From positions 1 through 64,000 of the forward strand of contig OZ223473.1 in NCBI GenBank assembly GCA_965140785.1: a DNA stretch of 64,000 nucleotides, in the 5' to 3' direction. The notes beneath the pieces were generated by a model that did not search any database, was not told the origin of the DNA, and saw nothing but the letters and a program-made list of their open reading frames with translations. Shown piece after piece: positions 1 through 64,000 of this stretch; within the stretch, counting starts at the first letter, position 1, and every line of letters starts with the position of its first letter. Both the position numbers and the translations under genes were made by a program. The DNA comes from an uncultured Ruficoccus sp. (lineage in GTDB: Bacteria > Verrucomicrobiota > Verrucomicrobiia > Opitutales > Cerasicoccaceae).

Positions 1-199
1 GCGGGTGCCGCAACGGATCAGCGCGCGTGGTGTAGGCCTCGGGGCTGGCCAGCGTCTCGAAGAGCGCCTCATAGGCGTCGTAAGTGGCGTGGAAGTATTG
101 ACGGATTTCCTCGCGCTTGGCCTCGGGATCGCCGGTGTCCAGGCGGGGCGAAAACGGGCGGGCAAATTCGAGCGTGTCGGCGGAATAGAGAGTGGGCAT
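1..199 (-). CDS. ovoA: 5-histidylcysteine sulfoxide synthase OvoA (ovothiol biosynthesis), 5' portion only; runs off the window edge
   Basis: Not in the ORF track. My translation from ATG at 199 (minus strand): MPTLYSADTLEFARPFSPRLDTGDPEAKREEIRQYFHATYDAYEALFETLASPEAYTTRADPLRHP. The 'KREEIRQYF...YEALFETL...PLRHP' pattern matches the OvoA N-terminus that precedes the IFYxGHTA motif. Confidence 0.75.
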   Translation of the reverse strand, partial: MPTLYSADTLEFARPFSPRLDTGDPEAKREEIRQYFHATYDAYEALFETLASPEAYTTRADPLRHP

Positions 200-429
200 A
201 GGACAGAGGGTTGGGGTTGGCGGAGGATGTTCCCTCTAAGCCTACTCAAACGCCGGTCCCTGACAACCCACGGCGCGTATTTTTCCGGGGCTTACGCAGC
301 CCAGACCCGCGGTGCGTGTCCGCACAGGACATTGAGACAAACCAGTTGCCCCCCACAGATACCAGGCAAATTGTAATTGATTGCGAGCGTAGGAGCAGCG
401 CCCTCGCCATGCCAGCAGGTGCAACCCGC

Positions 430-2546
430 TTAAGCGGGCATGCCGGCAGGGGCGTGGCCCGGACCCATTTCCTCGCCCTTGTCGGAGGCGGGCTTTTTCT
501 TGTCCGTCTCTTCCTTGGCGGGCGGTTCGGTGGGCGGGGGCGTGTTGCTGACGACCGGCGAGCGCAGTTCGCCGAACTCGATGATCTCGTTGACATGCTT
601 GCCTTCGATCGTCTCGTACTCCAGCAGGGCATCGGCCACCTTCTGGTGGGCCTCCTTATGTTCCTGGATCATCTTATAGGCGCGGTCGTACTGCTCCTGA
701 ATGATCCTGCGGATTTCGCGGTCGATCATCCGGGCGGTATCGTCGCTGTAATTCTGGCTGCGGGTGATTTCCTTGGCCAGGAAGATGTGCTCCTGATTAT
801 CGCCGAGGGAAACCGGGCCGAGTTCGCTCATGCCCCAGTCGCAGACCATGCGGCGGGCGATGTCGGTGGCCTGCTTGATGTCGCTGGCCGCGCCGTTAGA
901 GTAGTCTCCGGTTTCGATCTCTTCGCCGATCCGTCCGGCCATGGCCATGCAGATGAGGTTGAGCAGATCCTGCTTGGAGTAGCCGATGACTTCCTTGGTC
1001 GGGGTGGTCATGGCCATCCCGAGTGCGCGTCCGCGCGGCAGGATGGTGACCTTGTGCAGTTCGCGCTTCTTGTCTTTGAGCAGGGCCTGGATGAGGGCGT
1101 GCCCGGCCTCGTGGTAGGCGGTGGCGCGCTTGTCGTCCTCGTCCATCAGCTTGCGGCGCTCGCGCCCGAAGGCAATCTTGTCGCGGGCTTCCTCAACGTC
1201 GGCCATCTGAACCTCGGACTTATCGTAACGGGCGGCCACGAGAGCGGCCTCGTTCAACAGGTTGGCCAAGTCCGCGCCGGAGAACCCGGCGGTGACGCGG
1301 GCCACCCGGGTCAGGTTTACATCCACCGCCATTTTGATCTTCTTGGCGTGAACTTTTAAAATTCTTCGCGGCCCTTGAGATCGGGCAGATCGATCATGAC
1401 CTGACGGTCGAAACGGCCCGGGCGTAGCAAGGCGCTGTCGAGCACGTCGGGGCGGTTGGTCGCAGCAATGATGATGACGCCCTCGTGCCCGTCGAAGCCG
1501 TCCATCTCGACCAGCAGGGAGTTGAGGGTCTGCTCGCGCTCGTCGTTGCCGCCGCCGAGGCCTGCGCCACGCTGGCGACCGACGGCGTCGATCTCGTCGA
1601 TAAACATGAGGCAGGGGGCGTTCTTTCGGCCCTGTTCGAACATGTCACGCACGCGGGCCGCGCCCACGCCGACAAACATCTCCACAAAGTCCGAACCGCT
1701 GATGGAGAAAAACGGCACGTCGGCCTCGCCCGCCACGGCCTTGGCCAGGAGGGTTTTGCCGGTTCCGGGAGGGCCGACCATGAGCACACCCTTGGGCACG
1801 CGGCCCCCGATTTTCTGGAATTTCTTCGGGTCCTTGAGGAAGTCCACCACTTCGGAAACTTCTTCCTTGGCCTCGTCGCAGCCGGCCACGTCGCGGAACA
1901 CCACCCGTTCCTTTTCTCGGGTGAGGAGCTTGGCGCGGCTCTTGCCAAAGCTCATCGCGCCCTTGCCGGCGGCGCGGAGCTGGCGGGTAAAGAGGAAATA
2001 CAGCAGCCCAATGATGATCAGGAAAGGCAGTAGCCCCACCAGAATGTCCTGCAGCATGGTGCTGGCGGGCTCTTCCTTGAGCGTGTACGGGTTGTCCGGC
2101 GAGGTCAGCTCGTTAAAACGCTCGTCGGTCAGGCGACCCTGTGCGGTAAAGGCGGTGGTGGCGGGAATTTTTTGCGCCTCTTCCCCGGTGGTGAGGGGTT
2201 TTTCCTTGGGGGCCTCAGCGGTGTCTTTGGCCGCCGTCTCGGACTTGTCCGTCGCGGCTGTGGCCAGGGCCGGGTTCTTCATTTCGCCCCAGATCTTGTA
2301 CCACTGGGCTCCGCCGTTGGGCTCGGCCTTGATGGAAAGCGACGTGATCTCCCCCGCTTCGGCCATCTTTATAACCTGATTGATCTCAAGGTTTTTAGCA
2401 CCGGTGTGCTCGCCCGGATACATGTACATGAGCATCAGGATCAAGCCGATCAGGGCGAGCCAGATTACGTACACCTTAGGCTGAAAACCTTGCGGCGAAG
2501 GCGGCTTCTGCGAAGAGCCGGAGTCTTTTTGGGAATTATCACTCAT
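430..2546 (-). CDS. ftsH: ATP-dependent zinc metalloprotease FtsH, split by a 1-nt frameshift near 1358
   Basis: ORF 1356..2546 has 2 TM segments, Walker A GPPGTGKT, Walker B FIDEID and SRH RPGRFDR. ORF 430..1332 has the HEAGH zinc motif. Adding one A restores [16 protein letters not shown]. Confidence 0.95.
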
Positions 2547-2569
2547 CTAAACAAGCAATTTATCATTTG

Positions 2570-3965
2570 CTAATGTGGGGCGTAAGTCAACCGAAGAGCC
2601 CATTGCGTAGGCGGGCGAATTTTAACAGCTTCGGCGGGCGGAAGGCCCGGCACCCACAGAATGTTACCAGTCGGTGAACAGACAACCGGTAGCCGTTTTC
2701 GTTCCAAAACCGGGATTTTCGCATCGGTGAATGCATCTTGAAGTTTCCGTGAGCCGGGCGCGCCCAGTGGCCGAAAGCGGTCGCCTTCGCGCCATTGCCG
2801 CACCAGTAGCGGTAAGGAAAGCCCCTCCGCCTCCAGGTAGAGACACGAACGGTTGTCGATATTTCCGGAAAAAATGTCGGTGCGGTCGATTTCTGTCAGC
2901 TCGACCCGCTCGACCCGCAGCCCGCGACCCGTCGGCAACCAGAGCGTCTGGCCAGGGCGCAACTGGGTTTCCGACCAGTTGCGCCAGTCCGATGACGCGG
3001 GCGTGTCTTTCAGCGAAAGCACCTGATCATCAAAAACTAACCACTCCCCTTCCCCGATGCTGACTTGTCCGCTCCGCCCGGACGTGAGTGCTTCCAACAG
3101 CCCGTCCACCGCACCCCGCCGAGAGGTGGCGCTGATGGCCGTTGAGCGCCAGCCAACGCTGAAGAGCCCGCCGCCACAGGGCGACGGGTTTGTCCCTCAG
3201 GACTGCGAACGGGAGTGGCTCCCCGCGTGCGATCACCAGTCCCAGCGAATCCAGCCAGGCATTGAGGGCGGCGGCGTCCTCGGCCAGCAGTCGATGCGAA
3301 CGGCTGAGTCCGGTCCGGGCGTTACCGGGGGCGGCGTCGAGCAGCGCAGGCAGTACGTCGGCCCGCACTCGGTTGCGGAAATAGTCCGGCTGGTCGTTAC
3401 TGGCGTCCTCGCGCCAGGGGATTTCATGCTGGCTCAGCACGTCGAGAATCCGCGCCTTGGAAATTCCCAGTAGCGGACGCACCAACGTGAGGCCATCGGC
3501 GAAAGGCTGCACGGGTAGCGGAGCGGCCAAGCCCTCGGTCCCGCTGCCACGGGTCAGGCGCATAAGAAGCGTCTCGGCCACATCGTCGGCGTGGTGGCCC
3601 AGCAGAATGGTCGCGCAGGCGCTTTGGCGGTAAAAGGCCAGCCGCCGTTCGCGCAAAAAAGCTTCGGAAGCACCGGCGGGTACGTCCGTCAGTTTTTCGC
3701 CGACGAAGGCCAATCCGAGTTCCCCGGCCAGTTTCTCCACGAACGCCGCGTCTGCGTCCGCCTCGCCCCCGCGCAGACCGTGGTTGAGGTGCAGCACGCG
3801 CAGGTTTTGGCCGAACTTTACCCAGGCCAGCAACAGCAGGCAAACCGAGTCCGCTCCGCCCGAGCACCCCACCCCGACCGGCCCGGTCATCATTTCCGGC
3901 CAGTCGATCCGCTCCGCCGCCAGCGCGGCAGCGACGGCTTCAGATCTTTCGTGGAGGGGCGGCAT
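2570..3965 (-). CDS. tilS: tRNA(Ile)-lysidine synthetase TilS, frameshift at a G run near 3115
   Basis: SGGADS PP-loop, GHHADDVAET, RPLL and EDASN...RNRVR. The C-terminal TilS_C domain (RKLQDAFTDAKIP...LWVPGL) is in ORF 2570..3109. tilS-ftsH synteny is common. Confidence 0.93.
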
Positions 3966-4078
3966 ACCCTCCCAAGTCTGCTCCCCGCCCCTCCGCTGGC
4001 AATGCTGCTTTTTAACTGGGCTTATGCAGCCCAGGCCCGCAGCAGGCATAGCCTGCACTTTCGATGCTGCGCATCGCG

Positions 4079-4123
4079 TCAGTGTTTGTTGAAAAGAGTG
4101 GAACTCTTTTCAACAAACACTGA
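4079..4123. repeat. Perfect 21-bp inverted repeat with a 3-nt loop
   Basis: TCAGTGTTTGTTGAAAAGAGT-GGA-ACTCTTTTCAACAAACACTGA, read directly from the sequence. Confidence 0.9.
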
Positions 4124-4254
4124 GGAGCATCAAAACTGGGTTGCACCATCGAGCTCAGGCACAGATCACGCGAACGAATGTTTTATTGGCGAAGCCGTGT
4201 CAGTGAAGGCTCCAATGTCGGTCTGGCGTTTGGGCGGAGCCCCGCAAACTGTAA

Positions 4255-5535
4255 CTACTTTCCGGCCGGGGCCAGTGTCTCAAATCCGGTCCAGCGGTGC
4301 AGGATCTCGGGGACCTTGACGGTGCCGTCGGCCTGGAGGTTGTTTTCCAGGAGAGCGGCGAGGACGCGCGGGACGGCGAGGCCGGAGCCGTTGAGGGTGT
4401 GGACGATCTCGGCCTTGCCGCCGCCCTTGGGACGGAAGCGGATGCCGGCGCGGCGGGCCTGAAAGTCGGTAAAGTTCGAGCAGCTGGAAACCTCCAGCCA
4501 GCGCTGCTGGCCACCGGCCCAAACCTCGAGATCGTACTGCTTGGCGTGCGGGAAGCCGATGTCCCCGGCGCACATGAGCAGGACGCGGTACGGCAGGCCG
4601 AGCTTTTGCAAAAGGACCTCGGCATTGTCGCGCAGCAGTTCGAGCTCCTCGAAGCTCTTGTCCGGGTGGACCCACTTGACGAGCTCGACTTTGTCAAACT
4701 GATGCAGGCGGTTGAGGCCGCGCACGTGCTTGCCCCAGCTCCCGGCCTCGCGGCGGAAGCACGGGGTGTAGCCGCAGCGGTACACGGGCAGGTCGCCCTC
4801 GTCAAAGGTCTCGTCGCGGAAGAAGTTCGTCACCGGCACCTCGGCGGTCGGGATCATGTAAAAATCCTCGGTCGGCATGTGGTACATCTGCCCTTCCTTG
4901 TCGGGAAGCTGGCCGGTGGCAGTGGCGCTGGCAGCGTTGACCATGAGCGGCGGCAGGACTTCCTGATAGCCGTTGACGCAGGCCTCTTCGAGGAAATAGC
5001 TGATCAGGGCGCGCACGAGGCGGGCCATGTCGCCGACATAGAACGGAAAGCCCGCGCCCGTGGCCTTGACCCCGCGCTCAAAGTCGATCGCCTGCGCAAA
5101 CCACGGGATGTCCCAGTGCGGCACGGCGTGAGTGGAGACGTCATTGGGCTCGCCCCAGGTGGCGGCCACGACGTTATCGTCCTCGGTGTGCCCGTCGGGC
5201 ACGCTGGCGTCGGGCATATTCGGGATGGCGAGGAAGAGGTCCTTCCACTTGGCTTCAACCTCGTTGGCGGCGGCTTCGAGGGCCTTGACCTCCTCGGAGA
5301 GGGCCTTCATGGAGGCGAGCTTTTCCTGAAACTCGGGGGACTTTTTGTCCTTGAACTGGCCGACCTCTTTGCTGGCGGCTTTCTGCTCAGCGCGCTTGGT
5401 CTCGGCCGTGTTGATGGCGGCGCGTCGCTCCTCGTCGAGCTTGAGGATGGCGTCCCAATCGACCGTGAATTTCTTCCGGGCGATGGCCTTCTTGAGCCCC
5501 TCGGGGTCTTCGCGTAAAAGTTTGATGTCGATCAT
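4255..5535 (-). CDS. serS: Serine--tRNA ligase
   Basis: MIDIKLLRE start, coiled-coil arm, PTAEVP, FRREAGSWG...RLHQFDKVE, EVSSCSN and HTLNGSGLA motifs. Confidence 0.98.
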   Translation of the reverse strand: MIDIKLLREDPEGLKKAIARKKFTVDWDAILKLDEERRAAINTAETKRAEQKAASKEVGQFKDKKSPEFQEKLASMKALSEEVKALEAAANEVEAKWKDLFLAIPNMPDASVPDGHTEDDNVVAATWGEPNDVSTHAVPHWDIPWFAQAIDFERGVKATGAGFPFYVGDMARLVRALISYFLEEACVNGYQEVLPPLMVNAASATATGQLPDKEGQMYHMPTEDFYMIPTAEVPVTNFFRDETFDEGDLPVYRCGYTPCFRREAGSWGKHVRGLNRLHQFDKVELVKWVHPDKSFEELELLRDNAEVLLQKLGLPYRVLLMCAGDIGFPHAKQYDLEVWAGGQQRWLEVSSCSNFTDFQARRAGIRFRPKGGGKAEIVHTLNGSGLAVPRVLAALLENNLQADGTVKVPEILHRWTGFETLAPAGK

Positions 5536-5747
5536 GGCAAAAGCAAAAGCGATCACTTTAGAACAGCCGCTCACGCGCTGGCAAACTTTTGTATCGGCCA
5601 TTCGTTATTGGTCGGGGATCGCGGCGCTCCACATTGGAGGATGCATGGAGAGCCGCTCCCGGCGTTCGCCCCACTGTCGTATAATGCAACACGCCACGTA
5701 CAAGCACGGCTTGACGCGGGTTGTTCAGTCGTTATTACTCTGGGGGC

Positions 5748-6336
5748 ATGGTTGCTGTTAATTCCACCATGCTCCCACTGGGCACGCCCGCCCCGGCCTT
5801 TCACCTGCCCGACACCCAGGGCAACACCGTCTCGCTGGAAGCCTTCGACGGAGCCAAGGCCTATGTGGTCATGTTCATCTGCAACCACTGCCCGTACGTG
5901 CGCATGCTGCGCCGCGAGATCGCCCAGCTTGCGGGCGAGTACCGGGATAAGAACGTGGCCTTTGTCGGCATCAACAGCAATGACATCGAGAACTACCCCG
6001 ACGACAGCATGGACAACATGGCCCGCGAAGTCGCCGAACAGGGCTACCCTTTCCCCTACTGCCTCGACGAAACGCAGAATGTCGCCAAGGCCTACCGCGC
6101 CAACTGCACCCCGGATTTTTACGTCTTCGACCATGAGCGCATGCTGGTTTACCGGGGGCAGTTCGACGACGCCCGGCCCGGCAACGGTGTAACCGTAACG
6201 GGTTCGGACCTGCGCGCCGCCCTCGATGCCGTCCTCGACGACGAGGAAATCCCCCGACGATGTGCAAAAGCCCTCCATCGGCTGCAATATCAAGTGGAAA
6301 CCCGGCAACGAGCCCGAGTATTTCCGGAAGGCATAG
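5748..6336 (+). CDS. Thioredoxin-family / AhpC-TSA-like protein, frameshift at a C run near 6251
   Basis: FICNHCPYV and CTPDFYVFD...YRGQFDD. Removing one C gives the family C-terminus QKPSIGCNIKWKPGNEPEYFRKA*. Confidence 0.88.
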
Positions 6337-6554
6337 CCCTTCATCCGCCGGTGCCATTAAAAGAAATATCCTTACCGCGGACATGCCCGGGTGGCGTAGG
6401 GGCTCAGCCTCTGCTGTGAGGCATGTGAAGTTTCTTTGAGTTGGCGACAATCGCCGTGGCCCATGCCGCCGCGTTAGAGGCGGCATCAGTGATGCGGGAG
6501 CATCACAGGTGCAGGACTTTGTCCTGCCCCTCAATGTCGAGTGCGGTCACGCAC

Positions 6555-9026
6555 CTACTTGGTTTTCATGACATAGACGCCGTCCCAGGTGTCGGGAGGC
6601 GGTGTGGTCTTCATCTCGGCGCAGCGGGCCTGCATGGCGAGGCTGGGATTGAGATGGACCCCCGCGTCGCGCCCGGGCTGGAACTGCTCCAGTTGCGCCG
6701 CTTTTTCAAACATGCCGGTGGCGGCATCCCACTCGCGACGGAAATACCGTTCGAGCGCCTGCTCGTAAATAGCGACGCACTCCAGTACCTCGGGCGGCAG
6801 CTCCGAGCGGAAACCGACCAGTTCGTACATGTGTACCGGCTGCTTGCGGCCCTTGACCTGCCACTTGTCCACGAAGCGGAAAAGCAGGTCGTCGCGCACA
6901 GCCCGGGCCTCGTTGCGGGTCTGCTCGCTGACGAGGGTATAGGCACCGGCGGACTTGGCCCCGCTCTCGCAGCGGGCGGCCAGGTTGACCGTGTCGCCCA
7001 TCATGGTGTAGTTGAAGCGCGCTTCCGAGCCCATGTTGCCCACGGTGGCGTGGCCGGTGTTGAGACCGATGCGGGTGCGCATCTGCGGTACGATCGGGGG
7101 CCACTTGTCGCCCTCGTCCGCCCACTTCTTACACAGGGCGGCCTGGCGCTGCTGGATGCGGGCGGCGGCCCGGCAGGCCTGGTAGGCATGGTGCTTGATG
7201 TGGATCGGGGCGTTGAACATGGCCACCATGGCATCGCCGATGTACTTATCGAGCGTACCGCCCTCCTCCTGCACGATGTCCGTCATGGCCGTGAGGTACT
7301 CATTCATCAGCTCGACCAGTTGGCGGGGCTCCAGGAGTTCGGAGAAACCGGAAAAACTCTGGATGTCGCTGAAAAAGGCGGTGATCGTCTCGTCCACCCC
7401 GCCCAACTGCGGCTCCTCGCCCGACTCGACCATGCGCTCAACCAGGTCCGGCGAGAGATAGGTGCCGAACATGCCCTTGATGCGGCTTTTCTGACGCTCC
7501 TCAACGAGCAGGCGGTAAACGGCGCCTGCCGTGGTGGTGGTGACAGCACAGGCCACCGGCGCGATCAACGGGATGACGAGGTGAAAACGGCTAAATGCCC
7601 AGAATACGGCCCCCACGTAGAGGCCCAGCACAACGAAGCTGGCCGACTTGTAGATCAGGCTGTGACGGCCGGTGGCGGTCCCGAGGTAGGCAACCACCGC
7701 GGTCAAGGCAAACAGGATGGCAATCTCGGCCCACCGGGGCAGCCGCTGAATGTACTGCCCGCTCATGAGCGTCTTGTAGAGGTTGCCATGGACGCTGACC
7801 TTGGGCACGGCGGTGGAGTCGAACGGCGTCGGCGCCAGGTCCTGCATGGCCTTGTCAGTGGGGCCGATCAGCACCACAGCACCCTCGAACATCTTGAAAA
7901 AGTCGCGGGCTTTCTGCTTGAGCTGCTCGGCATCGGGGCCGGTGGCACTTTCGAGGTTGTAGGCCTGCTCCATGATCAGTCGCACACTGGCGGCGGGATT
8001 AAGCTCGCGGTTGTCCCAACGCGAGAACCAGTTGGTTTCCACGACTTGGCCATCGATCAACGGGGCCTCGATCACAGTCTCGCCCTCCGCGTCTGTGACA
8101 CTCAGCGTGTCCTCGTCGATGGAAATAGCCTCGTGGCTCAGCCCCAGCTCGATCAGGGCCAGTTCGAGCGAGAGAGCGTAAAAGGTCCGTTCCGTCTCCG
8201 CCGGGAGCGCCGCCAACTGGTTAAAATCCTTGTCGAAGACGAAAACCTTTCCATCGAATGTATCGACCAGTTCATGGGCCTCCTGAGGACTGATCCCGAG
8301 ATTGCGGTAAATGCCATCCACGAGATTGAGGGTTTCGTAGGGCCCATGGGCACGCGCGAACAGCGGCACCCAACGCGGAACCGGCCCGGCATTGCGGACC
8401 TGGTCCATGTCGATCAGCCCGATTCCCTCCTGCCCCGGTCGCTTAATGATGGGATAAGTCGGCATCTCCGGAAACGTATCTCCGATGCCGGCCTGCGAGT
8501 CCTCTCGCAAGTAGGGAAAGAACCGGGTCTTCTCCTCAACCAGTTCGATGCTGCGGTCCTTTTTGCGGTCCTCGATGGTCAGAGGCAACAGGCTACCGCT
8601 GTAAAAAGCGGCAAACACGGTCCCCGGGTACTGTTCGGCCACCTGACCGAGCACCTGATCGTTTTGTACGATGGCTTCGTGCGAAACCATGGTCGAGTGT
8701 GCCTGGGGCGAAAACACGAAGTCGAACCCCACAGCCTTGGCTTTGCCATACTCGAACAGCACCCGCGCTACTTGCGCGTATTGTTCCCGCGGAAAGGGAC
8801 GCTCGCCCCAGTAGTCGGTGGTGGCCGCGTCCACATTCGCGTAAACGACATCGGCCTCGGGCACGGCCATTTCCCCCCGCACCTGGAAACGCCAGTCCAT
8901 GGCGAGGTTTTCCAGCGGCTTGAAAATCGGCTGCAAGGGTTCCCACTCGCTCAACGCCAGCCAGAGGATCACGACCGGTGCCATGATCAGGGCGAGTGTA
9001 AAATTACTGGCGCGGGGGGATGACAT
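6555..9026 (-). CDS. CHASE2-domain class III adenylate/guanylate cyclase
   Basis: CHASE2 motifs (DWRFQVRG, FPREQYAQ, VGFDFVF), 3 TM segments, cyclase motifs FFSDIQSFS, TLDKYIGDA, RIGLNTG, GDTVNLAAR and VKGR, plus a TPR-like tail. Confidence 0.93.
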   Translation of the reverse strand: MSSPRASNFTLALIMAPVVILWLALSEWEPLQPIFKPLENLAMDWRFQVRGEMAVPEADVVYANVDAATTDYWGERPFPREQYAQVARVLFEYGKAKAVGFDFVFSPQAHSTMVSHEAIVQNDQVLGQVAEQYPGTVFAAFYSGSLLPLTIEDRKKDRSIELVEEKTRFFPYLREDSQAGIGDTFPEMPTYPIIKRPGQEGIGLIDMDQVRNAGPVPRWVPLFARAHGPYETLNLVDGIYRNLGISPQEAHELVDTFDGKVFVFDKDFNQLAALPAETERTFYALSLELALIELGLSHEAISIDEDTLSVTDAEGETVIEAPLIDGQVVETNWFSRWDNRELNPAASVRLIMEQAYNLESATGPDAEQLKQKARDFFKMFEGAVVLIGPTDKAMQDLAPTPFDSTAVPKVSVHGNLYKTLMSGQYIQRLPRWAEIAILFALTAVVAYLGTATGRHSLIYKSASFVVLGLYVGAVFWAFSRFHLVIPLIAPVACAVTTTTAGAVYRLLVEERQKSRIKGMFGTYLSPDLVERMVESGEEPQLGGVDETITAFFSDIQSFSGFSELLEPRQLVELMNEYLTAMTDIVQEEGGTLDKYIGDAMVAMFNAPIHIKHHAYQACRAAARIQQRQAALCKKWADEGDKWPPIVPQMRTRIGLNTGHATVGNMGSEARFNYTMMGDTVNLAARCESGAKSAGAYTLVSEQTRNEARAVRDDLLFRFVDKWQVKGRKQPVHMYELVGFRSELPPEVLECVAIYEQALERYFRREWDAATGMFEKAAQLEQFQPGRDAGVHLNPSLAMQARCAEMKTTPPPDTWDGVYVMKTK

Positions 9027-9056
9027 AGCCGAAATGACCGATCACCAATCGCAAAC

Positions 9057-9386
9057 TTACTTTTTGGCCTCCTGGCCTTCGGGTGTCTTCACCAGGTGGA
9101 GGACGCGCATGCTGGCGCCTTCCCCTTGATTGGGGGTGACCGCGGGCAAGGCTGCCAGCGGCAGTGGCGGAGGCTGGTAGCGGAATAGATTGGCCAGTTT
9201 GACATCCGGCCCCATGGCCTTGGAGCGAACGACCTCCGCCTGTTCGTTAGAAGCGGCGGATTCCGGGGACGCAGGAGAAGCTGCTGGCCGGGCGTCCGGC
9301 TTGCTTTCGTCCGCCGCTTGCAACAGGGCCGCGAGAGCGAAGTTCAGGACCAAGACACACAGACAGGTGGAGAAAAAAGATTTCAT
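9057..9386 (-). CDS. Small secreted hypothetical protein
   Basis: 109-aa ORF with a signal-peptide-like N-terminus, co-oriented and tightly spaced between the ligase and cyclase genes. Confidence 0.6.
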   Translation of the reverse strand: MKSFFSTCLCVLVLNFALAALLQAADESKPDARPAASPASPESAASNEQAEVVRSKAMGPDVKLANLFRYQPPPLPLAALPAVTPNQGEGASMRVLHLVKTPEGQEAKK

Positions 9387-9392
9387 CGTGGC

Positions 9393-11371
9393 TCAGGGGA
9401 TGAGGATTTTCATGCGCAGGCTCTGAGCGGCGGCCTCTTCGGGCTTGAGCTCCAGCGAACGGTCAATGGCCACCAGGGCTTGATCGCGGGTGGCCGGGTT
9501 AATATTGAGATAGGAAGAGAGATAGTACCAGGCGATGGGGTTGTTGGGCGCGACTTCGGTCGCCCGCCGGTAGGCCTCGCCGCTGCCGACATAGTCGCCG
9601 CGCATCCACCTGGCCGTCCCCAGGGCGATCCAGGCCTCCATATAGTCCGGGCTGATCGCCAGTGCCTGATCGGCCTCCTTCTCGGCCTCCGCGCCGTACT
9701 CTTCGTGTCGGGAGGGATACTCGAAGCTCTGGCTCAGGATCGCTTTGGCCAGATTCGTCCGCAGGCGCGGGTTGTCCGGGTCGGCCTCAACCGCTTCCCG
9801 GCAGAAGAACAGCATGTCTTCCAGGGTGTGCTCCTCCTGCGTCTCGCGCTCCCGCAGCGCGGCGGAGGCTTTCTCAAGCTGGCGCTCTCCTTCGAAGGCG
9901 TAGGCCTGCCCCAGCAGGTACTGGCTCGAAACGCTCAGCAGCGCCACCGTGACCACCACGGCAGCTCCGACACAGCCCAACCCCGCGAGTTTACCCGCCT
10001 TCACCGTGTACACGTGAGTCGGCAGGCATTTGACCATGATAGCCAGATAGACCGCCACGATGAACAGCAGGGCCGGCACGCGCAGGTTGAACTCGAAAAA
10101 CAGTTGAAGGCCGAAGGCGAAAAAGGCCATCAGGATGGCCATCAGGAACATGCGCTTGTTCGGGACCACTTTGCGCTTGGCCGGGTGCTCAAGCAGGACG
10201 AATTGCGGCTGGGTGCTCAGCCCGCGGGCGGCCTGGACAACCATCCAGATCACCGGAAGGATAAAGACAACCCCCAGCAGGCCGAAGTCACTCAGGAAAT
10301 TCAGATAGGCGCTATGGGCATAGACCGGGTCGTAGTTGAAGCCCTCGGGGCGGCGCAGTTCAAAGAACCATCCGTAACTGCTCATCCCCTGCCCCAGAAA
10401 CGGATGGGCCAGGAAGTTCTTGAACGCGGCCAGCCAGAGCGCCGGACGCGGGTCGCTGAAGTCGCCCTTGAGCAGCGCGTCGATGGTCTGCTCAAAGCCG
10501 GACTTGGAGAAATACAGGTAGGCCATGCCTGTCACCGGAATCAGCAGCGCACACAGGAAGGCATACATTTTCCACTGCGGGCGCGTAGCCAGCAGAAACG
10601 GGCATAATAGCAGTCCGCCCGTCATTGCCAACAGCGCCGGCAGACTCTGCGTCAGGGTCAGTGCGCACATCGCCAACAAGGCCAGAAAAAAGCAGAAGAA
10701 GCGGATCGGCGGGTTGAGGCGGCGGCAGAACGCCCCCACCAACAGCGGGCTCAAGATCAAGAGCATCAGGCCCGCGAAAGCCGACGGCGAGCCCATCGTG
10801 CCGGCGGCACGCCCCAAAAAGGCAGAGGCCAGCTTCAGTTGATACGAGCCACCGTCCAAGGGATTCACCACGGCCGGGGACCAGTTGGACTGGCGCATGG
10901 TCTGGTTAAAGGCGGACAGAATCGTCAAAGCTGAGTAAAAACAAATAATCGCCAACAGCAGCCACACATGCTGGCGTTTGCGCAGGTTGTGAACCGCCAC
11001 CCAGAAAAGAATAAACGCTTCCAGAATCAGGATAAAATCCCTCTGAGCCTCCCACCCGACCGGCGAAAGTACCAGCCACTGCAAAAGGGCGTACGCCAGG
11101 AACGGAACCAGCAGAAGGGCGTTTTTCTGAAACGTATAGACCCCGTTCTGAGGACTGATCGCAAACCAAATCCCGTGGAGCATCAAGAGTCCGCCACACA
11201 TCCACGCCGTCACCACCTGTGTCTCGGCGCGAACCCCGCCCATCTGCCAGATATTGAAGCACAGAATAGCCCCCATCGTGAGCGTGATTAACCAGTCGAG
11301 CAGATTGCTCAGCGTCAGCTCCCAATCAGAAAGACCCGGAACTGTAAGGTTTTTTTCTTATGGCGAGGCAT
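9393..11371 (-). CDS. O-antigen ligase (Wzy_C) family protein with a C-terminal TPR region; probable 5' frameshift in an A7 run near 11350
   Basis: Multi-TM protein with GTMGSPSAFAG, R..LW..A...F...PFLGQG and AHSAYLNFLSDFGLLG motifs and a TPR tail. One extra A joins MPRHKKK (start 11371) to ...DWLITLTMGAIL. Confidence 0.85.
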
Positions 11372-11474
11372 GGGCAGGGAGACCGAAAAGGCTTGAAAAG
11401 AGCTTCCACTAACGGGAATTATCAGTAACGGGCAAACATAAACTGCCCACCGAAACCTTAACCCATCCGAGACC

Positions 11475-12883
11475 ATGACTCCGAAGGAAGTTCTCGCTCT
11501 GGCCAAAGCCAAAGACGTCAAGATCGTCGATCTTAAATTTTGCGACATTCACGGAAGCTGGCAGCACTTTGCCGTTCCCGTTACCGAATTAAACGAAGAC
11601 CTGTTCGAGGACGGACTCGGTTTCGACGGCTCCTCCATCCGCGGATGGCAGGGTATCGAGGCCTCGGACATGCTCGTCATGCCCGATGCGGCCACGGCCT
11701 TCATCGATCCTTTTGTCGAGGTGCCACGCTTAGTATCGTCTGCGACATCGAGGACCCGATCACCCGTGAGCCTTACAGCCGCTCGCCACGCGGCGTGGCC
11801 AAGAAGGCCGAGGAGTACCTGCAATCCACCGGACTGGCCGACACCGCCTACTTCGGCCCGGAGGCGGAGTTCTTCATCTTCGAGGATGTGCGCTACAACA
11901 GCGGTTCGAACGAGTCCTTCTACGCCGTCGATTCGGTCGAGGGTATCTGGAACACCGGACGGGAGGAGTTCCCCAATCAGGCCTACAAGATCCGTCACAA
12001 GGAAGGCTACCTGCCGGTCTCCCCGCTGGACAAACACATGGACCTGCGCAACGAAATGGTCCTGACCATGCAGGAGTTGGGCCTCACCGTGGAGGCGCAG
12101 CACCACGAAGTCGCCACCGGCGGCCAGGCCGAGATCGACCTGCGCTTTGACACGCTGCTGAAGATGGCCGACCACATGTGCATCTACAAGTACGTGGTCA
12201 AGAACGTCGCCTACCGCTCCGGCAAGACTGCCACCTTCATGCCGAAACCCCTTTTCGGCGACAACGGCTCGGGCATGCACACCCACCAGTCGCTGTGGAA
12301 GAAGGGTAAGCCCCTCATGGCCGGCGACGGCTACGCCAACCTCTCCCAGATGGGGCTGTGGTACATCGGCGGCCTGCTCAAACACGCCCCGGCCCTGTGC
12401 GCCTTCTGCAACCCGACCAACAACTCCTACAAGCGGCTCGTGCCGGGCTACGAGGCGCCCGTGACCCTCGCCTACTCGGCCCGCAACCGTTCGGCCATCT
12501 GCCGCATCCCCATGTACAGCTCCAGCCCGAAGGCCACCCGCGTCGAGTTCCGCTGCCCGGACCCCTCGGCCAATCCCTATCTGGCCTTTGCCGCTCTGCT
12601 CATGGCCGGACTCGATGGGATTGAGAACAAGATCGACCCGGGCTCGCCGGTGGATAAGAACCTTTACGACTTGCCACCCGAGGAAGCCGCCAAGCTTTCT
12701 TACGTGCCCGACAGCCTGCGCGGTTCACTCGAAGCTCTGCGCGACGACCACGAGTTCCTGCTCAAGGGCGAGGTCTTCACCGAGGATTTTATCCAGAACT
12801 ACATCAAGCTCAAGATGGCCGAGTACGACGAGATCCGCCTGCGCCCCCATCCGCACGAATACTCGCTGTATTTCGACGTGTAG
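11475..12883 (+). CDS. glnA: Glutamine synthetase type I, frameshift near 11724
   Basis: [52 protein letters not shown] and NLYDLP (adenylylation Tyr). One missing C joins the two ORFs. Confidence 0.97.
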
Positions 12884-13001
12884 GCGGACGGCCCATACCT
12901 CCTCCTCGGTGGGTTGCCGGACATCTTTGAATCAAAAGCATGATTTTTAGTCCCAATCATCATCTTTTTTGATTTCCATACACGTGGACGCGGGCATTAT
13001 T

Positions 13002-13841
13002 ATGAACCAGATGAAGTCCGCCGCTCTGCTCATCTTGTGTTTGCCATGCCTGTGCCTCGGGATCAGTGCCCAGCCCGGAGCTGAGGAAAAAGCAAGCAGT
13101 ACGATCACGGTTCCGACTGAGGGTATCACAAAGCCCGCGCGCTGTCCCGCGCCCGGAGAAACACTCACCCTCGAGTTCCCGGGCCTGCCACCCATGTCCG
13201 CAGACGGGCAGCCCAGCATCTGCCAGATCCATATCCCGGCCACCTACACACCCGAAGGAGACTTCCCGCTGCTGGTCTGGTTCAGCGGAGGCAAGGGATC
13301 TTCCAACATCGCAGCGGCACGGGAACTGGTCGATTTTGACCAGTTTGTCGTCGTCACCCTGCCCTACCCGGAGGGTCGCAGCGCCCGCCTCGCCGTCAAA
13401 AACGGCACGATCGGCGAGTTCTGGGATTACCTGGAGCCGATGATGGCTGCCGTCAGAAAAACCGTGCCCAATATCAGCAAACGGCTCCGCATCACCGGGG
13501 GCAGCAGTAATGGCGCGCACCTGGTCGGCTCCGCGATCTGTCAGCGCTGGGACGGATTTTCGGACTATTTCACCGCCTACATTCTGCATGAGGGCGGATA
13601 CGCGCCCGACAAGGACTACTCCGCCGCCCGCGGCAAGCGCATGCTTATTGTCTATGGGGAGAAATCCACCGCCCATGCCTGGCAGTTGACTTTTAATAAA
13701 GCGATCAAGCCCTCCGAGGCCCGCCTCACGTTTGTCGCCCTGCCGGATGCCGGTCATGGCCTGACCGACGAAGGCCGCCAACGCATCCGCGAATGGACGG
13801 ACCGGCTGCTGGCAGATTCGCATGAGACCCGCTCTTTATAA
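13002..13841 (+). CDS. Secreted alpha/beta-hydrolase-fold protein (esterase-like), paralog 1
   Basis: Signal peptide, PLLVWFSGGKG, nucleophile elbow G-S-S-N-G, and C-terminal His in DAGHGL. Confidence 0.7.
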   Translation: MNQMKSAALLILCLPCLCLGISAQPGAEEKASSTITVPTEGITKPARCPAPGETLTLEFPGLPPMSADGQPSICQIHIPATYTPEGDFPLLVWFSGGKGSSNIAAARELVDFDQFVVVTLPYPEGRSARLAVKNGTIGEFWDYLEPMMAAVRKTVPNISKRLRITGGSSNGAHLVGSAICQRWDGFSDYFTAYILHEGGYAPDKDYSAARGKRMLIVYGEKSTAHAWQLTFNKAIKPSEARLTFVALPDAGHGLTDEGRQRIREWTDRLLADSHETRSL

Positions 13842-13881
13842 CTCCCCCGCTCATTCACCCCGTATCCCGACCATACCCACT

Positions 13882-14730
13882 ATGAAACCCATTCGCCAGC
13901 TTCTGCTCCTGGGGCCTGCCTTGACCGGCCTTCTTCTCCTGTCCGGCTGTCCTGCCGAGCCGGAATCCTCCACCTCAGACACCCACCCCGGCTCTTACCT
14001 GGACTACCGGATCATATCCCCCAGCCAGGGCGTTGTTCCGCTCGACCAGCTCAAGCTCGTCCCCGGAGAAGTGCTCACGCTCGAGTTTCCCAACCTGCCC
14101 CCCATGCTCAACGACCAAGTCTCCCAATGCGAAGTGAGCATCCCGGAAGACTACAGCCCGGACAAGCCCGTCCCGTTTTTCCTCTGGCTCAGCAGCCAGC
14201 GCGGTTCCAGCCATATCAGCCGGGCCGAGGGGATGGTCGATTTCAGCAAATTTGTCGTGGCCACGCTCCCCTTCCCAGAGGGCAACCGGCCCCTCTTGGC
14301 GGTCAAGGACAAGACCATCGACTCCTTCTGGGACTACCTGCGCCCCATGCTGGAGGCTATTCAGGAGGTGGTCCCCAACATCAGCGACGAGGTCCGGGTG
14401 GCCGCCGGCAGCGCCAACGGCGCCCATGTCATCGGTTCGGGCATCTATCTGGAATGGCCCGGTTTCGTGGACTACTTTACCGCCTACGTGCTGCACGCGG
14501 GCGGCTACGCGCCGGGAGAAACCTACACCGGCGCGCGGGGCAAGCCCATGCTCGTGATTTACGGCGAGCAGTCCGAGGCCCTGGCCTGGCAGGATAAATT
14601 CAATGAGCAAATCGAAAACTCCGGGGCGGAACTGACCTTCATAGCGATGCCCGAGGACGCCCATGCGCTCAGCCCCGCCGGGCGCGAACGCATCCGCGAG
14701 TGGACGGACGCATTGCTTACCGACGATTAA
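13882..14730 (+). CDS. Lipoprotein alpha/beta-hydrolase-fold protein, paralog 2
   Basis: Lipobox LLLSGC. Colinear with the upstream gene (PGEVLTLEFPNLPPM, FWDYLRPM, DYFTAYVLH, RERIREWTD). Confidence 0.7.
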   Translation: MKPIRQLLLLGPALTGLLLLSGCPAEPESSTSDTHPGSYLDYRIISPSQGVVPLDQLKLVPGEVLTLEFPNLPPMLNDQVSQCEVSIPEDYSPDKPVPFFLWLSSQRGSSHISRAEGMVDFSKFVVATLPFPEGNRPLLAVKDKTIDSFWDYLRPMLEAIQEVVPNISDEVRVAAGSANGAHVIGSGIYLEWPGFVDYFTAYVLHAGGYAPGETYTGARGKPMLVIYGEQSEALAWQDKFNEQIENSGAELTFIAMPEDAHALSPAGRERIREWTDALLTDD

Positions 14731-14959
14731 CCCCGCCAAATTTGAGCCCGGGCAGATCCGTTTGCCTCGGGCGGAAATCGGAGATGGGATGGGCGGAAAG
14801 GCATTTTCTACGGTTGCGAAAACGCCCGGGAATAATTTATATTCATTGCTTCTCTCACCGGGTTCGGCCTGTTTACGACTGTAAATTTTCTTTCCAAAAA
14901 AGAAACTTTGCGGTCGTTTGTTGGTCTTTTACCCCTATCGGATTCAAGCAATTAAAACC

Positions 14960-15949
14960 ATGACTGCGACACTCCCCGAAATGAACGAAAAGGTGAAGGC
15001 AGCAGCGGCCTGGGTGCCGGCACTTCGCCAGGAAATCAGCAAAGTCATCATCGGTCAGGATTACCTGGTCGAGCGTCTCCTGGTCGGGCTTTTAGCCAAT
15101 GGCCACGTCCTGCTCGAAGGCGTTCCCGGCCTGGCCAAGACCCTCTCGGTCCGCACACTGGCCAGCTGCATCGACGCGGAGTTCTCCCGCCTGCAGTTCA
15201 CGCCCGACCTGCTCCCGGCGGACATCATCGGGACGTTGATTTACAACCCGCAGACCGCGGAGTTCTACACCCGCAAGGGCCCGGTCTTCGCCAACCTCGT
15301 GCTGGCCGACGAAATCAACCGTGCCCCGGCCAAGGTGCAGTCCGCCCTGCTGGAGGCCATGCAGGAGCGACAGGTCACTCTCGGCGACGAGACCTACACC
15401 CTGCCCTCGCCCTTTCTCGTGCTGGCCACGGAAAACCCGATCGATCAGGAGGGCACCTATCCGCTGCCCGAGGCGCAGGTGGACCGCTTCATGCTCAAGC
15501 TGAAGATTGGCTACCCCACCCGCGAGGAGGAGCGCGCCATTCTCGAGCGTATGGCCTCGACCACCCCGAAGATGGAGGTCAACGCCGTCATCCGCCCCAG
15601 CGACATCCTCGCCGCCCGCGAGGTGGTGGACGGCATCTACGTGGACGACAAGGTCAAGGACTACATCGTCGATATCGTTTTCGCCACCCGCAAGCCCAGC
15701 CAGCACGGGCTCCAGATGGACCATTTTGTGCAGTTCGGGGGCAGTCCCCGCGCCACCATTGCCCTGACCCTCGCGGCCAAGGCCTGGGCCTTCCTGCAAG
15801 GACGCGGCTACATCACCCCGCAGGACGTCAAGACCATCGGTATGGATGTGCTGCGCCACCGCGTCATCCCGACCTACGAGGCCGAGGCCGAGGATATGAC
15901 CAGCGAGGACATTGTCGCGAAAATCTTCGAGACCGTCCCCGTTCCGTAA
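14960..15949 (+). CDS. moxR: MoxR-family AAA+ ATPase
   Basis: GHVLLEGVPGLAKT, RLQFTPDLLPADI, LADEINRAPAKVQSALLEAMQE and YPLPEAQVDRF. Confidence 0.96.
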   Translation: MTATLPEMNEKVKAAAAWVPALRQEISKVIIGQDYLVERLLVGLLANGHVLLEGVPGLAKTLSVRTLASCIDAEFSRLQFTPDLLPADIIGTLIYNPQTAEFYTRKGPVFANLVLADEINRAPAKVQSALLEAMQERQVTLGDETYTLPSPFLVLATENPIDQEGTYPLPEAQVDRFMLKLKIGYPTREEERAILERMASTTPKMEVNAVIRPSDILAAREVVDGIYVDDKVKDYIVDIVFATRKPSQHGLQMDHFVQFGGSPRATIALTLAAKAWAFLQGRGYITPQDVKTIGMDVLRHRVIPTYEAEAEDMTSEDIVAKIFETVPVP

Positions 15950-16024
15950 ACCCATTCCTGGCTTGATCATGAGGCGCTGAACGCAGACCCGCGGCCCGGC
16001 TCCGACACCTATTATTGATCACCC

Positions 16025-16954
16025 ATGCAGTCCTCAGACAGAACCCGCGAAATCCTCAAAAAAGTCCGGCAGGTGGAGATCCGCACCAACCGGCTCGTGA
16101 CCGACGCGCTCGCCGGGGCTTACCACAGTATCTTTAAGGGCCAGGGCATGGACTTCGAGGAGGTCCGCGAGTACACCCCCGGCGATGATGTCCGCTCCAT
16201 CGACTGGAACGTCACGGCGAAAATGGACCGCCCTTTCATCAAGAAATTCCGCGAAGAGCGCGAGTTGACCATCATGCTTCTGGTCGATCTGTCCGCCTCC
16301 GGCTCCTTCGGCTCAACCGAAGAGTCCAAGCGCGAACGCGCCGCCGAGATCGCCAGCGTGCTCGCCTTTTCTGCCGTGCGCAACAACGACAAGGTCGGGC
16401 TCATCCTTTTCACCGACCAGGTCGAGGCCGTTATTTTACCGAAAAAAGGCCGCCAGCACGTCCTGCGTGTCATCCGCGAGATCCTTTACTTCGAGCCGCA
16501 GCATACCGGCACCGACATCGTCAACGCGCTCGATACCATGAACCGCATGCTCAAGCGCCGCGCGGTCGCCTTTCTGGTGACGGACTTCCTGCAAGGACCC
16601 AACGGCAGCCTGCCCGAGCCCGAAAATCGGCACGGCGACGCGGTCTTTCGTACCCTAACCCTGACCAACAAACGCCACGACCTCACCGCCATCGTCATAG
16701 CCGATCCGCGTGAGGCCGAACTGCCGGATATCGGAATCGTCACCCTGGAGGACGCCGAGACCGGCCAGGTCGTCGAGGTGGACACCTCCAGCCGCCAGTT
16801 GCGCGGGCTGTACAAAAAAGAGAACGAGCGCCGCCTGGACCAGCTCTGGCGCGGGCTACGTCAGTCCGGCGTGGGCGTGATCCCCGTCAGCACGACCGAG
16901 CCGTACATCACCCGGCTGCGCCAGTATTTCTCCAACCGGAGCAAGCGCCGATGA
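16025..16954 (+). CDS. DUF58 domain (vWA-like) protein
   Basis: FKGQGMDFEEVREYTPGDDVRSIDWNVTA and EERELT...DLSAS; directly follows moxR. Confidence 0.93.
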   Translation: MQSSDRTREILKKVRQVEIRTNRLVTDALAGAYHSIFKGQGMDFEEVREYTPGDDVRSIDWNVTAKMDRPFIKKFREERELTIMLLVDLSASGSFGSTEESKRERAAEIASVLAFSAVRNNDKVGLILFTDQVEAVILPKKGRQHVLRVIREILYFEPQHTGTDIVNALDTMNRMLKRRAVAFLVTDFLQGPNGSLPEPENRHGDAVFRTLTLTNKRHDLTAIVIADPREAELPDIGIVTLEDAETGQVVEVDTSSRQLRGLYKKENERRLDQLWRGLRQSGVGVIPVSTTEPYITRLRQYFSNRSKRR

Positions 16955-17685
16955 GCTTTTCGTTTTCACGTATCCAGTTTTTAATGACAGGCTCGCTGCT
17001 TGCCGCCGCGCCCCTCGCCCTGCATGCACAGGAAGAAGACGACATTATGGACATCCGTGGCCTGGCCGGGGACACCTTCTGGGAGGCGAACTGGCCCTGG
17101 CTCGTCCCGGCGATTGTCGTTGGCGCGATTGTAGTTATTTTCCTGATACGCCTGATTATTAAGCGTCTCCAGCGCCCGCGCCCGCTGACGCCGCGCGAGC
17201 TCGCCCTCAAACAACTCGACGAGGCCCGCGGCGTCCTCGATGACGGCCAGCCCGAGGCCGACAAGCGCTTCTCTTTCGCCGTCTCGGACGCCCTGCGCGG
17301 CTACCTGGAGCGGGCCCTGAGCCTGCGCGCCCCCGAACAGACCACGGAGGAGTTTCTCGCCACCGCTCGCCACAGCCCGCGCCTCACCCCCTCGGCGGTG
17401 AGCGTATTGGGCGAATTCCTGCAACTGTGCGACCTGGCCAAGTTCGCCCGCCACGCCTTTGGACCGGACGAGCGTGAGCGCTTGCTCGCCACCGCTACCG
17501 ACTTTATCGAAAAAACCGACCTGAGCGAGGAAACCGGCAGCACCGCCGGTCTCGCCGAAGTAGAACGCGACGAGGTCGAGGGCGACATGCGCAAGCTCAT
17601 CGCCCCCGCCTCCAAGCCCCAAATAGCCTCGACGGCCCATGCCGCCGCCCCGCCGGAGATCCCGACGACTCCGCCCAAGCGATGA
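16951..17685 (+). CDS. Bat-operon membrane protein (DUF4381-like)
   Basis: DIMDIRG + TM + 'LRGYLE...APEQTTEEFL...CDLAKFA', in the usual position between DUF58 and batA. Confidence 0.75.
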   Translation: MSFSFSRIQFLMTGSLLAAAPLALHAQEEDDIMDIRGLAGDTFWEANWPWLVPAIVVGAIVVIFLIRLIIKRLQRPRPLTPRELALKQLDEARGVLDDGQPEADKRFSFAVSDALRGYLERALSLRAPEQTTEEFLATARHSPRLTPSAVSVLGEFLQLCDLAKFARHAFGPDERERLLATATDFIEKTDLSEETGSTAGLAEVERDEVEGDMRKLIAPASKPQIASTAHAAAPPEIPTTPPKR

Positions 17686-18716
17686 CCACGTCCCTCCAGT
17701 TTCATAACCCGGAACTGCTCTGGCTGCTGCTCGCGCTGCCGGTGCTGATCCTGTTGCGCGGGCGAGCCGGGCGCAACGCCGCCATGGTCTTCTCCAGCGT
17801 GGCGCTGGCGAAGAAGATCAGCGGGCGCACCCGCACCCGCGCCGGAGCGTGGATGTTCTTTTTGCGCCTGCTGGCGCTGGCCGCCCTGATTGTGGCGCTG
17901 GCCCGCCCACAGTTGGGCAAGGGCCACTCGGAAATCGAGTCGAGCGGGATCGACATCATTCTGGCGGTGGACGTCTCCGGCTCGATGCGCGCACTGGACT
18001 TCGCCACGAAGGACGACCTGACCAACCGCCTCGACATCGTCAAGCGCACCATCGCACACTTCATCGAGCAGCGCCCGAACGACCGCATCGGCATGATCGC
18101 CTTCGCCAAGGAACCCTTTCTGGTCAGCCCGCTGACCCTGAACCACGACTGGTTGCTCAAGCTGGTGGACAACCTCAAGATCGGGCGTATCGACGAATCC
18201 GCTACAGCCATCGGCCCCGCTATCGGCATGGCCAGCAACCGCCTGCGCGACCTCCCGGCCAAGAGCCGCGTGGTCATTCTGCTGACCGACGGCGAGGACA
18301 CGGTCAACCAGATCCCGCCCGTTGCCGCCGCCGAAGCCGCCAAGGCCTTCGGTATAAAATTCTACACCATCGCCGCCGGCTCGGTGGGGAATGTCCCCAT
18401 GCCCCGGCTCAATCAGAATGGCGACTATTTGCGCGACCGCAGCGGACGCATCGTTTACGACCTCATGCCCAGCCGCGTGGACGAGGCCATGCTCCAGGAG
18501 GTGGCCGATGTCACCGGCGGCAAGTTCTACCACGCCACCAACCGCGAGGAACTGGCGAAAATTTACGACGAGATCGACCAACTCGAAAAAACCAAGGTCA
18601 AGCTCAAGCACTACGCCACCTACGAGGAACTGTTTATCTGGCCGACCTTCCTCGCCCTGGGGCTGATCGGACTTGAGCAACTGCTGGCCAACACCCGTTT
18701 CAAACGCATCCCGTGA
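17682..18716 (+). CDS. batA: BatA vWA-domain protein
   Basis: F.NPELLWLL, ALARPQ, MIDAS DVSGSM, SPLTLNH and ILLTDGE. Confidence 0.9.
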   Translation: MTTSLQFHNPELLWLLLALPVLILLRGRAGRNAAMVFSSVALAKKISGRTRTRAGAWMFFLRLLALAALIVALARPQLGKGHSEIESSGIDIILAVDVSGSMRALDFATKDDLTNRLDIVKRTIAHFIEQRPNDRIGMIAFAKEPFLVSPLTLNHDWLLKLVDNLKIGRIDESATAIGPAIGMASNRLRDLPAKSRVVILLTDGEDTVNQIPPVAAAEAAKAFGIKFYTIAAGSVGNVPMPRLNQNGDYLRDRSGRIVYDLMPSRVDEAMLQEVADVTGGKFYHATNREELAKIYDEIDQLEKTKVKLKHYATYEELFIWPTFLALGLIGLEQLLANTRFKRIP

Positions 18717-21535
18717 CCTTCCTCTCTCCAGTCTGGCTTTACGTCATCCCCGCCGCCCTTTTGCTGCTGGGCTTCGTTTTCCATTTGGCCGCACGCGCCC
18801 GCCGAAAGCAGTTGGCCAAGTTCGCCGCCGACCGGTTGCTGGCCGGGCTCCTGCGCTCGTTCAGCCCCGCCCGCCGCCGCTTCAAGAACCTGCTGATCGC
18901 GGTTGGCGTAGGGCTCGTGCTGCTGGCGCTGGCCCGTCCGCAGTTCGGCTACACCTGGCGCGAGACGACCGCCCGCGGCATCGACGTGCTCTTCGTGCTC
19001 GACTCCTCCAAGAGCATGCTTGCCCAGGACATTCGCCCCAACCGACTGGAGCGGGCCAAGCTGGCCATCCTCGACTTTGTGGAAAAAATCCCCGGCGACC
19101 GCGTCGGGTTGGTCGCTTTCGCCGGTAACGCCTTCCTCCAGTGCCCCCTGACACTCGACTACGACGCCTTCGCCATGTCGCTGGAGGCGGTGGACACCAC
19201 GGTCATTTCCCACGGGGGCACGGACATCGCCCGCGCCCTGATCGAGGCCGAGCAAGCCTTTAGCGAGACCAACAACCACAAGGTCGTCGTGCTCATCACC
19301 GACGGCGAAGACCTTGAGGAGAGCGGACTGGAGCAGGCGCGCATGCTGGCCCAGCGGGGCATGACGATTTACACCGTCGGCGTCGGCACGACCGAGGGCG
19401 AGCTCATTCCGGTCGAGTCTGGCCGGGGGCAGGTCGAGTACTTGCGCGACAGCGACGGCCAGCCCGTTACCACCCGCCTCGACGAGGAAACTTTGAAGAA
19501 TATCGCCGAGGCAACGGGCGGATTTTACGTCCCCCTTGGCGTCGCCGGTTATGGGCTGGAGCAGGTTTACGAGGCGGGCCTGAAGTCGATCCCCGATCAG
19601 GACCTGGGCAGCCAGCGCCAGAAGATCGGACTCGAGCGCTTTCAGTGGCCGCTGGGGCTGGCGATTTTCCTGCTGGCCTGGGAGCCGCTGGTGGGCACGC
19701 GCCGCTTCTTTCTGCGTCGTCGTGCCAAGCAATCAACCGGAACCGGCCAAGCCGCCGCCGCGCTGGGGCTGCTGTTGACGGCGGGGTTGGTGTTGTTGCC
19801 CTCCCCTGTACAGGCGCAGGCAGGTGCACCGGGTGCACAGAGCCCATCCTCGGCCCAACTGGCAGCTCCGGCACAGGGCACCAACGATTCCGCTTCGGAG
19901 TCTGGGCAGGACGAGGCCTCTTCGCCGGAAGTGAACAACCTCCCTCCCCCGCCGGATGCGAATCCGGCCAAGCTGTATCGGTCTGGCAACTACGCGGCGG
20001 CAGCTCAGGTTTACGCCAAGGCGTTGGAGAACAACCCCGCCGACGCCGAGTCGAGCTATAACCTGGGCAACAGTCTGTATTCACAGGGTGAATACGCCGC
20101 CGCCCGCCAGGCTTACGAGCAGGCTCTCGGGGCGCTCGACCTGGAGCTGCAGGCGGATGCTTTCTATAATATGGGCAACGCCAGCTACCAGCTCGGCAAG
20201 GCCGCGCTGGCCGACTTGCCACCCGCGCAGGAGGTTCAGCAGGGTAATGAGGCCGCCTTTGCCCAGACCCAACAGGCCCTCGACACTGGCAACAACATCC
20301 TCAAACGCGCAGAGAGCAACCGCGTCCCCGCCTCACTGCGCAACGAGCAGACCCGGCAAGAAATGGTCCCGCAGCAGGAAATCCAACAGGCGATCCAGCA
20401 GGCCGAGCAAGCCAAGCAGGCCACTGCGGAGGCCCAGGAACAGAGCGAGGCGAGCGCCACGGCCGGAGACAGCAGCACGACTTTCTGGCAGCAGGCCCTG
20501 GACGAGTATAAAAGCTCGCTTGAGCTTGACCCCGAGAGCACGGACGCCGCGCACAACGAGCAGGTCGCCCAGCGCAAGCTCGCCCAGCAGCAGAACCGCA
20601 ACGCAGATTTTTCCGAGGCGGCCCAGCGGCACGCCGAAAATACCGAGGTGCTCGACATGCTGATTGATGAGCTGAAAAAGCTGCTCGAAGACCAACAGAA
20701 CCAGAACGATCAGAACCAGCAGAATCAGGATCAACAAAACCAGGACCAGCAACAGAACGACCAGAACCAGTCGCAGGATCAGCAACAACAGAATCAGAAC
20801 CAGCAGCAGCAAAACCAACAGAATAATCAGCAGTCCAACTCCGACTCCAGCCAGCAACAGAATCAGGAGCAGTCGCAGCAGAACCAGCAAAACAGCGGCC
20901 AGCAGGACCAGCAGAATTCCCAGAATCAAAACCAGGACCAACAATCCGGCCAGCAGGATCAACAGTCTGGGCAAGAGCAGCAGCCGAAAGACAACTCCGC
21001 CGACCAGCAGGAACAATCAGACAAAGGCGAGCAGAAGCAACCTGATGAGCAGGATTCCCAGCAGCAGGACGAAAGCTCATCCGGCGAAGACCAGTCCGAG
21101 CAAAAGCAGGACCAGGGTCAGGAAGATAAAGGAGAGGAGAACCAGGGCGAGCAGCCGGGTCAGGAACAGCAACAACCTCAACCCAACCAGTCCGGTCAGC
21201 AGGAGCAGTCCACCGAATCCCAACAGGATCAAGGCGGCCCCGGCGACCAGGGTTTAAACGAAGAACAGTTGAAGGAACTATCCGAGCAGATGGCCCGCGA
21301 ACAGGCCACCCAGGCCGAGCAGGCAGGCGACGAAAAAGCTTCCGCAGCCGCAGCAGCAGCGGCGGAAGAAGCCGCCGGCGAGGAAAAAGACGTGCGCCGG
21401 GTACCCGGCGTGATGACCCGCGAGGAGGCCCGCCGCCTGCTGGACGCTTTGAAAAAGGACGACAAAAAACTCCCCTCTCTCTACGTGCCGCGCCAATATA
21501 ACGTGGACGACGAGGGCAAACGCAAGGATTGGTAA
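18713..21535 (+). CDS. batB: BatB-BatC-like fusion: vWA + TPR + Gln/Asn-rich linker
   Basis: DSSKSM...PNRLERAK, CPLTLDY, LITDGED, TPRs (YNLGN, YNMGN), Q-rich region and the BatC-type ending EARRLLDAL...RKDW. Confidence 0.88.
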   Translation: MTFLSPVWLYVIPAALLLLGFVFHLAARARRKQLAKFAADRLLAGLLRSFSPARRRFKNLLIAVGVGLVLLALARPQFGYTWRETTARGIDVLFVLDSSKSMLAQDIRPNRLERAKLAILDFVEKIPGDRVGLVAFAGNAFLQCPLTLDYDAFAMSLEAVDTTVISHGGTDIARALIEAEQAFSETNNHKVVVLITDGEDLEESGLEQARMLAQRGMTIYTVGVGTTEGELIPVESGRGQVEYLRDSDGQPVTTRLDEETLKNIAEATGGFYVPLGVAGYGLEQVYEAGLKSIPDQDLGSQRQKIGLERFQWPLGLAIFLLAWEPLVGTRRFFLRRRAKQSTGTGQAAAALGLLLTAGLVLLPSPVQAQAGAPGAQSPSSAQLAAPAQGTNDSASESGQDEASSPEVNNLPPPPDANPAKLYRSGNYAAAAQVYAKALENNPADAESSYNLGNSLYSQGEYAAARQAYEQALGALDLELQADAFYNMGNASYQLGKAALADLPPAQEVQQGNEAAFAQTQQALDTGNNILKRAESNRVPASLRNEQTRQEMVPQQEIQQAIQQAEQAKQATAEAQEQSEASATAGDSSTTFWQQALDEYKSSLELDPESTDAAHNEQVAQRKLAQQQNRNADFSEAAQRHAENTEVLDMLIDELKKLLEDQQNQNDQNQQNQDQQNQDQQQNDQNQSQDQQQQNQNQQQQNQQNNQQSNSDSSQQQNQEQSQQNQQNSGQQDQQNSQNQNQDQQSGQQDQQSGQEQQPKDNSADQQEQSDKGEQKQPDEQDSQQQDESSSGEDQSEQKQDQGQEDKGEENQGEQPGQEQQQPQPNQSGQQEQSTESQQDQGGPGDQGLNEEQLKELSEQMAREQATQAEQAGDEKASAAAAAAAEEAAGEEKDVRRVPGVMTREEARRLLDALKKDDKKLPSLYVPRQYNVDDEGKRKDW
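20690..21240 (+). repeat. Low-complexity CAG/CAA/AAC-rich coding tract (Q/N/D/S-rich)
   Basis: Encodes DQQNQNDQNQQNQDQQNQDQQQ... Confidence 0.9.
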
Positions 21536-21544
21536 GAGAAGACC

Positions 21545-23368
21545 ATGCGCACACTGACAGCCATATTTGTTGGAATCCTCTTCGCCGGCACCCTGACCGC
21601 GCAGGAGGTCCGCGTCGAAAGTTCGTTTCAGCCCTCGATCATGCACGCGGGTGAGACTGGCGTGTATCGCTTTACCGTGAGCAAGCAGGAAAGTGGGCGC
21701 CATGTGATGGCCTTCCGCGGCTTCGATATCGACTTCAGCGCGATCAAGAGCGTGCCGGGCCTGCAGATGTCCTACCTCGGGCCCAGCCAGAATGTCAGCA
21801 TCATCAACTCCCAGACCATGGTCAGCGTCTCGCACCAGTTTCGTGTGAGCGCAACCAAAGAGGGCGAGTATACCCTGCCCGCCTTCCCTATCACCATCGA
21901 TGGCAAGAGCTACACCGTGCCCGAAGCCACGCTCAAGGTGCTGGCCGGCTCACCGGCGGCCAATGTCCAGGCCGGGCAGGCCCTTCAGATGGAGATGATC
22001 CTGCCGCGGGACAAGATCTTTGTCGGAGAATCCCTGCCCGTCCAAATCCGGCTCTATATCCAACGGGACATCCAAGTAGCCCACTTGGGGAGCGAAGTCC
22101 CGATCAAGATCGGCGATGCCTTCGCGGTGAGCGATTTTTCCGATCCGGTGCAGCGTCAGACCGAGCGCAACGGCGAAATCTACCTGGAGGTCATGTGGCA
22201 GGCCGTGGTCACGCCCTACAAGGCCGGGAGCTACCCGCTCGTTTTTCAGGAAGATGCCTACGCCTACGCGCCCGAGCCCTCCCGCCGGAGCCGTACCGGC
22301 GATCCGTTCTTCGACCGTTTCTTCAGCCGCATGGGCCAGAATAACCTGCAAAAGATTTCGCTCTACACCCAGCAGGACGACCTGACGGTGCTGGACCTGC
22401 CGCAGGAGGGCCGACCGGAGAACTTCAGCGGGGCGATCGGCCTTTTCCGCACCGGCGGTCGCCCGGAGGTCGATCCGGCCAAGGCGCAGGTGGGCGAGCC
22501 GATGACGCTGAGCTTCAGCATTGAGGGATCGGGTAACTTTGACCGCTTCGAGGCTCCCGACCCGGAGGATTCCACCGGGTGGCGCACCTACACGCCGGAG
22601 GAGGATTTCGCTCCGACGGACCGCTACCGCTACCAGGGCCGGATGACCTACAACTACGTCATCATCCCGCGTGACGAATCCGTGACCGAGACGCCCCGGA
22701 TCGCCTTCAACTATTTCAATCCTGACACGGAGAAATACGTCGAGCTCACCGTGCCCGCCCTGCCGGTCACGATCACCGCTCCACCCCCCGGCCAGCGTCC
22801 GAACATCCCGGTGGTCGGCTCGCAGAAACCTTCCTCGCCTGCTCTGGCGCGCCAGCCCGAGCTGCTGCCGATCAAGACCACCGTGACCGCCTGGGGGCAA
22901 TCCATGCGCCCGCTGTTGCTCTCGCCGTGGTTCCTGGGGGCGCAGGTCGTGCCGCTGGCCGCGCTGGTCGCGCTCGCCCTCACACGGCGTCGCCACAACC
23001 GCCTGCTGAACGATCCGCGCTATGCCCGGGAGGTCCGTGCCCGCAAGGCCTTAAAACCCCGGCTGGCTGCCGCCCACCGGGCTGCCTCCGCCGGGGACCA
23101 CGCGGTCTTTTATGCCGAGGCCCAGCGCGTCATCCAGGGAGCAGTCGGTCGGCTCGTTGACCAGACCTCGGAGGCGCTTTCGGCGGACGAGATCGACCAC
23201 GTGCTTGCTTCACGTAACGTCGCCCCGGCCACCCGCGAACAGGCGCAGGGCTTCCTCCATGCCGGTGACGGGCTCAAGTTCGGCGGCCTCCGACCTGCCG
23301 AGATTGATCTGCGCCAGGAGGTGGCCCGCCTGGAATCACTCAGCACCCAACTAATGAAACTCTCATGA
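21545..23368 (+). CDS. batD: BatD family protein
   Basis: Signal peptide, NVSIINSQ, GEYTLPAF, FSGAIG, GSGNF and a C-terminal TM segment. Confidence 0.85.
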   Translation: MRTLTAIFVGILFAGTLTAQEVRVESSFQPSIMHAGETGVYRFTVSKQESGRHVMAFRGFDIDFSAIKSVPGLQMSYLGPSQNVSIINSQTMVSVSHQFRVSATKEGEYTLPAFPITIDGKSYTVPEATLKVLAGSPAANVQAGQALQMEMILPRDKIFVGESLPVQIRLYIQRDIQVAHLGSEVPIKIGDAFAVSDFSDPVQRQTERNGEIYLEVMWQAVVTPYKAGSYPLVFQEDAYAYAPEPSRRSRTGDPFFDRFFSRMGQNNLQKISLYTQQDDLTVLDLPQEGRPENFSGAIGLFRTGGRPEVDPAKAQVGEPMTLSFSIEGSGNFDRFEAPDPEDSTGWRTYTPEEDFAPTDRYRYQGRMTYNYVIIPRDESVTETPRIAFNYFNPDTEKYVELTVPALPVTITAPPPGQRPNIPVVGSQKPSSPALARQPELLPIKTTVTAWGQSMRPLLLSPWFLGAQVVPLAALVALALTRRRHNRLLNDPRYAREVRARKALKPRLAAAHRAASAGDHAVFYAEAQRVIQGAVGRLVDQTSEALSADEIDHVLASRNVAPATREQAQGFLHAGDGLKFGGLRPAEIDLRQEVARLESLSTQLMKLS

Positions 23369-24111
23369 AACGTGTCCTGCTGATCCTTTTTCTCCTTCTG
23401 CCCGCGTTCGGCCTGCGGGCCGCGGATACCGCTTCGCTCGACGAGCGCTTCGCCGCTGCCAACCAGGCCTACACCGACGGCCAGTACGGGCAGGCCATCA
23501 CGGGCTACACCGCCCTGCTGGCGGAGAGCCCCTCCTCCTCCGTTTATTACAATCTCGGCAACGCGTATTTCCAAAGCGAGCAATACGGGCAGGCGATTTT
23601 GCAATACTCACGCTGCCTCGTGCTCAATCCCGAGAACGCCGACGCGCGGGCCAACCTCAAGCTCGCTCAGGACGCCGCCCAGGCCGATCCGCCCGAACGC
23701 ACCTGGTATGAGAACTACGCCGAGGCCGCCCCGGTCAATGCCTGGACCTGGCTGGCGGTTGTCGGGTTCTGGGGCGCGGCATTTCTCATCGTGTTGCCAC
23801 CGCTGTACGGATGGCGAAGCCCCTGGCGGGCGCTGCTGCTGGCGCTGGGCATCTGCGCACTCGGTGCGGGAGGTGTCGGCCTGACCGGCTACCACTTTAT
23901 GAGCAAGGAAGGAATCGTCCTGGCCGACGACGCTCCGCTCCAACTCGCTCCGACCTCGACCAGCCCGGCCAAGAGCTTCCTGCACGCCGGTCAGGCTGCC
24001 GACGTGAAACAGACCCACGGCGACTACGCCTATGTCGAGACGCCGACTGGTGAGCAGGGCTGGATCAGCGGAAAGGTTTTTGCCCCGATCTGGGATATGC
24101 GCCAGCCTTAG
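23365..24111 (+). CDS. batE: BatE-like TPR + SH3b protein
   Basis: F..AN.AY..GQY, YYNLGNAYF, NL..A, 2 TM segments and a GEQGWI SH3-like end. Confidence 0.85.
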   Translation: MKRVLLILFLLLPAFGLRAADTASLDERFAAANQAYTDGQYGQAITGYTALLAESPSSSVYYNLGNAYFQSEQYGQAILQYSRCLVLNPENADARANLKLAQDAAQADPPERTWYENYAEAAPVNAWTWLAVVGFWGAAFLIVLPPLYGWRSPWRALLLALGICALGAGGVGLTGYHFMSKEGIVLADDAPLQLAPTSTSPAKSFLHAGQAADVKQTHGDYAYVETPTGEQGWISGKVFAPIWDMRQP

Positions 24112-24276
24112 CCAAGCTTATTTGATAGATTACTAGGGTGTTTTGTTTAATCGGGCCAGTGACGATAGACTAGGCCTAATAGTAACTTTGCCTAATATTA
24201 CATATGAAATTATTTAATTACCCTAAGGTGTACAGCCTTGCTCGTGGGGTAATCGCCGCGTTTTTATAGCGGCGCT

Positions 24277-25381
24277 ATGCATACGAATAACGTTTCCACT
24301 CTTAAGTTCACGCCTCGCGCGTTCAGCCTGGTTGCGGCCACGGTTCTGGGTGCGGGAGTTTTACTGGCAGGGCCTGCTCTACAGGCGGCAATCACCCCCG
24401 AAGGCAACACGAACCCGGTTCCGGGCAATGCCTACTGGTCCGGCGGTGGCGATACTTCGACCTCGATCTATATCGGCGACACGGCAGACGGCTCGCTCTC
24501 GATCACGGATGGAAGCACCTTTACCTCCCACTACGCCTCCATCGGGCAGGATAACGGCGGTCAACGGTGAGGTCACCGTTTCCGGCGCTACCTGGAACAG
24601 CCAGATGATCGTAGTCGGTGCCCATGGGGTGGGCACCCTTAACCTCACCAACGGCGCCAAGGTGACAACTAACAATTATATGATCATTACCGGCTATGTG
24701 GACGGGGACGGGACCCTCAACATGGGCGTTTCCAGCCATGATACCATGGTTGAGGCCGCTCAGGACTTTAAAAATTATGGTACAGTGCAGCTTTTCGCCC
24801 TGGGGAACATTACCGCCGGTGTTTACGTTCCGGTGACGGCCGGGGATGAGCTCCAGTCCGGCACGACCAAGACCTGGGGCGGCATGGCCGATGCCAACCT
24901 GAACTTCACGGTGAGCGACTTCACCACCTACACCTCACCGCTGACCGCCGATCTGAGCAACATGCGTGTTTCCGCCGGAGGCGGTGAACTCGTCGTCGCC
25001 TTTGCCGACGACGCCGGCAACGGCACCCTCACACTCGAGCAGGTCATTGTCCCGCCCAGTTCGTACGACTACTACGAAGCTGTCGATGTCATCCTGGACG
25101 GCATGAGCAATGACGATGTCGTCCTCTCCTTTTACATGGGAGAAGGCTATGACGAGGAAACGATCCAGGCCTGGATACTGGTGGACGAGCAATGGGAGGA
25201 GATCGATATGGACGAAACGCTCTCCACTTACGAAGAGGAGTACCTCAACTTCATGGTGGACGGTAGCGGCACCTACGCGGTGACCGGAAACCTCGTGCCG
25301 GAGCCGGGTCACTACGCCGCCCTGGCCGGGCTGCTCGCCCTGACCGGCATCGCCATCCGCCGTCGCCGCGCCCGCGACTGA
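24277..25381 (+). CDS. PEP-CTERM sorting-domain protein, frameshift near 24557
   Basis: Signal peptide in ORF 24277..24570, beta-repeat YIGDTADGSLSITDG / VVGAHGVGTLNLTNGA, and VPEP-TM-RRRRARD in ORF 24332..25381. Confidence 0.85.
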
Positions 25382-25420
25382 GCGATTTCGCCACCGGAAA
25401 CTCCGCGCTGAATTTTTCAC

Positions 25421-25452
25421 CGGCCATTCCCTCGGGAGTGGCCGTTTTTTTT
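25421..25452 (+). terminator. Intrinsic terminator
   Basis: CGGCCATTCC-CTCG-GGAGTGGCCG followed by a T run. Confidence 0.75.
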
Positions 25453-25541
25453 GAAAGACCAAAAGGCCGCGGCGGGCAAAGACAGGCGGTACCTACGCGT
25501 CGAGCCAGACCGTTTTCAAACAGTTTTGATAAGGTAGGGGA

Positions 25542-25618
25542 TTTAACAGGAAGGCCGGAAAGAACGAAAAGAAAGGTTCATAGCCTCTACTCCCGCACTT
25601 CCCGGCCTTCCTGTTAAA
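25542..25618. repeat. REP-like element with 17-bp perfect terminal inverted repeats
   Basis: TTTAACAGGAAGGCCGG ... CCGGCCTTCCTGTTAAA between convergent genes. Confidence 0.8.
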
Positions 25619-25669
25619 AATAACCGTTCGAAAATTTTTTGATTTTATCACTTCTGTTTGAAGATGGTC

Positions 25670-27479
25670 TCAGACCTCTTCGCTCTCGTCTTCCTCGTCG
25701 GGCAGTCCGGCCTCCTCGACCAGAGCGTCCGGGACGGGTGCGGCAGCGGCGGGTTCCTCCGGTTCGGGCGGGAGCTTTTTCAAAAACTTCGGCGTGGCCC
25801 GCAAGCGCTCCTCCAGAAGTGCGAGCGTCTCGGAAGAGAGCTTCTCCCGCGCCGCCTCAAAGGGTTTGCTGCCGGGGAAAGCGATCTCGTCCCCCCTTCG
25901 TGGGCGGCGTGTAGTCCTCGCCCTCGTCGAAGCTGTACCCGCTTCCCTCGTCTGCGGAGGCGGCAGAGGCTTCCAGGACCTCCAGCGGCACGTCGTCATC
26001 AGGCAGGACGATCGGGGGTGATTTGACCGGCTTTTCCGGGGCCGCAGCAGCGGGCGAGGAAGATGTGTCGGGGGCTGATACTGGCGCTTCGGCCTGTAGG
26101 CGTGTGGCGGGAGCCTCGGCGGATTTCGCCGGTGGCACCTCGATGGGCGCTGGTGGCACCTCGATGGGCGCTGGGGCCGACTTGCGGGGAGCTACAGGCT
26201 TAGCCGGAGGTTCCGGGGCCGGGTCCGTGGTTGCACGGGCGGAAGCGGCAGCAGCGGACACGGTGGCTGGCGGGCGCGGGGAAACGGGATCGCGCTTGGC
26301 CGGTGCCGGTGCCTTGTGCTCAGGCGCGGGCGGTAGGCTTATTTTTTTTTGGCCGGCATCCTCGGGGAGGCCGGCTGCAAGCTGCGAAAGCTCTTTGATG
26401 AGCGAGTCGATCGCTCGGGATCGGCTCTGGTCGATAGCCCGGAGGAGCGCGACCTCGAAGTTGACCCGCTGGGACAGGCCCTGGCGCACGGTGTGCTCGG
26501 CGGCCTGGAGCGCGTCGAGCATCCGGGTCAGCGACTCGGCGGTGAGAGGCGTTCCGAGCATGTCGGTGTGCCCTCCCCCAGTGATCGCCTCCAGCAGCGC
26601 CTGGCGCACGATGCGCTGAATATCCAACAGCAGGCGGTACAGGTCGCGGCCTTCGCTGGCGAGGCGTTCGATGGTGGCGAAAAGCTCCTTGTGCGCACCG
26701 GCGGCCATGGCCTCGGTCAGCGCCTTCAGGTCGTCCTCGGAGGCGAGCCCGTAAACATCGAGCACGTTCTCGTCTGTGATCTTGTCCCCACAGAAAGAAA
26801 TGAGCTGGTCGAGGATGGACTGGGCGTCGCGCATGCCGCCGTCGGCCATGCGGGCGATGGTGGCCAGAGCGGACTCCGTGATGGCGATGGATTCGGCTTT
26901 GGCGATATCACCGAGCTTGGCGGAAATTTTCGCGTCCGGAATGGGCCGGAATTCGAAGCGCTGGCAGCGCGAGACGACGGTGGGCAGGACCTTGTGCGCC
27001 TCGGTGGTGGCGAAGATGAACTTCACGTGCGCGGGCGGCTCTTCCAGGGTTTTCAGGAGGGCATTCCAAGCCTGGTTGGAGAGCATGTGCACCTCGTCGA
27101 TGATGTAGATCTTATAGGTGCCCTGGGCCGGGGCATACTGGCACTCCTGGCGCAGGTCGCGGATCTGGTCCACTCCGTTGTTGGAGGCCCCGTCGATCTC
27201 GATCACGTCCATGCAGGAGCCATCCATGATGGCCTGGCTGATCGCAGTGGAGTCGTCCGGGGTGGCGCTGGGACCGCCCTCGGCGTTGAGGGCCTTGGCG
27301 AAGATACGGGCCGTGGTCGTCTTACCTGTGCCGCGGGGTCCGACAAAAAGATACGCATGGGCGATACGATTGGTATCGATGGCGTTCTTGAGCGTGCGCA
27401 CGATGTGCTCCTGGCCGACGAGTTCGTCGAACTGCTTGGGGCGCCAACGGCGGGCGATGACCTGGTAGGCTTCTGCCAT
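25670..27479 (-). CDS. dnaX: DNA polymerase III subunit gamma/tau; A9 run at 26342-26350; probable extra indel at G6 near 25891
   Basis: [47 protein letters not shown] and GGMRDA. The C-terminus appears to continue in ORF 25670..25999. Confidence 0.95.
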
Positions 27480-27621
27480 GTTTGGACAGCTTGCGGGGCC
27501 GGGGCCGGGGCTTCAACGAAGAAACGCCCGGCGGGGATTTTTTCATGCCTATCCCAAGGGGGAAAGCGGGCGGCGGAGCAGCTTTTTCTCCCGACAGAGC
27601 CCGAAATCCGGGCATAAAAAA

Positions 27622-27718
27622 GGCCAGGCACCCCCACGGCACACGCGAATCCTGACTACCGTTGCTTCCTTCCGGACCTGGCGGGATTCGCCGGTTCGTC
27701 GTTGCATGGGACCCGGCC
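27622..27718 (-). ncRNA. ffs: Signal recognition particle 4.5S RNA
   Basis: The minus strand contains GCCAGGTCCGGAAGGAAGCAACGGT (SRP domain IV, GGAA tetraloop). The ends GGCCGGG/CCTGGCC pair, a T run follows, and ffs-dnaX synteny is well known. Confidence 0.93.
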
Positions 27719-27739
27719 AAGTATCAATATTCGCTCACC

Positions 27740-27919
27740 ATGATCGTCACATCAACACCAAAGTGCCTTTTTCGTCTAAACGCCCTGCTTTTGCTCGTCG
27801 TCGCCGCCCTGCTCACCGGCTGCGAAACCACCAGCGAGACCGTCAGCGACGGGTTTGGGATGAAATTTACGGAAAAAAGCAACGGCTCCAGCAACGACGG
27901 TGTCGATATCGACGACTGA
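27740..27919 (+). CDS. Small lipoprotein, hypothetical
   Basis: Hydrophobic stretch plus lipobox LLTGC and an acidic tail of about 31 aa. Confidence 0.6.
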   Translation: MIVTSTPKCLFRLNALLLLVVAALLTGCETTSETVSDGFGMKFTEKSNGSSNDGVDIDD

Positions 27920-27940
27920 GGGCTCAAGGACAACGGCGGA

Positions 27941-28954
27941 TCAAGCTTGAGTGGCTTGGCCTGCCTGCTCCCGGTCCACCTTCTCCAGGTGCTCCCCGGC
28001 GGCCTTGAGCAGCAGTTCGCAGACCTCCTCCAGCGGGCGGTGCTGGTTAAAGCCTGCCGCCGGAGCGTGACCGCCACCCCCGAACTGCCTCGCCAGCCGG
28101 TCCAGGCGATATGCCCGGGTTTTGGCGCGGAGGCTGCCTTTGACCTGATTTTCAAACTCCTCGACCAGGATGCCAATGTCCACGCCGTCGAGGTCGCGTG
28201 CGTAGTCCACGAAGCCCTCGGCGTCCTCGTGCTCGGCCCCGGTCTCCTCAAAGTCTTTCTCCCGCAGCATGCCGATACAGATGCGCTCGTCGTGATAGAG
28301 ACGTAACGAGCCCAGGAAGCGGCGCAGGAGCTTGAGCTTGGCCAGCGGCTCCTGCTCGAACAACTCGCGGGCGACCGCGCCGGGCGAGGCCCCGCAGGCA
28401 CACAGCCGGGAGCACAGCTCGAAAACCTGCCCGGTAGTAGTGGGAAAACGGAACTGCCCGGTGTCGGTCGAGATGCCCACGTAGAGCGCCTGTGCCGTCA
28501 CCGGGTCGAGCGGCAGCCCATGATCGAAGAAAAGGCCCGCCAGCACCTCGGCGGTCGCGGCGGTGTGGGGTTCGACGAAGTTGTAGCGGGCGTATTGAGG
28601 ATTGGATACGTGGTGGTCGATGTTGGCCAGCGTGGCGGGAAACATCCCCTCCAGCAGCTTGCCTACCCGGATCGGGTCCGCGCAATCGACATTGAGCGTC
28701 ACGCACTCCCCCGGCGAAAAATCCTTCGCTTGGCACCAGGGCGTGTCCGCGATAAACCCCTGAAGCACCCGCGGCGGATCGTCGCGGTTGACGGCGATGG
28801 CGTCGATTCCGAGCGCGCAGAGCACCCGCGTCAGTGCTACCTGCGAGCCGATGCAGTCCCCGTCCGGCCGCAAGTGCCCCAGCACCGCGACCCGCTGGCC
28901 GCGCAGCGTTTCCAGCAGCTCTTTAAAAGATTCGGATTTATCGGGAAAATACAT
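27941..28954 (-). CDS. nrnA: DHH-family phosphoesterase (NrnA-like oligoribonuclease / pAp phosphatase)
   Basis: H.RPDGDC.GS, NIDHH, STDTGQF, KGSLR and FGGGGH..AAG; follows rbfA. Confidence 0.9.
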   Translation of the reverse strand: MYFPDKSESFKELLETLRGQRVAVLGHLRPDGDCIGSQVALTRVLCALGIDAIAVNRDDPPRVLQGFIADTPWCQAKDFSPGECVTLNVDCADPIRVGKLLEGMFPATLANIDHHVSNPQYARYNFVEPHTAATAEVLAGLFFDHGLPLDPVTAQALYVGISTDTGQFRFPTTTGQVFELCSRLCACGASPGAVARELFEQEPLAKLKLLRRFLGSLRLYHDERICIGMLREKDFEETGAEHEDAEGFVDYARDLDGVDIGILVEEFENQVKGSLRAKTRAYRLDRLARQFGGGGHAPAAGFNQHRPLEEVCELLLKAAGEHLEKVDREQAGQATQA

Positions 28955-29122
28955 CGCGCAGTGTCTTAACCGCAAACGCCGCCCAAAGACAGGAAAAACT
29001 CCGTACACTCCGGCTGGAGCAGCTTCGAAGGGTTAAGTAGCGACATAGACAGAAAAATTCGACCCTGCGTAGAGCGTTCCCCATGCCTTTGTTTCAGGCA
29101 AAGGCATCCAGATGCGAAGCAT

Positions 29123-29482
29123 CTAGGGTGAAGGACTTTGTCCTTCCTCGGCGTCGAGTTCGTCGAGGATCTGGAGAACAGAGGTGCCGCGGGCGATGGA
29201 GTCGTCGTGCTCGAAACGCAGGCGAGGCAGGTATTTTAGGACGATACGCTTGCCCAACTCCTGCCGGATGTCGCGGTGGCGGGCGGCGAAGAATTTCTCC
29301 GCCAGGTAGGCATTACCCTCGTCGCCAAGGATCGAGTAAAACACGCGGGCACCACGCAGGTCCGGCGAGACAACCACCTCGGTAATCGTGATGTTGACCG
29401 CATCGCTCTGATAGCGCGTGTGCAGGATGTCGCTGACCTCGCGCTTAACGAGCTCGTTGACGCGTGTACCTCGGTTAGACAT
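29123..29482 (-). CDS. rbfA: Ribosome-binding factor A
   Basis: RVNELVKRE, ITEVVVSPDL and LKYLPRLRF..D.S; downstream of infB. Confidence 0.96.
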   Translation of the reverse strand: MSNRGTRVNELVKREVSDILHTRYQSDAVNITITEVVVSPDLRGARVFYSILGDEGNAYLAEKFFAARHRDIRQELGKRIVLKYLPRLRFEHDDSIARGTSVLQILDELDAEEGQSPSP

Positions 29483-29493
29483 GGGTTACTGGA

Positions 29494-29597
29494 GTCAATG
29501 GTCAGGGGTCGTTGGTTATTGGGGAGATGGAGACGGCAGGCGTTTAGAGACAGCCCCCTCTTTTTCACCAATGACTAAGAACTAATGACTGATGACA
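29494..29597. repeat. Inverted arrays of degenerate heptamers
   Basis: GTCAATG GTCAGGG GTCGTTG GTTATTG ... CAATGAC TAAGAAC TAATGAC TGATGAC. Confidence 0.7.
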
Positions 29598-29604
29598 AAA
29601 AAGT

Positions 29605-32124
29605 TTACCGCAGGCTCGGGCGGAACTCGTGGATCTCGTAGCACTCGATACGGTCGCCTTCCTTGTAGTCATTGCAACCGCTGATCTGGATACCGCACTC
29701 GTAGCCGGCGCGCACCTCGGTGGCGTCGTCCTTGAAGCGCTTGAGGGTGCCGATGCGGCCCTCGTGGGTAACCTCGTCCTTGCGCAGCAGGCGGGCGTGG
29801 GCATCGCGCTTGATCATGCCCTCGGTCACCATACAGCCGGCGACCTGGCCCTTGGCCAGCGGGAAGGTGGCGCGGACCTCGGCCATGCCGAGTTTGACCT
29901 CGCGGTACTCCGGATCGAGCAGCTCGGACATGGCTTCTTCGACCGAGGTGATGAGCTCGTAAATGATGTTGTGCTGGATGATGCGCACGCCGTGGTGTTT
30001 GGCCAGGGCGGTAACGCCGTTCTCCTGCTTGACGTTGAAGCCGACGACGCAGGCTTCCGACGAGTCGGCCAGCGTGATGTCGTTCTTGGTGATGACGCCG
30101 ACACCGGTCTCGATGACCTCGAGTTTGACCTTGTCGCTGTGAATAGCTTCGAGGCAGTCGGCAAGAGCTTCGACACTGCCGTTGACATCGCCCTTGATGA
30201 CCACGCGCAGGACCTTCGAGGACTGCTCGTCGATGGCGGCCAGCAAACTGTCGAGGTCGCTGGCACCACCCGTGGAAGCGGCGGGCGCGGCAGCTTCTGC
30301 CTTGAGCGCCTGCTCGTTCTCCTCGGCCTCGCGCTTGGCGGCCTTTTCGTTTTTGGCCACCGTGCAGACGGCACCGGAAGTCGGTGTGCCGGACCAGCCC
30401 ATGATGCGGACCGGGGTCGAGGGCGGCGCGCTTTTGATCGGCTTGCCAAACTCGTCCATCATGGCGCGGACCTTACAGTAGTTCGGACCGCTCACGAGAG
30501 CGTCGCCCACCTTGAGTGTGCCCTTCTGGATGATGACAGTGGCGGTCGGGCCGCGGCCCTGCTCCACCTGAGACTCGACGATAACGCCTTCGGGAACTGC
30601 CTTCGGGTTGGCCTTCAGCTCGCTGACTTCGGACTGCAGGAGAATGAGCTCAAGCAGGTCGGTGATGTTCGTGCCTTCCAGGGCGGAAACGGGCGTGCAA
30701 AGGGTTTGGCCACCCCAGTCTTCGGGCATGAGGTCGCGCTCCTGCATCTGCTGCTTGACGCGGTCGATGTTAGCGCCCTTGGCGTCCATCTTATTGATGG
30801 CGACGATGATCTCGACGTTAGCGTTACGGGCGAACTTGAGCGCCTCGTCGGTCTGCGGCATGAAGCCGTCGTCCGCGGCCACCACGAGAATGGCGATGTC
30901 GGTGACGTTGGCCCCGCGCTCGCGAATCTTCGAGAAGGCGGCGTGACCGGGGGTGTCGAGAAAGGTGATCTTCTTGCCGTTGCGCTCGACCTGGTAAGCA
31001 CCCACGTGCTGGGTGATGCCGCCGGCCTCGCCGGAGACGACGTGCGCGTCGCGGATCTTGTCCAGCAGGCTGGTCTTGCCGTGGTCAACGTGGCCGAGCA
31101 CGCAAACGACCGGCGGACGCTCTTCCATCAGTGTGGGGTCGTCCTCGTCGAGCTTCTTGGCCTTTTTCTTGGGCGCGGGCTTGTCGTCACCGCGGTGGCG
31201 AATATCGAGGGAGAAGCCATGGCGCTCGGCAATCTGCTTGGCGTTGGCTTCCTCGATCGCCTGGTTCATCGAGGCGAAGATGCCCATCTCCATCAGTTCG
31301 GAAATGAGCTGGAAAGGTTTCTTACCCAGGAGCACGGCGAAGTCGCGCACCACGATGGGCGGCTTGACCTGGATGATCTTCTCGCCCTCCTTTTCGATCA
31401 CCTTACCGGCAGCGGAAGCCTGCTGACCGGGCTGTTGCTGACCGGGATGCTGCGGGGCGCGGGGCACGGACGGCGGAATGACCGGCGAAGGTGACGGGCG
31501 TACCGGGGCGGGAATCTTGACCGGCGGCGGTGTGGCCGAGGGCGAAGAACCGGCGGCGGCAGGAGCGGGAGCGACGCCCGGCGTCGTGCGGGGCGGCATG
31601 GCCGGCGAAGGTGCGGCGCGACCGGGAGCCGTCATGGGCGGCGCGGGCATAGGAGCGCGGCGGGCGCTCGGGGGCGGAGGCGGCGGAGGGGACTTGCGCT
31701 CGGGCATCGCCGGGGTCGCCGGGGCAGCCTTCTGAGCGGAGGAAATCATGGCCTCGCGCTGGGCTTGACGAGCGGCTTCGCGCTCATCCTCGCGTTGCTG
31801 GCGGGCAGCGCCTTCGGCAGCTTCCTTGTCGCGTCTTTCCTGCTCGATCTGAGCCGGAGTCTTTACGATGGCCGAGGGCGGCAGCTTCGGCGTGACGGGA
31901 CCGGGCTGAACGACATCGGCAGGAGGAGCGGCGGGCGCGGGGGCCGATTCGGCCTCGGCGCTCTGAGCTTCCCCACTGAATTCTTCGATGAGCGCCTGCG
32001 CGGAGATGTTATCGACCGTGCTCGAGGCGCTTTTCACCTCGTGGCCACGTTCGCGGAGGAGCTGCATGACCTCCTTGTTTTCCATGTTCAGCTCCTTGGA
32101 GAGCTCGTATATGCGGACACTCAT
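29605..32124 (-). CDS. infB: Translation initiation factor IF-2
   Basis: [10 protein letters not shown]-domain, Pro/Ala-rich linker, [19 protein letters not shown] and NKMD. Confidence 0.98.
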
Positions 32125-32158
32125 AAAATAGGTATGCGGGTATCAGTCGGGATGATTC

Positions 32159-33412
32159 CTAGGCCTGGGATTGTAACTGGTTGACTTTTTCGATGATGCT
32201 GGCGGCTTCCTCCGGCGTAAAGTTGCCGGATTCGACAAGGTCGTCGGCGGTGACACCGGCGGCGACCACCTCGACCGAGTTGATGCCCATGGCGACGAGC
32301 TTCTCGGCCAGGGGTTCGTCAATACCCAGGGACTGGGCGAGGTTGAGCCCGGCGCGCTCGGCACGCTCTTCCAGGGTGGCGGCTTCGCGCTTTTCCTTGC
32401 CGATGTCTAGTCTCCAGCCCATGAGGCGGGAGGTGAGCTTGGCGTTCTGCCCGCGGCGGCCAATGGCCACGGCCAGGTCGTCCTCGCTGACTTCGAAGTA
32501 GATACGTTTGGCGATGGGATCGATCTGCAGGTTCTTCGGAATGGCGGGTTTGATCGCCTCCTCCAGCATGGCCTGCGGATCGGGATAGTAACGGACGATG
32601 TCGATCTTTTCGCCGCCGAGTTCGCGCACGATGCTCTTGACGCGGGCGCCACGGGCACCGACGCAAGCGCCGACCGGGTCCACTTTTGCGTCGCTGCTCT
32701 GGACGCAGATCTTCGTCCGGTAGCCGGGCTCGCGGGCCATACCCTCGAGCGTGACGGTGCCGTCGGCGATTTCCGTAACCTCGAGTTCGAAGAGGCGTCG
32801 GACAAATTTGATGCTGGCACGGCTGAGGATGAGCTCGGGGCCGCGAGGGGTGCTTTCGATGGCCAGCAGGAGACAGCGGATGCGCTCGCCGGGGGCGTAA
32901 TCCTCACCGGGGACGCGCTCGCGCGGGGGCAGGACGGCTTCGGCCTTGCCCAGATCGACGATGAGGTCGCCACGTTCGCGGCGACGGACCACGCCGGTGA
33001 CGATGTCGCCCACGGAGTCCTTGTAGTCGTCGTAAATGCGTTCTTTTTCGAACTGGCGGACGCGCTGCATGATGGCCTGGCGGGCCGTCTGCGCGGCGAT
33101 GCGGCCGAGGAAGGCCGGGTCGATGTCCTTGCGGACGGTGTCGCCGACTTTGGCGTCCTTGTCGTAAATGTGAGCTTTGTCGAGGGGGATTTCGGAGGCG
33201 GGGTCGCTGAACGAGTCAACGACACGGAGCAGGGTCCACGCCTTGAGAGCACCGGTGCGCGGATCGATTTGCACTTCGAGCTCGGCGCCGGCGTTCACAC
33301 CCTTCTGAGCGGCTCCTTTGATGGCAGCCGCGATGGTGGCGATCATGTCCTCTCGGCTGATCCCCTTCTCCTTCTCCATGTATTCGAGAACGGACAGGAT
33401 TTCGTTACTCAT
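32159..33412 (-). CDS. nusA: Transcription termination/antitermination factor NusA
   Basis: [11 protein letters not shown]1 domain, [17 protein letters not shown] and AIGRRGQN. Confidence 0.97.
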
Positions 33413-33652
33413 CGATATGTTATTAGAAAAAAAATAGCGGGTACAGCGACCCACTATCCTGAGGTATAGGATGGTTGGAAAGGAAAAACCCTGCCAGTGA
33501 CGGCAGTTCTTGTCAAGCAACGGTTAAAAACCGCGCCTTTTCTTTACACAAGGCACGCGCGAGCGCCCTCAGCGCCATGTCCGGTGATCCAATAGCGGAT
33601 CGTCCTTATTGCCACGACAAGTTGACACACTCGCCCGGATCGGCACGGAACT

Positions 33653-34227
33653 TCATTGTGAGTGTGTTAGCGATTCAACCGGTTCGACAACATTTGCTTG
33701 GGCGCCATGCTTGCGCAGATAATCTCCAAAAAATCTCGCCTTGGAAGGTTCCTTCGCAAACAAAATCTGAGCCTTCGCAGCCAGTTCGAGTAAGGCCGGA
33801 GCTGGGTTTCGTTCCGACCACATGCCACGGTGCTTTTTGTCCGCGGGGAACAAAGCCCATGCAAACTGTTGCTGGCTGATATGGTTGGTACCCCGGTTGT
33901 CTATGCACTGAGTAACCAGCGTTATGTATTCATTGGGTTCTAAAATCTGGGCCGCCACAAAGAATATGGCCTTTTTCGTGTCATCGGCTGCCAGATAATC
34001 AATCTGTGGTGCGAGCGATTTTGCATGATCCTTGATGAGCGCCTCTGCCTGATTAAAAGACACGATATCACCCAAGCTACGCTGCCCCTCAATGATGGCG
34101 ACCGGATCGCGGTTTCCGGCCAGGCGGCTTCGGTGGATGCGATAGCTGAGCGTAAATCATCCACAACCGGATCAACCGCCCACAGGGTAGAACTTATCCC
34201 CAAGCAGAAGAAAAGAAGTGTTTTCAT
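33653..34227 (-). CDS. Secreted hypothetical protein, split in two ORFs by a frameshift near 34085
   Basis: ORF 33940..34227 carries a signal peptide and overlaps ORF 33653..34075. The DNA is visibly more AT-rich than the flanks. Confidence 0.55.
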
Positions 34228-34284
34228 GACTCAGCAGTCTTTCGTGGGATAAGGCGTAGCACTAGAATTCGCGGGGAAATAATT

Positions 34285-35421
34285 TCAACGCCCCGCCTTG
34301 GCGGGGACGGGCTCGATCGTGCCCTCCTCGCGTTCGGTCTGGAGGCGGAGCTGGCCGCAGGCGGCGTTGATGTCGTGGCCCTTCTCGCGGCGGACGGTGA
34401 CAGAGACCCGCGCCTCGCGCAGGATCTGGGCGAAAGCGTCCTGACGGGAGATTTCCGGGCGTACCCAGGGCAGCCCCTCGACCGTGTTGTACGGGATGAG
34501 GTTGACGTGGGCGTGCAGCTCACGGGCGATTTTGGCCAGTGCCCGGGCCTGGTCGAGCGTGTCGTTGATCTCGCGGATGAGGATAAACTCCAGCGTGATC
34601 ATCCGCCCGTGCTTGTCGGCGAAGGCCTTGGCCGCCGGGAGGAGTTTCTCCAGCGGGTACTTGCGGTTGATGGGCATGATCTGCTGGCGCACCTCGTTGG
34701 TGGCCCCGTGCAGGCTGATGGCCAGGCGCAGCCCGATCGGCTCCTCGGCCAGTTGCAGGACCTGCGGGGCCAGCCCACTGGTCGAGACGGTGATGCGACG
34801 CGCACCGACATTGAGCCCCCACTCGGCGTTGACGATGGTGAGGGCGCGCAGGAGGTTGTCGTAATTGGCCAAGGGCTCGCCCATGCCCATGACCACGATA
34901 TTGTCAAAGGAGGCCAACTCGTCGCTGGCGCGGGGCGTGGTCGGGTCCTCCTGATGGCAAACCTGGATCAACTGGTGCACGATCTCCCCGGCGGAGAGGT
35001 CGCGCTTCCAGCCAGCGAGGCCCGAGGCGCAGAACTTGCACCCGTAGGCGCAGCCCACCTGGGTCGAGATGCAAACGGTCTTGCGGGAGCGGTCCTGCCC
35101 CACCCCTTCCTGCGGGGCGCGGATGATGACTGTCTCGATCAGCGAATGGTCGCGCAGGCGCAGCAGGAACTTGTCCGTCACGTCGGCGGAGGTCTTCGCC
35201 CCCAGCCGGGCGGTCGGGGCAAAGTCAAAAGTCTCCTCCAGCCAGGCGCGCAGGGGCTTGGAGAGATTGGTCATTTCCTGGGGGCCGGCGGCGCGTTTTT
35301 TATACAACCACTCCAGAATCTGGCGTGCGCGGAAGGGCTTCTCGCCCCGTTCGGCCAGTGCCGCCGTGAGCGAGTCGAGCGTTTCCCCGTGTATCGGCGG
35401 CTTGCCCACAAATCCCTGCAT
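34285..35421 (-). CDS. rlmN: Dual-specificity RNA methyltransferase RlmN (radical SAM)
   Basis: CISTQVGCAYGCKFCASG, MGMGEP, ITVSTSG, AISLH, NLIPYN and DINAACGQL. Confidence 0.97.
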   Translation of the reverse strand: MQGFVGKPPIHGETLDSLTAALAERGEKPFRARQILEWLYKKRAAGPQEMTNLSKPLRAWLEETFDFAPTARLGAKTSADVTDKFLLRLRDHSLIETVIIRAPQEGVGQDRSRKTVCISTQVGCAYGCKFCASGLAGWKRDLSAGEIVHQLIQVCHQEDPTTPRASDELASFDNIVVMGMGEPLANYDNLLRALTIVNAEWGLNVGARRITVSTSGLAPQVLQLAEEPIGLRLAISLHGATNEVRQQIMPINRKYPLEKLLPAAKAFADKHGRMITLEFILIREINDTLDQARALAKIARELHAHVNLIPYNTVEGLPWVRPEISRQDAFAQILREARVSVTVRREKGHDINAACGQLRLQTEREEGTIEPVPAKAGR

Positions 35422-35550
35422 CCGCCTATCAAGAACGGATCGCCCGCCCCGGCGCAATCCCGAATCGGACTACCCCGCGGCAAAAGCTCGGCTTAAGCCC
35501 GCCGTGCGTCGCCCTAATAGCGCATCACGATAGGGATTGCGCCGCATCCG

Positions 35551-35566
35551 TGGCACCTTTCCTGCT
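35551..35566 (+). promoter_or_regulatory. Putative sigma54 (-24/-12) promoter
   Basis: TGGCACCTTTCCTGCT has GG-N10-GC spacing with the TGGCAC half-site, 55 nt before the Nif11-like ATG. Confidence 0.65.
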
Positions 35567-35621
35567 ATTTGGCGGACAATCCGGGCCCGTGGGTCCCGGG
35601 CCATTTGAACGCTAAGAAACC

Positions 35622-35843
35622 ATGTCTAAAGAAAACGTTGAAAAACTCCTGATGGACGGTTGGACCGACAAAAAGTTGCGCGCCAAGTACAACGTCATCG
35701 AAACCAAAGAAGACTTCGTCGCCTCGGCCAATGCCGATGGCTACGCCTTTACCCAGGAGGAGCTCGACGCGGTGCTCAAAGAGGAGGAGCTGGACTTCGA
35801 GTCCTCGGGCAACCCCCGCTCCCGCGCCATCTGGCTGCACTAG
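35622..35843 (+). CDS. Nif11-like leader-peptide family protein
   Basis: MSKENVEKLL...D..LRAK......EDFVA.A...GYAFTQEEL is the Nif11 pattern. Confidence 0.8.
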   Translation: MSKENVEKLLMDGWTDKKLRAKYNVIETKEDFVASANADGYAFTQEELDAVLKEEELDFESSGNPRSRAIWLH

Positions 35844-35918
35844 GCGGATTACATCCGCAGGCATTGAGGGGCAAGCCCCTACGGCTACCCTTTCATTCGT
35901 CAACGGGTGTGACCCGCA

Positions 35919-36245
35919 TCACTCCAGTAGTCGGCGCAGGAGTTGCTTTTCCTCCGGGCTGCGGTGACGGATGAGTTCGCCCATCTGGGCCAGGAACTCG
36001 TCCGGCTCGTAATTGGCGGTGCGCAACAGGTACAGGAGCACGCCGTCGCGGTGGATGAGGTAGCGGTGGCGCTTTTCGTGGCGCAGCCCGGCTCGGCCGT
36101 TGGCAGTGTGGCCGAGGATTTTCTGGTTCAGGAAGCAGTCGCGCACGAACTGGTCGGTCTTACCGATGACGGCGGCAACCTCCTTCGGGCTGAACCAGGT
36201 CTGGTCCGGCGGCAGCAGCCGCTCAAAGTGGGAGTTCAGTTTCAC
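35919..36245 (-). CDS. Excisionase/MerR-like HTH DNA-binding protein
   Basis: WFSPKEVAAVIGKTDQFVR ... RYLIHRDGVLLYL, an HTH_17-like pattern. Confidence 0.65.
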   Translation of the reverse strand: MKLNSHFERLLPPDQTWFSPKEVAAVIGKTDQFVRDCFLNQKILGHTANGRAGLRHEKRHRYLIHRDGVLLYLLRTANYEPDEFLAQMGELIRHRSPEEKQLLRRLLE

Positions 36246-36260
36246 GGTCGGTGCTTCCGG

Positions 36261-36596
36261 TCAGAGGCTGCGCGAGAATTTGTTCAGGGGCCGGCGCTTG
36301 CGGCGGGCATCGCGGTAGCCACGCTGGTAGGCGTCACGCCGGGCCTGCTCAACAGCATCGCCAATGCGTTCGCGGATACGCTCGGCCATCATCTCGGCGT
36401 GGAAGACATCGCAGCAAAAGACTTTGGCGTAGGCCTGCCAGGTCTTGCCGCTGCGCAGGGGCAGCCCGGTGTCGATAACGATCTCGGCGGCGCGCCCGTC
36501 GGGCTGCACGCGCAGGAGGAACTTCTGCTCCTCGGGCGACCCGGCAAGGTTGGCAGGAGTGGTGGAAACACGTGGAAAATAATGCGTGGTGGTCAT
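36261..36596 (-). CDS. Hypothetical protein with a basic C-terminus
   Basis: 111-aa ATG ORF co-oriented with its neighbours; ends ARRDAYQRGYRDARRKRR. Confidence 0.65.
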   Translation of the reverse strand: MTTTHYFPRVSTTPANLAGSPEEQKFLLRVQPDGRAAEIVIDTGLPLRSGKTWQAYAKVFCCDVFHAEMMAERIRERIGDAVEQARRDAYQRGYRDARRKRRPLNKFSRSL

Positions 36597-36645
36597 GATA
36601 AGAATCGGTATGTGGTGGATGGATGGCGGGAGGCGGAACGGGTTT

Positions 36646-36843
36646 TCAGCGGTTGGCAGCGGGTGCCGTGTCCGGCGTTGAGGCGTCGAGGTAGCCCTCG
36701 CTGTGCAGGTGTTTTTTCAGGGCGCAGGCGACGAGACTGGAGACCGAACGGTTGTCGTCGAAGGCCGCCTGCCGGGCGACCTCACGTAACTGCGGCGGCA
36801 GGCTGACTGAGACATTGACAGTGGTGGTGTTTTTCATTTTCAT
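36646..36843 (-). CDS. Small ribbon-helix-helix (Arc/CopG-like) regulator
   Basis: VNVSVSLPPQLREVARQAAFDDNRSVSSLVACALKKHL gives the beta-strand + helix + 'RSxS' turn + helix pattern. Confidence 0.75.
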   Translation of the reverse strand: MKMKNTTTVNVSVSLPPQLREVARQAAFDDNRSVSSLVACALKKHLHSEGYLDASTPDTAPAANR

Positions 36844-36959
36844 AGTGAACACATGATCACCTCAAAACCTGTCCGTCACAAGATATTTTTCTAGAATTTA
36901 TTATTTTACTATTATTTACTATTCCCTTCCTTCCATCAACCACTTACCCTCCTTCCACC

Positions 36960-37586
36960 ATGTCAGACGATCAAAGACACAAAACCGTGGGCGTGAGCTT
37001 TCCGCCAGAACTGCGCCAACGTGCCGCTGAGCGGGCCCGCGGCCTGGGCCTGTCCTTCTCCAAGTATGTCACGCTCTGCGTTGAGGCCGAGGTGGGCGGC
37101 AAGCCGCCGCAACTGGTGATGGAAAACCTGCTCCCGACTGGGACCGCCCCACTGAACCTGGAAGCGGCAGTGGAAGAAGGCTCCGACTACGGCGCGATGA
37201 AGGCCGCCTCGATCGGCTTCGAGGACGACGTGGAGGAGATCCTCAATCAGGAGGATATCTGCTACAACCGTTTCGCTCAGGTCGCACACCTGCGAACGGA
37301 TTTTCTCATCCAGCACGTGGACCCCTCCTCCGGAAAAACCCTCCGCATCGCGCTGGAGTGTAAGTATAACGTACGCAACCGCGCCACTGTCACCCTCGGC
37401 CAGTGCATTATCCTCAAAAGCCTGCCCGGCGTGGATGCGGTCATGCTCTGTGTCCCCTACCTCAAGCACTTCGACCCGCATCTGCGCGAGACCTTCGCCC
37501 AGCAGGACATTCCGGTGGTGACGCCGGACACCCTCAGTCCCGGCCTGGAGGCGCTTTTGGCCGAGCGGGCGGAGGCCGAAGCCTGA
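36960..37586 (+). CDS. RHH domain fused to a PD-(D/E)xK nuclease-like domain
   Basis: N-terminal KTVGVSFPPELRQRAAERARGLGLSFSKYV (RHH); C-terminal FEDDVEEIL...RTDFLI...ALECKY...LGQ. Confidence 0.7.
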   Translation: MSDDQRHKTVGVSFPPELRQRAAERARGLGLSFSKYVTLCVEAEVGGKPPQLVMENLLPTGTAPLNLEAAVEEGSDYGAMKAASIGFEDDVEEILNQEDICYNRFAQVAHLRTDFLIQHVDPSSGKTLRIALECKYNVRNRATVTLGQCIILKSLPGVDAVMLCVPYLKHFDPHLRETFAQQDIPVVTPDTLSPGLEALLAERAEAEA

Positions 37587-37636
37587 CGGTCATGCCACGC
37601 GCTGGAGCCACTTTCGAATGAAAGCGGAAAGCCCCT

Positions 37637-38074
37637 TTACTGACCACCGCTGGTCGTGCCCTGCGCATAAAAGAGGAAGAACAACGGGATGGCGATAATC
37701 AACACGAGCACCAGGCTGAACGCGGTAACGATGAGGTTGACCAGCAGGCCCTTGACAAAGCCGATGGGCTCATGGCGGCGGGTGAACCAGATGCCGAACA
37801 GGTACGAGTTCAACAGCAGCCACAGGAGAATGCCGGTCGGGGTGGTTGCATAGACCAGAACCGGTTTCAGTTGGACCAACTGACCGAGCAGAATGTTGAT
37901 CGCGAACCCGATCAGCGTGACCTTGAATACGATTCCATAGGCCTTGCCATAGCCGGTCATATGCCGGGTCACGATTTTCATCGCCCATTGGGCAAAAACA
38001 GCCGTGATCAAGCACAGGAACGCGCACATCCCGACTCCGATCAACAGAGCAAAAATTAATCCTATAGCTTCCAT
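37637..38074 (-). CDS. Hypothetical membrane protein (about 4 TM)
   Basis: 145-aa ATG ORF with four hydrophobic segments. Confidence 0.65.
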   Translation of the reverse strand: MEAIGLIFALLIGVGMCAFLCLITAVFAQWAMKIVTRHMTGYGKAYGIVFKVTLIGFAINILLGQLVQLKPVLVYATTPTGILLWLLLNSYLFGIWFTRRHEPIGFVKGLLVNLIVTAFSLVLVLIIAIPLFFLFYAQGTTSGGQ

Positions 38075-38300
38075 AAATTAGACGGCTCTATAGCAACAAC
38101 AGGTGAATTCCTTATTATCAAGTCATTTATAGCACCAGTTTTTTTCGGTCTCGTTACTTTTCAGAGACGGGCGTCGTTACAAACAAACGGCCAACCGGGA
38201 CTGGTCTGCTTGAGGACTGCTCGCTACGCCTTCGGAAAAGCCTACCGGTTAAAATAAAAATTGCACCCCGCGGGCTCATCGTTGTTCCTTGTCGGCACGT

Positions 38301-39744
38301 ATGCCGGTCAAGATCCACGACACACTCAGTAAGACCAAGCAGCCGTTGGCCCCCGCCGACGGCGAGACCTTCCGCTTCTACTGCTGCGGGCCCACCGTTT
38401 ACGGGCCCGCCCACATCGGCAACTTCCGCACCTTCCTCGTGCAGGACGTGCTGCGCCGCACTCTGGAGGTGGACGGCCTGACACTGCGCCACGTGCGCAA
38501 CATCACCGACGTGGACGACAAGACCATCCGTCAGAGCCAGGCCGAAGACCGCACGCTGGCCGAGTTCACCGCGCACTGGACGGACAAGTTTCACGCCGAC
38601 TGCGCCGCGCTCAACCTCCTGCCCCCGCACGAGGAGCCCCGCGCCACCGCCCACATCGCCGAGCAGGTATCGATGATCGAAAAACTCATCGCCGGCGGCC
38701 ATGCCTACGCCGCCGCGGACGGCTCGGTTTATTTCAAAGTCGCCTCCTGCGAGCACTACGGCGAGCTTTCCGGGCTCGACCGCAACGCCCTGCGCACGCA
38801 GAACGTCAACAGCGCGGGCGAAGCCAATGACGCCGACGAATACGACCGCGAGAGCGTGACCGACTTCGCCCTGTGGAAGGCCCGCAAGCCCGACGACGGC
38901 GAAAACTTCTGGAAAAGCCCCTGGGGCGAAGGCCGCCCCGGCTGGCACATCGAGTGCTCGGCCATGAGCGTCAAATACCTCGGTGAGGGCTTCGACCTGC
39001 ACGGCGGCGGCATAGACCTGTGCTTCCCGCACCATGAGAACGAGATCGCCCAGAGCGAGTGCGCAACCGGCTCGCGGCCCTTTGCCCGGCTGTGGTTCCA
39101 CAGCGCCCACCTCATGGTCGAGGGCAGCAAGATGTCCAAAAGTTTAGGCAACCTCTACACCCTGGAGGACCTGCTGCAAAAGGGCTTCCGCCCCATGGAC
39201 ATCCGCTACGCCCTCATCAGCGGCCACTACCGCCAACAGCTCAACTTCACCCTCAACGGCCTGAAAGCCGCCCGCTCCGCCCTGGAAAAGATGGAGAAAA
39301 CCCTCCGCCCAATCCTCCAGCGCCTGGGACTCTCCGAGGAAGACTTCCGCCACTGGATCAAGCCCTGCCCGCTGGTCACCACGGGCATGTTCGCCCCGCG
39401 CTTGGGAAAAGCTCTCCGACGACCTAAACGTACCCGCCGCCCTCGGGGAAATTTTCTCCGTGCTGGGCGACCTGGCCAACCCGACGCTTCATGACTCCGC
39501 CGTGGCTGGCCAGGTGGAGGCCTTCGGCGCCCTGCTCTACGCGCTCGGGCTCGATCTGTTCACCGCGCAGGATCAGTCGGCAGCCGCGGACATCCCCGAG
39601 GCCATCCGCGCCCTGGCCGAGGAACGTTGGTCCGCCAAGCAGGCCCGCGACTGGGCCAATGCCGACCGCCTCCGCGACGAACTCCTCGGACAAGGCTGGA
39701 AAATCCTCGACCACAAAGACGGCTACGACCTGGAAAAAGCGTGA
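38301..39744 (+). CDS. cysS: Cysteine--tRNA ligase, frameshift near 39394
   Basis: [38 protein letters not shown] and KMSKS. The anticodon domain ([10 protein letters not shown]...[12 protein letters not shown]) is in the next frame. Confidence 0.96.
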
Positions 39745-39827
39745 GGCAGCACAGCCTTTTCACGGCGATCCAGCACAAGCGCCCGTCTGGATTGACAAGA
39801 TCATATTAGTATTTTAACTCGTGTTGT

Positions 39828-40366
39828 GTGAAAAAACTGATACTAGCCGCGCTACTCACGCTTTCATTCACCGGGACCAGCCATGCGCTGCTCCAGATCA
39901 CCCTCTCTACCGCCGATCAAACCCTGACCGTCACGGGGGCCGATGACGGCGGGGCCAACTTCAACATCGACCAACTGAAGTTTGTCGCCAGTTGGGCCTA
40001 TTCGGACGGCTCGGCCCACACCAGCTACGGGTCCGTCGCAATGGCCAACTACTTTCCCTTGAACGGTGGCTCCGGCACCACAGCCAGCGGCTATCTGCGC
40101 GTTTACAATGACGGCCTGGTCTTCGACATTGAAAGCGGGAATAGCTTTGGGTTCATCGAGGGCGGCTTTAGCTCGATCAGCTATGCCGGTTTGAGCGAGC
40201 TTGGTCGGTCCAAACTCGAAAGCTTCGTCGGCGTCACCCTGACCCTCGCCGAAGGCAGCGACTATAATCCCGTCAGTGTTACCGCTGTCCCCGAGCCTGC
40301 CATCTACGCTGCCGTGACGGGCCTGACAGTACTGTGTCTCATCTTCCTGCGCGCCGTCGCAAGTAG
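39828..40366 (+). CDS. PEP-CTERM sorting-domain protein; probable indel near 40351
   Basis: Signal peptide and VPEP + TM. One added C gives the expected basic tail FLRRRRK* at 40366 instead of the ORF-track end at 40388. Confidence 0.85.
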
Positions 40367-40396
40367 GCCATCGCATACATTCGCCTGAGTATTCCC

Positions 40397-40425
40397 CAAA
40401 CGGCACTCTGCGGTGCCGTTTTTTT
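40397..40425 (+). terminator. Intrinsic terminator
   Basis: AAACGGCAC-TCTGCG-GTGCCGTTT followed by a T run. Confidence 0.75.
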
Positions 40426-40527
40426 GTGTCCCGAGTCCACAAGCTTGCTGGCGGCTGCGCCGGGCCGCCTGAGGCACTTGTGGATCGGAGAAGTTCCGCT
40501 TGCTTTTTTGGTAATTTGAGAGATGAT

Positions 40528-40682
40528 TATCCGCAGCCGAATCAGGGGGCCAGACCCTCTGAACGGGGGACCCACACTGTCCGGGCAACCGGACCGGGGC
40601 TAATTCATTCAGCGCGAGCTGAGTGGAGGGCGACTCTTCCTGCCCAGCCCGTCAGCTAACCTCGGAGGCTTGGGAGAGAGAA
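40528..40682 (+). ncRNA. Cyclic di-AMP (ydaO/yuaA) riboswitch
   Basis: Ordered conserved blocks GCCGAATC, GAACGGGGGACCCA, GGGGCTAAT, GAGGG..ACTCTT, CCCGTCAGCTAACCTCGGAGGC and GAGAG, in the leader of a K+ transporter. Confidence 0.9.
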
Positions 40683-40758
40683 TCGGTCGGCATGATCGAG
40701 ACTCTCGTCATGCATCATACACGCGGACTCCGCTCCGCGACCTAACCTAACGACCGAT

Positions 40759-42105
40759 ATGCGTTTAATCACCGCTTTGCGCGAGCTGGCGCAGTTTGCC
40801 CTGTTTCGGGTGCGCAGCCTGGAGTCAGGCCGTATGCTGATTCTAGGCTACTCCAGCTACATCCTGATCGGGATGCTCATCCTGGCCCTGCCGCTGTGCC
40901 GGGTTCATCAGGCCGGCAACTGGCTCGACTGGCTTTTTGTCTCCGCCTCCGCCGTCTCCACCACCGGGCTCTCCACCCTGAGTACCGGCGGGGACTTTAC
41001 CATCTGGGGGCAGTTCACGATCCTGGTCATGATCCAACTCGGGGGCCTCGGCTACATGACGACGGGGAGCTTCGTCCTGCTCTCGGTCTCCGGCAAGATC
41101 GACCCCAGCCGAGAAAGGACCCAGCGCCTGGTCCTGAATCTGCCGGAGAAGATAAACCTCAGCTCGATCGTCCGGCTGATCATGATCTACACCTTTATGG
41201 TGGAGGCGGCGGGCGCCCTGCTGCTGTGGCATTTTTTCCAGGAGGCGGGCGTACCGAACCCGCTGTGGAGCGCGATTTTCCACAGCATCTCCGCCTTTTG
41301 CACAGCGGGGTTCAGTCTGTACGACGACAGCCTGTCCGCCTTCGCGGGCAACCTCCCTGTCAACGCGATCATCTGCCTGCTGAGCCTGCTGGGCGCGATG
41401 GGCTTCCTCATCGTCCACGACGTCTGGAAATCCCTCACCTCCCTAAAAGTCCATGTCACCCTGACCACCCGGGTCATCCTGGCCAGCACCTTTGTGCTGA
41501 TCTGTGCCAGCTGTCTGCTCGTGCGGATCGAGGAGCCGCTGTTCTTCAACGGCGAGGGCTGGTTGACCGCCTTTTTCCAGGTGACCTCGGCCAGCACGAC
41601 AGTCGGCTTCAACACCGTGCCGATCAGCCAGCTCTCGAACGCGTCCCTGCTCGTCCTCGTCATTCTCATGCTCGTCGGCGCCTCCCCCGCCGGAACCGGC
41701 GGCGGCATCAAGACCACGACCGTGACCGCCCTGTGGGCCGTCATGGCCTCCGTGCTCCGGCGCTCGCACACCCCCACCTTCGCCGGCAGGCTCATTCCGG
41801 AGGCGCGCCGCCGGATCGCGGTCGCCACCGCGTTCTTTTACATCCTCATGCTCTGCGCCGGACTTTACCTGCTGTGCGTGTTTCAGACCGGCTCTTTCAC
41901 GGACATCCTGTTCGAGTGCGTGTCCGCCCTGGGCACAGTCGGGCTCAGTACTGGCCTGACCGGAGAGCTGAACGGGATGGGCAAGCTCATTGTCACCGCG
42001 CTCATGTTCATGGGGCGCGTCGGCCCGCTCTTGCTGGCCTCGTCGCTTTTCTTCACCCCGGCCTCCACCCCGACCTCGCTGAAGGAGGAAGACGTGGTCG
42101 TGTGA
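40759..42105 (+). CDS. TrkH/KtrB-family potassium uptake membrane subunit
   Basis: Pore loops SAVSTTGL, SAFCTAGF, TVGFNT and SALGTVGLS; GASPAGTGGGIK; MFMGRVG. Confidence 0.93.
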   Translation: MRLITALRELAQFALFRVRSLESGRMLILGYSSYILIGMLILALPLCRVHQAGNWLDWLFVSASAVSTTGLSTLSTGGDFTIWGQFTILVMIQLGGLGYMTTGSFVLLSVSGKIDPSRERTQRLVLNLPEKINLSSIVRLIMIYTFMVEAAGALLLWHFFQEAGVPNPLWSAIFHSISAFCTAGFSLYDDSLSAFAGNLPVNAIICLLSLLGAMGFLIVHDVWKSLTSLKVHVTLTTRVILASTFVLICASCLLVRIEEPLFFNGEGWLTAFFQVTSASTTVGFNTVPISQLSNASLLVLVILMLVGASPAGTGGGIKTTTVTALWAVMASVLRRSHTPTFAGRLIPEARRRIAVATAFFYILMLCAGLYLLCVFQTGSFTDILFECVSALGTVGLSTGLTGELNGMGKLIVTALMFMGRVGPLLLASSLFFTPASTPTSLKEEDVVV

Positions 42106-42230
42106 AGCCGGGGCAAAAGCCCTTTCACCGGCTTACGCTGGTCCTTCGTCCATGAATGCAGCAGAGCTGGGGCAAGTTGACCGCACGGCGCCTTACCCAT
42201 GCCGGGCGAGCCGCCCGTGGGCCGCTCCAC

Positions 42231-42794
42231 TCACAGCTTCGGGCGGCGGGACCTGCGTACGCAGAGGTAACCCAACACCCCCGCCCCCGCAAGCACGGCA
42301 TAGACCGAGGGTTCGGGAACCAAAGCGCTTACCACCGCCACATTACTGTATCCGGTGCCCGCATCCAGCTCCAGTGAATCACCAACAAGGCTTTCCAGGT
42401 ATTGCAGCGAAACCTCATCGAGACCGGCATAACTGGTGCCTGCGGTTTCGACACTATCAATGTCCGAGTAACTGTCTGCATCCGCCACCCCCAGATACAA
42501 GACCCGGCTTTGCGGGTCGGAATCATCCGAGTAAAAGTACAGAATGGCCTCGTGAGGCGTGCTGTCTAAGGACACGGTGTCGGCTATCGACAAGGTTGCT
42601 TCGAGTGTTGGGCTCGGGGGAACCTCTGCCGAGGCCCAGTAAACAAGATAGAAACTGTCGTGGTAGGGCGTGCCGGTGTCGTCGCCCTCCAACCAGAGCA
42701 ACTGGCTGCCTTCATCGATAACCAAGGTGAGCGCTGCTTGGCAGACCGGAGCCAAGATTAACGACAAGAGCGAGCAGTAGAATGATGCCCTCAT
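42231..42794 (-). CDS. PEP-CTERM sorting-domain protein
   Basis: Signal peptide and VPEPSVYAVLAG-TM-RRSRRPKL. Confidence 0.88.
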   Translation of the reverse strand: MRASFYCSLLSLILAPVCQAALTLVIDEGSQLLWLEGDDTGTPYHDSFYLVYWASAEVPPSPTLEATLSIADTVSLDSTPHEAILYFYSDDSDPQSRVLYLGVADADSYSDIDSVETAGTSYAGLDEVSLQYLESLVGDSLELDAGTGYSNVAVVSALVPEPSVYAVLAGAGVLGYLCVRRSRRPKL

Positions 42795-43072
42795 AGAGGC
42801 ATAATATTAAAACCAATAGTTTAACCGTCAAATAAACATGACGTAACCGAAATGATATAAGATGATTATATATTGTGATTTTATTTGATAACAGACACTA
42901 TCCATCCGCTTATTGGCAAAGATTGGCGTCGTCCCCTCACCTATCGCAGCCAAGCATAGACAAACCCACTCACGCTCCACCGCATGTTTCCTTTGACACT
43001 TTCGGGAAAAACGGCACGATGGGCGGTTTTTCGGGGTCGGCATTTCCGCCACCCGAAGCCCCTCCTTTTCCC

Positions 43073-44902
<1,830 letters not shown>

Positions 44903-44949
44903 ACAATTGGTTTCATAGCTTTTGCAACTCTGACTGAGTTGCAAACATC

Positions 44950-44982
44950 AGCCCCGGGTCGTTAAGCGCCCCGGGGCTTTTT
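44950..44982 (+). terminator. Intrinsic terminator after thrS
   Basis: AGCCCCGGG...CCCGGGGCT followed by a T run. Confidence 0.7.
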
Positions 44983-45009
44983 CGATCAACATTTCTGATA
45001 CATTCGCTT

Positions 45010-46170
45010 TTAAGCGTTTCGCTTCCGCCGGATTACAATCACCCCCAGCACAAGCAGCCCACCCCATAGCGCCACTTCGCCCGGCTCGGGGACGGGAGTG
45101 GGCTCGATGACGCGCATAGCGTGGCTGAAGTTTTTATAAAACCAGTTGTCCTCGGTGAAAGGCAGGATTTCGACGCCGGGGGGCGGTAAGTCGCCGTCGA
45201 GGTCGAAGATAGCAGTGGAGTTGTCGTGGCTGCTGATGACGAGCGGAACGTCCGAGGCGGTGCCGTCCTCAAGGGTGCCGTAGGCGCCGAGCCAGATAAC
45301 GACATGGGCGATATCGGTCGGATCATTGGCCGACCCGGTGATATAGAGCAGGTCGCCGGGCTGAAACTGCGCGATAATCTTCTCCAGCGAGCCGGGGGTG
45401 TTGGTGGCGCCACTGGCGTAGTTGGGACCGTTGAGAAAGCCCGGCGTGATGTATTCGCCGTCAGGGGCAATGATGGGATTGGCCGTGAGCGAGCCCACCA
45501 CCTCCTGCCCCTGAATGCTGGTCGCGCTGTGCATTTGAATCCCCAGGCCCACATTGTAGATGTAGGCAGCCAGGTTCGAGCAGTCGATGCCTGCGGTCCC
45601 CATGCCGTATGTGTTTTTCCACGGATTGGTGATCACGTCTCCGGCGCTCGTCTTGAGCGTGTTCTGGTTACTGACCTCAGTCCAATCCCAGTAATTAGGG
45701 GCGTTCGAGTCGGAGGAAAAGCCGTTGGCGTAGGGGTTCCAGTCGGGATTGTGATGATGCTGGTAGGGCGTGCCGATCAGGCCTTTGGCCACACTGAGCA
45801 CGCGCTGCCACCGATAGACGGTCGCATTGACGCCCGGCGGTGGCGCAGGGATGGCCCCGCCGTTAACCACTTGGCGTGTCGAAACACCCAGGGTATGCGC
45901 CGGGGAGTCCGTGTTGTAGAGCTGCGGCACCGTCACTCCCCAGGCGTGGCCGATCCCGCTGGTCCAGGCCGGGTCTGAGTAGTTGTACCAGTCTGCCAAA
46001 GCAGGCGTGGAGTACTCGTTGACCGTATCGATGCGGCCCGGAATATCCGCCGTCCAGGCGGAGATACTGGGATCGAGCGTGATGGTGTACGGTGACTCGT
46101 AGCTCTGACCGCGAACCACAGCCGGGCTGAAAGCGGAGAGAAACAAAAGGATAACCGTAACACAACGCAT
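45010..46170 (-). CDS. NlpC/P60-family protein with a PEP-CTERM anchor
   Basis: Signal peptide, LIGTPY, GIDCSNL, FQPGDLLY, HVVIWLG, ISSH and VPEP-TM-RRKRNA. Confidence 0.85.
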   Translation of the reverse strand: MRCVTVILLFLSAFSPAVVRGQSYESPYTITLDPSISAWTADIPGRIDTVNEYSTPALADWYNYSDPAWTSGIGHAWGVTVPQLYNTDSPAHTLGVSTRQVVNGGAIPAPPPGVNATVYRWQRVLSVAKGLIGTPYQHHHNPDWNPYANGFSSDSNAPNYWDWTEVSNQNTLKTSAGDVITNPWKNTYGMGTAGIDCSNLAAYIYNVGLGIQMHSATSIQGQEVVGSLTANPIIAPDGEYITPGFLNGPNYASGATNTPGSLEKIIAQFQPGDLLYITGSANDPTDIAHVVIWLGAYGTLEDGTASDVPLVISSHDNSTAIFDLDGDLPPPGVEILPFTEDNWFYKNFSHAMRVIEPTPVPEPGEVALWGGLLVLGVIVIRRKRNA

Positions 46171-46261
46171 GTTTGATAAATAAGTAATGTTTAATTACTC
46201 GTCAAGCTGCGCTTAGCGGGTGGGCTTGACACCGGTCCGGTTTCGCCTTCCCTAGCGAGGC

Positions 46262-46579
46262 ATGTGTCCGGTTAAAGCCATTCATCGCCTGCGAGTTATC
46301 GGGCTGATCGAGGGAGTTTCCTTCCTCGTGCTCCTGGGGATCGCCATGCCCCTGAAATATTTCGGTGGGATGCCCGAGGCGGTCAAGGTCGTGGGCTGGG
46401 CGCACGGGCTGCTTTTTATCGGGTTCGTCGCGCTGCTGCTGGTGGCGATGAATCTGGCCGACTGGAGCCTGCGGCGAGGGGCGATGTTCTTTATCGCCGC
46501 GCTGGTTCCCTGCGGGCCGTTTCTGGTGGACAAGCACCTGCGCCGCTATGCGCGGGAAGCCGGAACTGCTACTGAGTGA
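46262..46579 (+). CDS. DUF3817 membrane protein
   Basis: EGVSFLVLLGIAMPLKY, G.AHG.LF and AALVP.GPF. Confidence 0.85.
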   Translation: MCPVKAIHRLRVIGLIEGVSFLVLLGIAMPLKYFGGMPEAVKVVGWAHGLLFIGFVALLLVAMNLADWSLRRGAMFFIAALVPCGPFLVDKHLRRYAREAGTATE

Positions 46580-46598
46580 TCGCGGTTATAAATGCCGG

Positions 46599-46720
46599 TG
46601 TCATCCTGAGTAAGTCCGCGCAGCGGCGCAGCGAAGGTTCTCCATGTCCGGCCATCTCCATGCGTTCGCTCATATCGTACGCGGAAATCTTTCGATTCGC
46701 TTTGCCCGCTCAGGATGACA
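46599..46720. repeat. Palindromic MITE/REP-like element with TGTCATCCTGAG termini
   Basis: TGTCATCCTGAG...GCGAAGGTTCTC ... GAAATCTTTCG...CTCAGGATGACA: 12-bp perfect terminal IR plus inner imperfect arms. Confidence 0.8.
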
Positions 46721-46815
46721 ACCACTGAAGTTGCTGCCCGATCTTGCAAACACGCTCGAGCCGCCCCCCTTGTTTGGGCTTTCCACCGTTAGGGGAAAGT
46801 GTATAGCTGTGGGAT

Positions 46816-47403
46816 ATGCCCGAAAAAGAATCTCCCCAACCCACTGTTCTCAAATTCCTCGGACTGGACCCTGAAAAGTCGAAAAAATACGCCGGCTGGA
46901 TTAAATTCGAAGCCATCCTCTTTATCGTGCTGGGTGTGCTGGCTATTCTGCTGCCGGGTGTTTTCTCGCTCGGACTGAGCATCTTTCTGGGCTGGCTGTT
47001 TCTGTTCGGCGGCATCTTCGCCACCGTCAACGCCGTACAGGCCATGAAGTCCCAAGGCGCGTGGCTGCGGCTGGCCTCGGGTGTACTGACCGCCCTCGCC
47101 GGTATCCTCATCATTGGCAAGCCGCTGGAGGGTGTGGTTGTGCTGACCATCATCGTGGCCACCTACTTCCTCATCGACGGGATTTTTAAAATCATTTACG
47201 GCCTGCAGGCCAGCGGCTCCCCCGGCGCGGGCCTGGCCGTGGTCAACGGCATTTTCGGCCTGATCATCGCGGGCATCGTCTATGCGCAGTGGCCGACCTC
47301 GGCCGAGTGGTTCCTCGGACTGATCATCGGAATCAACCTGCTCATGGCGGGCATGTTCCTCCTGAGCTTCTCCGGCGGCATCCACAAACACGCCTCCAAG
47401 TAG
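46816..47403 (+). CDS. HdeD/DUF308 family membrane protein
   Basis: ILFIVLGVLAILLP, FLGWLFLFGG, YFLIDG and WP..A.W.LG..IGINL..G. Confidence 0.85.
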   Translation: MPEKESPQPTVLKFLGLDPEKSKKYAGWIKFEAILFIVLGVLAILLPGVFSLGLSIFLGWLFLFGGIFATVNAVQAMKSQGAWLRLASGVLTALAGILIIGKPLEGVVVLTIIVATYFLIDGIFKIIYGLQASGSPGAGLAVVNGIFGLIIAGIVYAQWPTSAEWFLGLIIGINLLMAGMFLLSFSGGIHKHASK

Positions 47404-47750
47404 GCGGGTTGCACCCGCTGGCACTCATGGGGCTCTGCCCCATCGGAGCCAAAAGGCCCCTGCCCCAACCCTCTGCCATCTCCTTTCCCGATCAAGTTTT
47501 GGGCAAATCGGGGTGGCATGCAGGGCTGAGTGCGACGAACATCAGCGGATGCGCGAGCGTACACGGCTATAACCTAATTTAATAGCTTCAGCCTGGCCTA
47601 GGTAGGCAATGCGCACAAAACCCTTAATCTTCAATGCCTTGCACGCTTCATGCGCCCATTTTACACGTTAAAGCTCCTGATATTCCGGGGGCTCACGAGG
47701 CCTTTTCCCGGCGTTGACGTCGGGGCTTCGAGCCCTCACGCTGGGTGGGA

Positions 47751-48239
47751 ATGAATTTTCTGCATTCGTACTGGCGCATGCCCTACATTGAAGTCCCCAA
47801 GTCGGAAAACGGGGGCCTTAATCCTTTTGTGTCGATCCCGCTGGAAGAGGATGACCGCAAGGTGCTGGTCGTCCTGCGTTCCGAATACGCCTATCTGGTG
47901 CTGAACAAATTCCCCTACAATGCGGGGCACCTGCTGGTGGTTCCCTACCGCGAAGTGAGCCGTCTGGATGAATTGACAGCGGAGGAAAAAGTGGATTTCT
48001 TCGACTGCATTATCAAGGGCCAGCAGATATTGGAACAGGCTATCCATCCCGATGGCTTCAACGTAGGCTTCAACCTCGGCAGCGCCGCTGGCGCCGGTAT
48101 TCCCACGCATATCCATTGCCACATCGTTCCGCGCTGGAACGGCGACACCAATTTCATGCCCGTGCTGGGCGAAACCAAGGTTCTTCCCGAATCGCTGGAC
48201 GCCATGTGGCAGCGTCTGCGGCAATTCGTCACTGCATAA
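47751..48239 (+). CDS. HIT-family hydrolase (Ap4A phosphorylase-like)
   Basis: LNKFPYNAGHLLVVP, GFNVGFNLG.AAGAG and HIHCHIVPRW.GD.NFM. Confidence 0.92.
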   Translation: MNFLHSYWRMPYIEVPKSENGGLNPFVSIPLEEDDRKVLVVLRSEYAYLVLNKFPYNAGHLLVVPYREVSRLDELTAEEKVDFFDCIIKGQQILEQAIHPDGFNVGFNLGSAAGAGIPTHIHCHIVPRWNGDTNFMPVLGETKVLPESLDAMWQRLRQFVTA

Positions 48240-48313
48240 CGCGCGCCGTTCGTAGCGGCACCTCTACTGCTTCATTAATCCGAGAGAGACTCACGCGCGC
48301 ACGCTCTTCGTGT

Positions 48314-49285
48314 ATGGCCACTGAAACCCTCACCTTCCCGAGCCCCCGCCATCTGGCCCAGCTCTACTGCTCCAACGACGACAACCTCGTCAAGGCCGAA
48401 CAGGCCCTGGACGTCACCCTCGTCTCCCGCGACGACTGGCTCAAGATCGAGGGCGACGAGTCCTCCGTGGCCGCCGCCACCGAGCTGTTTCAGTTGCTGG
48501 ACAAGCTCCGCACCCAGGGCATCCAGATCGGGCGTTCGGACTTCGACAATATGCTCGCGGCCATCGCCCGGGGCGAAGCCGACGAGATGCGCGAGGTCTT
48601 CAATAATCCGCTGGTCATTCAACTGCGCAAAAAGAGCATCGTCCCCAAGACGATCAACCAAAAACGCTACCTGCAGTTCATCGGCAAGAACGACATCGTC
48701 TTCGGGATCGGCCCGGCCGGGACCGGCAAGACCTACCTGGCCATGGCCGCCGCCCTCCAGGCCCTGCAGGAGAAAAAAGTCCAGAAGCTGATCATCACCC
48801 GCCCCGCCGTCGAGGCCGGTGAGGCACTGGGCTTCCTGCCCGGCGACCTCAAGGAAAAGCTCCTGCCCTACCTGCGCCCGATCTACGACGCACTCAACGA
48901 GATGGTCGGCCCGGAGGAAACCGAGCGCATGGCCGAAAAGGGGCTCATCGAGATCGCCCCGCTGGCCTACATGCGCGGACGCACCCTTTCCAATGCCTAT
49001 ATCATCCTCGACGAGGCCCAGAATACCTCGCCCGAGCAGATGATGATGTTCCTTACGCGCCTGGGCGACAGCAGCCGGATGATTGTCACCGGCGACATCA
49101 CCCAGGTGGACCTGCCGCGGGCCCAGCAGTCCGGGCTCAAGCAGGCCGTCGAGATCCTCGCTTCGATCGAGGGGATCAAACTCTTCTACTTCGACCATGC
49201 CGACGTGGTGCGCCACCCGTTGGTCAGCCGGATCATCCACGCCTACGAAAATCATCTGACTGACCGGTCGAAGAAGTCCAAGTAA
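48314..49285 (+). CDS. phoH: PhoH-family ATPase (YbeZ-like)
   Basis: GPAGTGKTYLA, RPAVEAGE.LGFLPG, LAYMRGRT, DEAQN and DVVRHPLV. Confidence 0.95.
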   Translation: MATETLTFPSPRHLAQLYCSNDDNLVKAEQALDVTLVSRDDWLKIEGDESSVAAATELFQLLDKLRTQGIQIGRSDFDNMLAAIARGEADEMREVFNNPLVIQLRKKSIVPKTINQKRYLQFIGKNDIVFGIGPAGTGKTYLAMAAALQALQEKKVQKLIITRPAVEAGEALGFLPGDLKEKLLPYLRPIYDALNEMVGPEETERMAEKGLIEIAPLAYMRGRTLSNAYIILDEAQNTSPEQMMMFLTRLGDSSRMIVTGDITQVDLPRAQQSGLKQAVEILASIEGIKLFYFDHADVVRHPLVSRIIHAYENHLTDRSKKSK

Positions 49286-49330
49286 GAGGCCCGTTTCGCC
49301 GCTTGCCGGCACTCGCGCCTTAGCCGTGTT

Positions 49331-51751
49331 ATGGTATTTAAGAAAAAAACCAAGAAGGAACAGACTGTTGAAGCCCGGCGTCGCCGCCGCGATGAGGCCC
49401 GTCCGGCCAACGTCCGCGAAGCGATCGACACCAACCAATGGGTCGCCACCGGCCTCATGCTGGGCCTCACCCTTGCCATTGTGCTGATCTGTTTCATCGG
49501 GCGCTCGCCCGCCGGTCCCCGCGTCCTACCCGGCCAGACAGCCCGTATCCGCGTCACGGCGGAGATCCCGTTCTCCTATCAAAGCCAGCTCCAGACCAAT
49601 CGGCTGATCGAGCAGCGCAAGCGCCAGATCGGCCCCTACTACCGGATCAACCCCGGCGTTTACGACAATTTCAGCAACAAGATCGACTTGCTCGAAACCG
49701 AGCTCAAGACCGATCTACTGCCCGAGCTTCAGGAACTTCCCGCCGACGACCGCAAGATCGCCATCGACGCCTTTAACCAGCAGTTCAACCAGCAGAACAG
49801 CCTCGGGATCAACACCGAGGACCTCGCCCTGCTGATCGAGCGCTGCACGCCCGAGCAGATCACCCGCTACCTCAACGAGGGCAAGCTCATCCTCCGCGAC
49901 ATCCTGCGCGAGGGGATTTTTCAGGCCAACCAGTTGGAGCCGCCCACGGTGGACGGTGAGACCGTCTCCTCCTACGAGGTCTTCGGGCGCGCCCAGGGCA
50001 CGCGCCTTCAGTCCGAGGAAGACGCCGTGCGCCTGCTGCGCATTAACCTGGCCGGTCTGGACGCTGACACGGGGCTCTCCCGCGCGCTCTTCCGCATTTT
50101 CCGCAAGGGCATCAAACCCAACCTCGAGTATGACGCCACCCGCACCGAGGAGCGCATCCAGGCCGCCGTGGCCAAGGTCAAGCCGGTTCAGGTCACCATC
50201 GAGACCGGTGACGTGCTGACCGAGCCGGGCACCCGCCTGACCCCCGAGCAGGTCGAGGCCCTGAGCGCCTACCGCCAGGCCCTGAGTAAGAGCGAGCGTA
50301 TGATCTGGGGCTTCAACGCTACCCTGGCCCAGCAGACCGTCCTGACCTTTATCCTCATCCTGGCCGCCATGATCTATATCCAGGTGGCCATGCCGGAGTT
50401 TCGCCGCTCCAACCGGCGCATTCTGCTGACTGCGCTGGTGCTGCTGATCAACTTGATCCTGATCCGCGTGGTCAACATGATCGGCGACCTCGACTTCCTC
50501 AGCCGCAGCCCGACGCTTCAGGCCACGGTCACCTTCCTGGCGCCGGTGGCTTTCGGCGGTATCGTGGTCTCCATGCTGATCGGGGCGCGCGCCGCCGTCA
50601 TGATTTCGCTCCTGATCGCCACCCTCTACGGGATGATGGAGGGCAACTCGATGGAGGCGTTCCTGATCGCTCTGGTCTCCTCACTGACAGGCATCCACTA
50701 CTGCCGGGACATCCGCCTGCGCGCCAAGGTCGTGAAGGCCGGGGCCATGGCCGGTGTCACAGTAGCGGTCAGCGCCCTGTTCTTCGGGCTACTGGACGAC
50801 TTGGGCACACGCACGCTGATTCAGCAGACAGTGACCTCATGCCTGGTCGGCGTCCTCACCGGCATGCTCGCCATCGGTGTATTGCCGCTGCTGGAGAATA
50901 TTTTCAAGTTCACCACGGACATTACGCTGCTGGAGATGACGGACTTCAACCACCCGCTCCTGCGCCGGCTCCAGATCGAGGCCCCCGGCACCTACCACCA
51001 CAGCCTGATGGTGGCCAACCTCTCCGAGCGCGCCGCCCTGGAGATCGGGGCTAACCCGCTCCTGTGTCGGGCCACCTGCCTCTTTCACGACATCGGCAAG
51101 ATGGCCAAGCCCGAGTACTTCGTGGAGAACCAGCGCGAGGGCTACAACCCGCACGACGAGCGCAACCCCACCATGTCCGCGCTCATCATCAAGAACCACG
51201 TCAAGGAGGGCGTCGATATGGCCCGTGAGGCCAAACTCCCGTCCGTCTTCCTCGACATCATCCGTCAGCACCACGGCACGACGCTGATCAAGTTCTTTTA
51301 TAACAAGGCACTCAATCAGAAGCAACAGCCCTCGCTGCCTCTCGGCGGGGGTAACACCACCCCCTCTACACCCGATCCGGGCGAAATCGACGAGAGCAGC
51401 TTCCGCTATGACGGGCCGCGCCCGCGCACGAGGGAGTCGGCCATTGTCTTCTTCGCCGACGCGATCGAGGCAGCCTCGCGCAGCCTGAAAAAAGTCACGC
51501 CGCAGAATGTCGAGGACCTGGTGGACGCCATTATCTCCGAGCGCATCGAGGACGGCCAACTCGACGAGTCCCCCCTCACCATGCAGGAGATCCGCCTCAT
51601 CCGGGACAGCTTTGTCTTCACGATTCTGAATATGCTCCACAGCCGGGTCGAGTACCCGAAGATGGGCAAAAAGGACGGCTCCCGCCACCCCCAACCACCC
51701 ATCCCTCCGCGCGATGCCAAGACTGATCCAGCTAAGTCAGCCTTCGTCTGA
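49331..51751 (+). CDS. 7TM-HDIG phosphohydrolase (PgpH-like c-di-AMP phosphodiesterase)
   Basis: Extracytoplasmic domain, 7 TM segments, APGTYHHS, FHDIGK..KP.YF.ENQ, HHGT, FRYDGP.P and ADAIEAASR. Confidence 0.88.
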   Translation: MVFKKKTKKEQTVEARRRRRDEARPANVREAIDTNQWVATGLMLGLTLAIVLICFIGRSPAGPRVLPGQTARIRVTAEIPFSYQSQLQTNRLIEQRKRQIGPYYRINPGVYDNFSNKIDLLETELKTDLLPELQELPADDRKIAIDAFNQQFNQQNSLGINTEDLALLIERCTPEQITRYLNEGKLILRDILREGIFQANQLEPPTVDGETVSSYEVFGRAQGTRLQSEEDAVRLLRINLAGLDADTGLSRALFRIFRKGIKPNLEYDATRTEERIQAAVAKVKPVQVTIETGDVLTEPGTRLTPEQVEALSAYRQALSKSERMIWGFNATLAQQTVLTFILILAAMIYIQVAMPEFRRSNRRILLTALVLLINLILIRVVNMIGDLDFLSRSPTLQATVTFLAPVAFGGIVVSMLIGARAAVMISLLIATLYGMMEGNSMEAFLIALVSSLTGIHYCRDIRLRAKVVKAGAMAGVTVAVSALFFGLLDDLGTRTLIQQTVTSCLVGVLTGMLAIGVLPLLENIFKFTTDITLLEMTDFNHPLLRRLQIEAPGTYHHSLMVANLSERAALEIGANPLLCRATCLFHDIGKMAKPEYFVENQREGYNPHDERNPTMSALIIKNHVKEGVDMAREAKLPSVFLDIIRQHHGTTLIKFFYNKALNQKQQPSLPLGGGNTTPSTPDPGEIDESSFRYDGPRPRTRESAIVFFADAIEAASRSLKKVTPQNVEDLVDAIISERIEDGQLDESPLTMQEIRLIRDSFVFTILNMLHSRVEYPKMGKKDGSRHPQPPIPPRDAKTDPAKSAFV

Positions 51752-52178
51752 ACTGCTTGCCTACGACGAGGCGGCCGTGGCCGATCTCTTTCACCGCCTG
51801 GACCAGTGGCTGGACTACCGGCTCCCCGACGGTGAGGTATCGGTCGCCTTCCTCGAACACGCCGCCATGGCCGATGTCCATGGACGCTTCCTCGAAGATG
51901 ACACCCCGACCGACGTGATCACCTTCCCGGGCGACCCGGAAATGGACTTCGCGGGCGAAATCTGCGTCGGAGCCGAGCAGGCCATGGAAACCGCCCCCGG
52001 CCAGGGCAACACACTTTCGCAGGAAGTTACCCTCTATCTGGTACACGGCTGGCTACACCTGGCCGGTCTCGATGACCGCAGCGAACCCGACCGGGCGCAA
52101 ATGCGGCTTGCGGAAACGCAGGCGCTGGCTTACTTGGAAACTACCGGGGGGCTGCCGCAGTTCTCCCCGCTAGCTTGA
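51714..52178 (+). CDS. ybeY: rRNA maturation RNase YbeY
   Basis: PTDVITF, GEI and HGWLHLAGLDD; phoH-HDIG-ybeY synteny. Confidence 0.88.
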   Translation: MPRLIQLSQPSSELLAYDEAAVADLFHRLDQWLDYRLPDGEVSVAFLEHAAMADVHGRFLEDDTPTDVITFPGDPEMDFAGEICVGAEQAMETAPGQGNTLSQEVTLYLVHGWLHLAGLDDRSEPDRAQMRLAETQALAYLETTGGLPQFSPLA

Positions 52179-52897
52179 AACAACACATGTACCGTCGTTT
52201 ACGTAACGCTTTTATAGCCGGCCTGGTCCTGCTCGCTCCCCTCGGGGTCACTTACTTCGTGCTGGATTTCCTGCGCTCGAAGATCGGCTCCCGCGTCACT
52301 GCGATGATCCCCCAGAGCGCGCTCCCGCCGGATATCCGCCAACTGCCGATCGTGGACTTCACCCTGGATATGGCGGCGGTGATCATCGTGGTGCTGGCCA
52401 TCACCCTGCTCGGCTTTTTCTCGAATTACTTTTTGGGCAAGGTGATGATCAAGGGCACCGAGCGGGTCATCGACCGGGTGCCGTTCATCAACGCTGTGTA
52501 CCGCACGGTCAAACAGATCGTGGAGACCTTCAGCAAGCAGCAGAAAGCGGTCTTCCAAAAGGTCGTGCTGACCGAATACCCGCGCAAGGGCGTGTATGTG
52601 CTGGGCTTTCTCACCAGCGAGGCCCGGGGCGAAGTGCAGGAAAAAACCGGCGCCGAAGTCGTTAATATTTTCGTTCCCACTACGCCGAATCCGACCAGCG
52701 GCTTTCTGCTCATGGTCCCCAAGGACGAAGTCATCGAAATGCAGATGAGCATCTCCGACGGCATGAAGCTCATCGTCTCGGGTGGCGCGGTCAGCCCGCC
52801 CTATCCGGCAGCTCTGCCACCGGAGGGTAAAGAGGCAATCGCCCGCAGCCGCCGGGCCCGGCAGCAGGTCCCCCCCGCCCCAGAAAATGCCGGCTGA
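52175..52897 (+). CDS. DUF502 protein
   Basis: FIAGL..LAPL..T, RVP....VY..VKQI, EYPRKG and FVPTTPNPTSGF. Confidence 0.92.
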   Translation: MKQHMYRRLRNAFIAGLVLLAPLGVTYFVLDFLRSKIGSRVTAMIPQSALPPDIRQLPIVDFTLDMAAVIIVVLAITLLGFFSNYFLGKVMIKGTERVIDRVPFINAVYRTVKQIVETFSKQQKAVFQKVVLTEYPRKGVYVLGFLTSEARGEVQEKTGAEVVNIFVPTTPNPTSGFLLMVPKDEVIEMQMSISDGMKLIVSGGAVSPPYPAALPPEGKEAIARSRRARQQVPPAPENAG

Positions 52898-53498
52898 GGC
52901 GGTCCAACTGGAGGCGCTCGTCCTCGGACGCGAGCAAACCGGCGAGAACCACCTGCGCCTCTCCCTGCTGGAGCCCGAAATCGGCCGCCGGGAAGCCTTT
53001 TACCGGCAGACCCAGTCCGGCAAGGGCACGCCACCCGACCTTTTCGACCACGGGGAGTTTCATCTCGAAGCCGCCCGCAGCGGGCGGGCGTGGTTCGTGC
53101 GGGAGTTCCGCCTGAGGCGCCGCCTCAGCGGCATCAGCCGCCGCTACGCCAACCTCCAGGCCGCCGCCGAGTGGGCGCTGTTCCTGCGCCGCAACGCCGA
53201 GCATTGCCACGACCCCGAAAAGGTCTTCGACATCGCCCAAAAAACCTTCGCCGCCCTCGAGTCCTCGCCGCAGACCGAGGCCGTCCTGCTCAAGGGCTTC
53301 TTTCTGTTCTCCCGGCAGGAGGGCTGGCCCGTGCGCGAAGAGTGGCTGCGCAACCTGCCCGCCGCCGAACGCGACAGCGCCGTCCATATCCTGAACACCC
53401 CCCTGGAGGCGCTCGAATCCGAGCCCGAAGCGGCCCGCCAGCTGACCCGTGCGCTCAAGAATTGGCTCGCCGCTCGCGACGAGGTTCAGCTAGGGTAA
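52887..53498 (+). CDS. RecO-like DNA repair protein (divergent)
   Basis: OB-fold start ALVL.RE..GE, PDLF motif and helical C-domain; position downstream of ybeY is typical of recO. Confidence 0.6.
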   Translation: MPAEAVQLEALVLGREQTGENHLRLSLLEPEIGRREAFYRQTQSGKGTPPDLFDHGEFHLEAARSGRAWFVREFRLRRRLSGISRRYANLQAAAEWALFLRRNAEHCHDPEKVFDIAQKTFAALESSPQTEAVLLKGFFLFSRQEGWPVREEWLRNLPAAERDSAVHILNTPLEALESEPEAARQLTRALKNWLAARDEVQLG

Positions 53499-53503
53499 AG
53501 GGC

Positions 53504-54364
53504 ATGCTGCTGCCGCCGTTGCGACTGTTTAATCCGGGCCTGAAAGTCCTTTTTCTGGCCGCTTTCGGATTAATCGTCCTGCTCCCGTTTGCTCTCCAGG
53601 CGCAGGACGACACCGGCGGAGACTCCCTCTCCTCGAAGCTGATCGAGCCCATCCCCGCCCAGACCGACGCCGGCTCGCTCAAGATCATCGAGTACCACCT
53701 CAAGGCCCTAGGCGGCTTGGAGGCGCTGGAGGCCATCCACGCCGTCCGCTACACCTGCCATGTGCGCAGGGCGCAGGTGGAGGAGGATCTCGTCCTGACT
53801 GAGATGGGCAACCCCTTCCGCTTTCACGTCAAAACGACCCGCAAAATCAAAGGCAAGGCCTTCGACACCTTCAAGGGCTACAATGGCGAGATCCTTTGGA
53901 GCTACGATCCGAACGAAAAGCACGCCTTTCCCGAAACCCACGGCGGCCAGGAGCTTAAAGATGTTCAAAATGAGATTTTCCTCGACCCGTGCCTGAACTG
54001 GGAGGCCAACGGCTACACGTTCGAATACCTTGGGGAGGTTAAATCCAAGGGCAAAAAGCACTACCTCCTGAAAATGTACTTTCCCAGCGGGCGCACCGCA
54101 TTTTTGTACTTCGAGGCCAAGACGCTCATGCTGACCCGTACCGGGATGGAGGTCGTTTTCGGCGGCACGATCGTCAGCCAGGACGTTTACAACACCAGTT
54201 TCGAAAAAATACGCGGCGTGTGGTTTCCCATCGAACAGGAATACTACATCGACAAACAGAAACTCGGGGGCACCCAAATCAGCCTGATCGAGATAACCCC
54301 GGAGATCGAGCCCGGTCTCTTTGATATGCCCAAGGTCCGGGAGCACTGGCTGCGCCAGCAATGA
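53504..54364 (+). CDS. Secreted protein of the outer-membrane lipoprotein-sorting (LolA-like) type
   Basis: Signal peptide, 'II..HLKALGG.EAL..I', GYNG...W, and F.KI.GV.FP...LFDMP. Confidence 0.6.
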   Translation: MLLPPLRLFNPGLKVLFLAAFGLIVLLPFALQAQDDTGGDSLSSKLIEPIPAQTDAGSLKIIEYHLKALGGLEALEAIHAVRYTCHVRRAQVEEDLVLTEMGNPFRFHVKTTRKIKGKAFDTFKGYNGEILWSYDPNEKHAFPETHGGQELKDVQNEIFLDPCLNWEANGYTFEYLGEVKSKGKKHYLLKMYFPSGRTAFLYFEAKTLMLTRTGMEVVFGGTIVSQDVYNTSFEKIRGVWFPIEQEYYIDKQKLGGTQISLIEITPEIEPGLFDMPKVREHWLRQQ

Positions 54365-54392
54365 CGCACCCGGTAGAGAGTTTTCCACGGTC

Positions 54393-56744
54393 ATGATGGT
54401 GCATGAGGAAGACCGGCGCGCCAGCCTCGGCGTGTCCGAATTCGCCCAGTTCAGCCTCGGCCCCCGGGGCGGACGCTCCGGCGCGGGTGGCCTGTGGAGG
54501 ATGCGCACCGGCCTGGCCTGGCACCAAAATATCCAGCAGGCGGACGAGGCGGCACGGCCCGGTGTCAGCTCCGAGATTCCCATCTCCGGTCTTTGGCAAC
54601 AAGACGGCTGGACCCTGCACCTGCACGGCCGTATCGACCAAGTGGAGGAAACGTTGGAGGGCTGGACCCTCCGCGAGATCAAAACCCTCGAGCACCGCCT
54701 GCCCCAGCCCGCCGCCGACCTGCGCGCGCGCTACCCGGCCTACTTCTGCCAACTGGCCGCCTACATCCGGCTGGCCCGCGTACTGCCGGAGTTTCGCGGC
54801 CTGCCCGTCAAGGGCGAGCTGGTCTTCGTCGAAATCAGCGAGGGCCTGCGCCAAGTCATCCCGTTGACGGAGACTGACGAGACGGGCTTCGACCGGCAAG
54901 TGGACACCGTGTGCGCCTTTCTCAACGAGCGCCGCGATTCGGCCCAGCGTCGCCACTGCCTGTCCTTCATCCCGGCCTTCGAGACATTTCGGCCCGAGCA
55001 GATCCGCGCTCTGGACGAACTGAGCGAAAAAGCCGCCCGTGCCCGTACCATCCTGCTAGAGGCCCCGACCGGCTTCGGTAAGACCGGGCTCGTCCTCCAG
55101 CACGCGCTGGGACAGCTGCGCGACGGGCTCTTTGACAAGGTCATCTACTGCACCGGCAAATCCACCGGCCAGCTTCAGGTGGACCGGCAACTACGCCGCA
55201 TGGCCGGGAGCCCCGAGGAACTGCGCACGCTCGTCTTTCGCAACCGCTCCGAACACGCCATTGCCACCGCCCTGCACACCTGCGACGCCACCGGCGGCTC
55301 CTGCAACGAAAACATCGAGGAGCTTTGGGCCCGCAGCGGCATCGTCCCCTGGCGCCTCTGGGAGGAGGGTCAGCCCGATCTGGAACGCGTCCGTCTGCTC
55401 GGGGCCGCCACCGGTGTGTGCCCGTACGAGATTTCTAAAAGCCTGCTGCCCCACGCCGACGTCTGGGTCGGCGACTACAACTACGTCTTCTCGCCCTGGC
55501 ACCAGCAGGTATTTCTGGAGAGCACGGGGTTCGACCCGGCCCGCACCCTGCTCATCGTGGACGAGGCGCACAATCTCGCCTCCCGTGTCGCGGCGCTCTT
55601 TTCCTTCGGCGAAACGGCCGCCGGGGCTCAACACCTGCTTGGCACCCTGCGCTACCTGGACTGCTCGCCGCGCTTTCTTTCCCTGTGCGAACAATGGGCC
55701 GACCTGCTCGAAAGCCTCCGCCCCCGCGACGCGCTCGATATGAGCACCGAGTACGAGATTGCCGACCTGTTGGAGCAGCTGGCCAAGGGGGTTTATAGCG
55801 AGCGCATGCCCTGGGACGACTTTCAGCCCGGCACCACCGAGACCCTTCACCGTCTGCCCCGCCTGCACGCCATCATGAGCAGCGAGGGGCTGGACCGGCT
55901 CGCCTGGTCGCCCAACCGGGGCGAGCTGCGCGTCTCCTGCCTGGATGCTGCCGGAGAAATCGCCGAGCGGCTGGAGAGCTTCGGCCAGAGCCTGCTCATG
56001 TCCGCCACACTCAGCCCGCTGGAAGATTTTTGTACCGAGACCGGTCTCGATGCCGACGCCGTCACGACCATCCGCGCCGGGGCTCCCTGGCGTGACGAAG
56101 CCTACCGCGTCGCCGTCGATGCCCGCGTCGATACCCGTCTCAACGCCCGCAGCCGCCACGCCGCCACCACCGCCTCGACCATCGATGCCTTCTGCGCCGC
56201 CGACGCGCGGCCTACCGCAGTCTTTTTCCCCAGCTACCAGTACGCCGAGACGATCCGCACCTACCTCTCGCAGCTCAACCCGCAGCTCGTCGTCGCCATG
56301 CAGCCGCGCGGGATCGACCTCAACGGGCAGCTCCACTTCATCGAGGAGAGCCTGCTGTGTGCGCATGCGGTTTTCTTCGTGCTCGGCAGCGGCTTCAGCG
56401 AGGGGATTGACGAACTGGGTGGGCGCATCGGCCAGGCCATGGTCGTCGGCCCTGCCCTCCCCGAAGTCAACGCCGAGCAAAAGGCCCGGCTGGCGCGCTT
56501 CGAACACCTGGGCCGCCCGGAGGCTTTCCGCCGCGTGTACCAGCTTCCAGCCATGCGCAAGATCAACCAGGCCCTGGGTCGCCTCGTGCGCGGCCCCGGC
56601 CAAAGCGCCCGCGTGCTGCTGCACTGCCGTCGCTTCGCCGACGCCTCCTACCAGCGCCTGCTCGACCCGGTCTTCCTACCCGAGGCCACCCTCTCCACCG
56701 ACGCACAGTTGACCGACTGGCTCAGCGCCACCCCGGCGCGGTAG
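54393..56744 (+). CDS. Rad3/DinG-type helicase with an N-terminal PD-(D/E)xK nuclease domain
   Basis: GRID...EIKT...QLAAY, EAPTGFGKT, CPYE, DYNYVF, VDEAHNL, SATL, FFPSY, SEGID and QALGRLVR. Confidence 0.88.
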   Translation: MMVHEEDRRASLGVSEFAQFSLGPRGGRSGAGGLWRMRTGLAWHQNIQQADEAARPGVSSEIPISGLWQQDGWTLHLHGRIDQVEETLEGWTLREIKTLEHRLPQPAADLRARYPAYFCQLAAYIRLARVLPEFRGLPVKGELVFVEISEGLRQVIPLTETDETGFDRQVDTVCAFLNERRDSAQRRHCLSFIPAFETFRPEQIRALDELSEKAARARTILLEAPTGFGKTGLVLQHALGQLRDGLFDKVIYCTGKSTGQLQVDRQLRRMAGSPEELRTLVFRNRSEHAIATALHTCDATGGSCNENIEELWARSGIVPWRLWEEGQPDLERVRLLGAATGVCPYEISKSLLPHADVWVGDYNYVFSPWHQQVFLESTGFDPARTLLIVDEAHNLASRVAALFSFGETAAGAQHLLGTLRYLDCSPRFLSLCEQWADLLESLRPRDALDMSTEYEIADLLEQLAKGVYSERMPWDDFQPGTTETLHRLPRLHAIMSSEGLDRLAWSPNRGELRVSCLDAAGEIAERLESFGQSLLMSATLSPLEDFCTETGLDADAVTTIRAGAPWRDEAYRVAVDARVDTRLNARSRHAATTASTIDAFCAADARPTAVFFPSYQYAETIRTYLSQLNPQLVVAMQPRGIDLNGQLHFIEESLLCAHAVFFVLGSGFSEGIDELGGRIGQAMVVGPALPEVNAEQKARLARFEHLGRPEAFRRVYQLPAMRKINQALGRLVRGPGQSARVLLHCRRFADASYQRLLDPVFLPEATLSTDAQLTDWLSATPAR

Positions 56745-56773
56745 TAGAGTTGAGCAATTAAAAGAAAAATGCG

Positions 56774-56859
56774 GTCACGACGCACGCGAAGAAAGCACAA
56801 AGGACACGAAGTTTACGTTGGCATGGTTCGACCCTGCCCTCTTCGTGCTCTTCGTGACC
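56774..56859. repeat. Inverted 9-mer-type repeat (CACGAAG... / ...CTTCGTG)
   Basis: GTCACGA CGCACGCGAAG AAAGCACAAAG GACACGAAG ... CTTCGTGCT CTTCGTGAC between convergent genes. Confidence 0.65.
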
Positions 56860-56875
56860 AGAGCGTCTTAAAAAC

Positions 56876-58078
<1,203 letters not shown>

Positions 58079-58294
58079 GGGATCGATCGTGTTCAAGTGG
58101 GGGTAAGTCGCCGGACGGATACCAATCGTCCGCCCTTGGCTCAAAGCGATTTTTTCTAAGGTTTGGCACCCGAAAAATCAATGCCGTTCGAGTATTTTCG
58201 CCTGTAAATTTGAACTGATAGGCAAGCTGATGTATGCTTGGCCGTCCCGCTCCCCTCCGCTCTTTCGGAACATCGCGTCGCCCTTATCTATGTA

Positions 58295-58765
58295 ATGAGA
58301 AAAAGTTATACTTATCTTGCTTTCATCGCCCTGTCGCTGGCCGGCGGATTGCTCATCGGCTATATTTTTCGCGCTGGAAGCTGGTACGCGGCCTTGGAGA
58401 AACCGGTCTTTAATCCGCCGGGCTGGGTTTTCGCGCCGGTATGGACCGTGCTCTATATCCTGATCGGTATCGCGGGCGCACGCGTTTTTCTCAACCGCAG
58501 CATGCCCCTTCCAAGAGCGGCGGCCATTCGCGGCCTGTGGATCGGGCTGCTGGCTCTGAATTTCATGTGGACGCCGCTGTTCTTCGGGCTGCAATGGCCG
58601 GCAGTCGCGCTCGGCGTTGTGGCACTGCTCTTCGCGGGGATCGTAGCCTTCATTATCGCCTGTTGGTCACGGGACCGCACCGCCGCCTGGCTTTTCGTCC
58701 CCTACGCGGCCTGGATCGGATTCGCCACCGTGCTTAACGCCGCCATCGTCGTCCTCAACCGCTGA
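58295..58765 (+). CDS. tspO: TspO/MBR family tryptophan-rich sensory protein
   Basis: WYAALEKP.FNPP.WVF.PVWT.LY, LN..W..LFF and PY.AW..FA..LN. Confidence 0.93.
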   Translation: MRKSYTYLAFIALSLAGGLLIGYIFRAGSWYAALEKPVFNPPGWVFAPVWTVLYILIGIAGARVFLNRSMPLPRAAAIRGLWIGLLALNFMWTPLFFGLQWPAVALGVVALLFAGIVAFIIACWSRDRTAAWLFVPYAAWIGFATVLNAAIVVLNR

Positions 58766-58859
58766 GGCCTCACCGCTGATCGGTCGGCACAATTAATGCC
58801 AACTTTTCGGGCAACTCGCGCCCCGACGTCTGCTTGCCGCGCCGCTGCCCACAAACGCA

Positions 58860-58896
58860 CAAAAAACCCGCACGGCTAGTAACCATACGGGTTTTT
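58860..58896 (-). terminator. Intrinsic terminator downstream of tRNA-Thr
   Basis: AAAAAACCCG...CGGGTTTTT hairpin with A/T tails. Confidence 0.65.
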
Positions 58897-58909
58897 CAGG
58901 GAAAAGTCA

Positions 58910-58985
58910 TGGAGCCATCCATCGGATTCGAACCGACGACCTGCTCATTACGAGTGAGCTGCTCTACCAACTGAGCTAGGATGGC
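58910..58985 (-). tRNA. tRNA-Thr(CGT)
   Basis: Reverse complement GCCATCCTAGCTCAGTTGGTAGAGCAGCTCACTCGTAATGAGCAGGTCGTCGGTTCGAATCCGATGGATGGCTCCA: 76 nt, loop CT-CGT-AA, TTCGAA arm, encoded CCA. Confidence 0.97.
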
Positions 58986-59285
58986 CCGCTGAAAAACGGG
59001 TAATCAAACGTCCCTGCCGGGCCCGTGCAAGCCTATTTCTGACTTTTGCGGTTCTGCGGGACAGGCGTCTTTCCGGCTCAGATGGGGCGAAAGCTCCGTT
59101 ACTTCATATCAGCCCTGCATCGTGAGAATCATAGATGCCCTCCCGGTACAGCGGCCTTTCTGCCCGCGTAGGGGCAAAGGCCCTCATTCGGATCAAACGC
59201 CGAGCGTTTGCCTGTGCCTGCAAATGACGCCGGTCGCACAAAGGCGAACCGGCGTCACTAATCGGGGTAAAGTATCGAAAAAGCC

Positions 59286-60047
<762 letters not shown>

Positions 60048-60078
60048 AGCTTAAAAACTTTGCTGATGATTAATGGCC

Positions 60079-62050
<1,972 letters not shown>

Positions 62051-62052
62051 GC

Positions 62053-62880
62053 TTAGCGTCCTTCGTTCAAAGTTACGAACTGCGTGGTGGCGTCCTGCCC
62101 GTCATGGACGGAGACTTCAGCGGTCGGGGCGTTGGCCCATTCGGCCTGCTTTTCGGCGAGGTAGGCTTTGCCGTGGCCGAAGAACAGCACGGAGGCCGGG
62201 ATCGAGGCGAAGCCGAGGAAGATGAACAGCCCGTAGGCCGAGGCGAGGCACTTGAGGCGGCCGCGCCAGACTTCGTTACGCACGCCCAGGGACTGGAACA
62301 TGCTCGTGACCCCGTGGGTCAGGTGCAGGCAGAGCAGCCCCACCGCGATGATATAGAAGATCGAAACGATCGGGCTGGAGAAGCCCTGAACCATCATCGC
62401 AAACACGTCGAAGTACTCCAGGTGCACGTGGGCGACCTCCACCGGGGCCTGCCCGATGGTCTGGTTGTAGTGCTCCGGCACGACACGCGCGGTGTACTGC
62501 AGGATGTGGAAGATGATGAAGGCGAGGATAATCACCCCGCTCATCGGCATCGTCCGCGCGGCGTAGTCGCTTTCGCGGAAGCCCTGCTTGGCATAGTTTT
62601 GGGGGCGGGCTTCACGGTTTTCCTTCACCAGCAGAATGGCCATAGCGATATGGACGACCACACAGGCCAGCAGAAACGCGCGGATAATCCACAGCGTGAC
62701 CGGGTGACCGGGCAGGTGATGCAGGTGGTAGGCATAGGCGTTGATCATCTCTGGGGGCCCGAAAAATTGCAGGTTGCCCAGCATGTGTCCGAGGACGAAC
62801 AACACCAATATGATGCCTGATCCAGCCATCAGGTATTTTTTGACCAGTGAAGGGAGAATTACTTTCTTGGCAGCGCTCAT
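62053..62880 (-). CDS. sdhC: Succinate dehydrogenase cytochrome b558 subunit (single, 5-TM type)
   Basis: KKYLMA.SG, GHM.GN and the conserved His residues in VVVHI, IIFHI and LHLTHG..S.FQSLG. Confidence 0.93.
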   Translation of the reverse strand: MSAAKKVILPSLVKKYLMAGSGIILVLFVLGHMLGNLQFFGPPEMINAYAYHLHHLPGHPVTLWIIRAFLLACVVVHIAMAILLVKENREARPQNYAKQGFRESDYAARTMPMSGVIILAFIIFHILQYTARVVPEHYNQTIGQAPVEVAHVHLEYFDVFAMMVQGFSSPIVSIFYIIAVGLLCLHLTHGVTSMFQSLGVRNEVWRGRLKCLASAYGLFIFLGFASIPASVLFFGHGKAYLAEKQAEWANAPTAEVSVHDGQDATTQFVTLNEGR

Positions 62881-63411
62881 GGTTCATGCGACGGCCATGG
62901 GCAAATCCCATAACCTTTGCTTATGCTGCAACTTGAACGACACACTCAGCAGATGCAACTGTACTAAAGCAAGAAAGCTTAATATAAGTGCCCTCCTTAC
63001 GCAGAATTAGATTAGTTAATCAAATCCCAGCATTAGAAACGCGAATGGGTCTCAATTCTATCTTGAACCGTTGGCAGCGAGGCAAATTCCGGTGCGGGCT
63101 TGAACGCGGTAGCCCCGTGTCCAAATGGGATTCCAAGGACTCAATGGCCCCTCCCTGCCCTGCCCGCTTGCCGTACCAACCCACATTGCCGACGATTCCG
63201 GCGGGAGGGAGCCGCTTGAAAAAAACTAATATTGCGCGACAATCACTGGGATAAGGCATTACCCTGCCCTTTGGGGTGCCAACACACCACTGGGACCGCT
63301 CTGGCCAAGTTTTCCGGACAGGCAAATACATAGCTGCCACAAGCCTCCGGTGGTCACCGGAGCAAGGGTCCTTTTTGCGTATTGAGCGCACTCCGGACAG
63401 CTCCTTGCTGC

Positions 63412-63882
63412 CTAGCGCCGTTTCAGGACCTCGGTGGTCTCCGCCGACAGTGTCGAGGAGTCTTGGAAGCTGGCAACTTTCCAGGCCGAATTCTGTTTGA
63501 CCAATGTAACCATATGACGGTCCCGGCGATCCTTTGCCCCCCAGTAGGTGTCCTCACCTTCCGGGTCAACCCGAATGTGGCACAAGACAACGAGCTGGAC
63601 CGTTTTGCCATCGGTCGAGTCGCTACGACTCAAAAACTCGTACCAGGTCAACCGGGGCTCACCACCCAGGCGCTTCATGCGCTCGCTGTTGACCGCGAAA
63701 GCCTGGATGGGTTGATCGGTCGCGATGATATTCTTAACCCGTGCACTGTCTCCCTCCAGCAGAGCTGAGACGTAGCTCTTGTAAACCAGAGCCGGCTGGC
63801 TGAAATGGGTCGTGGCATACCCGTAAAAGGCATAGCCCACTCCAGCGAGCAGCAGGAGCAAGATCAGGGTCTTCAGTTTCAT
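63412..63882 (-). CDS. Membrane-anchored hypothetical protein (possible NTF2-like fold)
   Basis: N-terminal TM segment; Y..ALL.GD ... VTLVKQNSAWKV pattern. Confidence 0.55.
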   Translation of the reverse strand: MKLKTLILLLLLAGVGYAFYGYATTHFSQPALVYKSYVSALLEGDSARVKNIIATDQPIQAFAVNSERMKRLGGEPRLTWYEFLSRSDSTDGKTVQLVVLCHIRVDPEGEDTYWGAKDRRDRHMVTLVKQNSAWKVASFQDSSTLSAETTEVLKRR

Positions 63883-64000
63883 GGGCCGATGGGGGGGGCA
63901 ACTCGTCACGGTCTAAAATACCACAGCATGGGCAAATTGCCTATCAGGGGTTTTAGCGAATAAAGACGGTTGATTTTGCTAAGGTTGGGGCGACATATAG

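Follow-up and report, generated by a model that had tools for sequence, protein, structure and literature searches.

How a regulatory locus laid out like a phage switch comes to lie among housekeeping genes, and what it may control there, is the question raised by a four-gene module in an uncultured Ruficoccus sp. of the order Opitutales (GCA_965140785.1, contig OZ223473.1). A sequence-only reading of the 64,000-nucleotide stretch that was analysed (the window) had described a ribbon-helix-helix (RHH) protein fused to a nuclease-like domain, divergent from a small RHH gene, an uncharacterized gene and an excisionase (Xis)-like gene. It had proposed a domesticated switch that might control distant phage-derived genes or genes like those of a gene transfer agent (GTA), or else a toxin-antitoxin or defence module.

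The Module and Its Genomic Setting

All four open reading frames were confirmed in position and orientation. The fusion gene (36960..37586, forward strand) encodes a putative sensor-repressor. The other three genes are on the reverse strand: the small RHH gene (36646..36852, with a likely start at ATG 36843) heads the leftward operon and encodes a putative Ner/Cro-like commitment factor, followed by the accessory gene (36261..36596) and the Xis-like gene (35919..36245). The product of the latter is an Xis/Cox-like winged-helix protein with C-terminal helices; its putative role is that of an output regulator acting on the Mu-type particle cluster described below.

The base composition is host-like, as had been noted, with a GC content of 0.595–0.625 around the module and 0.55–0.69 across the window. 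No att-like repeat pairs were found within positions 33000–40500, in agreement with the earlier observation, and the sole tRNA lies 21 kb from the module. The genes of the window read as housekeeping, judged from their translations rather than from a family scan of each gene, and the housekeeping genes that flank the module differ between genera. Named close homologues are from Ruficoccus, Cerasicoccus and Rubellicoccus. Assignment of the locus to a Mu-type prophage was rejected, given the housekeeping flanks and the lack of contiguous MuA/MuB or structural genes.

Between the module and rlmN lies a gene with a Nif11 domain (35622–35843; Pfam match above the cut-off), convergent with the module; this arrangement was found in three genomes of the same genus, including the source genome. 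On the other side, cysS is broken into two overlapping frames (38289–39494 and 39460–39744). The gene is intact (480 aa) in three same-genus genomes, and the split is probably an assembly frameshift.

A profile search with the fusion in 251 Opitutales genomes gave matches in 46, with 24 full-length copies (E < 1e-40), in 7 families. An Xis-like gene is divergent from the full-length fusion gene, within about 1.6 kb, in 22 of the 24 copies; one exception is truncated where its contig stops, and the other has no Xis-like gene. The small RHH gene adjoins the fusion gene in 20 copies and is absent from four, while the accessory gene accompanies 14 and is absent from ten in which the fusion is intact. 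The accessory gene is present in 15 of the 251 genomes, always beside an Xis-like gene or (in one case at a contig end) a small RHH gene. The order of the genes and their non-coding spacing, including the 107-bp spacer between the divergent genes, are kept across the 7 families. Neither the fusion nor the accessory protein had a match in IMG/VR, or a family at cut-off in Pfam, PHROG, NCBIfam or PADLOC.

Among five genomes of the same genus, dN/dS was 0.08–0.43 over all four module genes: 0.08–0.21 for the fusion in all ten pairs, 0.08–0.31 for the small RHH gene in the 8 unsaturated pairs of 10, and 0.21–0.43 for the accessory gene. The four genes are real, linked and under purifying selection. 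A decayed prophage remnant without function might account for the phage-type layout, and for the one module copy (G108) in which the Xis-like gene is interrupted. However, dN/dS values well below 1, the conserved order and spacing and the housekeeping flanks rule out a decayed scrap for practical purposes, and the homologues are neither confined to prophages nor unlinked from each other. We regard a functionless remnant as extremely improbable, and the earlier view of a domesticated locus stands.

The Fusion Protein and Its Relatives

The AlphaFold (AF2) model of the fusion has a pLDDT of 88. Residues ≈62–208 match PD-(D/E)xK nucleases; the best structural matches were Can2 (Z 12.6, rmsd 5.2, 128 aligned) and XisH (Z 10.5, rmsd 2.5, 107 aligned), and the top Foldseek match was PspGI (E 2e-4). 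The nuclease domain that had been proposed from the spacing of a few residues is borne out by the model, which has the core α/β PD-(D/E)xK fold. The putative RHH domain (residues ≈8–46) has helices at 16–28 and 33–46 in the monomer model and a weak match to YlcI/YnfO (E 0.003). The noted resemblance between the N-termini of the two RHH proteins was recovered in a profile–profile alignment over 47 columns (E 2.6e-4), with a probability of just 42%. The small RHH protein gave a weak match to Pfam RHH_5 (E 2.8e-4, below the cut-off) and weak matches to Arc-like repressors in PHROG. The accessory protein is modeled with a pLDDT of 95 as a three-stranded sheet and a long helix. It had no clear fold match (best Z 6.0) and no usable match in the ESM Atlas, which does not imply a new fold.

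The active-site-like residues of the fusion are E88 (at 37221), D114 (37299), E133 (37356) and K135 (37362), so that the E/D/E/K set is intact in the source genome. In close homologues, E88, D114, E133 and Q148 are identical in 33 of 33, and K135 in 30 of 33. Over the 24 module copies, D114 is present in all and E133 in 23, but K135 is kept in just 15 (R in seven, A in one, S in one), and one further fusion copy (G006) lacks the motif. Because the lysine is kept in so few copies, a role for the domain as a sensor appears likelier than cutting.

The same nuclease-fold domain also occurs behind other RHH heads and behind an XRE-type HTH (profile match 99.7%). A different RHH-like head is seen on this domain in P0070, P0071, P0073, P0075, P0081, P0088, P0105 and P0135. 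Lone proteins of ≈100 aa in family f2 (L096–L099, L101) have the fusion-type RHH without the nuclease domain, and are unlinked to the Xis-like gene.

The XRE-fused genes stand first in their operons. We examined 23 of 26 matches to the C-terminal domain in other Opitutales (L040–L042 and L154–L173; three short ones were left out), and in 18 of these loci the first or second downstream gene matched PADLOC (E ≤ 1e-5). The downstream genes include BREX, type I and II methyltransferases, Cas3, Cas12a, HmaA-type helicases, Dsr2 and three candidate PDC systems. The remaining five loci comprise two without a match, two with DUF499-like genes and one at a contig end. The aspartate and the lysine are identical in 36 of 36 XRE-fused proteins, and the family has at least 135 members, called XRE-HTH or hypothetical, with source names that include Rubritalea and Lentisphaerae. 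We infer that the nuclease-fold domain is a sensor carried on interchangeable DNA-binding heads, and consider the XRE-PD-(D/E)xK family a candidate general regulator of defence.

Inactive REases have been proposed as sensors of nucleotides or nucleic acids (PMC12839542). By its fold matches, the domain resembles lone or inactive PD-(D/E)xK proteins, such as XisH, SfsA and the inactive REase sensors in BREX helicases, but it differs from them in being fused to the DNA-binding domain of a transcription factor and in retaining its acidic residues. BrxR is described as leading diverse defence systems (PMC9122601), and the XRE-fused sister resembles BrxR/CapW in leading BREX, type I/II RM, Cas3, Cas12a, Hma and Dsr2 operons, with PD-(D/E)xK in place of WYL. 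The RHH-fused form in the window, in contrast, is not beside defence genes. The module was not assigned to BrxR/CapW, since it has no WYL domain, and only one of 78 flanking genes matched PADLOC (E ≤ 1e-10).

The sequence-only reading had allowed for a toxin-antitoxin or defence module. In a toxin-antitoxin or abortive infection system, the nuclease domain would be a toxic effector checked by the small RHH or accessory protein. Such a role could be read into the intact E/D/E/K set of the source genome and the invariant D and K of the XRE-fused sister at the head of defence operons. It sits poorly with the module itself, in which the lysine is not conserved and one fusion copy has no motif, the small RHH and accessory genes are missing from copies with an intact fusion, the genes are divergent rather than co-transcribed, and defence genes hardly ever flank the locus. 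On these grounds membership of the type II toxin-antitoxin systems was rejected, and we consider a toxic effector very unlikely; the sensor remains the preferred reading.

The Control Region

Neither an SOS-type box nor an IHF-type site had figured in the sequence-only reading. A 16-bp imperfect palindrome at 36845..36860 overlaps the leftward promoter at its start and −10 region, and can be made out in 22 of the 25 intergenic regions that were aligned. A matrix was built from these 22, leaving out the three regions without a visible box. Genome-wide, it gave 26 matches scoring at least 13, a score that was reached by none of 2000 random windows of the source genome. The top three matches were upstream of the genes for a Y-family polymerase (22.1) and RecA (21.9) and of the module (21.2), while the fourth and fifth (17.6 and 17.5) precede ClpB-like and pilin-like genes, so named from their translations. 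At lexA, the box scored 16.2 in G039 and 10.9 in the source genome. A recA box was found in three of five genomes (the source genome, G007 and G012, but not G018 or G039), and the box is missing at the module of G007. Of 22 XRE-nuclease promoters, just one scored 13 or more, and no such score was obtained in the scan of XRE-type Xis modules.

Since its best matches elsewhere are at the recA and Y-family polymerase promoters, the palindrome is probably a LexA (SOS) box, with LexA as its likeliest binder. The same palindrome stands at the recA, lexA and translesion polymerase promoters, and lexA is present. GAAC-N4-GTTC is a type of LexA box, and the module box resembles this type, not TGTTC-N4-GAACA, which is reportedly the LexA motif of Verrucomicrobia. 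The latter occurs a single time in the source genome and differs from the module box. Probable LexA boxes of this lineage, of the GAAC-N4-GTTC type, were observed at G000:C10:196226, C47:5852, C48:≈115830 and C39:176764.

We considered the possibility that the fusion, not LexA, binds the box, and itself senses DNA damage and represses its own operon, the particle genes, recA and the Y-family polymerase. The matrix was, after all, derived from the module promoter; the recA box is present in three module-bearing genomes and absent in G018, which has no module; and the motif reported for Verrucomicrobia occurs just once in the source genome. However, a box upstream of lexA is what LexA autoregulation predicts, and the box is also present where a fusion gene could not be found, at the particle cluster of G043 (19.0) and the lone Xis-like gene of G202 (19.3). 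Its likeness to the GAAC-N4-GTTC type also favors LexA, and binding by the fusion is in our judgment improbable.

Overlapping −35-like hexamers of the divergent promoters lie together with AT-rich TTAYTATT repeats at 36875..36923, a candidate RHH operator. TTAYTATT is present in 17 of the 25 intergenic regions, and exact searches for the repeats found only the module locus and no distant RHH regulon. A consensus promoter on the forward strand at 36875–36904 is a weak match (two found vs. 1.0 expected). An IHF-type site, ATCAANNNNTTR, at 36935..36946 on the forward strand matches the IHF consensus. It is perfect in 11 of the 25 regions, compared to 0.66 in shuffles (maximum of 3 in 100), and is always on the same strand, 88–99 nt from the box. 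The source genome has three HU/IHF genes, of which two score best against IHF models, all below the cut-off.

The Xis-Like Gene

The Xis-like protein had a weak match to HTH_17 (E 0.14), the excisionase model TIGR01764 matched 7 of 16 members of the family, and the neighbours in the ESM Atlas were Cox-like clusters at 0.94. The protein resembles P2 Cox, RdfS and BldC (HTH_17) in these respects, and shares extra C-terminal helices with Cox (PMC11963761). It differs in having no cognate integrase and in forming a separate family limited to part of the Opitutales. The gene is present in 113 of the 251 Opitutales genomes, a much wider spread than that of the fusion, but several large families lack it in the genomes sampled. 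A sample of the phylum gave matches in 6 of 251 genomes, only four of them strong, with no strong scores in other orders.

The gene occurs in four settings: the RHH module; a parallel module in which the divergent repressor is of the XRE type (38 of 41 XRE matches adjoin an Xis-like gene); a lone gene, which in several 0.8–1 Mb lineages is in single copy and often without an adjacent regulator; and, in diverged form, Mu-type prophages. In prophages of the same order, the relatives lie between repressor/ner-like genes and MuA/MuB. Among nine prophage-type loci fetched from genomes, the relative precedes MuA/MuB-like genes in six, and five of these gave PHROG matches (transposase 310 or transposition protein 296). 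All three viral contigs with a relative carry it upstream of long ORFs that resemble transposases and MuB. A quick tree of the family (74 rows, with three short or weak rows left out) did not separate the RHH-type, XRE-type, lone and prophage groups, and no order of events is therefore claimed.

The source genome has a second, XRE-type module upstream of aroC (L043:9582–10890, on G000:C4), in which a 174-aa XRE gene is divergent from an 83-aa gene and an Xis-like paralogue, with a tyrosine integrase ≈7 kb away. Where the 83-aa gene has been lost in family f2, the XRE protein is also shorter at its C-terminus, which hints at an antirepressor pair.

The Mu-Type Head Cluster

The particle cluster consists of terminase, portal, protease, scaffold/decoration, capsid and adaptor genes, mostly with fibre and tail genes as well, in an order that was kept in all 21 chromosomal regions fetched (6–40 kb, several ending at contig edges). 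Three MuA and two MuB queries gave no matches beside the 21 clusters, while a control prophage matched both; phrog_310 was not found in the complete genomes G001, G007 and G018. A single terminase was found in each of five genomes, one of them of 878 kb. PF03354 and PF04860 had no matches in five genomes, and the cluster terminase and portal were found via PF03237 and PHROG. The cluster had a dN/dS of 0.10–0.30 in one genome pair, and a tree set the 21 cluster capsids apart from the prophage capsid, though weakly (SH-aLRT 81). In the source genome, an intact, transposase-free head cluster lies at G000:C32:38762–48029 (≈38.8–48.0 kb; L180/L181), and a tail-like locus with a Dam-type methylase at G000:C45:8296–14890 (L219). 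In one lineage (L220, G061:C24:15354–28931), the cluster lies 5 kb from an intact RHH module and has a truncated capsid gene that runs into tail genes, possibly a case of particle decay.

RcGTA, CcGTA and BaGTA are gene transfer agents with separately encoded regulators. The Opitutales cluster resembles them at the gene level: its head and packaging genes, with none for replication or integration among them, are vertically kept (with weak tree support) under purifying selection, while tail and control genes lie elsewhere. It differs in deriving from a Mu-type phage, in its occurrence in Opitutales and in retaining a phage switch. The head cluster and the separate tail-like locus are a candidate gene transfer agent; we found no paper on a GTA in Opitutales, and to our knowledge few independent GTA origins are known.

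The sequence-only reading had suggested a tie between the module and distant GTA-like genes, and the Xis-like gene is indeed co-inherited with the transposase-free head cluster. In a hand count over 156 genomes, assumed to be a subset of the 251, the Xis-like gene (E ≤ 1e-10) and the capsid gene occurred together in 62, the capsid gene alone in five, the Xis-like gene alone in seven and neither in 82. The capsid profile matched 75 of the 156 genomes, 67 of them at E ≤ 1e-86, a cut that was set after seeing the data. The co-occurrence is inflated by kinship, because both genes mark one subclade. The Xis-like gene lies 3–11 kb from the cluster in G007, G061, G022 and G018, which represent four families, whereas in the source genome the module and the head cluster are on different contigs. 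The box is found directly upstream of head-cluster genes in 4 of the 21 clusters, with scores of 16.9–20.8. The source-genome cluster has a weak box of its own (11.3), and 16 clusters have no convincing promoter-side box, although several stretches ended before the promoter. The connection between module and cluster consists of this co-occurrence, the proximity and the box shared in some genomes. Most cluster-bearing genomes lack the RHH module and have the XRE-type version or a lone Xis-like gene; the RHH module is therefore not required.

The same distribution bears on the possibility that this is an SOS-regulated host module, whose Xis-like protein is a BldC-like host regulator or nucleoid protein, co-inherited with the cluster without controlling it. 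Host regulators are found among the winged-helix proteins of this class (PMC11963761), the single-copy Xis-like gene is kept in tiny genomes, frequently without an adjacent regulator, and seven genomes have the Xis-like gene but no intact capsid gene. However, the same tiny genomes retain the capsid gene (30 of the 67 genomes, at 0.8–1.1 Mb), and the Xis-like gene is close to the cluster in the four families, with the same box at both in some genomes. We consider a host regulator of this kind unlikely, and prefer a switch that acts on the particle cluster.

A Proposed Mu-Type Switch

The sequence-only reading had compared the module to the cI/cro switch of phages. The layout of a switch stood up, as a divergent, repressor-type gene facing a small regulator and an Xis-like gene is conserved; the lambda comparison did not, and Mu c/ner with a P2 Cox-like gene is the better analogy. 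The locus was not assigned to the lambda cI/Cro type, since the fusion has no HTH and S24 autopeptidase and no Pfam match, and its C-terminal domain is a nuclease fold. The early control region of Mu has a divergent repressor gene c, the Pc–Pe promoters, ner at the head of the early operon and an IHF site (PMC3820752). The module resembles it in the divergent repressor facing a small regulator that heads the early operon, and in the IHF-type site in the control region. It differs in that its regulators are RHH rather than HTH proteins, the large one with a PD-(D/E)xK domain, in having no MuA/MuB or phage ends, and in the addition of a probable LexA box.

We think it somewhat more probable than otherwise that the module is an SOS-linked, domesticated early-region switch of the Mu type, controlling a GTA-like particle cluster; control of the cluster, bistability and the particles are what we infer from the genes and motifs. 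According to this model, the head and tail genes of the phage would have been kept at other chromosomal sites, in a compact, GTA-like cluster (C32, with a tail part on C45). At rest, LexA on the 16-bp box would keep the operon of the small RHH, accessory and Xis-like genes off. The fusion, made from the opposite promoter, would provide a second lock by binding the AT-rich repeats, and IHF would bend the region as it does in Mu. DNA damage would activate RecA and remove LexA, while damaged or foreign DNA in the nuclease-fold pocket might loosen the second lock. The small RHH protein, acting like Ner or Cro, would then turn down the fusion gene and commit the cell, and the Xis/Cox-like protein would turn on or organise the particle cluster, so that a subpopulation would make DNA-packaging particles.

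No description of a module combining RHH, REase and excisionase genes was found in the literature searched, supplements aside; the large gene-neighbourhood supplements of PMC12839542 and PMC10853773 might list XRE–REase genes. The retention of a phage head cluster and an Xis-like gene in genomes of 0.8–1.1 Mb is surprising. With a candidate GTA, its putative switch and operator and a likely inducer identified, whether it is a GTA becomes directly testable in culturable relatives.

A broader proposal, which we would rate at somewhat less than an even chance, is that an ancestor of the Opitutales domesticated a whole Mu-type phage and split it into a particle cluster and a switch. This would be a new, independent kind of GTA, kept even in 0.8-Mb genomes, in which a new class of one-component regulator, with a DNA-binding head and a PD-(D/E)xK sensor, would act together with LexA to read DNA damage or foreign DNA. 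On an XRE head, the same sensor would regulate CRISPR, BREX and restriction operons in general. Such a sensor domain would define a family of regulators that lead diverse defence operons, and would bear on how defence systems are switched on.
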